Shown: one piece after another, positions 1 through 32,000 of the stretch | How the letters are laid out: the number at the start of each line of letters is the position of its first letter | Numbering within the stretch: position 1 is the stretch's first letter | Source: Nostoc punctiforme PCC 73102 | GTDB taxonomy: Bacteria; Cyanobacteriota; Cyanobacteriia; Cyanobacteriales; Nostocaceae | Direction: 5' to 3' | Assembly: GCF_000020025.1 (NCBI RefSeq) | Contig: NC_010628.1 | Span: 8,040,001 to 8,072,000 of the forward strand | DNA: 32,000 nucleotides | The notes under the pieces: model-generated | Databases searched by the model: none | Seen by the model: only the letters and a program-made list of their open reading frames with translations | Told to the model about the DNA's origin: nothing | Made by a program: the position numbers and the translations under genes

Positions 1-1
1 T

Positions 2-871
2 GGCATATTGCGAGGGATGCACAATGTTTGTCCGCATCGCGGAGCGCAGATGTTGCAAGGGCAGGGTCATTGTCAACGGGTGCGTTGTCCGTATCATGGT
101 TGGAACTTCAATTATGAAGGCAATCTTAAAGGTTTACCTCGCGCTGAGTGTTTTCCCAATTTAGATAAGTCGGCTGTCTATCTAGCTAAGGGAAGAGTAG
201 AGACATGGGGTGGTTTTATCTTTGTTCATTCAGAAGCAGAAGGGGAATCTTTAGTAAGTTATTTGGCTGGATTTTCAGCTTACTTAGAGCAATATCAGCA
301 CCGTTGGCAGGAACTTCAGCAGGTTGACCACTGGTTTTATGAAGAGCCAGCCAATTGGAAATTTCCCATTGAGAATTATCTAGAGTGTTATCACTTGTCA
401 GTTGTTCATGCCCAAAGTTTAAAGTGTTTCGATCCGAAGAATATTATTTACACTCCAACTGGGCGACATTATCAGATATTTGTTCCTTTTACAGATGATG
501 AATTTGTCAAAGATCACCCCGCTTTTTCAGGAGAACCAAGGGGACAATCTTACCAGGGGTTCATCTTTCCCAATATGATGATTAATACTGCAAGAGACAA
601 AGTTTCAGTTTTTCGGCTGACCCCTTTATCTCCCACAAAAACTAAGTTTGAGGTTTTTATTTATCAAACAAAAGCCCAGATTGAAGCATTTCCTTATAAG
701 CAAGATGAATTTCGACCTGAATTTGAGCGGGTGTTAAATGAAGACTTTGGGGTGGTGCGATCGCTACAAGCAAGTGTTCATTCCAAAGCTTATGGTGTAC
801 TTCAGCTTGCAGACATTGAATATGGGATTTCTCACTTCCATCAAGTTCTGTCGAAGTACTACCAACCCTAA
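2..871 (+). CDS. Aromatic ring-hydroxylating (Rieske non-heme iron) oxygenase alpha subunit, 5'-truncated by the window edge
   Basis: Rieske 2Fe-2S motif CPHRG...x17...CPYHGW lies at the very N-terminus of the ORF. The frame is open to the window start, and the track's 'M' at 8 is a TTG. The C-terminal part has a catalytic-domain-like NYLECYH / VVH region. Confidence 0.85.
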   Translation, partial: GILRGMHNVCPHRGAQMLQGQGHCQRVRCPYHGWNFNYEGNLKGLPRAECFPNLDKSAVYLAKGRVETWGGFIFVHSEAEGESLVSYLAGFSAYLEQYQHRWQELQQVDHWFYEEPANWKFPIENYLECYHLSVVHAQSLKCFDPKNIIYTPTGRHYQIFVPFTDDEFVKDHPAFSGEPRGQSYQGFIFPNMMINTARDKVSVFRLTPLSPTKTKFEVFIYQTKAQIEAFPYKQDEFRPEFERVLNEDFGVVRSLQASVHSKAYGVLQLADIEYGISHFHQVLSKYYQP

Positions 872-1099
872 TATACTTTCCTCAGTATCAAGTCTAGAAG
901 ATTGATGACAATGGGAGCATCTCACTGAGCTTGCTTTTGTTCTGGGGTCATTTGTAAGTAAATATACTCTTTTTATTTATCATGACTGATTTTCGCCCTC
1001 TTTGCAAAAAACTGGGATGCTCCCCTATGGAATATTCAAGCATTAACAACTAACAATCATCTACCTATTATCTTAAATCCAGTTTTAATAATAGCTCAC

Positions 1100-1282
1100 T
1101 TGGTATTATCGGCTCATTTCATTGAAGCAATAATTGCCGCTTTTTATGCACCCGCGAAAAATCAAAAGCCAATTCAATATGGAATTTATACTTTTTTTGT
1201 GGGTACAATTGGTTTATTAGAATTTTTTGAAAATCCTTCCCAGATCCCCGAATTATCTAATAAATTGGAATCTGAGCCATAG
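1100..1282 (+). CDS. Small hydrophobic hypothetical protein (start uncertain)
   Basis: 60-codon ORF with a TTG start that ends 5 nt before the STAND gene. The frame is open back to 986 with no ATG. The sequence is hydrophobic and membrane-like (IIAAFYA, YTFFVGTIGLL). No family recognised. Confidence 0.25.
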   Translation: MVLSAHFIEAIIAAFYAPAKNQKPIQYGIYTFFVGTIGLLEFFENPSQIPELSNKLESEP

Positions 1283-1287
1283 ATGTT

Positions 1288-2796
1288 ATGTCAAACTCGC
1301 TGAAAGCATCAACAGCAGGATTAGCAATTGTAGACAAATCACGTCAACGTCTAGGTTGGACAAAAACTAGCACCGCACGCTGGTGGCAAGATGCTCATAC
1401 CTCTAGAGCTACTTTACGCCGATTTTGGCAAGGCGATCGCATCCAGCGAGAAATTTTCATCGCTATCTGTCAAGCTGTTGGTATTGGAAACTGGGAAGCG
1501 ATCGCAGAATTATCCAATGCAGACTTAGAATCTACTGTAGTTATCCCCACACCTTATTTAGATTGCAATGAAGCACCCGATCTCGAAAGCTTCTATGGAC
1601 GAAATCAGGAATTGGCACAATTAGAAGAATGGCTTACCAGCCAAAACTGTAAATTAGTCACTATTAACGGTATTGCTGGTATTGGCAAAACCGCCCTAGC
1701 ACTGGCTTTAGTAGACCGCATTCAGTTAAAATTTGATTGTTTAATTTGGAAGTCTCTGCAAACTTCCCCATCTCTCATTTCCCTACTGAATAGCCTACTA
1801 AACTCCTTTGAGCAAGGCGTTGTTGTGCAGAATATTCAACAAGGTACGGCACAGCTTATACAGCAGTTACAAAAACATCATTGTCTGTTGATATTAGATG
1901 GATTAGAAGCTATTTTCTCGCAGCCAGAAGACCTCAGCTATGGTCAATTTATCCAACAATTAAGTCGAGAACGGCATCAAAGTTGTATTCTGATTAGCAG
2001 CCGCGAACAACCAAATAATATTGAAACTAATACCAAAATATATCACTGTTTAAATCTCAAAGGGTTGCCAAAAACAGAGGCTGTAGAATTATTACAATCA
2101 AGGGGATTTACAGGCAAGGAACTAGGCTTATCAGTATTAATTCAACTTTATCGCGGTAATCCCTTGGTGCTGAAACTGGTAACGCCCTTAATTCAGTCTG
2201 TATTTGGGGGGAATGTTGCTGCTTTTTTGAGTCAGCATACTCTAATTGTAGGCGATCGCTTGCGTGTAATTCTCAAACAGCAATTTGAGCAACTTTCCGG
2301 CTTAGAACAAGACATTCTCTACTGGTTGGCAATTTGGCAAGAACCTGTCTCATTCTCTCGATTGCAAACCCATTTGCTGATATCCGTTGACCCAGCGATG
2401 GTTTTAGAGGGCATTGTAGCCTTAGAAAGGCGATCGCTTTTAGAAAAATGGGTCAGCGATTATGAACTCTCATTTACATTGCAACCCCTGGTCATGAAAG
2501 TGGTGACAGATGAATTGATAGAACATACTGTTCAAGAGATCGATCGAGTTGTGCAGAGTCATGATATTCGTCATTTTCAGATATTGCGAACCCATTGGTT
2601 GCTACGACCCGGTACTGACGATATTGCAGGCGATCGCATTTTAACTCAACTTTGGAAAAAGCTCTGGCATTTGTATGGTGCAACTCTTCCACAAATCTTT
2701 AATCAGATTCTGTTGTTGTTAAAGAGTCAATCGCCTTTAGCAATGGGTTACATCGGGAGTAATGTTGCGATCCTCTCAGGAATAGACTTGTTATGA
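1288..2796 (+). CDS. STAND NTPase: N-terminal HTH-like module plus NB-ARC (AP-ATPase) domain plus winged helix, with no C-terminal repeat sensor
   Basis: Motifs present: Walker A GIAGIGKTALA, Walker B CLLILDGLE, RNBS-B-like ILISSRE, GxP motif RGNPLVLKLV, and a WH-like LEQDILYWLAIWQEPVSFSRL. The N-terminal ~75 aa resemble the module that precedes NB-ARC/WD40 proteins in filamentous cyanobacteria. Confidence 0.85.
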   Translation: MSNSLKASTAGLAIVDKSRQRLGWTKTSTARWWQDAHTSRATLRRFWQGDRIQREIFIAICQAVGIGNWEAIAELSNADLESTVVIPTPYLDCNEAPDLESFYGRNQELAQLEEWLTSQNCKLVTINGIAGIGKTALALALVDRIQLKFDCLIWKSLQTSPSLISLLNSLLNSFEQGVVVQNIQQGTAQLIQQLQKHHCLLILDGLEAIFSQPEDLSYGQFIQQLSRERHQSCILISSREQPNNIETNTKIYHCLNLKGLPKTEAVELLQSRGFTGKELGLSVLIQLYRGNPLVLKLVTPLIQSVFGGNVAAFLSQHTLIVGDRLRVILKQQFEQLSGLEQDILYWLAIWQEPVSFSRLQTHLLISVDPAMVLEGIVALERRSLLEKWVSDYELSFTLQPLVMKVVTDELIEHTVQEIDRVVQSHDIRHFQILRTHWLLRPGTDDIAGDRILTQLWKKLWHLYGATLPQIFNQILLLLKSQSPLAMGYIGSNVAILSGIDLL

Positions 2797-2976
2797 CCCA
2801 TCTTTCGGTCTTGGGCTTCTGTACAAGCTTGCTAGTTACGTTGAAAATACATCTATCTTTAGTTACTTTTATGATTGCAACCTTTAGTTTAAAAATTAAA
2901 CAGACAAATTCCCTGTTCCTTCGATTGCTTGGGTTTAAATAAAACTGCCAATTTGCTAATTTAATAATCGAAATTT

Positions 2977-3141
2977 ATGCTTAATTGTTGTGAAGATTGC
3001 CCAATGAGCCGCCCTACCAAACTAAGCACCGAAATTTTGTACTGTCATCACCACGAAGTAATGATTAAAGCTGATAGTCCAACATGTGCTTACTATGAGT
3101 ATAAAATTCAACCCATGTTGCAAGCTAGAGATAAAAATTGA
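2977..3141 (+). CDS. Possible 54-aa Cys-rich small protein (below the ORF-track cutoff)
   Basis: Hand-translated as MLNCCEDCPMSRPTKLSTEILYCHHHEVMIKADSPTCAYYEYKIQPMLQARDKN*. It has five Cys and an HHH run. No clear Shine-Dalgarno sequence seen. Confidence 0.25.
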   Translation: MLNCCEDCPMSRPTKLSTEILYCHHHEVMIKADSPTCAYYEYKIQPMLQARDKN

Positions 3142-3543
3142 TTTTGAGAGCAAATGAATTCACATTTGCATTCAATTGAATACATATATAACTGTTAAAT
3201 CTAGGTAAAGGTAAAGCGATGAGCCAGTCGAATTTGAGGGAGCCCTACCTTGGATTGTTTGTTTGGCATCAGGTTTGTCGTTAGACCTTACCTTCTTTGG
3301 CTGATATCAAGTCCGGTCAATCGCTTATGATTACCGCATCTGTGCAAAAATCGGAAAAGCCTCTTTCCCCCTGCTCCCTGCGGTCTAAATGATAAGTCTT
3401 TAGCCGGACACGATATCGATATGACTCCAAATAGCTATGCGTCATACTAGCTTACGCTTATTGCTGCTGTGACTGGATTTTGAAATTACATCCGGATTAG
3501 ACAAGAGCAGAGTAGTTTATGTATAAAAAAGAGATTGCTTTGC

Positions 3544-3999
3544 ATGATTAACCAAATTGTCACTTTAGAATCTTGTTGGCATAGTTCTGGTCCGTGGGGA
3601 AAAGCCATACCATCATTAGCAGTTCAAATCCTGGAAAAAGTCTTTTTATCAAGCTCTGATATATCAGGCTACTGTTGTGGTGTGCAATGGGAGAGAGAGG
3701 AATGGATTTATGCCATTGTCTGCTGTCGTCAAATACTCTACTTGCCTCAAACAGAAATTTTGGGGACAAAGTTGGTGGAAAAAGCCACAGTTGCGACACC
3801 AGTTTTTGAATTAGGGGATGTGGTGGAAGTTGATTTTGGTGAAAAACCAACACGTCGTATTATTCAAGGGATTTTTTGCCTGAAAAACAACTGGCTTTAT
3901 GCAGTAGAGTGGCGTTCCCCAACCTTGTCAGAAATAGAATTGGCTCAAAGTAGAATTATCTGGCTTGCAGATGTGGATTTAGTAAAAGTGAAGGTATGA
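3544..3999 (+). CDS. Hypothetical protein of ~151 aa (possibly the Nostocales-restricted DUF1392-type family; recalled from memory, not verified)
   Basis: Clean ORF. An ATG at 3544 (MINQ...) is preferred over the TTG at 3535. The antisense ORF 3560..3853 is less protein-like. Confidence 0.55.
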   Translation: MINQIVTLESCWHSSGPWGKAIPSLAVQILEKVFLSSSDISGYCCGVQWEREEWIYAIVCCRQILYLPQTEILGTKLVEKATVATPVFELGDVVEVDFGEKPTRRIIQGIFCLKNNWLYAVEWRSPTLSEIELAQSRIIWLADVDLVKVKV

Positions 4000-4046
4000 C
4001 TGTAAACTAATTAAACGTAACCCAACTGCAAGCTGGTAATTTCCTT

Positions 4047-5495
4047 TTAACGAAAATTCTGCTGATTTTTCTCTGGCAGATTTCTAGGTGGGATTTCCCC
4101 TCCTTGATAAAACTGTTGCTCCAACTTGCCCAAACCAAGCCAAATTAAAACCCCAACTATCATAACTAGGCTTGAAACAATAACAGTGATAATAGAAATC
4201 TGATTCTGAATCAACATCAAGAAGGGAAGCACCCCCCAAATTAAGGCTGTGGTCACTGCTACTACTGCTCTCAAACGCTGAATCTGATTTAAAGCAGGTC
4301 TACAACTGGCGCATTTTTTTGTGTGTGAATGATACCTATCGAGTAACACTTCTTTTGATAGCGGTGGTGGTAGACACTCTACTTTAAATGGTTCAGCCTT
4401 GTATTGCCTTACCCAAGAACGTAACTGAAATACGAAAAGGTCTGCCTTGGTTGGTAAATAAAAAGCTTTAGTAAAGTTGGCGCTACCACCAAGTTTTTCG
4501 AGATAGCGTTCTTGATAATGTAAAAAAATCTGATCGTCTTCAAGGACGCGATTTTGACCAATATGAGAATACCAGCGCGGAGTCAGCTTCAGAAATAGTC
4601 CTGGTAAATTAGATGAGAACTTGAAGGGGAAGCGAGCAAATAAGCGACATTCTCCCTTACGAATAGGAGTTGCGTAGACCACTGTTAGTGTCCTGCCATA
4701 CTGCTTGGAGGTGAGATCGTGCCACATCAATCCAGGAGCAATAAACGTAGTATCCTGCCGCCCTAAAGTTCCTTTGCGCGGGCCTTCTGCCCAAGTCCCT
4801 TTAAACCCCCACTTTCCCGATTCTATAATCTCTAAATCTATCGGAGACACGTTAGCTCGATTACCGACGGTACGGTGATGAGTGTAAGGAATATGGCTGG
4901 TGTCAAGAACGTTTTCCATTAATGTCAGGGCATCGTAGGGTACATCTCTAAACGTGTTAAGGCAAATCCAACCATCTGGGTCTTGTTCTAGTGGTTCAAC
5001 AATCGGAACTTTAGTTTTAGCTGCATTCTCTGCTCGACCAGGATATACGAACAACATTCCTTGATAAACTGCGGTGGCTAATGTTGCCACACAAGCCCGT
5101 TGAGAAACTTCTGCCTTTGTTCGTTGTATTTGCTGTGGTATGAACTCACACTTACCTGTTCCCGAAAAAGCCCAGCCATGATAAGGGCATTCTAGCCATC
5201 CCTCATGATTAATTCTGCCTTCCGAAAGCGGCGCTAAACGGTGTGGGCATTGATCTATAAATGCTCGCCATGTCTGTTCATTTTTGTCCCACCATAGAAC
5301 AATATTCTGCTCTAGCAAGGTGAAGGGAGTTGGCTGAGATTTGTTTAAGTCTTCAATGTAACAAACAGGATACCAAACTTCTTGGCAATCAAAGCTATCT
5401 GGATCTAGTCCACCAGCAGGGAACTCTTGTAATACTTTAGTTTGGGATGTTACTTGTTGTTGAGAACCCTCTTGAGGCAAAACACTGTTGGACAT
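4047..5495 (-). CDS. PaO/Tic55/PTC52-like Rieske [2Fe-2S] oxygenase with C-terminal membrane anchor
   Basis: Rieske motif CPHRLAPLSEGR...CPYHGWAF. A C-terminal CxxC (KKCASC) is followed by two hydrophobic helices, which is the architecture of the pheophorbide a oxygenase family. Confidence 0.9.
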   Translation of the reverse strand: MSNSVLPQEGSQQQVTSQTKVLQEFPAGGLDPDSFDCQEVWYPVCYIEDLNKSQPTPFTLLEQNIVLWWDKNEQTWRAFIDQCPHRLAPLSEGRINHEGWLECPYHGWAFSGTGKCEFIPQQIQRTKAEVSQRACVATLATAVYQGMLFVYPGRAENAAKTKVPIVEPLEQDPDGWICLNTFRDVPYDALTLMENVLDTSHIPYTHHRTVGNRANVSPIDLEIIESGKWGFKGTWAEGPRKGTLGRQDTTFIAPGLMWHDLTSKQYGRTLTVVYATPIRKGECRLFARFPFKFSSNLPGLFLKLTPRWYSHIGQNRVLEDDQIFLHYQERYLEKLGGSANFTKAFYLPTKADLFVFQLRSWVRQYKAEPFKVECLPPPLSKEVLLDRYHSHTKKCASCRPALNQIQRLRAVVAVTTALIWGVLPFLMLIQNQISIITVIVSSLVMIVGVLIWLGLGKLEQQFYQGGEIPPRNLPEKNQQNFR

Positions 5496-5878
5496 GGTAA
5501 CAATTGAAAAATTCTGTTATTTTCTATCGAGCAAAAATATATCTATTTTTTAATCTTATGGGTGGCAATAAATTGAGGAATCAGTCTTAAGTCTCAAGTA
5601 GCTTCATCTGAAGTACAAAATTTGTTGACAAACAGATTGTAAAAGTTTTGACATCAAAAACTATGGATGGTCAAGCATCAACAGCCAGGATTGAATCACG
5701 CCAAATAGCTGAAAAGTTAGTTTGTCAGCGCTATTGCTGAATATAACTGGAAAATTTGATTACTTCAAGTCTTGTCAGCTTTTAGAGATGAAGTCTAGGT
5801 GGCTCGCGATCTTGTCTGTGACAATCCATTACCTTGGCAGAAGAAATCAACAGTTCAATTGACACTCTCATTGAGTTG

Positions 5879-6044
5879 CTCAGAGGTTGTTTGAAAAGTA
5901 TTTTGCTGTAACTTTAAGCACTTTTAGATCTCCCCTAGCCTTAAAAAGGGGGGAACCGGAATCAAAGTCCCTCTTTCTAAGGGGGATTTAGGAGGATCTA
6001 GAACTTTTGATACTGACAAGAGGACTTTTCAAACATCCTCTCAG
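5879..6044. repeat. Palindromic MITE-like element
   Basis: Imperfect inverted arms of ~50 bp (ctcagaggttgtttgaaaagt... / ...acttttcaaacatcctctcag) flank a central G/C hairpin (cccctagccttaaaaagggggg ... ccctctttctaaggggg). The elements are non-coding. Confidence 0.5.
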
Positions 6045-6409
6045 GCTTGGTCGGGAATTCTAGCCGCGATTGGTACACCGCCCAATCCAACCACCTAAAA
6101 ACCGTGGAAAGTCTCCAGAGTGGCCTACTGGACAACCACGGAAACGTAGAATTTGCTGCCCTATAGTCAAAAAAGGCACTACTAAACCGAAAAAACAAGT
6201 GTCAAAATCGGCTTGACTCTCCGACTTCTAAGTATCTACCCTTTAAAATTCTCAACTCAGCATTTTTGGGTCGTTTTGTCATTTCTTAGTCTAAACAGCA
6301 ATAACCAAACACCTATCTGGAATTCTCAACCGCAAATACATATTGGTCACTTGCAGATTTACACAGATACTTATAAAGTCTCCGCAAAAACGATATTACG
6401 AATTACGAA

Positions 6410-7117
6410 TTACTTGTTATACCAGGCTTTTCGCCACTGTTGCATTTGTTTAATTTCTATCTCTTGGGCTTTAACAATTTCTTGGGCTAATTTCTTAATT
6501 TCAGGGCGGTTAGACTTACTTAAGGCATCTTGCCCCATTGTTACAGCCCCTTGGTGGTGAGGAATCATCCCATTGATAAAGCGCAAATCAAACTCAGCAT
6601 CAGCTGCACCTAAGTCTTGACTCATCATCATGCCTTTCATTTGGTCAGACGACATTTCCATCGTATGACCCATTTGGCTATTGTAAGCCATCGGTTTATC
6701 TCCCGCCTTGGGATACCAAGCTTGTCGCCACTGCTTCATCTGAGTGATTTCTTGGTTTTGCGATTTGATGATATTGTCTGCTAGCTTTTTGATTTCAGGA
6801 CGTTTTGATTTCTGCTGCGCTTCTTTAGCCATTTCCACAGCCCCTTGATGGTGGGGTATCATAGCGTCGATAAATCGTAAATCAAAATTAGCATCGGCTG
6901 GGCCTAAATCCATTCCCATGCTGTGATTCATCATGCCACTACCGTGATTCATCATCTGCTTGTCATTAGCATTGGTGGTGGTTGCCTTTGTTGCTTGGCT
7001 TTGGTTCTGGGAAGCGGTACTAGTACAACCTGTCATTAACGCACTGGCTGAGGCGATCGCACTAAAGGTTAACGCCAAAAAGCCATTCCTCAAAGATACC
7101 AGTTGCATAAATCTCAC
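6410..7117 (-). CDS. DUF305-family, CopM-like periplasmic metal-binding lipoprotein
   Basis: Signal peptide with a lipobox-like LMTGC. There is a Met/His-rich stretch (MMNHGSGMMNHSMGM). The half-domain FDLRFIxxMIPHHQGAVxM...RPEIKKLA...W is internally duplicated, as in Synechocystis CopM. Confidence 0.85.
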   Translation of the reverse strand: MRFMQLVSLRNGFLALTFSAIASASALMTGCTSTASQNQSQATKATTTNANDKQMMNHGSGMMNHSMGMDLGPADANFDLRFIDAMIPHHQGAVEMAKEAQQKSKRPEIKKLADNIIKSQNQEITQMKQWRQAWYPKAGDKPMAYNSQMGHTMEMSSDQMKGMMMSQDLGAADAEFDLRFINGMIPHHQGAVTMGQDALSKSNRPEIKKLAQEIVKAQEIEIKQMQQWRKAWYNK

Positions 7118-7217
7118 CTAACAGTTTCCTAATTCTATATTTACTTCTTAGTTTTACAGCCAGAAATGAAATTAGCATGAAATCTCACTTAATTAAATAA
7201 GTCCAGTATCTTGTTGT

Positions 7218-9440
7218 TTATTTATCACTCAAAATTGTGTAAGCATCATTAACTAAGTGCATTTTCTCTTGTGCTTGTTTGAGCAGTTGCGGCTGATTTA
7301 CAAACAAATCTGGATGCCATTTTTTTACTAAAGTTCGATAAGCCTGCTTTACCTCAGCCTGAGAAGCATTTGTTTGCAATCCTAAAATGCCGTAGGCGCG
7401 GGTAATTTTATCTTTTTCCGTTTGGGTTTTTGTTTGGCTGGGTGCTTTATTGCTTTGAGTTGAATTTTGCTGTTTGCTAGTTTGAGAACTAGGCGATTGC
7501 ATCTCTGCTTTCATTCGCGCTATTTCTTCATTGAGTTCCCAATCACGAAATTTCGCCTCCACTTCTTCTGGACGCGGAGACGGAGAAGCTTTTGGCGATG
7601 GTGGTGGAGAAACAAATTCTACCCTTGTGCCACTATTTTTAGCAGTCTTTTCCTGTTGTTGCTTAATAACAGGATCTTTCTCAGGGGAAAGTTTAACTCT
7701 TTCTGGCTGTGGTGAATATTTTCTATTGGTATTTGTGTATTTTGGTATTTCTTTATAAGGTTGATGATTTGAGAGGATTTTGGCTTTTTCTAACTCTCGT
7801 AGCAACCGATTAAAAGCATTTTGTAATTGCTGCAAACCTTCACGTTTATTAGTAATTTCTCCTGGTTCTTGGCTGAATTGAAAGCAAATTACTTTTTCCG
7901 CTTGCCGTTCGTATTCAGCCAAAATGGATAACCCTTGGTTGCTAAAACTAGAAAAATAATCTTCAATTGCAGTTATACAAAGTTTAGCAACTTCCTGATG
8001 ATAAGATTCCTTTGCTAATTGCTCGTCTTGTTTTTGGATATTCTTGTTTAATAAATAAGAAATACTTCCGACGACAGCAGCCCCAACTGGACCGCCTAAC
8101 AACCAACCAATACCACCACCAACAGCAATAGAACCAGGTTCACTCAAATCATCATTATTATTTGGCTTTGGGGGTAGTATTACTTGTGGTTCGCTAGGAA
8201 AAGGAATTAATAAATCTTGCGGTCGTTCTTCTTGGAAAAACTCGTAAGCTTGATAAAGCCATTTCACAGCAGCTAATTGTAATTTATTTAGGTCTTTTTT
8301 AAGAGTATTTGTTTGCCAATCTTTAAATTTATTTTCTGCCAATGCAACTGCCGCATCAGGTTGATATTTGGTGAGTAGCTTGGGTAATTCTAGCCAATCG
8401 CGTAATTCTTCGATGCTGGTAGTGAAACCTTTATAAATTAAGTTAGCTGCTTTTTGTTTAATTTCAACTTTACTATTTTGTTTATCATCAAAGGATTTTA
8501 TTTCAAGAGCAATCGGGTCAATTTTAGCTTTTAATGATAGTTGGATTTGAGAAGCGATCGCTTGCACTCTTGGTAAACGCACACTACCACGATTTGGTTG
8601 CAAAATCCCTACAATATTTTGCAAAGCTGTTTCAAAAGCCGCTAACCCGCTACTATTGGCAGCCGCAACATCACCTTTCAATCTAGCTCTTAAAGCAGGT
8701 AAAGCATCAACACGATATAAATTACTAAAACCTGGAGGTAATTCGGCTCGAAAGCTTTCTGCAACAAACAGCAGGCGATTTTGGACTTGTTTTTGCTCGT
8801 CGGGTTCTAGCAAGTTCAGAAAATTAGCAACAAATATAACTGTTTTAATACCGCGATCTAATAGCCAATCTCGCAAATTTTCTCGTTCACCTAAAGTCAT
8901 TAACTTCCGTGCATCTAATAGTTGAATAACTAAATCTGCACCTAAAAGCTGTTCTTTGACTAAATTATCTTGTTCATCTCTATCATTTGTTCCCGGTAAA
9001 TCAAGAAATTCTACTCCTGTTTCTAAGAAGGGATGCGGACAAAAAACTTCCACAGATGCTACATCTTTTCGCATCTGCCTATTACCATCAAGAATTGCAA
9101 ATTGTTGTAGAATTTCTGTGCCACTGCGATAGATTTCTGTACCATCTACCAACATGATACGAGTCCGCACATCAGAGCCATACTTGACAGTAATCGATGC
9201 GCCTGTGGTGGGGATTAAATCAATTGGTAAGGTGCGATTTCCTAGCATGGCATTCAGTAAGGTGGACTTGCCATGATTAAAGGGGCCAAATACCGCAATG
9301 CGAAAACTAGGATTAACTAGATGATTGCAAATGGTAATTATATCTTGATGCAATTGTGATTTGCGTTCTAAATTAAGTAAACCAGATGCAGATTTCAGAG
9401 AATCTGCTAAATCCTTATAACCTGCATACTGTTGTTGCAT
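7218..9440 (-). CDS. Dynamin-like GTPase fused to a C-terminal DnaJ J-domain
   Basis: G1 motif FGPFNHGKSTLLNA and G3 motif LDLPGTND. A Gly-rich hydrophobic paddle-like segment GSIAVGGGIGWLLGGPVGAAVVGSISYLL is present. A P/S/Q-rich linker leads to a J-domain AYGILGL...AYRTLVKKWHPDLF carrying the HPD motif. Confidence 0.9.
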   Translation of the reverse strand: MQQQYAGYKDLADSLKSASGLLNLERKSQLHQDIITICNHLVNPSFRIAVFGPFNHGKSTLLNAMLGNRTLPIDLIPTTGASITVKYGSDVRTRIMLVDGTEIYRSGTEILQQFAILDGNRQMRKDVASVEVFCPHPFLETGVEFLDLPGTNDRDEQDNLVKEQLLGADLVIQLLDARKLMTLGERENLRDWLLDRGIKTVIFVANFLNLLEPDEQKQVQNRLLFVAESFRAELPPGFSNLYRVDALPALRARLKGDVAAANSSGLAAFETALQNIVGILQPNRGSVRLPRVQAIASQIQLSLKAKIDPIALEIKSFDDKQNSKVEIKQKAANLIYKGFTTSIEELRDWLELPKLLTKYQPDAAVALAENKFKDWQTNTLKKDLNKLQLAAVKWLYQAYEFFQEERPQDLLIPFPSEPQVILPPKPNNNDDLSEPGSIAVGGGIGWLLGGPVGAAVVGSISYLLNKNIQKQDEQLAKESYHQEVAKLCITAIEDYFSSFSNQGLSILAEYERQAEKVICFQFSQEPGEITNKREGLQQLQNAFNRLLRELEKAKILSNHQPYKEIPKYTNTNRKYSPQPERVKLSPEKDPVIKQQQEKTAKNSGTRVEFVSPPPSPKASPSPRPEEVEAKFRDWELNEEIARMKAEMQSPSSQTSKQQNSTQSNKAPSQTKTQTEKDKITRAYGILGLQTNASQAEVKQAYRTLVKKWHPDLFVNQPQLLKQAQEKMHLVNDAYTILSDK

Positions 9441-9562
9441 AGTTCTCGTTCTCAGCTTCTAGCTAGTCATACATATCGTTGAGGCTAACATCTCACATTA
9501 TTAGGCATAATTAAACATATAATAAAATTTTAGTTCGTAGTGAGCAATTTATCGTTTATAGG

Positions 9563-9680
9563 CTAATACGGTTCAGTTAAGGTTAAAACTCTTTCTTTAT
9601 CAAGGTCAAATTTTTTAACGAACCGCAGAGGCGCAGAGGGAACAGAGAGAAGAAAAAAATGCTTAACTGAACCGTATTAG
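9563..9680. mobile_element. 118-bp MITE with perfect 19-bp terminal inverted repeats and an 8-bp target-site duplication
   Basis: TIR-L ctaatacggttcagttaag (9563..9581) is the exact reverse complement of TIR-R cttaactgaaccgtattag (9662..9680). The element is flanked by the direct repeat tttatagg at 9555..9562 and 9681..9688. Confidence 0.75.
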
Positions 9681-9748
9681 TTTATAGGCAAGCTTATTAA
9701 GACTAAACTTCTGACACCATTATTTTTTGTTAGGTTGCGCCAAATTTC

Positions 9749-9776
9749 CTTTCTTTCTTTCTTTCTTTCTTTCTTT
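9749..9776. repeat. (CTTT)7 microsatellite
   Basis: Read directly from the sequence. It lies in the spacer between the two dynamin-like genes, about 310 bp upstream of the DLP-J start codon. Confidence 0.9.
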
Positions 9777-9892
9777 GTGTCCTTTGCACCCTTTGCAGTT
9801 CGTTCCTAATTGCCAAAGTCAATTATTTTAACGAACCGCAAAGAACGCGAAGAAAAGAAACATTTAAATGAATCGTATTGACTTATAGTTAT

Positions 9893-9916
9893 GGGAGGCA
9901 TAGTTCAGAGCCTCCC
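9893..9916. terminator. Possible stem-loop downstream of BDLP
   Basis: gggaggc-N10-gcctccc forms a 7-bp GC-rich stem about 50 nt after the BDLP stop codon. No clear U-tract follows, so the call is weak. Confidence 0.3.
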
Positions 9917-9964
9917 TATAAACATTTCTAGCTTCTATCTAAGAATGAGAGTAATAAACTGTTA

Positions 9965-12046
9965 TTAGCTATAGTAAGCTAATAAATTGCTATACGCCGC
10001 CTCGATTTTTTGCAACTGAGCTATTACATCTTCCTGTAAGTTTTTTAAACGATTGAACTCACTCTCACGATTGATTTCACGGGTTTGTTTCTGTTTGACT
10101 AAATTATCTAATTCGGATTTGCGAGATACAATATCATCGTTAATCCGCTTACTCACTTCTCTTTCGTAAGAGTCAAAACACTCTTTTACGGCATTATATA
10201 CAACCTGAGATTGCTCGTGTGCCACTTGTGGTAAGTGTTTAACTAATTCTTTCTTCGCCGTTTTAACTAACTCCCTACGTGCTTGATCTGCTTGCAAAAA
10301 TCCTACTCCCAAGCCTAGCAACGCAAATCCGATTGGACCAAGCAAAATACCCGTCACTGCTGTAATTATCCCGCCAATACCAATTACAGTGAAGTAGTTT
10401 AACAAAATATTTTTCCAATCGAATCCGGCACCGGCTAGTGCGAAACCAGCAAGATTTCCTTTAGACAGTGATAACAATCCCATTGCCCATTTTGCCCAGC
10501 CGGGAGAGTTATCTTCTTCAGCAGTAGTAGTGGTATGTACCTTTACGTCTTTTCCGGTGAGCTTTTCTGTAATTTGGTCTGTGATTTGATTGTAAGATGC
10601 ACCATATTGTGATGCACTGCGAGAAAGTTCTTTAAAAGCTGCGTTAATATCTTTTTCAGCAGTTAATGTCCAAGCCGCAGATTTGTCGGTAATATATTGC
10701 TCAAAGGCTTTTTGCAGTGCGGCGTTAAATGCTTCTCGTTTACCACTACTGAGAAAATCAAACAAATTTAATTCTGGTTGATAGCGTAAGAAGTCGTTTT
10801 CAAAGGTATTACCTAAGTTTAAAACGTAACTGCGGAAAGATTCAGAAATCGTTCTTGCTTGAGTATCTCTTGTATTGATAATTTCTTTTTGGAATTCATC
10901 CCGAATACCTGTGAGTTTGTTAAACTCAGGTTCCACTGAATCAATCCGTTTTTTTAATTCATTTACATCTTGCTCAAGTAATGGTATACGTCTTGCAACT
11001 GCTTCGCGGGTATGATTGCAGGCAAGTCTTGCCAAGGTTCTGACTTGACGAAGTTCTGCGATCGCACGTTCTCTGGTAAGAAAAGTATTAAGCGAATCCA
11101 TAAACTTCGGAAAGCCAGTCCCATCTAAATCAGCTTGCGGGTTCTTCAACCGTCGTCTGAGTGCTTGAATCGACGAAAGCTCAAATACCCGTTCGTCATA
11201 AATATTCTGACCTTCTACAGTACAATATTCTGCTAAATTTGCGTTAAATACTTGCCGCAATCTATTCTCAGATGCTTGTAATTCTTCGACATCATCAGGA
11301 TCGATCAATGATTCTCGCACCTGATCCCAAGCATTAACTAAAAAGAAAACTGTTAATCCCCGACCTTTGATATAATTTTCTAGGTAGCGACGCTCACCCA
11401 AGGTACAAGGTTGAGAAGCTCTCATCACAAACAGAATTGCATGGCAGTTATTTACATAACCCAAAGATAATTCGTTTCGCGCTTCTGTATCATTCAATCC
11501 TGGACTATCGACAATTTCGATTCCCTTTTGTAGTAGCGTTAAGGGATACTCAACTACTGCATAATCAACATCGGGAAAGGCTTGTTTTTTCTCTTGCTCT
11601 AGTTTTTTAGCTTCAGCCGGATCAATAGTATATTTATATTTAAAGTTCTGAAAATCTAGCTGTTGGGGGCTTTTTCCATCATTAAAATGAATGGTAACTT
11701 TCTTTTCTGGTCCATAACGTAAAACTGTTAACACTGCGGTACAAGGGTTAACATCGCTTGGTAATAAGTTTTCACCAATTAAGGCGTTAAGAAAAGTACT
11801 TTTTCCCCGCTTCATATCGCCTAATACTAAAAGGCGAAATACACCTTGTTGGAGGTTTTTACTCGCTATTGTAATATCTTCAATATCTCGCTCTAAACTG
11901 AGTTTTCCTGATGAGGAGTCCCCAGCTAACTCAGCCTTATTAATTGTTTCAGCCAGTTTATTCAAACATACAGACATTTCCGATCGCACTTGAGCAACCC
12001 GCTCTAAATCTTGGATAAATCTGTCAGTTGCTACTTGATTCACCAT
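9965..12046 (-). CDS. Bacterial dynamin-like protein (BDLP)
   Basis: G1 motif LGDMKRGKSTFLNA, G3 motif VDSPGLND, and NAWD in place of the G4 motif. The paddle/membrane-insertion region is GFALAGAGFDWKNILLNYFTVIGIGGIITAVTGILLGPIGFALLGLGVGFL. From memory, the sequence matches the N. punctiforme BDLP used for the 2006 crystal structures. Confidence 0.95.
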   Translation of the reverse strand: MVNQVATDRFIQDLERVAQVRSEMSVCLNKLAETINKAELAGDSSSGKLSLERDIEDITIASKNLQQGVFRLLVLGDMKRGKSTFLNALIGENLLPSDVNPCTAVLTVLRYGPEKKVTIHFNDGKSPQQLDFQNFKYKYTIDPAEAKKLEQEKKQAFPDVDYAVVEYPLTLLQKGIEIVDSPGLNDTEARNELSLGYVNNCHAILFVMRASQPCTLGERRYLENYIKGRGLTVFFLVNAWDQVRESLIDPDDVEELQASENRLRQVFNANLAEYCTVEGQNIYDERVFELSSIQALRRRLKNPQADLDGTGFPKFMDSLNTFLTRERAIAELRQVRTLARLACNHTREAVARRIPLLEQDVNELKKRIDSVEPEFNKLTGIRDEFQKEIINTRDTQARTISESFRSYVLNLGNTFENDFLRYQPELNLFDFLSSGKREAFNAALQKAFEQYITDKSAAWTLTAEKDINAAFKELSRSASQYGASYNQITDQITEKLTGKDVKVHTTTTAEEDNSPGWAKWAMGLLSLSKGNLAGFALAGAGFDWKNILLNYFTVIGIGGIITAVTGILLGPIGFALLGLGVGFLQADQARRELVKTAKKELVKHLPQVAHEQSQVVYNAVKECFDSYEREVSKRINDDIVSRKSELDNLVKQKQTREINRESEFNRLKNLQEDVIAQLQKIEAAYSNLLAYYS

Positions 12047-12062
12047 AATATTTACACCTTAA

Positions 12063-12389
12063 TTAAAGATTGGTTTTTTTAGATTCCAAAAATAATTTGT
12101 AAGACATCCATCCCAGCGCCGCAACAATAATAAACCCAGCCAACACTGAGGCTATTCTCACTGCAACTAGTGTTACTACACCAAGAGCAAACAGCTTTCC
12201 ACCCAGAATCACTTTTTGCATCCAAGGTTTCTGAGAATTTTCTGGCTGATGCTTCACAGTTTGATGAAAAGCTGCATTGGTAGTATGGAGGCTAGTTTCC
12301 ATTTCCCGGAGTCGCAATTCAACTTCTCGTTCTCGTAGTAAACATTCCCGGAGTTCAAGTTCTTTTTGGCGATCGCTTTCAGATGTCAT
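12063..12389 (-). CDS. Small coiled-coil plus two-TM membrane protein, probably co-transcribed with BDLP
   Basis: The N-terminus is a charged heptad-like segment, QKELELRECLLREREVELRLREMETSL. The C-terminus has two hydrophobic helices (LFALGVVTLVAVRIASVLAGFIIVAALGWMSY). Its stop codon is 16 nt upstream of the BDLP start on the same strand. Confidence 0.65.
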   Translation of the reverse strand: MTSESDRQKELELRECLLREREVELRLREMETSLHTTNAAFHQTVKHQPENSQKPWMQKVILGGKLFALGVVTLVAVRIASVLAGFIIVAALGWMSYKLFLESKKTNL

Positions 12390-12563
12390 CGGTATCCACT
12401 CCGTCTAAGACAATGAAAAGATGTCAGCATTTACTCGCTAATCATGCTGTATCCTAACTTACGTAAATCTTTAAAAACCCCAGTAAAATTACTATTTTAA
12501 TTGCCTGCTAAATTGAAGCTGTAGTTAGCCACTACAAAATGCACCTGCTTCCCAGAACTAAAG

Positions 12564-12738
12564 CCAATACAGTTCAGTTAAGCATTTTTTTCTTTTCTCT
12601 GTTTGCTCTGCGTCTCTGTGGTAGCCTGACGCTCCTTCTCTGCGAGACGCTGCGCGAACGTCGCTACCGCTTCGCTAATGCGTCTACGTAAAAAATTGAC
12701 TTTAACAAAGAGTTTGAGCCTTAACCGAACCGTATTGG
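12564..12738. mobile_element. Second copy of the 9563-type MITE in opposite orientation, carrying a nested insert
   Basis: The TIRs ccaatacagttcagttaag and cttaaccgaaccgtattgg match in 17 of 19 positions when one is reverse-complemented. The flanking 8-mers aactaaag and aaccaaag match in 7 of 8 positions. The interior shares the gcatttttttcttttctctg...ctctgcg core with the first copy and also contains an unrelated repeat (ttctctgcgagacgctgcgcg) that recurs at about 12920. Confidence 0.65.
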
Positions 12739-13068
12739 AACCAAAGCGAAGCACCGAACTACTAAGGTGCGATCGCATGATCGCAATGGGCATTATTCAC
12801 TGTAAATGATGCCTAACTTTTGCCAGTTACGCCGTCTGTTTAGAACCTGCTTTTGAGTCTGCGGTCGATTTTAACCGGGTAATGGTGGCTTTACGAATGC
12901 GTAGGCGTAGCCCGCACTTCTCTACGAGACGCTCCGCGTAGCTTGCTTCCACGAAGTGGTACGGCAAGCTCAGTGACCACCGCAGGCATCACTCTTGCGT
13001 ACCCCGCCTGTCATCTCGTATTCCCGGCTGTCTTTGCCATACTTCAACGCCACACCACTTAACAAGCG

Positions 13069-13250
13069 TTCTGAACAAAAAGACTTGTGTTCTGAACAAA
13101 CGGGCTTATGTTCTGAACGAACGGGCTTGTGTTCTGAACAAACGGGCTTATGTTCTGAACGAACGGGCTTGTATTCTGAACGAATGGGCTTGTGTTCTGA
13201 ACGGATGGGCTTGTGTTCTGAACGAATGGGCTTGTGTTCTGAACAAACAT
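13069..13250. repeat. 21-bp tandem array, about 8.7 copies (consensus ttctgaacgaacgggcttgtg)
   Basis: Units start at 13069, 13090, 13111, 13132, 13153, 13174, 13195, 13216 and 13237, with point variants. All reading frames stay open only because 21 is a multiple of 3. Confidence 0.95.
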
Positions 13251-13353
13251 ATAAAACTAATATTTTAATTTTGAAATACATCTATTAAAGAGAGACGCGA
13301 TAAATGCTTTCTCTAAGTAGTAGTGCAAAATTAAATATACATCTGTCATTCTG

Positions 13354-13398
13354 GAGTTTAGTGGGTCATGAATTGAAAGTTCATGACCCACTAAACTC
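13354..13398. other. Perfect 19-bp-stem hairpin / palindrome
   Basis: gagtttagtgggtcatgaa (13354..13372), loop ttgaaag, then ttcatgacccactaaactc (13380..13398). The stem can extend by about 3 more pairs, one of them G:U. Confidence 0.85.
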
Positions 13399-14014
13399 TA
13401 GTACAATAGAACAAAAATTTTTGCAAGTATTAATACTGCTTTAAATGTATAAATATTTATATTTTACTTAAATATATTGATTAGCGTAGGCGTAGCCCGC
13501 CGTAGGCATCGCACCTTTTTTATCCGACCTCACAAAATTGCGTTGCTCCCTATTAGCATACGTTGTGGCATCATTTGACGATGTTTATCTAGGTGGGTGA
13601 GGGCGATCGCTCTTGGCGGCGGGTACGCCGGGAGCGCAATCGTCTGCTAGTTCCTGCTCAATGTCGATGTTTTTCGAGTTGCATTTAGAGCGATGCATAG
13701 TTAATGTATTAAACGACACTTATTTTTCGGAGCTTTACTATGTAGTACTACTTAGTTATGCGTACACCATAGCCTTGGTAAGGAGAGCCAGATTCGAGCG
13801 GTTGCCTTTGCAACTGCCATTTGGGCAATCGCTCAAATTCATACTTCAATTATGCAACGCCCACTTTTTTACATTGCGCCCGAACAAACAGGAGGCTGTC
13901 AGGCAATCACGAATCATTAGCAAGGCTGTAACCATAAAATTACCTGGCTTTTCCCGCCGCTATGCTCAACTGGTGGCAGGCAGTGGCAGACGCTCTGCTA
14001 TGGCTTTACTTTTA

Positions 14015-14344
14015 TTAATCATCATCAGAATCCCAGGGACCCCCGTGATCATAACCCCCGTGATCATAACCCCCGTGACCATAACCCCCGTGACCATAAC
14101 CCCCGTGACCATAACCCCCGTGACCATAACCCCCGTGACCATAACCCCCGTGACCATAACCCCCGTGACCATAACCCTCGTGACCATAGCCCCCGTGACC
14201 ATAACCTCCGTGACCATAACCCCCGTGACCATAACCCCCGTGACCATAACCTCCGTGACCATAACTATAACCACCAGATAGAAGCTGCTGTTCGTTTGTG
14301 GATAGTTCTGTCAGCAACTCACATATGTTAATTTGATCCGACAT
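14015..14344 (-). CDS. Double-glycine-leader secreted peptide precursor with a (GYGHG)n repeat core
   Basis: A GAGG Shine-Dalgarno sequence lies 7 nt upstream of the ATG at 14344 (ctGAGGtaattATG). The leader MSDQINICELLTELSTNEQQLLSGG fits the GG-leader consensus (L-12, E-8, L-4, G-2, G-1). The core is YSYGHG(GYGHG)n...GYDHGGYDHGGPWDSDDD. Confidence 0.7.
   Translation of the reverse strand: MSDQINICELLTELSTNEQQLLSGGYSYGHGGYGHGGYGHGGYGHGGYGHGGYGHEGYGHGGYGHGGYGHGGYGHGGYGHGGYGHGGYGHGGYDHGGYDHGGPWDSDDD
14041..14265. repeat. 15-bp tandem repeat x15 (ccccgtgaccataac) encoding the GYGHG core
   Basis: Read directly. The variant units are gatcataac (changing G to D) and ccctcgtgaccatagc (changing G to E). 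Confidence 0.95.
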
Positions 14345-14965
14345 AATTACCTCAGTTTTATTCATTACCTGTTACAAACTGTACCGATCTGAAATACAAA
14401 TTTGGAGCGATCAAAATCTGGAATTTTAATGCTCCAGACCATTCAAAACCTAATTGAAATTCTCATGGAAGTCATTGTGGCGAACCAACAATGTATCTTA
14501 ACTTTTATATTTTTCATTGGAGTAGCTACTCCTTCTTTTTATAGATATGGTTATCTATAAAAAGTCTGAAATTTTCTTGATTAGGCGATGTTACAAAAAT
14601 AGTGTGAATTGCAGCAACAAATCGATGAAAACCGGAATCAAGGTATAAAAATTTTTAAGCAGCTTTCGTAACTTCTCAATAAGCGCTGGTAAAGCTAATA
14701 GAGGTGTTTAAGGAAGACAATGGGATAAATCCGGAATGAGCTAGGGTTGCTTTGAGGGCAAAAATCTGGTTTAACAACTTACAAGTGTTTGGGTCTTATC
14801 TGAACTGTATTGCATCGCGTCTGATCTTTCCGCAATCCAGGGATTTATAGAGACGCGATGAATCGCGTTTTCTTCCTCAAAATAGAATTTTAGGCAAATT
14901 AGATGTAAATCATGCCACCGCTATAAGCCAAAATTTTTATAGATACTCACACAGGTATAGTCAAA

Positions 14966-15940
14966 ATGGATATTAAAAATGGCTTCGTCGGCGCTGTTGG
15001 CAACACACCCCTGATTCGCTTAAACAGCTTCAGTGAAGAAACAGGGTGTGAAATCCTCGCAAAAGCTGAATTTCTCAATCCTGGCGGTTCCGTCAAAGAC
15101 CGCGCCGCACTTTACATCATCGAAGATGCAGAAAAGAAAGGTTTACTCAAACCCGGTGGTACGGTTGTAGAAGGAACTGCTGGTAATACTGGCATTGGAC
15201 TGGCGCATATTTGCAACGCCAAAGGCTACAAATGCCTAATTATTATTCCCGATACCCAATCACAAGAAAAAATAGACGCACTGATCGCATTAGGCGCAGA
15301 AGTCCGTCGCGTTCCTGCCGTACCCTACAAAGACCCAAATAACTACGTCAAGCTATCTGGAAGAGTCGCTGCTGAGTTGGAAAATGCTATTTGGGCGAAT
15401 CAGTTTGATAACCTAGCCAATCGCCACGCCCACTACGAAACCACAGGGCCAGAAATTTGGAAACAGACAGATGGTAAAATAGATGCATGGACAGCTTCAA
15501 CTGGTACTGGTGGTACTTATGCTGGTGTGGCGTTGTACTTAAAAGAACAAAATCCAGGAATCAAATGCGTTGTTGCCGATCCACTGGGTAGCGCACTTTA
15601 TAGCTATGTCAAAACCGGCGAAATCAATATAAAAGGAAATTCCATCACCGAAGGTATCGGAAATGGTCGTGTCACAGCCAATATGGAAGGCGCACCTGCT
15701 GATGATGCCATCCAAATCGATGACAAAGAAGCTTTACGAGTAGTTTACCAACTGCTAAGGAAAGATGGGCTGCTAATGGGCGGCTCAACGGGGATTAATG
15801 TTGGCGCAGCTGTTGCTCTAGCGAAGCAATTGGGCCCAGGACATACCATTGTCACCATCTTGTGTGATAGTGGTTCACGGTATCAGTCGCGGATATTCAA
15901 CCCTGAATGGCTAGCTTCAAAAGGACTTTCAATAGATTAG
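14966..15940 (+). CDS. PLP-dependent cysteine synthase family protein (CysK/CBS-like)
   Basis: GNTPLIRL, the PLP-lysine motif NPGGSVKDRAA, TAGNTGIGLA and a GTGGT loop are all present. Length is 324 aa. Confidence 0.9.
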   Translation: MDIKNGFVGAVGNTPLIRLNSFSEETGCEILAKAEFLNPGGSVKDRAALYIIEDAEKKGLLKPGGTVVEGTAGNTGIGLAHICNAKGYKCLIIIPDTQSQEKIDALIALGAEVRRVPAVPYKDPNNYVKLSGRVAAELENAIWANQFDNLANRHAHYETTGPEIWKQTDGKIDAWTASTGTGGTYAGVALYLKEQNPGIKCVVADPLGSALYSYVKTGEINIKGNSITEGIGNGRVTANMEGAPADDAIQIDDKEALRVVYQLLRKDGLLMGGSTGINVGAAVALAKQLGPGHTIVTILCDSGSRYQSRIFNPEWLASKGLSID

Positions 15941-16043
15941 TTAATGGGGAATTGGGAATTGGGCATGAATCAATAGTTCTTCCTCTGCCTCCCCTGCCTC
16001 TCCTTTCCTGTGTGTCCTCTGCGCCTCTGTGGTTCGTTAAAAA

Positions 16044-16376
16044 ATGTCAAACATAACTCAACCATCAAACTTTCCGATAATAGACCAACCTTCTTCTTCT
16101 AGATGTGTGCGGGTTTGTCAAAATCGCACCTGCAAAAAGCAAGGTGCAGCCAAGGTTTTTGCAGCTTTTACAGCTTTGCCAATTCCTGATGTAACAGTAA
16201 CGGCTAGCAGCTGTTTGGGGCAATGTGGCAATGGGCCAATGGTGCTGGTATTACCCGATATGGTCTGGTATAGCGGCGTTAAACCCCATGAAGTATCTCT
16301 ACTGATAGAAAATCATTTGCTAGGTGGTCAAAGAGTCAAACAGATGCTCTATTATCGGTTTCATCCCCAGAAATAA
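16044..16376 (+). CDS. Thioredoxin-like [2Fe-2S] ferredoxin domain protein
   Basis: The Cys pattern VRVCQNRTC ... SSCLGQCGNGPMV is typical of the NuoE/thioredoxin-like 2Fe-2S ferredoxin family. Confidence 0.85.
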   Translation: MSNITQPSNFPIIDQPSSSRCVRVCQNRTCKKQGAAKVFAAFTALPIPDVTVTASSCLGQCGNGPMVLVLPDMVWYSGVKPHEVSLLIENHLLGGQRVKQMLYYRFHPQK

Positions 16377-16431
16377 AGCTAAATTTTCAATATCAGGCTC
16401 TGTAATCTTGTTGACTGAAGCGAGGCATCCA

Positions 16432-17391
16432 ATGAATATCCAACAGCTGCGTCAATCCTTAAAACAAAACTGGCTGATCTACTACGAGCAAAATATTTCT
16501 TGGCTGGTCAAAATGCGAATTTGGGGCACTTACGATGGTCTGCGCCGTCCTTTGTCCGGTTTTATTTTGGCAACACTGTCTGTTTTAGAACCCCAGTTTG
16601 ATGAAATACTTGCTTTTATGCTGGATCTGAATAACGATCCAGATAAAATAGTTGCCGCTTTAGGTCTTAACTTCAATCCTGATGAAGAGTTACGTTTAAT
16701 AAAATCAGAGCATTCTATGGCTATATGCCAAGCTGAAATCGAGTCGCCAGACGAGAAGCATTCTGAGGATAAACATCTGTCATCGGTTGTAACTGCTAGC
16801 AAAATTGTGCCTAGTTCTCTTGCCAAGACTTTAGACTCCAACTTGTCACGCGCCGATCGCCTTGCGCCATTATTTACGGCTACCACAGAGGTAGATCGCA
16901 CCCGTAAACCTGAGTTAGTAGTTGCATTTGCTACTAAAATTGCTCCAGATACTCCGGTGAAAACGCCATTATCGGGTTTCTTGAACGAATATCAATCAGT
17001 ACGTAGCGACTTTGCAGCTTCTCGTCAGACATCGCCCCTTGAACGTTTTCCTTCAGGAACATCGCTGACAATGATTGCTGAAGCCAACAGCAAAGCCAAA
17101 ACTATGCCATCTGTGGCATTAGCCACCGAGGTTAAAAGCAACGCGCCATCTGTCCGAATCCCTGTAGGGGCATTGCTGGCAATTACCACTGAGATTAACA
17201 GTAGTGGTAAACCAGTGCGATCGCTAGCAATTACTACTGAGGTTAAAAGTAACGGCAAGCAACCGAATATTCAACCACAAAATGTTAAAAACAAAGTGAA
17301 TTTACCAACCACTAATGCCCGTAGTTTAGCTTCTTGGGTAGATGAATTTTGTTACGGCGCTAGAAATAAAGAAGAAGATATTTTGACTTGA
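16432..17391 (+). CDS. Hypothetical protein with a conserved-looking N-terminal domain and a low-complexity, internally repetitive C-terminal half
   Basis: The ATG at 16432 (MNIQQLRQ...) avoids the overlap with the ferredoxin ORF that the track's 16324 start implies. Internal repeats include ATEVKSN and AITTEINSSGKPVRSLAITTEVKSNGK. Confidence 0.7.
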   Translation: MNIQQLRQSLKQNWLIYYEQNISWLVKMRIWGTYDGLRRPLSGFILATLSVLEPQFDEILAFMLDLNNDPDKIVAALGLNFNPDEELRLIKSEHSMAICQAEIESPDEKHSEDKHLSSVVTASKIVPSSLAKTLDSNLSRADRLAPLFTATTEVDRTRKPELVVAFATKIAPDTPVKTPLSGFLNEYQSVRSDFAASRQTSPLERFPSGTSLTMIAEANSKAKTMPSVALATEVKSNAPSVRIPVGALLAITTEINSSGKPVRSLAITTEVKSNGKQPNIQPQNVKNKVNLPTTNARSLASWVDEFCYGARNKEEDILT

Positions 17392-17396
17392 ATTAC

Positions 17397-18392
17397 TTAT
17401 GGGTACTCGTGAGAAACAAAGGGGATTTCTATGACTTCACCCTCAGTTTCTCCCACTTTGACTTTTAAGCCTACGCCACCAGCTTTGGTGCGAATGTAAC
17501 CTAGTCCAAAATAACCATCAGCCGTTTCTGTGTAACTGGTAAGTTTGCCAACCTTTTCATCTCCCACTGCGATCGCACTTCCAACTTCCACAGGGGCACT
17601 GAGGCGGATACCCAAAAGGTGTTGTTTTACACCTTTATATGTATTTAACCGAGCAATGGTTTCTTGCCCAATATAGCAACCTTTAGTAAAAGAAATTGTC
17701 TGCCATAAACCAACTTCTAGAGGATTGTAATCATCTGTGAGTTCAGCATCTGGGGCGGGACGACCTTGTAATATTCGTAAGGCATCCCAGGCGCGATCGC
17801 TCATCTCTACCGCCCCAGCTTCTAACAATTTGTTCCACACCGAAGATTTGTCAGTATAAGGAAAAGTGAAGGTGTATCCGGGAGCCGCTAACCCACTACC
17901 CACAGCAATCCGCACCCCCTCAGCCGGAGCGATCGTGTATACTTGGTGATTACCGTAAGGTTGGCCGATGAGTTCGCCAATACCCAATTTTTCTAAAACA
18001 GCGTCGCTTCCTGGGCCAATCAGGCTGAAGGTGTTGGTGTATTCTGTAATATCAGATAATTCCACCTTATCGGCATAGAAAATATATTTATCCAGCCATT
18101 CCATGAGATATTGGCGGCGGTTGGGTGAAACTAGCAGGATTACCGCATCTTCTCTAACGTAGGCGGTTGCTAAATCAATTGTTCTAGCTGTGGAGGTGAC
18201 GAAAACCGTATCACAACCTTGTCCTGGCTTGAGTATTTGGAAATTGTTAGTACTTTGGTTGTGTAAGAAATTGAGGCGATCGTCGCCAGCCACTTTGATG
18301 CGTCCCCAGGCGGTGCGATCGCATATTGCAACCCCAACTCTGGCAGCTTGGATTGCTGCTGCGTCTTTATCGTCAATTGTAGATGTTGGCAT
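17397..18392 (-). CDS. ygfZ: YgfZ-type folate-binding protein (GcvT/aminomethyltransferase family)
   Basis: The signature KGCYIGQE is present, and the length and layout match the GcvT fold. The N-terminus reads RIKVAGDDRLNFLHNQSTN. Confidence 0.9.
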   Translation of the reverse strand: MPTSTIDDKDAAAIQAARVGVAICDRTAWGRIKVAGDDRLNFLHNQSTNNFQILKPGQGCDTVFVTSTARTIDLATAYVREDAVILLVSPNRRQYLMEWLDKYIFYADKVELSDITEYTNTFSLIGPGSDAVLEKLGIGELIGQPYGNHQVYTIAPAEGVRIAVGSGLAAPGYTFTFPYTDKSSVWNKLLEAGAVEMSDRAWDALRILQGRPAPDAELTDDYNPLEVGLWQTISFTKGCYIGQETIARLNTYKGVKQHLLGIRLSAPVEVGSAIAVGDEKVGKLTSYTETADGYFGLGYIRTKAGGVGLKVKVGETEGEVIEIPFVSHEYP

Positions 18393-18491
18393 GGTGATGA
18401 GAAGTTGCCCTGTTTTAATGTTGTTGCACTGGAAATATTAGCAAATAAGCGTTTCCGGCTTCAATGGCGAAGTACATTAGGATATCTTCTG

Positions 18492-20012
18492 CTAACCTAA
18501 CGCCGTGTGCAACTTTATCTCAAACCTATGATGTTTGACAACAAGCGGCTCTGTATCTACGCATCCTCTGGAAATATACTTTTTCAGCAACCTACCCACA
18601 ATCGAAATACCTTGTTCAATCTCCTCTGGTGAGAGACAAAAAGTTAAACGCATCGCCGGATAACCTTGCTTATCGGGAAAAAAAGCCGAACCGCACGCCA
18701 GGTAGACATTTTCTGCAAAAGCTTCGTTACGAATTGTCCCAATCGGAATATCATCTGGTAATTGTACCCAAAGAAATAATCCTCCCGTCGGAACTGTCCA
18801 CCGGATCTCTTCAGGGAAATAACGCTCCAAAGCTTGCAGCATTATATTACGACTTTGCAGATTATCTGTGCGAAGTCGGCTGAGGTGACGGCGGTAATGT
18901 CCTGAAGCGAGATATTCGCTAACTATTGTTTGCGAAATACTGGATGTGTGCAAGTCATGGAGCAACTTCTGCTCAATAATTGCTTGATAATGCTTACCTG
19001 TAACTACCATATAGCCCACTCGTAAACCAGGCATTAAAGTTTTAGAAAAGGTGCTTAAATAAGTGACCAAGTTATTTTTATCTAAAGCTTTAATTGGCGC
19101 TGGTACAGCATCAAAATTTATTCCTTCATAAGCATTATCTTCTAAAATAGGGCACTCATATTTTTCTGCTAATGCTAGTAATTCTTGACGATGATTTTGT
19201 GTTGTCGTCAATCCTGTCGGATTGTGAAAGGTACTAATCGTATAAATTAATTTCGGGCGGTGGCTGTGGAGATATTGCTCTAATAAATCTAAATTCATTC
19301 CCTCCGCAGTCATCGGAATGCCAATAATCTTGGCTCCTAAGTTTTCTAAGATAGAAATTGCACCATAATAAGTGGGAGCTTCCACAATCACCCAATCGCC
19401 AGGTTGTACATAATAATTCATCGCTAATGACAACCCTTGCTGAGAGCCATTAGTAATAATTAAATCTTCGGGAAAAACCTCTAATCCTTGATGTACTAGC
19501 ATCTGAGCAATTTGTCTGCACAGAGTTAGTTGTCCTTGAGGCATTTCATGAGGAAAAAAAATATCAGCATCATCTTGTCTTAATGCTCGTCTAGCAATCA
19601 GGTTAATATCTTTTGGTGGATGAGGATAACCGTAACCAAAATTAATCATTCCTGGCTGTGTTTGTGCTTGCACCAGTGGAGTATACATCTCATAAAAAGA
19701 ACACTTTCCTGGTTTTGTAATTATGACATTTTGGGCTGGAGCAAATTTAGATTCTAGGTTGGTGCTTTTAGGAGAAATGCTGCTGGCAAAATATCCTGAA
19801 CCTTGACGAGCAGAAACAATACCATCTGCTTCTAAAACGTTATACGCTTCAATAATCGTGAGTTTGTTAACTTGTAAACTTTCTGCCAGAGAGCGGATAG
19901 AAGGGAGGCGATCGCCACTTTTGAGTGCGCCATATTTAATCAGATGACTGATGCGATCGCGGATCTGTAAATAAATCGGTTTGGGTGACTGTCTTTCTAA
20001 CAAAATTTTCAT
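18492..20012 (-). CDS. MocR/GabR-type regulator: GntR winged-helix domain fused to a class-I aminotransferase-like domain
   Basis: The N-terminus PIYLQIRDRISHLIKYGALKSGDRLPSIRSLAESLQVNKLTI is a GntR-type HTH. The aminotransferase fold shows NPTG and the FSKTL PLP-lysine region. The ATG at 20012 (MKILLERQ) is preferred over the upstream non-ATG start. Confidence 0.9.
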   Translation of the reverse strand: MKILLERQSPKPIYLQIRDRISHLIKYGALKSGDRLPSIRSLAESLQVNKLTIIEAYNVLEADGIVSARQGSGYFASSISPKSTNLESKFAPAQNVIITKPGKCSFYEMYTPLVQAQTQPGMINFGYGYPHPPKDINLIARRALRQDDADIFFPHEMPQGQLTLCRQIAQMLVHQGLEVFPEDLIITNGSQQGLSLAMNYYVQPGDWVIVEAPTYYGAISILENLGAKIIGIPMTAEGMNLDLLEQYLHSHRPKLIYTISTFHNPTGLTTTQNHRQELLALAEKYECPILEDNAYEGINFDAVPAPIKALDKNNLVTYLSTFSKTLMPGLRVGYMVVTGKHYQAIIEQKLLHDLHTSSISQTIVSEYLASGHYRRHLSRLRTDNLQSRNIMLQALERYFPEEIRWTVPTGGLFLWVQLPDDIPIGTIRNEAFAENVYLACGSAFFPDKQGYPAMRLTFCLSPEEIEQGISIVGRLLKKYISRGCVDTEPLVVKHHRFEIKLHTALG

Positions 20013-20081
20013 TTTGGCGCACTCGTCAATGACTAAATAATCATCAATACTGGCAATATAAACTATTTCTACCAAGTTTAC

Positions 20082-20162
20082 CTAGTACAGTTGAGAGTTT
20101 TTTTACTATACCAGTTGTAATGCGGCTTAACTGTACTAGATCAAATTGTCCAAAACTGTACC
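20082..20162. promoter_or_regulatory. Candidate MocR operator: 11-bp perfect inverted repeat plus a third half-site
   Basis: ctagtacagtt (20082..20092) is the exact reverse complement of aactgtactag (20129..20139). A further aactgtacc lies at 20154..20162. All sit in the divergent intergenic region upstream of the MocR gene. Confidence 0.3.
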
Positions 20163-20228
20163 TTCTCAGTTGAAAAGTATTACGTGAAAGTAAGAGTAAC
20201 AGTTCACTGTTTATCAGGTGCTTCCATT

Positions 20229-20444
20229 ATGAATAAATTTAATTTTTTGTTAAATTTACAAAAATATTGGCAACATTTTGTCATCTGGATGGCTAGTGGT
20301 TCTGACCTCCAAGTGTGGCACGAATCAGACTGGCGTGGTAACATTTCCTCTTGGCACGCCTACGATCCGATGACAGGAAGCTCTGCCTGTTTTGGTTCTG
20401 AAGAAGAAATGCGAATTTGGATTGATAAGTGTTATTACAGATAA
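20229..20444 (+). CDS. Small Trp-rich hypothetical protein (71 aa), divergent from the MocR gene
   Basis: ORF with an ATG at 20229 (MNKFNFLL...). No family recognised. Confidence 0.4.
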   Translation: MNKFNFLLNLQKYWQHFVIWMASGSDLQVWHESDWRGNISSWHAYDPMTGSSACFGSEEEMRIWIDKCYYR

Positions 20445-20529
20445 AATCTTTTGCCAATCAATATGACAAATAGACAGTTCAGAACAAGCGATGACATTTG
20501 GAAACTTTCAATTCAGGAAAATACTGGTA

Positions 20530-22095
20530 CTAAGAGACTTTACCAAATCCGCCTCCTCCAGGAGTTTCTATCACAAAAACATCCCCAGGTTTCATCTCTA
20601 CTGTTGCTGTGCTGTCTAAATTTTCTTCAATTCCATTCTGACGTTGTATCCAGTTTCGTCCAACAATTCCGGCTTGCCCACCATTTAATCCAAAGGGAGG
20701 AATAAATCGATGTCCAGAAAGAATATTAGCTGTCATGGGTTCTAAAAAACGGATGCGGCGGATAACTCCATTACCACCAGAATATTTTCCTTTACCACCG
20801 CTATCGGGACGTAGGCTAAAGCTTTCTAAAAGTACAGGATAGCGAGTTTCTAAAACTTCTGGATCGGTCAAACGAGAGTTAGTCATGTGAGAATGAACAC
20901 CATCAGTTCCATCAAAATCAATTCCTGCCCCAGAGCCGCCGCAAATGGTTTCATAATATTGATATTGCTCATTACCAAAAGTAAAATTATTCATCGTTCC
21001 TTGAGAAGCAGCCATGACACCTAAAGCGCCATATAAAGCATCGACAATGGTTTGAGAAGTTTCTACATTACCCGCTACCACTGCTGCTGGATAAGTTGGA
21101 TTCAGCATACAGCCAACCGGAATAATAATTTCTAGAGGGTTAAGACACCCGGCATTCAGAGGAATATTATCATCAACCAAAGTCCGAAATACATATAAAA
21201 CTGCGGCTTGAGTTACAGCTTTCGGAGCATTGAAATTACTATTTAGCTGCTCAGAAGTTCCAGTAAAATCAATAGTAGCACTGCGGCTTTCTTGATGAAT
21301 TGTCACTTTTACTTTAATTCTTGCCCCATTATCCATCTCATAACTAAATGAGCCATCTTTGAGAAGATTGATAGCCTTTCTGACTGACTCCTCAGCATTA
21401 GCTTGCACAAACTTCATATAAGCTTGAACAGTCTCAATTCCATATTGTGAAATCATTTTATAAAGCTCTTGTCTTCCCCGTTTATTTGCAGCAATTTGTG
21501 CCTTAAAATCAGCAATATTTTGGTCAGGGCTACGAGCAGGATAAATATGATTTGAAAGATGCTGTCTTAGCGCGGTTTCTTGGAAATTGCCATCTTCAAC
21601 CAAGAGAAAATTATCAAAAAGAATTCCTTCTTCTTCTACTGCGGTACTGTGAGGAGGCATTGAACCAGGGGTAATTCCACCGATATCTGCTTGATGTCCA
21701 CGAGAAGCAACAAAAAATAGGGGAGTGGGGAATGAAGTATTTTCACAATTCTCTAGAAAAAGAGAAGTAATTGCAGTGACATCAGGAAGGTGGGTTCCGC
21801 CGTTATAAGGGTTATTAGATAGATAGACATTTCCTGGTTTTAGGGTGTCACCTTTATCATTAATTAAACTGCGAACACTTTCGCTCATAGAACCTAAATG
21901 TACGGGAATATGAGGGGCATTTGCTACTAATAATCCCGATGAGTCAAAAATAGCACAGGAAAAATCTAACCTTTCTTTGATATTCACAGACGTTGCTGTA
22001 TTTTGGAGAACAATTCCCATTTGTTCGGCGATAAATTGATAGAGATTTTTGAATATTTCTAAGCGGACTGGATCTGGTTGCGTTGTTGTGTACAT
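20530..22095 (-). CDS. Hydantoinase B / 5-oxoprolinase family protein (HyuB-type)
   Basis: Typical HyuB sequence throughout (NNPYNGGTHLPD, GDVFVIETPGGGGFG). Length is 521 aa. Confidence 0.92.
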   Translation of the reverse strand: MYTTTQPDPVRLEIFKNLYQFIAEQMGIVLQNTATSVNIKERLDFSCAIFDSSGLLVANAPHIPVHLGSMSESVRSLINDKGDTLKPGNVYLSNNPYNGGTHLPDVTAITSLFLENCENTSFPTPLFFVASRGHQADIGGITPGSMPPHSTAVEEEGILFDNFLLVEDGNFQETALRQHLSNHIYPARSPDQNIADFKAQIAANKRGRQELYKMISQYGIETVQAYMKFVQANAEESVRKAINLLKDGSFSYEMDNGARIKVKVTIHQESRSATIDFTGTSEQLNSNFNAPKAVTQAAVLYVFRTLVDDNIPLNAGCLNPLEIIIPVGCMLNPTYPAAVVAGNVETSQTIVDALYGALGVMAASQGTMNNFTFGNEQYQYYETICGGSGAGIDFDGTDGVHSHMTNSRLTDPEVLETRYPVLLESFSLRPDSGGKGKYSGGNGVIRRIRFLEPMTANILSGHRFIPPFGLNGGQAGIVGRNWIQRQNGIEENLDSTATVEMKPGDVFVIETPGGGGFGKVS

Positions 22096-22149
22096 GTTTG
22101 ATTCTTATTCTTTGCTAAAATTATCTACTAAAGTGATTAAAGTAGTTTA

Positions 22150-22632
22150 ATGAAGATTCGGCCTGCTACACCTGATGACGTATTACTAATTTTTTCCTTT
22201 ATCCAAAAAAAGTCTGAGTTTGATAGAAACATTGGTGCTTACTCTGGTGTACTTCAAGTTACTGAAGATAAGATACGTAAAACAATTTTTGGAACAGTAC
22301 CTTTTTCTTATGTTTTATTTGCAGAAATCTCAGAGTGTGTAGTTGGGTTTGCTTTATATGGATTTAGATACTCATCTTTTATAGGGCAACCGAGTATTTG
22401 GCTTGATGATTTGTATGTGGACGAAGATATGAGAAGTCAGGGAGCAGGAGCCGCGTTAATGAGTTATTTAGCTCAAGTTGCAAAGGACAATGACTGCACC
22501 CATTTTGCGTGGAATGCTGATGTTCGCAACAGTCGCGGACTTAATTTTTATGATAGGCTAGGTGCAAAAGTTACGGAGCAGAAAGGTAATCGCTGTTTTT
22601 TAACCTGGATACCACAAATCCTTGCTGTATAA
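22150..22632 (+). CDS. GNAT-family N-acetyltransferase
   Basis: The acetyl-CoA-binding motif RSQGAGAALM is present, with a GNAT-fold length of 160 aa. It resembles diamine N-acetyltransferases. Confidence 0.85.
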   Translation: MKIRPATPDDVLLIFSFIQKKSEFDRNIGAYSGVLQVTEDKIRKTIFGTVPFSYVLFAEISECVVGFALYGFRYSSFIGQPSIWLDDLYVDEDMRSQGAGAALMSYLAQVAKDNDCTHFAWNADVRNSRGLNFYDRLGAKVTEQKGNRCFLTWIPQILAV

Positions 22633-22637
22633 GCAGT

Positions 22638-24728
22638 TTATAGGCGCTGTAAAATTAAATGATTACATTCAGTTAATCTTGCTTGCCAATGAGGTTCCAC
22701 TACAATTGTGCTAATTTTTTCTACAACGATCGCAGGCCCATTAATACTATCTTCTGGTTGCAAATCTTCTCGCCGGTAAACAGGCGTATCATGCCATCTA
22801 TCAGCAGTAAACATCCTTACTATCTCAACTGCTTCGGGGGCTTCAACTATAGAACGTGTACGAGTAATTAAGGGTTCTTCGGGAGTCTCCATTTTCTGAA
22901 TTACTTCTACTGAAGCTGATTCAACAATTAAAGTTTTCTCTAATTGAATGAAACCATAGCGGGATTTATGTTCATCCTCAAATTCTTGCCGCATTAGTAC
23001 CACATCATCGGCAAAATTAACGGTTAAAGTAGAGTTAGTTCCTTCATATTTTAAATTTACTTTTTTGACTATTTCTACTTGACTACGCGCTTCATTTATT
23101 TCACTTCTAGCTTGAGTTTCTAAATATTCCATTAACTGGTGTAATTTAGGGATTAATGCTTGGATTAAAGGCTGTTCTACTCCTCCTTCTCTAATCGCCC
23201 TGACATCTGCTAATCCCATTCCATAGGCGGAGAAAACACCAGCATAAGGGTGAAGAAATATCTTTTTCATGCCCAAGGTATCGGCAATTAAACAAGCAAC
23301 TTGCCCGCCTGCGCCGCCAAAACAACAAAGCACATATTGGGTAACATCATAACCTCGTTGTAGACTGATTTTTTTAATTGCGTTTGCCATATTTTCTACT
23401 GCGATCGCAATAAATCCAGCCGCTACCTGTTCGGGAGTACAATGATTTAATGTAGCGCTTTGAATATCTTGAGCTAATTGGGTAAATTGCTGAATGACAG
23501 TATCTTTATCTAAAGGTAAATTGCCATCAATTCCAAAAACCGAGGGAAAATATTGTGGATAGATTTTGCCTAACATTACATTGGCATCTGTAATCGTTAA
23601 TGGCCCCCCGCGTCGGTAACAAGCAGGCCCAGGATTTGAACCAGCAGATTGAGGGCCAACACGATAACTAGAACCATCAAAAGAGAGAATTGAACCGCCT
23701 CCAGCCGCAATGGTATTAATTGCTAATACGGGAACTCGCATCCGCGCCCCAGCAATTTCTGAATCTAGTTGTCGTTCATACTCTCCTTTAAAGTGGGCAA
23801 CATCTGTACTTGTTCCTCCCATATCAAAGGTGATAACTGAGTCAAAACCGGCTCTTTTACTAGTTTGAACTGCACCGACAATACCGCCAGCCGGGCCACT
23901 CAAAATACTATCTTTGCCTTGAAATTGTTCGGCTGCGACTAAACCGCCGTCAGATTTCATAAACATTAATTTGACTCCAGGTAACTGACTCGCTACTTGG
24001 TTGACATAGCGGCGTAAAATCGGAGTTAAATAAGCATCAACTACTGTTGTATCTCCTCGGCTAACTAATTTCATTAACGGACTAACTTGATGAGATACAG
24101 ATATTTGTGTAAAGCCGATTTCTTGGGCGATTTGGGCGATTTGTTGTTCGTGTTTGGGATAGCGATCGCTGTGCATAAAAACAATAGCACAACTCCGAAT
24201 TCCTGTGTTGTAAACTGCTTGCAAGTCATTTTCGGCTTGTTGAATATTTACAGGGGTTAATTCATTCCCATAAGCATCATAACGTTCATCAATCTCAATC
24301 ACCTGCTCATAAAGCATGGTTGGTAAAACAATATGACGGGCAAAGATGTTAGGACGGTTCTGGTAGCCAATTCGCAGTGCATCTTTAAACCCTTTGGTGA
24401 TGATAAGAACAACTCTGTCACCTTTCCTCTCTAACAGCGCATTTGTTGCTACTGTTGTCCCCATTTTTACTACTTCTATCGCTTCAGTAGGAATGGGTTC
24501 ATTGCTAGAAATACCCATAATATCTCGAATTCCTTGGATGGCTGCATCTTGATATTGTTCGGGATTTTCTGAAAGCACTTTGTAGACTATAATCCATTCC
24601 TGATTAGGCAGAGTCACAATTAAAAAACGCTCAGGATGTCTTGAGAGTCTGTCTATAATTGCCTGATTATTAGTAACGGTAACAATATCTGTGAATGTAC
24701 CACCGCGATCGGCAAAAACCTTCAACAT
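22638..24728 (-). CDS. Hydantoinase A / 5-oxoprolinase family protein (HyuA-type)
   Basis: The N-terminus [14 protein letters not shown] is the standard HyuA start. An ASKHA-type DMGGTSTD motif is present. The ATG at 24728 is preferred over the track start at 24773. Confidence 0.92.
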
Positions 24729-24787
24729 TACTCTGTTTCCTGTATAATCATAAAAAATTACGAAATAGCTCAAATACCCGTTGTCAA

Positions 24788-27700
24788 TTAATATTCATCT
24801 ATAAATTGAGGATGAACCCAAAGAAATTCACGGCGTTTGTTTTGCACCCGCACTAGACCACCAAAACTAGGATCTTTCTCTTTTAATAAGGTGTGTAATT
24901 CTCGCAAAATTGAGCCTTGAGCGCGGATTGCATCGCCTTCCAAGAAGGAAGCATCGCTCTTGGACTTTCCAGCCAAAGCCATATCACTTCCCTTCAAAGT
25001 AGACTCGATGCTTTTCTGTCCTAAATCAAGTTGTTCTTCAATGGCTTTGTAGGTAGTATCATCCAGTATAAATTTAGTTGCCGAACCTGCCACAGGTAAG
25101 ACTAGGCTCAGGGTTCCGGTCAAAATTCTGAGATAGGGGACTGCTTTGGTGAACCACTCACGCGGTAAGTCTAATTCATAGACTCCCTTTTTCTTGTCGT
25201 TGGGATTTAAAGCTGGAAGTGGTTGACGTGCGTGTTCGCACCAGAGGGTGAGTTGAAACTTAGCACTAATCCATTTGGGGCGATCAAAAAATCCTGGTTC
25301 AATGGGTTTAAAGCTGAACAGGCGCGGGCCATCTTTCGCTTCATCGGTGAGCATCTGCATCAGTTCTGCAAACTGCTGATCGACCTGGCTTAAAATGGTA
25401 CGTTGCTCCTGAGATAATACCTGAAAGCGTGCTTGATCTAGGCGATCGTACATAACCAAATCTTTGCGGATGACGTTTAGCTCGTCTTTCACAATGTATC
25501 GGAACTGCTCAATGCCAATTTCTTGGGATGGGGGTTGAGCAGTTGGCGCGTTATTCAGCAATTGATCGATGTTTTGCCATTCGCCACACCCGGAAATGGG
25601 ACACGGGAACTCATGGCGATTTTTCTTTTTGCTTTCAATTAGTTTTTGTACCTCAAACAGTCCGTTTCCAGGGGCATTCATACCGCAAGTTTCAATGCAG
25701 GGAACCATCACATTACAACGCAATCCTTCCCAGAAATTCTCGACTAGCCATTTAATCTCTTCTGTGAGATATGACAGGAACCTTTCTGGATAAGCTGCCC
25801 GTACCGTAATTTTTACATCAGTGCCAACATATTCCAGCAATGCCCGACCGTTGTAATCATTGTCAAGCATTAAGCCCCGTTGCCAATGGATGCTGTTTTC
25901 GTAATTCGCCCGTCCCAGCGAGTATTTGTGCAACCGAACAATTAACTGGTAAAACAAACCTTCTGCTACTGCAAACTGTCCGCGACTGTCCACAATGCGG
26001 CAGATTTGCACCTGTTGTCTATCTCCCGCTTCTGGTTGCTCTCCCCAATTGGGCAATGGCTCCGGGCGTGTGTCGGGAACGAGTTGAGCAATTAGGCTGG
26101 TATTGCTAGTTTCTGACGGATCGAAAACCACTTTGTAGGATAGATCAAAGCGTTCCATCAGCCGCAGAAAGATTGGATGCAATTTTGGGGGGTAGCCTTC
26201 TTCGCCTGCAAATGGCGGATGGCTCCACAACTGGCTGAGATGTTTAAATTCCACTAAACCGTTGCGTTTGCGTGTTGTTTCATCATCTAGCACGAAGCTG
26301 ATCGCCTTTGCCAGCCAATCGGGTTTGAGAATGACGATATCGCGTAGTGTTGGGTCGTAATGGTAATGGATGAAATGCCCTAATATATGGGAGATGCGAA
26401 GAAACAGTTCTGCTTGCTCCTCATCGATTCCCTGTTCAGCGCAGATGGTAATGACATCATCGTAGGGGAGATAGGCTTTGTCACTTGTCTGTAAAGTTTC
26501 CCGCACCTGTTGCCACTTTGCTGGAACGGAACGCCCCATTTCGGGAAGAGATGCAGCGACACGAGCAATAGTATCTTTTAATTCTGCAAGACCAGCGCAA
26601 TCCGTCGTATCCTGGTTGGGTTTGCTGTCTACATGGAAGAAATCGATTACCGTATCTTTGCCGAATTGATCCAGAATTTCTTGTCTGTCAATGTCCGGTT
26701 GTCGCTGTCCGGGGCCGCCGTGGGTTGCGACGACCAACACCTTTGCATCTGGTTCTCGATTTTTGATCAGCGTAATCCACTCTTTGACAAAGCCCTGCTG
26801 GGGACCTTCCCGTGGCTTCCAGATCACCAGATACACGGCTGGGGCACTGAAAAACAACTGGTGCGTCGGTCGATAAACCCGTTGACCGCCAAAATCCCAA
26901 CCATTGAGTGATATCTCTGTGCCACTGTCGGGATCGGTGACGATTACAGATTTAATTTCAATCCCGTGAGTCGTGGGGCGACCATCCTCCCATTCATCTC
27001 CCCGCAATGCTCCCAACAGACAACTTTTGCCCACCTCACCCTCACCAATTAGGATCAGTTTGGCTTCATTCAGCGTCACCTGTGCTTCTGATCTTGCCCG
27101 CAGGTATTGCAAGACTGCTTCAGTGCCTTGTTCGTAGGCAGCAGCAAGATCAGGATTGAGGGGATTGTGGTCAAGCTGGATATCGTCCAGGTGAGGAAGT
27201 TGCCCTAGCGATGCTGGCAAGTCGGTTAGACAGTTGCTTCCTAGATAGAGTTCTTCCAACTGTGGGAATTCATTCAGCCAGTCAGGCAAAAAATGCAGTT
27301 CACAGTTATTTGCCCAAATCCTCCGAATTTGCTTAATTCGTTGAATGCATGGAGGAAGTTTGCTCAGTGGATTACCACCATCATCAGCTCCTAAAATGAT
27401 AAATTCTAAACTTTGGAGTTTATCCAGTGATTTAGGAAGTTCCGAAATTTGGTTGCCACCAATGCTGAGTATTTCTAATACATGCAGATCACAAATCCAT
27501 GAAGGAATTACTTCTAAATCGTTTGCGTAAATATATAATTCTTTCAACCCTTTCAGTTCTTTTATGACTGATGGAACTTGTCTGAGTAGATTACTTCCAC
27601 AATCAAATATCTCTAAATACAGTAGGCGACTTAATGAATTTGGCAGTTCCGTTAATTCGTTGTGGGAGAGGTCAAATGATTGTAACTGAGTCAGGGATGC

Positions 27701-28168
27701 GATCGCTTCTGGCAGTTCTGTCAATTGGTTGTTAGAGAGGTCAAGCCGTTGCAACCGAGTCAGGGATGCGATCGCTTCTGGCAGTTCTGTCAATTGGTTG
27801 TTGCGGAGGTTAAGCTCTTGCAACTGAGCCAAGGATGCGATCGCTTCTGGCAGTTCTGTCAATTGGTTGTTAGAGAGGTCAAGCCGTTGCAACCGAGCCA
27901 AGGATGCGATCGCTTCTGGCAGTTGGGTCAGTTTATTATTGGAGAGGTCAAGCGTTTGCAACTGGGTCAAGGATGCGATCGCCTCTGGCAGTTGGGTCAC
28001 TTGGTTTCTGGAGAGGTCAAGCTGTTGCAACTGTGTCAGAGATGCGATCGCTTCTGGTATCTCAGTGAGTTCTATCTTGCTGAGATCGAGTTCTATTGCT
28101 CCCTCTTGCCGTGCTTTTTCAATGCGCTGCTCTGCTTTTTGATAAGCTTTATCTCTTGCCATGAGCAA
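24788..28168 (-). CDS. ROCO protein: LRR plus Roc GTPase plus COR, then a Cys cluster and an uncharacterised C-terminal region of ~300 aa
   Basis: About 13 LRRs (LxxLxLxxNxLxxLPxxI). Roc motifs are G1 [11 protein letters not shown]3 WDFGGQ and a VVATHGG G4-like motif. A COR-like region follows ([10 protein letters not shown]..., [10 protein letters not shown]...). Next comes PCIETCG-x28-CPISGCGEW, then a tail with no recognisable motif. Confidence 0.9.
27616..28090. repeat. Near-identical 69-bp tandem units encoding the N-terminal LRRs, each carrying one in-phase HIP1 site
   Basis: GCGATCGC occurs at 27699, 27768, 27837, 27906, 27975 and 28044, exactly 69 bp apart. It encodes the A-I-A of the repeated PEAIASL. 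Confidence 0.95.
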
Positions 28169-28287
28169 ATCCTTTCTTTCACTACCAAAATCGGAGTAAT
28201 AGCCAGACTCTTATTCTAATGTCAAAAGTAGATTCAGCTTGGTACAGAATTTAATTAATTTATAGCGAATTAAATTTGGCTATACCC

Positions 28288-28451
28288 TGCATTGTTAGTG
28301 TATAGGTCTGCATTGTTAATGCGTCGGCTTGCATTGTTAGTGTATAGGTCTGCATTGTTAATGCGTCGGCTTGCATTGTTAGTGTATCGGTCTGCATTGT
28401 TAATGCGTCGGCTTGCATTATTAATGCATCGGTCTGCATTGTTAATGCGTT
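28288..28451. repeat. 21-bp tandem array with a 42-bp higher-order (A-B) structure, about 8 units
   Basis: Units start at 28288, 28309, 28330, 28351, 28372, 28393, 28414 and 28435. Unit A is tgcattgttagtgtataggtc and unit B is tgcattgttaatgcgtcggct. Unit B contains the small palindrome gcatt-N3-aatgc. Confidence 0.95.
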
Positions 28452-28544
28452 ATTTTGTATTAAAAACGCTATGCCTTTACGCAAAACTGTACCTATTTAT
28501 TTTAATTTGGTTAAAAATTTAACTACGTCAAATAATGCTGAGAA

Positions 28545-31358
28545 TTAGATAGCTTGCTGATTTAGCGGAATTACAATTACAAATTCTGTCCCCTTTCCAG
28601 GAGCGGAAATGCATTCTAATTTTCCCTGATGTTTTTGAGTAATAATCTGATAACTAATAGATAAACCTAATCCCGTACCTTTCCCAACTGGTTTAGTAGT
28701 AAAGAATGGTTCAAACAACTGTTTTTGTACTTTTTCTGGAATGCCTGTACCATTATCAGCAATGCAAATAACTACCTGATTATCGCTAGTGAGTTTAGTA
28801 TGAATGCGTATCTGGGGAGTAGAAAGCGCTTTTTCTACTACTTCCCACTCACTATTCTCCACTGCTTCTTCTAAAGCATCGATCGCATTTGCTAGAAGAT
28901 TCATAAATACCTGATTCAGTTGTCCGGCATAACATTCTACTAATGGCAGATCGCCGTACTCTTTGATAATATCAATTGTTAGAGAGTTAGATTTAGCCTT
29001 GAGTCGATGTTCTAGAATGAGCAATGTATTATCTATACCCTCATGGATATTTACAGCTTTCATCTCTGTTTCATCTAACCGAGAAAAGTTTCGCAGAGAT
29101 AGGACAATTTCTGTGATTCTTTCGGCACCGACGGTCATAGAAGTTAACAATTTGGGCAAGTCTGCTATTACGAAATCTAGGTCAATGGCTTCTGTTTCTT
29201 TTTTAATTTCTGTTACTGGATTAGGATAGTTTTGCTGATATAATTGCAGTATCTTCAGTAAATCTTCAATATATTGATTGGCATGGGTGATATTGCCATA
29301 GATAAAGTTGACTGGATTGTTGATTTCGTGCGCTACTCCTGCTACTAACTGCCCCAAACTGGACATTTTTTCGCTATGTATGAGTTGAGATGCTAAATGC
29401 TTTGCCTCTTGGCGTAATTGTGCTTCTGAGTATCGCAATATCTGCTCTGCTTGTTTGCGCTGGGTAATGTCGTGGAGAATGACGACATACTCCTGAAAAT
29501 CCTGATGGGGCCTGTCTGAGATCGAAACTTCTAGGATTTTGTTTTTGCCATTGCGGAGTAAGGTTTGTTCGCTGCGCTTTGCCCACTCGTCTGGATAGTA
29601 GACTAATGCAGTTAGCCATTTATTGAGGTGATTTCCCCGCAATTCAGATGGGTTGACACCAAAGAAAGATTCAGTGGCTGGATTCGCTTGCTGGATAATA
29701 CCTCGATCGTCCACAACTAAAATACCATCTTGGGCAACAGTAAATAGGTGTTCGGCAGCTTCACGGGCTTCTGCGATCGCCACCACTTGCGGTAAACTTG
29801 TCCAACAAGCGATCGCTACTCCCACAAATGCCACCGTCATCAGCAGCACCACAAATATATTCTCCCCCGCCTCACTTGCCGTTTTATTAAGTTTGACACC
29901 AAATAACCAGCCAACTGCCACTGCGCTGCACAGTAAAAAAATCAGGATGCTCACCTGAAGAACTACTGAGTCTTTGATCATCACCACAGGGCGCGATTTA
30001 TATCGCTGCATCCACCAACTGGGATGAAATGGAGGGAATTTCACCCGGCGAATCACTGCATCTATTCCCATAACCCCAATGGGAAATAATAGCCCAATTA
30101 GCAAGTTGAGCCAACCCCAGGCAAGTCCGCCCACCACTAACACCACAACTTCTAACAGCAGAATCGCCAAAGATATGCGAGGGAACAAAACTTCCGAGCG
30201 ATCGCGCCGCAGCCAAAGCCCCAAATGCAATAACATAAAGGAGACAAACCAGCCAACATTACCAACGGCTACGATTCGCGCGACATCTCCCCAAATCAAA
30301 TAAATTAGGCACAACACCAGTGTTAATGTCAGTGCCGGCACAAACACACCCCGACGTGAAACAACGGAAAATACAGGTGAGATGTGTTTGTCTAAAGCCA
30401 ACTGATACAAAATCCGAGGACAATTAGAAACAACCGTTGCCGAACCTAAAAGACAAGCAGCTACTAGCAAAAAGGAAACACTTATAGCTGCTGATTTTCC
30501 CCAGAAAGGTTGGGAAGCCGCCACAAGATTCATAAAAGCATTGTCTTTGAGGCTGGGATCGGTTGCTAACCGCATCATTACCCAAGATCCCCCCAAAAAG
30601 ATAGGTGGCATCATCCAAGCCGCAACATCTAGAAAACGTAGCGTCTGAGTGGGTTGGCGGCTATCGGCGACAAAAGAAGAAGCCGTTTCACAACTGTAGG
30701 TGGCATAAGTGACGAAAAAGAACCACTTTGCCCAATCGACAAAACCCAGAGATGACCAATTGCTAGGAAAAAACCCTGGACTATCACCAGAGAAAGCTAA
30801 CCAGCCAAGACCCTGTACACAGAAGGTAATTAGCAATCCAAAGGCTGGAATTACAAAAAATAAATGTAAAATACTGAGGGCGCGAGTTCCACTAAACGCG
30901 ACTATAAACGGCAACAGTGTAAAGCCAATATCTAAAAGTATTTCTGGACAGGCAATACCCAGCGCCTCCAAATTCACCTTAATTAAATCTTTGAGGACGA
31001 TAGTATTAACTGACAGGTAAGAAACCCAGTTGAGCAAGTATCCAATTGCTGCATAGCAAGCTATTCCTGGATAGTTTTGCAGCAACTTAGTAGCATAGTT
31101 AGGCGTTCCTCCAGCCACATTTATAAAATGCATACCCAAGCGTTTTACCTGGTAGTTGAGCAGCATTCCGAAAATCACCGCAGGTATCCAGACAAAAATA
31201 GCTTGGGGACCGAGAGCAGCATGAATTGCTGGAACCAATGCTGTCCAGGAAATATGAGCTGTTAAACCGAAACCCCAACTTTCAACAGCACTTAAGCTTC
31301 TAGTCAAGCCAGGGTAAGAAGATTGGCCCAAAGTGGGATGAGCAGGATGGGACATCAT
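28545..31358 (-). CDS. Sensor histidine kinase with an N-terminal ~14-TM permease-like (APC-type, tentative) domain, a PAS domain and HisKA-HATPase
   Basis: About 520 aa of polytopic membrane domain. The PAS domain reads FTVAQDGILVVDDRGIIQQANPA. The H-box is VAGVAHEINNPVNF, the N-box NLLANAIDA, G1 DNGTGI and G2 GKGTGLGLS. There is no receiver domain. Confidence 0.9.
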   Translation of the reverse strand: MMSHPAHPTLGQSSYPGLTRSLSAVESWGFGLTAHISWTALVPAIHAALGPQAIFVWIPAVIFGMLLNYQVKRLGMHFINVAGGTPNYATKLLQNYPGIACYAAIGYLLNWVSYLSVNTIVLKDLIKVNLEALGIACPEILLDIGFTLLPFIVAFSGTRALSILHLFFVIPAFGLLITFCVQGLGWLAFSGDSPGFFPSNWSSLGFVDWAKWFFFVTYATYSCETASSFVADSRQPTQTLRFLDVAAWMMPPIFLGGSWVMMRLATDPSLKDNAFMNLVAASQPFWGKSAAISVSFLLVAACLLGSATVVSNCPRILYQLALDKHISPVFSVVSRRGVFVPALTLTLVLCLIYLIWGDVARIVAVGNVGWFVSFMLLHLGLWLRRDRSEVLFPRISLAILLLEVVVLVVGGLAWGWLNLLIGLLFPIGVMGIDAVIRRVKFPPFHPSWWMQRYKSRPVVMIKDSVVLQVSILIFLLCSAVAVGWLFGVKLNKTASEAGENIFVVLLMTVAFVGVAIACWTSLPQVVAIAEAREAAEHLFTVAQDGILVVDDRGIIQQANPATESFFGVNPSELRGNHLNKWLTALVYYPDEWAKRSEQTLLRNGKNKILEVSISDRPHQDFQEYVVILHDITQRKQAEQILRYSEAQLRQEAKHLASQLIHSEKMSSLGQLVAGVAHEINNPVNFIYGNITHANQYIEDLLKILQLYQQNYPNPVTEIKKETEAIDLDFVIADLPKLLTSMTVGAERITEIVLSLRNFSRLDETEMKAVNIHEGIDNTLLILEHRLKAKSNSLTIDIIKEYGDLPLVECYAGQLNQVFMNLLANAIDALEEAVENSEWEVVEKALSTPQIRIHTKLTSDNQVVICIADNGTGIPEKVQKQLFEPFFTTKPVGKGTGLGLSISYQIITQKHQGKLECISAPGKGTEFVIVIPLNQQAI

Positions 31359-31524
31359 TGGCAGTGCTGGGTGGGATACTGTAATTAAACTTATTAGCTA
31401 GAGTTCCCATCTTCTAAATGTTCTGAACAGAGACTTTTTGCTCGAAATCATAACATATTCACAACACCAGCATTTCTTTACACCATAATTTGGTCTTCCA
31501 GGTGTAGCTGATAGTAGCCTGTCT

Positions 31525-32000
31525 TTACTCCCACTCCATGCTTTCAGGAAGCTTCTTATTGAGAAAACGATCCATGCACCGCTCCGCTAAAGCCGCGATG
31601 GTTAGCGATGGGTTAGTGCAGGCAGTCGAACCAGGAATCAAAGAACCATCTACAACAAACAAATTAGAATAGCCGTGGACTTTGCCGTAAGTATTGCATA
31701 CAGCACCCATAGTTGCACCACCAAGAGGATGCGCTGTCGCACTAAAGTCAAGGGGTGCGCCAAAAGTTGTACCATTTGCTTGATTTAGCCGTTGGTAAGT
31801 ATACTGATTAGCCTGGGTAATTTTCTGATTATTGGCTGAGTCTTTTGGCCAAAACAGATTAGCTGATTGCGTAGAAGTATTGTAGGTCAGATAGCCCTCT
31901 GGCTTGGCGATCGCTAGACTCAGAGGAGCTAAAACACCTTGTGGAACTATCGGAAAAGGAAGTTGCTCAATGACTAATGGAGCGATGGGATTGTCGAAGT
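31525..32000 (-). CDS. GMC-family (cholesterol-oxidase-like) oxidoreductase, C-terminal part; the N-terminus lies beyond the window end
   Basis: I hand-checked that the frame stays open from 31710 to 32000. The C-terminal signature reads [50 protein letters not shown]. Confidence 0.85.
   Translation of the reverse strand, partial: [157 protein letters not shown]

Follow-up and report, generated by a model that had tools for sequence, protein, structure and literature searches.

Among bacterial dynamins, BDLP1 of Nostoc punctiforme PCC 73102 serves as the structural archetype, and its lack of GTPase stimulation has long suggested a missing partner: Jilly et al. (2018) give the GTPase as stimulated neither by self-assembly nor by lipid, and propose from this that a partner exists. 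The window (the whole 32,000-nt stretch of N. punctiforme DNA that was analysed) contains here three open reading frames, all on the minus strand: 12063..12389 (108 aa; ACC84776, B2IZD4), 9965..12046 (693 aa; Npun_R6513, B2IZD3), and 7218..9440 (740 aa; ACC84774, B2IZD2), separated by gaps of 16 nt and 524 nt. The coordinates reproduce exactly the sizes, common orientation, and 16-nt spacing given in a preliminary description of this DNA. The middle gene, which that description took to be canonical BDLP, indeed encodes the crystallised bacterial dynamin-like protein: residues 1–693 are 100% identical to N. punctiforme BDLP (PDB 2J68/2J69/2W6D; 1538 bits), with a Dynamin_N domain and a bacterial dynamin-like helical domain (4e-183). 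The 740-aa product, BDLP2, is a 'Tandem A'-clade dynamin-like protein (DLP) fused to a J-protein, and the 108-aa product is a DUF3040-type small membrane protein. We conclude that the locus is the BDLP1-BDLP2 unit of N. punctiforme PCC 73102, a vertically inherited cyanobacterial module, and that the unit really has four parts, not three, when the J-domain part is counted as a captured, once-separate gene; we hold the composition and evolutionary history given here with high confidence. The locus thus supplies three candidate partners for BDLP1: BDLP2, the small membrane protein, and a dedicated Hsp70 co-chaperone. BDLP2 and the small protein are conserved next to BDLP1 across cyanobacterial orders; the association of the J co-chaperone with BDLP2 is patchier.

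The core facts about this locus are already published, and what the present analysis adds is refinement of a known system rather than a system of a new kind. The 'Tandem A / Tandem B' genes of Jilly et al. (2018) and the 'BDLP1/BDLP2' tandem (Low and Lowe, 2006; Michie et al., 2014) are the same locus, BDLP1 being Tandem B and BDLP2 being Tandem A. Michie et al. (2014) already drew the tandem and a '525 bp' non-coding region, Jilly et al. (2018) defined the partner clades and put forward a hetero-oligomer hypothesis, and Liu et al. (2018) discussed the DnaJ-like C-terminus of B2IZD2. The preliminary description held that, as far as its author knew, the neighbours of BDLP1 had not been examined as a functional unit; this stands for the small gene, of which we found no mention, but not for the tandem, the gap, and the DnaJ-like tail. 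The available portions of Jilly et al. (2018), Low and Lowe (2006), and Michie et al. (2014) contain no description of the small gene upstream of BDLP1, of the repeats that make up the gap, of the J gene as split or fused, or of the G4 substitution. New here are the Nostocales synteny, the repeat-inserted gap, the J gene fusion, and the N-F-x-N G4 motif.

BDLP1 lies directly upstream of BDLP2 in 74 of 74 Nostocales loci, and the small gene lies upstream of BDLP1 in 69 of 72; of these 69 loci, 53 have a spacer of exactly 16 nt and 63 one of 13–19 nt. In the window this spacer (12047..12062, minus strand; TTAAGGTGTAAATATT) runs from the stop of the small gene to the BDLP1 ATG and contains an SD-like AAGGTG. 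The BDLP1-BDLP2 pair is also kept in Microcoleus-, Aliterella-, Waterburya-, and Geitlerinema-type loci, and gene order, orientation, and the 16-nt spacing between the small gene and BDLP1 are maintained in Nostocales and as far afield as Oscillatoriales and Pleurocapsales. BDLP2-clade genes without an adjoining BDLP1 also occur. The results show that synteny of the unit, as expected from the three-gene module first proposed, is near-universal in Nostocales. The small gene is dispensable in places, being decayed in 3 of 72 Nostocales loci and absent from Aliterella-type loci. BDLP1 and BDLP2 are adjacent, co-oriented, divergent DLP genes conserved as a pair, as in paired-DLP operons, and we infer that the unit is co-transcribed and that the two proteins form a hetero-complex.

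The dynamin-like part of BDLP2 matches Dynamin_N over residues 48–206 (6e-25; 88.6 bits, cut-off 27), and its best PDB match is BDLP, over the GTPase region only; the original assignment of this gene to a second, divergent dynamin-like GTPase family protein is upheld. The GTPase domain (8811..9305, minus strand; aa 46–210) carries the DLP GTPase motifs G1 (GPFNHGKS) and G3 (DLPG), both invariant among BDLP2 orthologues. Its G4 motif is NFLN (N206-F-L-N209; nt 8814–8825), not N-x-x-D: N-F-x-N is invariant in 30 BDLP2-clade sequences (18 from Nostocales and 12 from outside), and the canonical [NT]-[KR]-x-D, which is N-A-W-D in BDLP1, is absent from BDLP2 and from the same 30 orthologues. Further along, an invariant, glycine-rich hydrophobic segment (8043..8135, minus strand; aa 436–466; GSIAVGGGIGWLLGGPVGAAVVGSISYLLNK) is a candidate membrane paddle, flanked in the BDLP2 model by long helices (289–405 and 480–552). 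G4 was placed by sequence alignment together with strand 199–205 of the low-confidence model and, because that model is weak (mean pLDDT 59.8), both the neck/trunk geometry and the G4 placement rest on the alignment. The best Foldseek matches of the same model are BDLP, IniA, Cj-DLP, and mitofusins, at E = 3.5e-12 and with TM-scores of only 0.26–0.30, and the Pfam bacterial dynamin helical domain was not detected in BDLP2. We conclude that BDLP2 appears to be a shorter, divergent DLP with a hydrophobic paddle-like segment of its own and an unusual G4 (NFxN).

C-terminal to the dynamin-like part lie a variable, disordered P/Q/S-rich linker (7569..7775, minus strand; aa 556–624), which the ~550-aa orthologues from outside Nostocales lack, a conserved pre-J helix (7500..7568, minus strand; aa 625–647, modelled as a helix at 624–647; EEVEAKFRDWELNEEIARMKAEM), and a J-domain (7221..7415, minus strand; aa 676–740). 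The J-domain is matched by Pfam DnaJ (682–740; 1.5e-15; 57.4 bits, cut-off 27.8) and by many PDB J-domains, and is modelled as helices in 673–738 with pLDDT of 73–85. Residues H709-P710-D711, K698, K706, and K707 are invariant in it, and neither HPD nor the basic helix II varies in any member of the fused clade or in the stand-alone J-proteins. Stimulation of Hsp70 depends on the HPD tripeptide and basic helix II, and the J-domain of BDLP2 is predicted to be a competent candidate for interaction with Hsp70.

A J-domain is present in all 78 loci with the 3' end of the gene on the contig. At 50%-identity resolution, the combination of Dynamin_N and DnaJ occurs only in the cluster of the query and in one 60% relative; the nearest BDLP2 relatives outside (40–53% identity) have 540–580 aa and end at query residue ~551. 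In non-heterocystous cyanobacteria BDLP2 has ~550 aa, and in some loci a homologous J-protein is encoded by a separate gene just downstream: a 146-aa DnaJ gene begins 4 nt after BDLP2 in Aliterella (L083), and a 117-aa DnaJ gene 86 nt after it in Waterburya (L084). These two stand-alone J-proteins align to BDLP2 residues ~625–740 with 40% identity and start with the same helix motif; the pre-J helix, homologous to the N-terminus of stand-alone J-proteins, is thus kept in separate and fused forms. Because other cyanobacteria have a short BDLP2 and a homologous, separate J gene downstream, BDLP2 of Nostocales is a gene fusion, and in a neighbor-joining tree without support values the fused forms make up one clade. 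The 75 assessable BDLP2 loci comprise 29 with a fused J-domain, 8 with a separate J gene, and 38 with no J gene; among the last are Microcoleus-type loci, in which the small gene, BDLP1, and BDLP2 are all retained. Since 38 of 75 loci have no adjoining J gene, Hsp70 recruitment is not essential to the core BDLP1-BDLP2 pair; where the J gene is present, its history, split and then fused, provides independent genomic evidence that Hsp70 and the dynamin pair work together. The captured, formerly separate J gene had not been recognised in the earlier reading of the locus.

The small protein matches Pfam DUF3040 (PF11239) over residues 26–94 (30.2 bits, cut-off 24.7), a match that is also precomputed for many of its orthologues. 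A charged N-terminal helix (aa ~3–36) is followed by a linker with conserved residues T44, H47, and Q48 and by a hydrophobic stretch of ~43 residues (aa 58–100) with a conserved R/K at position 79. Two transmembrane helices, as claimed in the preliminary description, are plausible for this stretch, although the AlphaFold2 monomer model has one continuous helix from 55 to 107. Full-length homologues with 30–44% identity occur in the Microcoleus, Waterburya, and Geitlerinema loci.

Precedents for a pair of this kind come from other bacteria, in which paired DLPs work as hetero-complexes. Campylobacter jejuni Cj-DLP1/Cj-DLP2 (5OWV/5OXF; Liu, Noel and Low, 2018) likewise are encoded by two divergent, adjacent genes in one orientation, match BDLP1 and BDLP2 by sequence and fold, and include one partner with an extra, non-canonical domain proposed to serve pairing. 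The two systems differ in that the extra domain in Nostoc is an HPD J-domain that began as a separate co-chaperone gene, where Cj-DLP1 has its assembly domain, and in that a DUF3040 membrane protein precedes the Nostoc pair whereas the C. jejuni operon has an HcpA-like beta-lactamase. In mycobacterial iniBAC, an operon induced by cell-wall antibiotics, the membrane protein IniB is followed by the DLPs IniA and IniC, and IniA matches by sequence and fold; however, no homology to IniB was detected for the Nostoc small protein, a DUF3040 member, and ini has no J-domain.

Our preferred reading, to which we assign a probability of about 0.5, is that the locus encodes a heterotypic dynamin module for membrane remodelling, with the J-domain as its means of recruiting DnaK. 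The three genes would be co-expressed, and the hairpin in the BDLP1-BDLP2 spacer may tune the BDLP1:BDLP2 ratio. BDLP1 and BDLP2 would form a heterotypic complex on membranes, like Cj-DLP1/2 and IniA/IniC, with the small DUF3040 protein acting from within the membrane as receptor or nucleator; by its tethered J-domain, BDLP2 would bring in ATP-bound DnaK, either to the dynamin lattice once assembled or to the membrane site of that lattice; and DnaK would then remodel, disassemble, or recycle the lattice. Auxilin and CDJ2 are J-proteins that recruit Hsp70 to disassemble or recycle membrane-remodelling polymers. The Nostoc module would resemble auxilin/GAK-Hsc70 on clathrin, and J-protein/Hsp70 on VIPP1 (IM30) oligomers of chloroplasts, in placing a J-domain at such a polymer, but there is no homology outside the J-domain, and the Nostoc polymer would be a dynamin-like GTPase. 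VIPP1 oligomers are under Hsp70 control according to abstracts on VIPP1-cpHsc70-1. The Hsp70-recruitment mechanism, taken by itself, we advance tentatively, at somewhat less than even odds. The history of the J gene, split and then fused, turns a passing literature remark into a concrete, mutationally testable hypothesis. A bolder version, which we regard as rather doubtful, would make the locus a built-in dynamin 'uncoating' system of cyanobacteria, in which a regulatory BDLP2 and BDLP1 assemble at the DUF3040 receptor and the J-protein calls in DnaK, by which the lattice is stripped or reset; BDLP2 might then possibly be a non-GTP-specific GTPase or a pseudo-GTPase, the Asp of G4 being replaced by Asn. 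Such a system, if real, would give prokaryotes a functional counterpart of auxilin-Hsc70.

The intact J-domain, tethered by a long, flexible linker, would also suit a dynamin that targets a chaperone: BDLP2 and its J-tail would bring DnaK to membrane sites, such as zones of thylakoid or plasma-membrane damage or biogenesis, where DnaK would act on other clients, in quality control or insertion of membrane proteins. Jilly et al. (2018) note DnaK or DnaK-domain genes adjacent to those of a separate cyanobacterial DLP clade, and an abstract describes DnaK3 as binding thylakoid membranes and implicates it in their biogenesis. Sequence data do not separate this reading from lattice remodelling; retention of the pre-J helix in stand-alone and fused forms suggests a specific partner inside the module, and we consider chaperone targeting unlikely. 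We find it distinctly harder to accept that the J-like tail works without Hsp70, as a structural domain for assembly, and hetero-dimerises with BDLP1 in the way that the assembly domain of Cj-DLP1 does with Cj-DLP2; this was proposed for B2IZD2, as a possible analogue, by Liu, Noel and Low (2018). The conserved pre-J helix could be an interaction motif of this kind; the invariant HPD and basic helix II, in fused and stand-alone forms alike, are nonetheless hard to explain without Hsp70, and the tail cannot be a general pairing device because many lineages keep the BDLP1-BDLP2 pair without any J protein.

The preliminary description also suggested a link to anti-phage defence of the 'Dynamins' type. 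On this reading the module would be LeoABC/DynA-like and would delay lysis by sealing or stabilising membranes during infection. E. coli LeoABC and B. subtilis DynA bring multiple DLPs together and are linked to membrane protection or vesiculation, DynA delaying phage-induced lysis according to a review. BDLP1 matches the PADLOC LeoBC profile over its full length (1.8e-12), and BDLP2 matches LeoA (3.9e-14) and LeoBC (9.7e-9, aligned to residues 45–650). These scores are, however, low (about 45–51 bits), far below those of close family members, and indicate family-level similarity only; the small protein has no PADLOC match. LeoABC belongs to a pathogenicity island and DynA consists of two fused DLPs, whereas a core-like character, vertical inheritance, and a J-domain mark the Nostoc unit. 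Its stable synteny throughout the Nostocales loci is unlike patchy defence islands, the genes directly beside it are metabolic, and three unrelated genes separate it from the nearest STAND NTPase, at a distance of ~4.4 kb; neither a defence-island context nor a patchy horizontal distribution was found. The context and the inheritance pattern thus lend the suggested defence role no support, and we judge it very improbable. Least probable of all is that the genes are adjacent yet functionally independent, with BDLP2 in this strain separately transcribed and acting alone and the small gene an unrelated neighbour: long gaps, strong spacer hairpins (in other genera, a U-run comes after some of them), and BDLP2-clade genes without BDLP1 could be read in this way, but order, orientation, and 16-nt spacing are conserved across orders, the mostly-hairpin 56-nt spacer of several genomes leaves no room for an independent promoter, and the minus strand of the 524-nt gap contains no sigma-70-like site.

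The preliminary description explained the 524-nt gap (9441..9964, minus strand) mainly by repeat insertions into a once short spacer, and comparison with relatives confirms this. In relatives, BDLP1 and BDLP2 are 56 to 2140 nt apart (median 156.5); the minimal, 56-nt spacer contains a 13-bp hairpin (z −3.6 to −6.1), insertions have left its outer stem in place around them, and in the window the outermost ~30 nt on each side of the gap are the two ancestral spacer flanks. We conclude that the gap is secondary, made by nested repeat and MITE insertions into an ancestral hairpin spacer of ~56 nt; with its hairpins and MITE, it could possibly allow or force independent transcription of BDLP2 in this strain. 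The main insertion is a short, non-coding, MITE-like element (9554..9689) with a 130-nt core (9557–9686), 25-nt terminal inverted repeats (9557–9581 and 9662–9686; 92% complementary), and a flanking target-site duplication of 9–10 nt, the direct repeat GTTTATAGGC, at 9554–9563 and 9680–9689. The gap also holds a (CTTT)7 microsatellite (9749..9776; 7.0 copies, 100% matches) and a degenerate second repeat copy (9774..9860), an imperfect inverted repeat with 31-nt arms (74% complementary), of which 30 nt (9814–9843) match the MITE interior at 87% identity. The window contains 4 occurrences of a 19-mer of the terminal repeat, where chance would give 0.01. A second copy of the same family (12564..12738; 175 nt) occupies the presumptive promoter/5' region of the unit and ends 175 nt upstream of the ATG of the small gene. 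Further copies lie at non-homologous sites in at least 6 other Nostoc loci (e.g. L037, L053, L012, and L067), and the closest relative (L001) has an orthologous copy (93%).

The three genes lie co-oriented on the minus strand, with the 108-aa open reading frame of the small protein (12389..12063), the 693-aa BDLP1 (12046..9965) and the 740-aa BDLP2 (9440..7218) separated, by their ORF coordinates in the window, by 16 nt and 524 nt, respectively; the observations in the preliminary description are accurate in coordinates, sizes and both separations. The middle gene product (B2IZD3, Npun_R6513) is, as had been proposed, the crystallised Nostoc punctiforme BDLP (2J68/2J69/2W6D), with 693/693 residues (100%) identical, and exact look-ups identify BDLP2 as ACC84774/B2IZD2 and the small protein as ACC84776/B2IZD4 of N. 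punctiforme PCC 73102. In BDLP2, Dynamin_N (residues 48-206) and, at the C-terminus, DnaJ (682-740) both score above their Pfam thresholds, as does DUF3040 in the 108-aa protein. The locus is a known one, in which the archetypal BDLP stands beside a partner already described: according to Jilly et al. (2018), BDLP1 belongs to 'Tandem B', one of two cyanobacterial DLP clades defined there, its neighbour in the other, 'Tandem A', is a proposed hetero-oligomerisation partner, and a different clade has DnaK-domain genes alongside. Remarks on the BDLP1/BDLP2 pair, on the gap and on the J-domain are already in print; the earlier interpretation is largely right, and its suggestion that the neighbours of BDLP had not been considered as a unit is too strong. 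Neither the small upstream gene, nor the repeats within the gap, nor a split J gene came up in our literature search. The present analysis adds a four-part module in which the gene fusion is documented, the small membrane partner is conserved and the G4 motif is atypical. In one literature supplement 'Npun_R6512' carries the label hpsU/WcaF, apparently through a typing error for the hps locus.

Scanning species-representative genomes yielded 345 loci with a BDLP2 relative, of which the best 80 (73-96% identity, all Nostocales by sequence; L001-L080) were analysed; lineages beyond Nostocales were sampled via representative and metagenome searches. BDLP1 (82-98% identity) lies directly upstream of BDLP2 on the same strand in 74/74 loci with sufficient flanking sequence. 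The small gene is present in 69/72 Nostocales loci, and every Nostocales locus whose 3' end is on the contig (78 of 78) has the J-domain. In 53 of 69 loci precisely 16 nt separate the small-gene stop from the BDLP1 ATG; the junction reads TAA-TTAAGGTGTAAATATT-ATG and contains an SD-like AAGGTG. The three exceptions (L027, L035, L063) show clear decay or deletion of the small gene, which has been replaced with its last codons left in one locus, shortened by an internal deletion in another and reduced to degenerate sequence in the third; either the gene is dispensable in some strains or these losses are MAG assembly artefacts. The results establish the composition and the conservation of the module. 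The DUF305 gene (6410..7117, co-oriented, 100 nt past BDLP2) was rejected as a fourth member, because its synteny does not extend beyond the genus Nostoc and it is missing from L072-L080. Copies of BDLP2 85-90% identical to that of N. punctiforme also occur on MAG contigs labelled 'uncultured Acetobacteraceae' (L013, CAZZZY010000312.1) and 'Chroococcales' (L065, L066), labels that probably reflect bin contamination or mislabelling.

Orthologues of the small protein share a charged N-terminal helix, a T-x-x-H-Q linker and a hydrophobic stretch of ~43 residues with a conserved central Arg/Lys. The two transmembrane helices first assigned to it could plausibly form a hairpin such as that described for other DUF3040 proteins; the AF2 model (pLDDT 76.8) draws helix 3-36, a disordered linker and a single unbroken helix 55-107. 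In loci of the Microcoleus, Waterburya and Geitlerinema types BDLP1 is likewise preceded by full-length homologues, of 30-44% identity, and the small gene therefore travels with BDLP1 far outside Nostocales, independent of the J gene. The characterised DUF3040 proteins Cgl2168, Rv2169c and SCO2097 are accessory subunits of membrane complexes. Aliterella-type loci carry, in place of the DUF3040 gene, a multi-TM protein of ~170 aa, which occurs in some non-Nostocales versions of the module (L083 3324-3854 and L084 5437-5943, the Aliterella and Waterburya loci, whose products of 176 and 168 aa are 33% identical; also L091, L095, L098, L102, L113, L114, L118 and L136) and has no homologue in the window or the 80 Nostocales loci.

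The BDLP1-BDLP2 gap had been read as repeat insertions into a once tight arrangement, and comparison of spacers upholds this reading. Among the best 80 of 345 loci, all Nostocales, the distance from the BDLP1 stop to the BDLP2 ATG ranges from 56 to 2140 nt (median 156.5), the 524 nt of the window lying in the upper tail. Nostoc foliaceum FACHB-393 is one strain with a 56-nt gap. Spacers of 56-59 nt consist mostly of a 13-bp hairpin, CTCGTTCCCAGCT-TCT-AGCTGGGAACGAG (z -3.6 to -6.1), whose 3' arm carries GAGGAA just 5' of the BDLP2 ATG; spacers of 122-138 nt keep the outer stem and hold added sequence within the loop. The gap in the window retains at its ends a degenerate left flank, TTACTCTCATTCTTAG..., and right flank, ...AGCTGAGAACGAGAACT, of the ancestral spacer, and between them a MITE-like 130-nt element whose inverted termini are 25 nt long and which is flanked by a duplication of 9-10 nt (9554-9689 in all), together with part of another copy of that element and (CTTT)7. 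Copies of the MITE occur at non-homologous sites in other Nostoc genomes, and an orthologous copy occurs in the closest relative. A second, longer family member (175 nt; 12564-12738) lies 175 nt upstream of the small-gene ATG, so that the 5' region of the unit and its internal spacer both bear the element. We conclude that the gap is secondary.

A strong spacer hairpin is always there in the loci compared (L014, L026, L028, L029, L047, L054 at ~7945-8000, L068, L064, L078, L080), with its 3' arm adjoining the BDLP2 ribosome-binding region; in other genera a different palindrome, in some cases followed by a U-run, takes its place. The Nostoc-type stem is mostly locus-specific, but the CCCGACTTCTT palindrome of other genera is dispersed, and cross-genus covariation therefore cannot be claimed as proof of hairpin function. 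The hairpin may act as a processing or attenuation signal. Right after the BDLP2 stop in L005, L008, L010, L011, L016, L017, L022, L023 and L025 (~10225-10310) stands the palindrome CCCGACTTCTTnAAGAAGTCGGG, a dispersed motif absent from the window and likely the 3'-end hairpin of the unit in many Nostoc loci. An Rfam scan of window positions 7000-13400 gave no RNA family at E <= 0.1. A promoter and terminator scan, which gave no site on the minus strand of the gap, returned fewer promoter-like sites than in shuffled controls and is uninformative.

An alignment of 18 orthologues defines the anatomy of BDLP2. The G1 (GPFNHGKS) and G3 (DLPG) motifs are unchanging, whereas G4 (residues 206-209, window 8814-8825) reads N-F-L-N rather than N-x-x-D, the corresponding motif of BDLP1 being N-A-W-D. 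The form N-F-x-N is invariant in 30 BDLP2-clade sequences (the 18 and 12 non-Nostocales), from Nostocales to Pleurocapsales. Replacement of the G4 Asp by Asn moves Ras-like GTPases toward xanthine nucleotides, and the motif suggests that BDLP2 may differ in nucleotide specificity or act as a regulatory pseudo-GTPase. C-terminal to the GTPase motifs the alignment shows an invariant glycine-rich hydrophobic segment (436-466), a variable P/Q/S-rich linker (~556-624), a conserved helix (625-647, consensus EAKFRNWELDEEIARMKAEM) and the J-domain, whose HPD is unchanging. An AF2 model from an 18-sequence alignment is of low confidence (pLDDT 59.8), and its use was confined to secondary structure and to searching for fold similarity at family level; it has an alpha/beta GTPase core, long helical hairpins flanking the hydrophobic segment, a disordered linker, a helix at 624-647 and a confident J-domain; its top Foldseek matches are all dynamin-like (BDLP, IniA, Cj-DLP, mitofusins).

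When 1.84 billion representatives were searched exhaustively, Dynamin_N and DnaJ occurred together only in the cluster of the query and in a single further protein of 60% identity. The relatives that come next (40-53% identity, 540-580 aa), which belong to Xenococcaceae, Coleofasciculus, Microcoleus, Symploca, Moorena, Aliterella, Geitlerinema and Waterburya, align up to query residue ~551 and are without a J-domain. Other relatives bear different add-on domains (SH3_3, a WD40 propeller and an N-terminal Lon substrate-binding domain in P0265, P0284 and P0324), and the clade seems prone to domain accretion. In Aliterella atlantica a BDLP1-like gene, a BDLP2-like gene (544 aa) and a gene for a 146-aa DnaJ protein follow one another at 4-nt intervals; a Waterburya contig has, in order, the small protein, two BDLP1 paralogues, the 168-aa membrane protein, a BDLP2-like protein and a 117-aa DnaJ protein. 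The stand-alone J-proteins match window BDLP2 at ~625-740 with 40% identity (E ~1e-27, meaningful in relative terms only, given the tiny set), and share with it the starting helix (stand-alone M-E-D-L-E-G-K-F-R-S-L-E-I... vs fused ...P-E-E-V-E-A-K-F-R-D-W-E-L...). Across 87 further loci (7 look-ups and 80 metagenome contigs), 75 of them assessable, the J-domain is fused in 29/75, encoded by a separate gene (-40 to +177 nt) in 8/75 and lacking in 38/75. An NJ tree of the DLP core, built without bootstrapping, groups all fused forms in one clade and places the split state in two other clades. The results establish the fusion history: judged by sequence, the BDLP2 J-domain is a captured gene, once separate. 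Several non-heterocystous lineages also have a tandem BDLP1 duplication (two ~690-aa paralogues) before BDLP2, giving three consecutive DLP genes (L084 1020-5333; L085 1753-5948; also L097, L099, L110, L118, L119).

We propose that the unit's genes would be co-expressed, that BDLP1 and BDLP2 would form a hetero-complex on membranes with the small protein as putative membrane receptor, and that the J-domain would recruit DnaK to this assembly, which the chaperone may disassemble or recycle, or at whose site it may act. In the Cj-DLP1/2 pair the two dynamin-like proteins activate one another. A J gene found both split and fused is classical 'Rosetta-stone' evidence and argues for a real functional link; J-less lineages exist, and the chaperone is therefore an accessory and not a core requirement. 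In a rival account the chaperone would be brought to clients other than the dynamin assembly. In another, the J-like tail would be an Hsp70-independent assembly domain.

A further alternative, that the unit serves anti-phage defence, has in its favour matches to the PADLOC LeoBC and LeoA profiles of the 'Dynamins' class, but these are weak, the small protein has no match, and a mobile defence island is hard to reconcile with vertical synteny this stable; such synteny is compatible with a role in protecting membranes during infection. The unit's neighbours encode Rieske/PaO oxygenases, DUF305, cysteine synthase, hydantoinase and GNAT proteins; some kilobases away, not adjacent to the unit, lie an NB-ARC/STAND NTPase (1288-2796, plus strand, 502 aa) and an LRR-Roc-COR (ROCO) GTPase (24788-28168, minus strand, 1126 aa). 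The last rival considered is that the unit's genes would be functionally independent.

Two repeat-bearing reading frames lie upstream of the unit. A 116-aa ORF (14015-14365, minus strand), with no Pfam match, has a leader-like start of double-glycine type (...ELSTNEQQLLSGG) followed by GGYGH repeated ~15 times, for which a 15-nt tandem repeat (14039-14265, 96% matches) codes, and may specify a Gly/Tyr/His-rich repeat peptide that is secreted or processed. A minus-strand ORF (12830-13281) contains a 21-nt x 8.6 tandem repeat (13068-13248); the C-terminal part of this ORF (SERLLSGVALKYGKDSREYEMTGGVRKSD...) matches an ORF of ~130 aa that is intact in L027 and L063, where it lies upstream of BDLP1, and the repeat expansion looks to have disrupted or remodelled this ORF in PCC 73102.

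Follow-up and report, generated by a model that had tools for sequence, protein, structure and literature searches.

The gene at 7218..9440 of the window, the 32 000-nucleotide stretch of Nostoc punctiforme PCC 73102 DNA that was analysed here, encodes a 740-residue protein (BDLP2-J) in which a dynamin G domain and a helical stalk with a glycine-rich hydrophobic paddle are followed on the same polypeptide by a C-terminal J-domain with an HPD motif. The explanation that we consider best, with a probability of roughly 0.5, is that the BDLP1/BDLP2 pair of heterocyst-forming cyanobacteria has BDLP2-J as its second member and that the tail of this protein is a former J-protein, now fused, which would couple the assembly of these dynamin-like GTPases (DLPs) to DnaK. 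Since 2006, BDLP1 has served as the structural model for bacterial dynamins and for fusion proteins of the mitofusin type. If BDLP2 couples the pair to DnaK, Hsp70 would provide a second energy input beside GTP hydrolysis in the bacterial dynamin cycle, a parallel to endocytosis with its Hsc70/auxilin and to the maintenance of thylakoids by Hsp70/VIPP1. All coordinates below are those of the window and all features lie on its reverse strand.

The gene is a single open reading frame with an ATG start and no internal stop codons, and an exact sequence look-up identified its product as ACC84774.1 / WP_012412710.1 / UniProt B2IZD2 of N. punctiforme PCC 73102, for which the supplement of Jilly et al. 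(2018) gives the locus name Npun_R6512 and the class Tandem A. The DnaJ-like C-terminus of B2IZD2 was pointed out by Liu, Noel & Low (2018; PMC6104087), who predicted a role for it in DnaK binding and/or assembly. The original prediction knew of no characterized fusion of this kind; a search of the literature likewise found no functional study or characterization of a dynamin–J-domain fusion, but the fusion itself was already in print. For BDLP2-J and its orthologues, the literature yielded no experiment on binding to DnaK, on stimulation of its ATPase or on disassembly of polymers, nor anything on the orthologue of Anabaena PCC 7120 (searched under the guessed locus tags all/alr4412–4414). 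Another cyanobacterial DLP clade has an adjoining gene with a DnaK domain (Jilly et al., 2018). As the fusion is known as an observation, the value of the present analysis lies in a sharpened and testable hypothesis and not in discovery; new here are the NxxN form of G4, the acidic helix, the split genes and the finding that all named fused forms belong to the Nostocales.

Dynamin body

The dynamin-type G domain (8823..9299, residues 48–206) is recognized by Pfam Dynamin_N (PF00350) with an E value of 6e-25 and a score of 88.6 bits against a cutoff of 27. It contains the G1 motif GPFNHGKST (9261..9287, residues 52–60) and the G3 motif DLPG (8991..9002, residues 147–150), which are conserved and agree with the GxxxxGKS/T and DxxG patterns of the superfamily. 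The reading of the protein as a full DLP is supported by a G domain above the curated Pfam threshold, both motifs and a paddle at residues 436–466. The G4 position, read from the alignment, is N206-F-L-N209 (8814..8825), an NxxN pattern in place of the canonical (N/T)KxD or the NxxD found in BDLP1 (NAWD) and mitofusin. Asn206, Phe207 and Asn209 are invariant across 25 diverse family members, and of the 52 full-length members in alignment A2 nearly all show the pattern (the most distant member has NGID), which suggests that the G4 aspartate has been replaced by asparagine family-wide.

The helical neck/trunk (about residues 264–556, 7773..8651) is assigned from the predicted fold and is interrupted by the paddle. 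In the AlphaFold2 model the helices at residues 285–402 and 480–552 have pLDDT values above 85 and are predicted to flank the glycine-rich hydrophobic loop GSIAVGGGIGWLLGGPVGAAVVGSISYLL (8043..8135, residues 436–466), a putative membrane-inserting tip whose hydropathy (Kyte–Doolittle 1.54) exceeds that of every other segment of the protein and which is near-invariant across the Nostocales in the orthologue alignment; four relatives have Gly-zipper Pfam matches. The loop and its surroundings (residues 427–478) are modelled with low confidence. The model was built on a 98-sequence alignment and has a mean pLDDT of 76.5 (63 for an earlier model from a shallower set of 30 close orthologues); it comprises the G domain, the long stalk helices, the paddle loop and a J-domain of three helices. 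Foldseek matched it best to BDLP (E = 4.9e-16), IniA, mitofusin (MFN1) and Cj-DLP, with alignments to BDLP and IniA that span 600–745 columns.

A profile comparison (hhalign) of the BDLP2-J and BDLP1 families gave an E value of 1.4e-30 with 31% identity over 245 columns of the G domain. Sequence homology of the stalk to that of BDLP1 was considered and rejected, since the alignment reaches the G domain only and PF21808 gives no match; the stalk was accordingly assigned from the predicted fold. [quoted passage not shown]

BDLP1 neighbour and gene cluster

The gene directly upstream (9965..12046) encodes BDLP1 (Npun_R6513, B2IZD3), the structurally solved partner DLP, as its product matches PDB entry 2J68 over residues 1–693 with 1538.6 bits. 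This neighbour and its place in a conserved tandem had been missed in the original prediction. A BDLP1 orthologue lies directly upstream in 78 of the 78 Nostocales loci with sufficient flanking sequence, and the Tandem A assignment of Npun_R6512 is matched by the adjoining BDLP1-type (Tandem B) gene. The two genes are separated by a 524 bp spacer (9441..9964) that contains dispersed short repeats; a 525 bp noncoding region was noted here by Michie et al. (2014). The spacer ranges from 32 to 2430 bp, with a median of 162 bp, in 79 measurable loci (77 from Nostocales and two from elsewhere). A small membrane protein of 108 residues with a DUF3040 Pfam match, a charged N-terminal helix and a hydrophobic C-terminal hairpin is encoded 16 bp upstream of BDLP1 (12063..12389). 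Its gene is the conserved first gene of the cluster, and its position is kept in most Nostocales loci and in three further loci (L081, L082 and L084). No dnaK gene was found in the window and an Rfam scan gave no matches; a promoter and terminator scan of the cluster yielded fewer promoter-like sites than in shuffled sequences and nothing decisive on cotranscription of the two DLP genes.

BDLP1 (PDB entries 2J68, 2J69 and 2W6D) is thus the closest reference for BDLP2-J: its gene adjoins on the same strand, its G domain is related at the profile level as given above, its structure is the one that the model matches best and it likewise has a glycine-rich hydrophobic paddle between the stalk helices. 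The two proteins differ in that BDLP2-J has a shorter body (about 556 residues versus 693) and a helical region with no detectable sequence similarity to that of BDLP1, its G4 motif diverges and it alone carries the helix–linker–J extension. The putative BDLP1/BDLP2 heterodimer resembles the structurally related tandem DLPs that are thought to form heterotypic complexes (Cj-DLP1/Cj-DLP2, DynA, LeoABC and IniA/IniC), also in having an extra noncanonical domain on one partner. The extra domain of BDLP2-J, its J-domain, sits at the C-terminus and is attached by a long flexible tether, in contrast to the N-terminal assembly domain of Cj-DLP1.

J-domain

The J-domain occupies 7221..7412 (residues 677–740), in close agreement with the expected span of 7218 to about 7420, and includes the sequence KKWHPDLF (residues 706–713) with HPD at 7308..7316 (residues 709–711). 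It is recognized by Pfam DnaJ (PF00226) at residues 682–740 (E = 1.5e-15, 57.4 bits against a cutoff of 27.8), matches many solved J-domains in the PDB and aligns with Tyr6 to Asp59 of E. coli DnaJ. Helices I–III are predicted at residues 671–685, 694–708 and 717–739 with pLDDT values of 75–90. The HPD motif is invariant in all 163 fused proteins, in 30 of 30 aligned orthologues and in 50 of 50 metagenome loci that contain the whole module. The basic positions of helix II equivalent to Arg22 and Lys26 of E. coli DnaJ are also kept (Lys698 is invariant and residue 702 is Arg or Lys), and a dN/dS of 0.18 indicates purifying selection, so that the domain looks competent for Hsp70, as proposed.

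The polypeptide stops as soon as helix III is complete, without a G/F region, so that the competence of the J-domain is an assumption based on these motifs only. Full-length DnaJ models of NCBIfam match residues 682/683–740 only, far under their cutoffs, and Pfam detected neither a DnaJ_C nor a DnaJ_CXXCXGXG domain. With the HPD fold present and the client-binding domains of DnaJ missing, BDLP2-J is classified by sequence as a class C (type III) J-domain protein, with stimulation of an Hsp70 ATPase as the predicted activity.

Linkers and conserved acidic helix

The P/S/Q-rich disordered linker described in the original prediction is present, and both of its quoted strings were found; it is not uniformly disordered or unconserved, however, as it contains a conserved acidic amphipathic helix, EEVEAKFRDWELNEEIARMKAEM (7497..7574, residues 623–648), which is a new observation. 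Linker 1 (7575..7772, residues 557–622; alignments A1 and A3) is P/S/K-rich, variable in length and found in fused forms only, with pLDDT values below 50 for residues 580–622. Linker 2 (7413..7496, residues 649–676) is a low-complexity segment rich in Gln, Asn, Ser and Lys, and residues 647–671 are again below 50. The helix is predicted at residues 624–648 in both structure models, and Phe631, Trp634, Glu635, Glu639, Ile640, Ala641, Met643, Lys644 and Met647 are invariant in alignment A1. Constraint is strong on the helix (dN/dS 0.14) and on the J-domain (0.18) compared with linkers 1 (0.41) and 2 (0.37). The helix is strongly acidic and bears no resemblance to a DnaK substrate site.

Split and fused forms

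In non-heterocystous cyanobacteria the helix–linker–J module is encoded by a separate gene of 117–150 codons that immediately follows the gene of an unfused dynamin orthologue. In Waterburya (locus L084) and another metagenome (L088), a DnaJ-domain gene for 117–125 residues lies 87 bp downstream of an unfused 562-residue orthologue on the same strand. Its product aligns end to end with residues 625–740 of BDLP2-J (40% identity, E = 1e-28), such that the acidic helix is the counterpart of the N-terminus of the standalone protein and linker 1 falls outside the alignment. Seven further split loci were found, one with an ATGA stop/start overlap and one with a gap of 4 nt. The separate J gene and unfused dynamin on the one hand and the fusion on the other form an apparent Rosetta-stone pair, which is new here, and the existence of relatives with a separate neighbouring gene for the module suggests that the dynamin and J parts work together. 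A separate J-domain gene had been named beforehand as evidence against a fusion; other cyanobacteria naturally have one, and there it strengthens the functional link instead of refuting it. Of the nine loci with unfused orthologues that were looked up directly, seven lack a neighbouring J gene, so the DLP can evidently work without the module.

Every fused form with a taxonomic name that was recovered belongs to the Nostocales, and some divergent metagenomic fused forms carry no taxon. The best 120 non-Nostocales relatives are all unfused, the nearest being Tandem A proteins of 546–572 residues. These data, drawn from match lists dominated by Nostocales, support, without proving, a restriction of the fusion to the Nostocales. 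The split and fused gene pairs offer a clean experimental handle, as the 118-residue module, an HPD-to-QPD mutant and the helix can each be tested separately.

Comparison with J-protein systems

One mechanistic resemblance is to auxilin/GAK, class C J-proteins whose C-terminal J-domain follows a disordered region containing a motif for the assembly that is dismantled. With auxilin/GAK, Hsc70 acts as a disassembly motor that uncoats clathrin after dynamin scission. The resemblance would be one of mechanism only and not of family membership: homology is confined to the J-domain, Pfam and NCBIfam detected no PTEN-like or clathrin-binding region in BDLP2-J, and the client in the present case would be the dynamin-like polymer itself. 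We know of no auxilin that is fused to a dynamin. A second parallel is found in chloroplasts, where a J-protein with Hsp70 assembles and disassembles VIPP1 oligomers (PMC12798727). In this system (CDJ2–HSP70B–CGE1 / cpHsc70-1; PMC12798727) the Hsp70 is a DnaK type of cyanobacterial descent and the client remodels the thylakoid membrane, although that client is ESCRT-III-like and not a dynamin, and the J-protein is separate and unrelated outside its J-domain. ZipN/Ftn2/ARC6, the J-like division protein of cyanobacteria and plastids to which the original prediction referred, is likewise a membrane-associated morphogenetic protein with a DnaJ-type domain, but that domain is N-terminal, the protein acts on FtsZ and there is no GTPase domain.

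Proposed mechanism and alternatives

The module most likely brings DnaK to the BDLP1/BDLP2 assembly, which would agree with the original prediction that DnaK is delivered to a dynamin polymer. In the mechanism that we propose, the last ∼118 residues, which run from a short acidic targeting helix through a low-complexity spacer to the J-domain, would once have been a standalone class C (type III) J-protein that was later fused to the dynamin. On membranes, the G domains and the paddle would mediate assembly of the dynamin body with BDLP1, while the J-domain, on a flexible tether of ∼120 residues, would capture ATP-bound DnaK and trigger ATP hydrolysis through HPD. DnaK would next clamp onto a segment of the DLP assembly, and in the outcome that we favour Hsp70 would take the DLP polymer apart or reset it, following the logic of auxilin–Hsc70 on clathrin and of CDJ2–HSP70B / cpHsc70-1 on VIPP1. 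The free J-protein may have docked onto the DLP complex by way of the conserved helix, whose retention in the fused protein could reflect a persisting contact with BDLP1 or with the stalk, or a gating of the J-domain. The analysis shows the domain architecture, how it is conserved, the selection on it and the split and fused arrangements of the genes; we infer DnaK binding, the identity of the client and the disassembly outcome for BDLP2-J. A broader and more tentative proposal, which we hold to be possible but somewhat improbable, is an ancestral cyanobacterial dynamin–Hsp70 module in which a mini J-protein encoded with the BDLP1/BDLP2 cluster, and fused in heterocyst-formers, would make DnaK the motor for the disassembly or recycling of a dynamin polymer, a prokaryotic counterpart of auxilin–Hsc70. 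If true, this could account for the lack of assembly-stimulated GTPase activity in BDLP1 on its own.

The evidence fits a DLP that is the client and a DLP that is a platform alike. In the latter case, which we regard as unlikely although it is the strongest of the alternatives, the DLP pair would mark sites on the thylakoid, the plasma membrane or the septum, and BDLP2-J would position DnaK there to act on other proteins (for example in membrane-protein insertion or repair) in the manner of DjlA or Sec63. All J-domain features count equally for this possibility, the paddle would place the protein at a membrane and the long flexible tether suits reaching clients. DjlA, a proteobacterial type III J-protein, also ends a membrane-associated protein with a J-domain, and the J region of its NCBIfam model matches the C-terminal 100 residues of BDLP2-J (residues 639–738, E = 1.2e-12, under the model cutoff). 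This match covers the J region only, so BDLP2-J is no DjlA member, and DjlA itself is anchored by an N-terminal transmembrane segment and lacks a GTPase. Although sequence data do not separate a platform from a client, the cluster encodes no client candidates, and the free J-protein consists of a J-domain and a 22-residue helix only and is translationally coupled to the DLP gene, which speaks for a specific link between this protein and the DLP complex as such.

Less probable still is that the J-like domain and/or the helix mainly bind BDLP1 and nucleate the heterotypic pair independently of Hsp70, like the N-terminal assembly domain of Cj-DLP1. Such a role was proposed explicitly for B2IZD2 (Liu, Noel & Low, 2018; PMC6104087); the active tetramer of Cj-DLP1/2 needs an accessory domain, and ZipN reportedly needs its DnaJ domain to localize to the Z ring (PMC7766704). 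The conserved helix of BDLP2-J carries no assigned role and could serve in this way, but a part for it in assembly is compatible with coupling to DnaK and not opposed to it. Moreover, HPD and the basic face of helix II are strictly invariant in at least 200 fused and split sequences, a signature of Hsp70 coupling, whereas scaffolding J-like domains such as those of ARC6 and Pam16 have lost HPD.

Integrity of the fused reading frame

The possibility that the J-domain is truly a separate gene, joined to the dynamin in the window by a frameshift, can be dismissed as extremely improbable, even though the module is a separate gene in other cyanobacteria and one metagenomic fused copy (L128) is broken into 397 and 348 residues, because the frame is kept across hundreds of sequences from independent assemblies. 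The best 120 of 120 homologue clusters, from independent genomes, have one ORF of 716–783 codons, and a second search again gave 120 of 120; PF00350 and PF00226 were found together in every one of these homologues in each search, as they are in the 740-residue product of the window, so that both domains lie on one polypeptide as originally predicted. The fused ORF is also present in 80 genome loci and 38 metagenome contigs. That the fusion is no artefact follows as well from the retention of HPD in all full-length fused homologues recovered and from the purifying selection on the J-domain, and the 66-residue in-frame linker that bridges the two parts (residues 557–622) shows coding-type constraint.

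Gene cluster

The minus strand of the window carries three compactly arranged genes, encoding a DUF3040 protein (108 residues; 12063..12389; ACC84776.1/B2IZD4; family assigned by Pfam), BDLP1 (693 residues; 9965..12046; ACC84775.1/B2IZD3) and BDLP2-J (740 residues; 7218..9440; ACC84774.1/B2IZD2), with a gap of 16 bp between the first two and a spacer of 524 bp (9441..9964) between the BDLP1 and BDLP2-J genes. By exact-sequence look-up, the three products all belong to N. punctiforme PCC 73102, and the 740-residue open reading frame is therefore Npun_R6512; Michie et al. (2014) named it BDLP2, and Jilly et al. (2018) refer to it as 'Tandem A'. The sequence of PDB entry 2J68 (N. punctiforme BDLP1) matches the 693-residue frame over all 693 residues (1538.6 bits). 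Two more large signalling NTPases, both unrelated to BDLP2-J, are present in the window: a ROCO-type protein (LRR-Roc-COR-A-COR-B; 1126 residues; 24788..28168, minus strand) and an NB-ARC/STAND NTPase (502 residues; 1288..2796, plus strand).

Domain architecture of BDLP2-J

All of the features ascribed to BDLP2-J in the original prediction are present in the sequence. A dynamin domain and a J-domain lie on one polypeptide (Pfam Dynamin_N, residues 48–206, E = 6e-25; DnaJ, residues 682–740, E = 1.5e-15), both matches being well above the curated cut-offs. The G1 (GPFNHGKST) and G3 (DLPG) motifs, a glycine-rich hydrophobic stretch (residues 436–466), the J-domain motif KKWHPDLF and the two low-complexity linker strings quoted previously can all be read. 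A sequence search of the PDB matched the N-terminal part to BDLP1, Cj-DLP1/2, mitofusins and IniA and the C-terminal 60 residues to many solved J-domains. An AlphaFold2 model (98 homologues as input; pLDDT 76.5) is confident for the G domain and the stalk helices (residues 285–402 and 480–552), with low confidence in the paddle loop and pLDDT values below 50 in both linkers. It places a helix at residues 624–648 and a three-helix J-domain at residues 671–739, and its best structural matches are BDLP (E = 4.9e-16), IniA, mitofusin-1 and Cj-DLP. The J-domain has neither helix IV nor a G/F region, and we infer its activity from motifs alone.

Conservation of the fusion

Sequence comparisons indicate that the dynamin–J fusion is real and old. 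The best 120 protein clusters matching BDLP2-J are all 683–783 residues long and each contains both Pfam domains, as do the best 120 clusters matching a 60%-identical Calothrix-type relative. Named sources of fused proteins are Nostoc, Anabaena, Nodularia, Cylindrospermum, Tolypothrix, Calothrix, Scytonema, Fischerella, Chlorogloeopsis, Cyanomargarita and Brunnivagina; a taxonomy look-up of Cyanomargarita, Chlorogloeopsis and Brunnivagina assigned these three genera to Nostocales. The HPD motif lies inside the last 75 residues in 163/163 full-length fused proteins collected. dN/dS was estimated by region for 73 coding sequences from species-representative genomes, each compared with the window gene, and was 0.07 for the G domain, 0.19 for the stalk, 0.41 for linker 1 (residues 557–622), 0.14 for the helix at 623–648, 0.37 for linker 2 (residues 649–676) and 0.18 for the J-domain. 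Selection on the helix and on the J-domain is therefore as strong as on the stalk of the dynamin.

All fused sequences with a taxonomic name come from Nostocales. This describes the named sequences sampled and does not prove a restriction to that order: the supplement of Jilly et al. (2018) lists DnaJ-like dynamins that adjoin DLPs in Crocosphaera watsonii and Oscillatoria acuminata. BDLP1/BDLP2-J pairs also occur in a contig labelled 'uncultured Acetobacteraceae bacterium' (CAZZZY010000312.1, locus L011; 90–95% identical to Nostoc) and in two metagenome-assembled genomes labelled 'Chroococcales cyanobacterium' (L052 and L053; BDLP2-J 85–88%, BDLP1 94–96% identity), all probably mis-binned or mislabelled Nostoc sequence. 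One metagenomic fused copy (L128, 2099..4339) is broken into open frames of 397 and 348 residues, which could reflect pseudogene formation, an error in sequencing or a secondary split.

The observation of a fusion was borne out. The fusion had been recorded before: Liu et al. (2018) mention the DnaJ-like domain of this protein, Jilly et al. (2018) list it in their supplement, and some database names read 'J domain-containing protein'. The literature searched yielded no experimental test of the roles proposed for BDLP2-J, nor any report of the split-gene relatives, conserved helix, selection analysis or G4 peculiarity described here.

Unfused relatives and split J genes

The next relatives of BDLP2-J (50% clustering; 53–40% identical) are 540–600 residues long, end at the equivalent of residue ∼556 and contain no J-domain. 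With a profile of these unfused proteins, at least 120 further clusters were recovered, spread over Pleurocapsales, Oscillatoriales and Leptolyngbya-type taxa; those listed are all 546–572 residues long, and PF00226 was found in 0/120 of them. Of nine unfused-gene loci examined, two (L084 and L088) have a short same-strand gene for a DnaJ-domain protein 87 bp downstream. The 117-residue product at L084, from Waterburya sp. (Pleurocapsales by taxonomy look-up), aligns from its second to its last residue with residues 625–740 of BDLP2-J (40% identity, E = 1e-28), spanning all three parts of the C-terminal module: an N-terminal helix (DNIEDKFRSLEIEAELQKLRQEL in L084, EEVEAKFRDWELNEEIARMKAEM in the window), a Q/N/S-rich spacer and an HPD J-domain, with both proteins ending directly after helix III.

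A profile of the module matched over its whole length at 50 metagenomic loci. It was fused to a Tandem A dynamin in one frame of 688–800 residues at 38; at seven, a small J gene follows immediately after the gene of an unfused dynamin, in one case with an ATGA stop/start overlap (L126) and in another with a 4-nt gap (L116); three were standalone, with no dynamin within 3–4 kb upstream, and two lay on contigs too short for assignment. By sequence, the unfused dynamin with its small J gene and the fused BDLP2-J form a classical Rosetta-stone pair, which indicates that a translationally coupled mini J-protein became joined to the dynamin C-terminus through a new P/S/K-rich connector (residues 557–622).

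Proposed function of the module

The standalone J-protein has no parts other than a helix of 22 residues, a spacer and the J-domain, which leaves the helix alone for target finding. Because its gene directly follows that of the dynamin, the probable target is the DLP complex. Since the helix is still under selection after fusion, it must have a further role besides tethering the J-domain to BDLP2, and it might contact BDLP1, contact the stalk or gate the J-domain. A less probable alternative is that the dynamin only brings DnaK to membranes, where other proteins would be the clients, in the manner of DjlA.

The basic face of J-domain helix II is kept, with K698 and R/K702 equivalent to R22 and K26 of E. 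coli DnaJ. An invariant HPD and a basic helix II are, as judged from sequence, what coupling to Hsp70 requires; in ARC6 and Pam16, whose J-like domains are scaffolds, the HPD has been lost. The J-domain may additionally be an assembly domain for BDLP1, as proposed by Liu et al. (2018). Because the HPD is invariant, helix II is basic, the J gene adjoins the dynamin gene and the helix is selected, we favour a role in which the module would recruit DnaK to BDLP1/BDLP2 assemblies. The original reading, that the J-domain delivers DnaK to a dynamin polymer, is reasonable and now has better comparative support. Disassembly or resetting of the polymer would be the preferred outcome, by analogy with auxilin–Hsc70 and with the action of HSP70B–CDJ2 and cpHsc70-1 on VIPP1 (PMC12798727); BDLP2-J would resemble the auxilin family in its way of working but is not a member.

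According to the text of Jilly et al. (2018), a DnaK-domain gene is encoded downstream in a 'chaperone clade' of cyanobacterial DLPs, the members of which all belong to Nostocales genera (supplement) and are the same lineages that have J-fused BDLP2. The DnaK-like product of that gene is a candidate for the cognate Hsp70. With the fusion, a part for Hsp70 in a bacterial dynamin cycle can be tested sharply and cheaply, and in the BDLP system that has been studied best.

G4 motif

The G4 motif of BDLP2-J is N-F-L-N (residues 206–209; 8814..8825, minus strand), the equivalent position in BDLP1 and mitofusins being N-x-W-D. Asn206, Phe207 and Asn209 are invariant among 25 diverse Tandem A proteins, and NxxN is kept in nearly all of 52 full-length members checked, only the most distant having NGID. 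When Asp is replaced by Asn at the equivalent site of Ras-like GTPases, nucleotide specificity moves towards xanthine nucleotides. By this precedent, the BDLP2-J G domain may have a weak affinity for GTP, or may serve BDLP1 as a regulatory partner.

Tandem arrangement and accessory genes

In 78/78 Nostocales loci with enough upstream flank, the gene immediately upstream, in the same orientation, encodes a BDLP1 orthologue (82–98% identical), and most of these loci have a DUF3040 homologue ahead of BDLP1. The spacer between BDLP1 and BDLP2 ranges from 32 to 2430 bp (median 162) in 79 measurable loci (77 from Nostocales and two from other orders), with the 524 bp of the window at the long end; a spacer as short as 56 bp was noted in other species. 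The window spacer contains a 25-nt inverted-repeat pair (9557–9581 and 9662–9686), a 30-nt direct repeat (9601–9630 and 9814–9843) and a short (GAAA)n run. Both repeats have more copies in the window, at 12564–12738 and 16025..16040, which suggests small dispersed insertions of a MITE-like kind.

In non-Nostocales clusters, the stretch separating the BDLP1-type gene from the Tandem A gene repeatedly encodes a hydrophobic protein of ∼168–208 residues (L084, 9437..9943; L088, 4579..5121; L093, 1137..1763; L113, 2975..3517), apparently with several membrane spans and with a C-terminal YLYQFEYLVR motif; no homologue is present in the window. The DUF3040 protein (12063..12389, minus strand) has a charged N-terminal helix and a hydrophobic C-terminal hairpin, and might serve the DLP pair as a receptor or anchor in the membrane. 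The Waterburya cluster also begins with a homologue (30% identity), as do those of a Pseudanabaenales metagenome-assembled genome and one further locus (L081).

Follow-up and report, generated by a model that had tools for sequence, protein, structure and literature searches.

Within the window, the 32-kb stretch of Nostoc punctiforme PCC 73102 DNA that was analysed, a minus-strand open reading frame at 14015..14344 encodes a 109-residue precursor made up of a leader, a repeat core and an acidic tail that is followed by the stop codon. Its ATG occupies positions 14344-14342 and its TAA positions 14017-15, and a GAGG ribosome-binding site, identified by reading the sequence, is located on the same strand at 14350..14353 with the ATG 5 nt downstream. 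An earlier, sequence-only reading of this DNA had described the GAGG site, a leader ending in Gly-Gly and an acidic PWDSDDD tail, and all three are present as described (minus strand, 14344..14015). An alternative in-frame ATG at 14365 would add the residues MNKTEVI; position 14344 is the likely start, as MS(D/N)Q opens nearly all of the related peptides. The sequence CTGAGGTAATTATG is unchanged across all four genomes that carry the gene, and homology with Nostoc sp. LEGE 12447 starts just upstream of it. The 109-residue peptide was not found in a collection of 15 billion proteins and is therefore unannotated. The collection holds instead a spurious 222-residue ORF (MetaClust UPI000324808A) that runs antisense through the repeat (13613..14281, plus strand), where it reads as VTITP repeats. 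Judged by the retention of its frame, leader and tail in three orthologues, the feature at 14015..14344 on the minus strand is a real, unannotated small gene of Nostoc punctiforme.

The gene is bordered by flanks that can be delimited by blastn. The upstream region (14356..14603, minus strand) probably contains the promoter and 5' region, and accompanies the gene in N. foliaceum, not in LEGE 12447. The 3' flank (13958..14014, minus strand) travels with the gene, as homology with both N. foliaceum and LEGE 12447 stops at 13958, and its identity among strains is 62-65 of 66 nt. When the minus strand near the gene was scanned against shuffle expectation, there was neither a convincing sigma-70 promoter nor a terminator for the precursor gene above expectation; the 3' flank lacks a canonical terminator and, as RNA, folds no better than shuffled sequences (z-score +0.88). 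An Rfam search of positions 12300-15000 returned chance-level, miRNA-like matches only, to a hairpin at 13340-13412.

The first 25 residues of the precursor (MSDQINICELLTELSTNEQQLLSGG, encoded by 14270..14344 on the minus strand) form a double-glycine leader that is predicted to be cut after Gly25. The NCBIfam model NF038167 ('CTB family bacteriocin', 'cyan_ocin_like') matches the leader over model positions 1-23 of 72 with an E value of 5e-5. The full peptide scores 20.6 bits and the leader alone 23.4 bits, both under the curated cutoff of 32, because it is the leader alone that aligns; the orthologues and close relatives score 16-28 bits on the same model. Pfam searches of the peptide and its orthologues gave no match even at E 10, using a Pfam set that appears to lack PF28158 ('CTB'), since a protein with a precomputed PF28158 assignment (P0005) gave no PF28158 match. 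An exhaustive HMMER search returned 67 matches at E<=1e-3, nearly all of 40-95 aa, whose leader consensus is MSxQIIxSDLLVELSTEEQQLLSGG, and a second profile search returned 138 matches, many with a precomputed PF28158 assignment; the named organisms among the matches listed are all Nostocales. In 61 family members the nearly invariant leader columns are M1, S2, L14, S15, E18, Q19, G24 and G25, and the peptide contains the CTB-type pattern MSxQ...LxELSxEEQxxLxGG ending in Gly-Gly. Double-glycine leaders conform to a general consensus of Gly-Gly at -2/-1, hydrophobic residues at -4, -7, -12 and -15, and an acidic residue at -8. The leader agrees at G-1, G-2, L-4, E-8, S-11, L-12 and L-15, and has glutamine rather than a hydrophobic residue at -7. 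In a single-sequence AlphaFold2 model the best-scoring part of the peptide is a helix spanning residues 7-21 (mean pLDDT of 69 and 59 over 10-residue blocks), in keeping with the amphipathic helix of double-glycine leaders. Taken with the frame conservation and the C39 transporter loci of relatives described below, these family matches support the earlier assignment of the segment as a GG-type export leader, and place it within the Nostocales CTB family of cyanobacterial bacteriocin-like peptides.

The sequence-only reading had also noted that no C39 transporter, modification enzyme or immunity gene is evident in the window. This is borne out by a Pfam scan of the window's ORFs of at least 100 aa (minus seven, mostly overlapping or antisense calls), which found neither a C39 transporter nor a modification enzyme, nor anything recognisable as an immunity gene; the roughly 14 kb of the 32-kb window to each side of the gene contain no transporter. 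RiPP-type enzymes (LanM, cyclodehydratase, radical-SAM or similar) are likewise lacking from the window, and none is annotated in the conserved CTB loci. The small divergent ORF pointed out previously (14402..14560, plus strand; 52 aa from TTG 14402, 43 aa from ATG 14429) does exist and contains one hydrophobic stretch, as described, and it has gained no support: it has no family match, is not in the 15-billion-protein collection, and encloses a terminator-like plus-strand hairpin at 14519-14532. It is found at two of the orthologous loci (L014 and L015, the latter in N. foliaceum), with 4 of 6 substitutions non-synonymous, and is missing from LEGE 12447. From these sequence comparisons it is probably not a gene, and a role in immunity, which we considered, is unsupported as the substitutions show no sign of selection. 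A functional link to the neighbouring cysteine synthase was rejected because the cassette has unrelated contexts in two other genomes.

The transporter that would serve this leader may be placed by comparison with relatives. In all four of the related loci for which contexts were retrieved (L012, L016, L017 and L018/L019), CTB peptides flank genes for an HlyD protein (502 aa) and a Peptidase_C39 ABC transporter (722 aa; PCAT), and the L012 transporter displays the regions of the catalytic cysteine motif (DCGAAC) and the histidine motif (YHWVV). None of the three orthologues has an HlyD and C39-ABC locus beside it. In LEGE 12447, which carries one of the four loci, the orphan orthologue is on one contig and the HlyD/PCAT locus on another, and the lack of a transporter in the N. 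punctiforme window can be attributed to the same arrangement, in which the gene is an orphan satellite. Of the 14 bacteriocin-type clusters in N. punctiforme, a single one belongs to group III (PMC3140520 Table S3). By the coordinates of that table, the group III precursors (7,580,633-7,587,112) flank a 4.3-kb gap (7,581,528-7,585,824), and their spacing is the same as in L018; from these cluster positions we infer that the cognate N. punctiforme transporter is probably encoded there. The N. punctiforme PCAT was not found in the 90%-identity clusters of four related PCATs, and no N. punctiforme paralogue of the leader is among the 120 matches listed of the 138. The supplement of Wang et al. 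does not list the gene, and the N. punctiforme chromosomal precursors that it does list are all at or below 7.59 Mb. The case indicates that genes for substrates of C39 ABC exporters can occur as mobile orphan cassettes at a distance from the exporter, where cluster-centred genome mining (e.g. Wang et al. 2011) would miss them.

Downstream of the leader, the minus strand at 14039..14265 contains a 15-bp tandem array of GGTTATGGTCACGGG that encodes (GYGHG)n, and for which Tandem Repeats Finder reports a period of 15, 15.1 copies, 96% matches and a score of 412. The repeat is far beyond chance. The core begins with YSYGHG, continues through twelve GYGHG units (one of them GYGHE) and two GYDHG units, and ends in GPWDSDDD. 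Nine repeat units are perfect, three have synonymous variants (GGA twice and GGC once, the GGC unit also carrying GAG/Glu), and two have GAT/Asp. The tandem array proposed from the sequence alone thus stands, with its count corrected from approximately 16 to about 15. The post-GG product had been estimated at some 84 residues of almost pure Gly/Tyr/His, and this is correct: the predicted mature product (14018..14269, minus strand), which ends in PWDSDDD, has 84 residues (50% Gly, 19% Tyr, 18% His), a mass of 8.36 kDa and a pI of about 6.05. It contains 15 histidines and neither lysine nor arginine, and its computed charge changes from +12.5 at pH 4 to -5.9 at pH 7, with a switch from cationic to anionic around pH 6. 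A net charge of about -6 at pH 7 is atypical in comparison with both the mostly cationic family and membrane-active peptides. AlphaFold2 gives the core no confident fold (pLDDT below 50), and it is predicted to be disordered.

A genome scan found the gene in three species representatives only (the window's own genome was not among the matches). Orthologues were compared from Nostoc sp. LEGE 12450, N. foliaceum and Nostoc sp. LEGE 12447. All three orthologues have an intact ribosome-binding site, leader, frame and acidic tail, and 85 of the 86 nt covering the ribosome-binding site and leader are identical. Their cores are shorter (61 aa in LEGE 12450, 56 aa in N. foliaceum and 40 aa in LEGE 12447, compared with 84 aa in N. 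punctiforme) and have been remodelled to (GYGH[G/R])12 or (HG)nW. Common to the four versions are histidine at 18-39%, glycine, either Tyr or Trp as the aromatic residue, and an acidic tail; the net acidic character is not conserved, since the peptide of LEGE 12450 has a basic pI of about 9. The sequence-only reading had named loss of the frame in relatives as an argument against a gene; what we find is a frame that is held in three orthologues with differing cores, in which even indels outside the repeat (a 12-nt YSYG insertion and a GPWDS segment) are in frame. As the repeat units are multiples of 3 bp the frame is kept automatically, and frame conservation is therefore a weaker test than it appears. 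Recent transfer, and not a long period of purifying selection, may also account for the near identity of leader and flanks among strains.

The contexts of the orthologues differ and look mobile. In N. foliaceum, homology is confined to 13958-14603 (L015, blastn), on a contig with ParA, ParB and RecD2, and in LEGE 12447 it is confined to 13958-14355 (L001, blastn), adjoining ParDE and a DDE transposase; from these boundaries the cassette appears to move between genomic contexts. That the repeat copy number varies between strains, as had been anticipated, is only partly borne out by the 12 units of LEGE 12450, but this genome is a low-coverage short-read assembly, which weakens the count. A 59-residue version (P0001) was rejected as a strain variant, as its flanks are 100% identical to the window and it differs by a clean 150-bp deletion; this version almost certainly arose when short reads were collapsed in assembly. 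In metagenomes, a scan with the family alignment gave 141 pattern matches, 0 of which were confirmed. A degenerate DNA pattern for (GYGHG)2.5 found 87 stretches with no orthologue and no GG leader among them, all of which belong to unrelated Sec-signal or eukaryote-like Gly-rich proteins. With its near-identical leader and wholly remodelled core, the gene illustrates clearly how repeat slippage can diversify a peptide very rapidly.

The same observations could be explained by a non-functional locus, in which what is left of a CTB cassette is decaying or hitch-hiking, is unexpressed or has no role, and has had its core overrun by an expanding microsatellite-like repeat. The gene is unannotated, orphan and distant from any transporter, and neither a promoter nor a terminator was recognised. 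It is situated in a variable region, close to further tandem and inverted repeats and to breakpoints of synteny, transposases or plasmid genes adjoin it in other strains, and repeat units that are multiples of three would hold the reading frame open even without selection. We nonetheless regard a remnant as improbable, as four independent versions retain the start, ribosome-binding site, leader, frame and acidic tail, with in-frame indels outside the repeat, and the cassette has been kept after moves to three different contexts. The antisense ORF, in contrast, is broken into three ORFs at the LEGE 12450 locus, which is 95-97% identical.

Our preferred reading, to which we assign a probability of roughly 0.6, is that the locus is an unannotated, orphan CTB-leader gene whose product is exported via a C39 transporter and has a histidine-based extracellular role. 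As conservation suggests, translation of the 109-residue precursor would begin at ATG 14344, directed by the GAGG site. Its helical 25-residue leader would be recognised by a PCAT that acts together with an HlyD-type adaptor. The genes for both would lie at another place in the genome, probably in the only group III cluster, near 7.58 Mb on the N. punctiforme chromosome. By analogy with the family, the leader would be cut after Gly25 during export, and the product set free outside the cell would be an intrinsically disordered (GYGHG)~15 peptide of 84 residues that ends in an Asp-rich stretch. The core would evolve very fast, by replication slippage in steps divisible by three bases, next to a leader and flanks that are about 99% identical. 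Since dense histidine, glycine, an aromatic residue and the acidic tail are conserved but net charge is not, the best guess is a function based on histidine chemistry. With 15 imidazoles at even intervals, the peptide might coordinate Cu, Ni or Zn, or self-associate through His and Tyr. It would act outside the cell, in competition, in the handling of metals or in building a matrix, and not as a classical cationic peptide that attacks membranes. The roles suggested for the peptide, as an antimicrobial, a metal binder or a substrate of Tyr cross-linking, are analogies. Nodularia CTB genes are transcribed and are induced by phosphorus starvation (PMC9846622); the literature yielded nothing for locus tags Npun_6514-6516 and nothing relevant for GYGHG. 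The gene can be added to the reference genome of a model cyanobacterium, with the antisense ORF that occupies its database place flagged.

Histidine chemistry could also operate within the cell, were the protein a non-exported metal store or chaperone akin to Hpn or the His-rich tails of UreE and HypB. The 15 histidines in 84 residues fit such a role, and the orthologues give weak matches to the His-rich regions of UreE and DmeF (E 0.12-9). These matches are compositional and far below cutoffs, and the peptide starts with an export leader that is specific to its family and associated with PCAT loci, so we consider a cytoplasmic store extremely improbable.

Among extracellular roles, that of a classical unmodified bacteriocin, in which a Gly/His-rich peptide would kill or inhibit related cyanobacteria or other bacteria in the manner of shepherins, possibly upon activation by metal or low pH, seems possible though rather doubtful. 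The leader family carries the name 'CTB family bacteriocin', its genes cluster with HlyD and PCAT, and the pairing of a conserved leader with a hypervariable core is typical of antagonistic peptides. The cores of 111 of the 165 family members are net cationic and rich in Arg and aromatic residues, the N. punctiforme peptide itself is strongly cationic below pH 6, and filamentous cyanobacteria have been reported to make bacteriocins against their relatives (Flores and Wolk 1986, cited in PMC9846622). However, its core lacks Lys, Arg and any hydrophobic stretch and is the most acidic of the 165, no immunity gene accompanies it, the sole neighbouring small ORF showing no sign of selection, and our search of the literature found no report of an activity test on any CTB member.

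A structural role is unlikely, albeit only slightly more so. As an extracellular self-assembling or matrix peptide, (GHGGY)15 would coacervate or gel when triggered by pH or metals and serve in the sheath, a biofilm or adhesion, with oxidative Tyr cross-linking a possibility. GHGGY fits the GHGxY motif, for which at least 4 tandem GHGLY copies suffice for phase separation, triggered by His deprotonation and stabilised by the clustering of Tyr (PMC6884462), and the peptide combines 15 copies with a charge switch at pH 6 and predicted disorder. There is precedent in EbfG1-4, PCAT-exported GG-motif proteins with Tyr/Pro-rich low-complexity sequences that are required for biofilms (PMC4997328), and many secreted Sec-signal bacterial proteins and plant-like glycine-rich proteins contain GYGHG runs. 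However, the characterised motifs have Leu, Val or Pro at x and their behaviour depends on hydrophobicity (PMC6884462), whereas here x is Gly. At neutral pH the Asp-rich tail and charge of -6 are expected to work against self-association, except where cations form bridges between chains; in two orthologues Trp takes the place of Tyr, together with (HG)n, and no matrix, tyrosinase or peroxidase gene is linked. A more specific and still less likely proposal, made by analogy, is that (GHGGY)15 is a pH- and metal-switchable, phase-separating or gelling sheath material, secreted through a bacteriocin exporter and convergent with squid-beak GHGxY proteins. If true, the Gly/aromatic/Arg/His 'sticker-spacer' cores of the CTB family would be a secreted, condensate-forming toolbox rather than antibiotics. 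The family is widespread in heterocyst-forming cyanobacteria and transcribed, and its (GYGHG)15 member, which is extreme and easily synthesised, could distinguish an antibiotic from a metal binder or a self-assembling material.

As a histidine-rich, predicted orphan substrate of a C39 exporter, the product can be compared with several known systems. It shares with the CTB family a homologous leader with Gly-Gly near residue 25, a Nostocales host, small size, and a hypervariable, low-complexity core that, like other cores behind this leader, is rich in Gly, aromatics and His; Arg is also common in the family. It differs in scoring under the NF038167 cutoff and in lying away from an HlyD/PCAT locus, and among the 165 cores parsed its own ranks first in length (84 aa; median 42) and in acidity (-7; median +2), has neither Lys nor Arg, and consists of 15 nearly perfect tandem copies. 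Shepherins I and II are also composed mostly of Gly and His with some Tyr, and are released from a precursor by proteolysis, as predicted for the Nostoc peptide. They are plant peptides of 28-38 aa, however, and have no double-glycine leader, regular pentapeptide register or acidic tail. The NHLP/Nif11 leader peptides and prochlorosins resemble the peptide in their Gly-Gly cleavage by C39 ABC transporters (predicted here) and in combining a conserved leader with a hypervariable core, and NHLP/Nif11-type precursors occur in many copies in N. punctiforme (PMC3140520). They have a different, much longer leader family, and their cores are usually rich in Cys, Ser and Thr and modified by LanM or cyclodehydratases, whereas no modification enzyme is linked to the Nostoc peptide or to CTB loci. 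A parallel for export is the EbfG1-4/PteB system of Synechococcus elongatus PCC 7942, in which small GG-motif proteins are exported and cleaved by a C39 transporter, cleavage having been seen by mass spectrometry, and in which the Tyr/Pro-rich low-complexity mature parts have a non-antibiotic role in biofilms (PMC4997328); for the Nostoc peptide, export is predicted. The ebfG operon is near its own system, the composition and organism differ, and no sequence relationship was seen. The squid beak proteins HBP-1/2 and HBpep share tandem Gly-His-Gly-x-Tyr repeats, disorder, a His pH switch and Tyr as a 'sticker' (PMC6884462), and the 15 copies in the GHGGY register exceed the threshold of at least 4 tandem GHGxY copies reported there, although the hydrophobic x is absent, being Gly in every unit. 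The resemblance is convergent, not homologous, the Nostoc peptide being bacterial, predicted to be exported by its leader, and combining its 15 copies with an Asp tail.

The peptide gene is a minus-strand open reading frame of 109 codons (14344-14015), with a GAGG ribosome-binding site (14353-14350, minus strand) positioned five bases ahead of its ATG. Translation yields the leader MSDQINICELLTELSTNEQQLLSGG followed by an 84-residue core, in which YSYGHG is succeeded by 12 GYGHG units (one of them GYGHE), two GYDHG units and GPWDSDDD. The sequence-only reading had described the ribosome-binding site, leader, repeat core and acidic tail accurately, as judged by the ORF, its translation and the repeat scan. 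It had also placed the copy number at ~16; the array is indeed present, but Tandem Repeats Finder counts ~15 copies (14039-14265; period 15, 15.1 copies, 96% matches, score 412), and this array is the top short-period repeat in the window. Gly makes up 50% of the core, Tyr 19% and His 18%; Lys and Arg are absent, and the computed mass is 8.36 kDa with a pI of ~6.05. AlphaFold2 models residues 7-21 as a helix and gives the core no confident structure, and the computed charge of the core moves from +12.5 at pH 4 to about -6 at pH 7; these calculations predict a disordered core that acts as a pH switch.

None of the frames of the 15-bp unit contains a stop codon, so the repeat can be read through on both strands, giving rise to a 222-aa plus-strand ORF (13613-14281, with VTITP repeats) and, on the minus strand, to an ORF of 102 aa. 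Protein databases list the 222-aa antisense ORF as MetaClust UPI000324808A. The peptide, in its 109-aa or 116-aa version, is absent from a 15-billion-protein collection that does contain its neighbours and the antisense ORF; the adjacent cysteine synthase (14966-15940) and dynamin-like protein (BDLP; 9965-12046) exactly match N. punctiforme PCC 73102 ACC84778.1 and ACC84775.1, respectively. At the Nostoc sp. LEGE 12450 locus, which is 95-97% identical, the antisense ORF is broken into three pieces and the peptide ORF is whole. These database and genome comparisons indicate that the peptide gene is real but unannotated, and that the antisense ORF is probably a spurious call made in its place; the annotation of this model organism lacks the peptide gene.

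A Pfam scan of the peptide returned no match. In NCBIfam, the first 23 of the 72 positions of model NF038167 ('CTB family bacteriocin') align with residues 1-26. The E-value is 3.7e-4 with the full-length peptide as query and 5e-5 when the leader is used by itself; both scores (20.6-23.4 bits) fall below the curated cutoff of 32. A five-sequence profile, run exhaustively with HMMER against 1.84 billion representatives, produced 67 matches at E<=1e-3, nearly all of 40-95 aa and beginning with MS(D/N)Q, in which the leader ...DLLVELSTEEQQLLSGG precedes short low-complexity cores of Gly, Tyr/Trp/Phe, His and Arg. A 61-sequence profile gave 138 matches, and every organism-named one belongs to the Nostocales (Nostoc, Anabaena, Dolichospermum, Komarekiella, Halotia, Sphaerospermopsis and Cylindrospermum); nearly all of these are labelled 'hypothetical protein', and many carry the precomputed Pfam assignment PF28158 'CTB'. 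Conservation in the family alignment is confined to the leader, where M1, S2, L14, S15, E18 and Q19 hardly vary and G24 and G25 never do. By its leader, the gene is thus related to the curated CTB family, although it scores below the cutoff and carries an extreme repeat core.

How extreme the core is can be gauged against 165 parsable family cores. At 84 aa it is longer than any other (median 42), and its formal charge of -7 is the lowest, against a median of +2 and positive values in 111 of the 165; basic residues are entirely absent. A His-rich subgroup of 15 cores, including some with poly-His tracts, has at least 15% His. The GYGHG motif itself is not confined to this family. A degenerate DNA pattern for GYGHGGYGHGGYG / GYGHGGYGHGGY matches 87 metagenome stretches (contigs L020-L106), nearly all encoding Sec-signal Gly-rich proteins of diverse, often high-GC bacteria, or plant- or animal-like glycine-rich proteins, and none of the 87 has a GG leader. 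GYGHG runs are therefore a recurrent low-complexity feature of secreted proteins; the window peptide appears to use another way out of the cell, and its run is much longer than the 3-7 copies found in the metagenome proteins. The plant-like glycine-rich proteins among these contain HHPPEEEEKD spacers.

Family members are physically linked to a C39 exporter. All four members whose genomic context was inspected, besides the orthologues, lie in one conserved Nostocales locus (L016 3409-10174, L017 2552-10165, L018 3135-10153 and L012 2966-8834) with the order YidD, a 233-aa protein, a 92-123-aa CTB peptide, an HlyD-like adaptor (502 aa), a Peptidase_C39/ABC transporter (722 aa), a 103-105-aa protein and 1-3 small, hypervariable CTB peptides. 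The transporter retains the motifs around the catalytic Cys (DCGAAC) and His (YHWVV). The 103-105-aa protein has a leader-like motif of its own (FRDLSEKEQETLAAGQ), and several cores in these loci combine a poly-acidic with an Arg/Cys-rich block. The linkage, the NF038167 match and the Nostocales leader family support the earlier interpretation of a double-glycine export leader. ORF and Pfam scans found no transporter in the window, confirming what had been noted before. Such an orphan arrangement is directly observed in Nostoc sp. LEGE 12447, which has the L016 transporter locus and, on another contig, an orthologue (P0002) whose leader is identical to that of the window gene. In N. punctiforme, Wang et al. 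2011 (PMC3140520) reported 14 bacteriocin-type clusters, the most of 58 genomes, one being group III. Its precursors (Table S3) are CDS18 (7,580,633-7,580,920, 95 aa), CDS19 (7,581,400-7,581,528, 42 aa) and, after a 4.3-kb gap, Npun_F6131 (7,585,824-7,586,141, 105 aa), Npun_F6132 (7,586,462-7,586,704, 80 aa) and CDS20 (7,586,927-7,587,112, 61 aa, pI 12). Their order and spacing match L018, and from this we infer that the group III cluster is the cognate exporter locus for the window peptide. The window gene is missing from that list because only cluster surroundings were screened. Elsewhere, a second GG-leader peptide (L003 3282-3476; leader ...LLEELSAAAQQELSGG, core HRHGYGGYPGYGYGGYPAYPGPVVVVT) lies directly downstream of relative P0003, so tandem gene pairs can likewise encode Gly/Tyr/His cores.

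When one genome per species was scanned, the gene turned up in just three genomes besides that of the window. In LEGE 12450, synteny holds on the cysteine-synthase side and a DDE_5 transposase lies on the opposite side; the core is HG(GYGHG)5(GYGHR)4(GYGHG)3GYDD (61 aa). In Nostoc foliaceum FACHB-393, homology is limited to window 13958-14603; the 9-kb contig that carries the cassette also encodes ParA, ParB and a RecD2-like helicase, and the core has 56 aa, HW(GH)n...GRGHHRRWDYDDD. In LEGE 12447, homology spans only 13958-14355, with ParDE and a DDE_3 transposase as neighbours and an (HG)nW-type core of 40 aa. Ribosome-binding site plus leader match the window at 85 of 86 nt in each of the three genomes, and the 3' flank at 62-65 of 66. 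Two positions distinguish the 15-nt unit of the window, CACGGGGGTTATGGT, from the H-W-G-H-G unit of N. foliaceum and LEGE 12447, CACTGGGGTCATGGT, which argues that the arrays are related by point changes followed by amplification. We conclude from these alignments that the cassette is mobile or recently exchanged, and that slippage remodels its core at a far higher rate than that at which its flanks change. The four orthologues share dense His, Gly, an aromatic residue and the acidic tail, but not net charge (pI 6.05, 9.0, 7.2 and 7.0).

The peptide frame is intact in the three orthologues, each of which retains the stop and DD/DDD tail, and the non-repeat indels are also in frame; the maintained frame thus appears to be that of the peptide and not the antisense ORF, although 15- and 6-bp units keep frame automatically and the near-identical flanks have allowed little time for selection. 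The gene may instead be a non-functional remnant. Strain-to-strain variation in copy number, anticipated earlier, is plausible but not established: the only usable comparison is 12 units in LEGE 12450, a 6x-coverage short-read assembly, versus 15 in PCC 73102. A 59-aa version from a Logan short-read assembly of the same strain (P0001, L002) was rejected as an artefact, as its flanks are 100% identical to the window, it has a clean 150-bp deletion within the array, and other assemblies (L008-L010) have contigs ending within the array. Short-read assemblies therefore misreport the gene, for example as a 59-aa protein, when the array collapses or contigs break.

The divergent ORF noted previously is present (14402-14560, plus strand), but its status as a gene is unsupported. 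It occurs in LEGE 12450 and N. foliaceum, where the surrounding DNA is conserved to an equal degree and 4 of 6 substitutions are non-synonymous; it is absent from LEGE 12447, matches nothing in family models or the protein database, and contains a plus-strand terminator-like hairpin (GGAGTAGCTACTCC plus T-run; 14519-14532), at which a short transcript arising on that strand in the shared intergenic region could stop. The ORF more likely belongs to the region upstream of the peptide gene than to an immunity gene. On the other side, a 21-bp tandem repeat, GTTCTGAACGAACGGGCTTGT (13068-13248; 8.6 copies, 89% matches, open in several frames), sits just beyond 13283, where LEGE 12450 homology stops. 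An inverted repeat (13342-13410; 31-nt arms, 84% complementary, 7-nt loop) and direct repeats (12484-12502/13252-13270, 19 nt, 89%; 12899-12915/13484-13500, 17 nt, 100%) mark an intergenic stretch at 12.4-13.5 kb that may be a small mobile or repeat-rich element, and in which Rfam gave only chance-level matches. Farther away, a 69-bp tandem repeat (27641-28057, 6 copies) lies inside the gene for a 1126-aa LRR/Roc-COR protein, whose product has LRR matches, and a 42/21-bp repeat (28287-28450; 3.9/7.7 copies) is intergenic just upstream of it. A DUF305/DUF4142 protein (6410-7117, minus strand), 7 kb from the peptide gene, has no evident linkage to it, because the cassette occurs without it in other genomes.

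In the proposed mechanism, the gene would be expressed, its leader would be recognised and cut after Gly25 by a distant PCAT/HlyD system (a C39-peptidase ABC transporter and its adaptor), and the mature peptide would be released outside the cell. In Nodularia, members of the CTB family are transcribed, and phosphate starvation induces them (PMC9846622); our literature search found no functional test of any member. A bacteriocin-like role, in which the peptide would be active at low pH or with metals, is a serious rival, although the peptide is without the cationic or hydrophobic features of membrane-active bacteriocins. For this reason, and because the orthologues conserve His density, we favour a histidine-centred extracellular role, either metal coordination or pH- or metal-dependent self-association. 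In squid beak proteins, at least four GHGxY pentapeptides can drive pH-triggered phase separation via His deprotonation and Tyr clustering (PMC6884462); in the window peptide, by contrast, x is Gly and the Asp tail adds negative charge, which counts against self-association. The GG-motif proteins EbfG1-4 of Synechococcus, which are PCAT-exported, can serve biofilm formation and not killing (PMC4997328). The kind of system is already known, and the window gene is an unusual, experimentally tractable variant of it.
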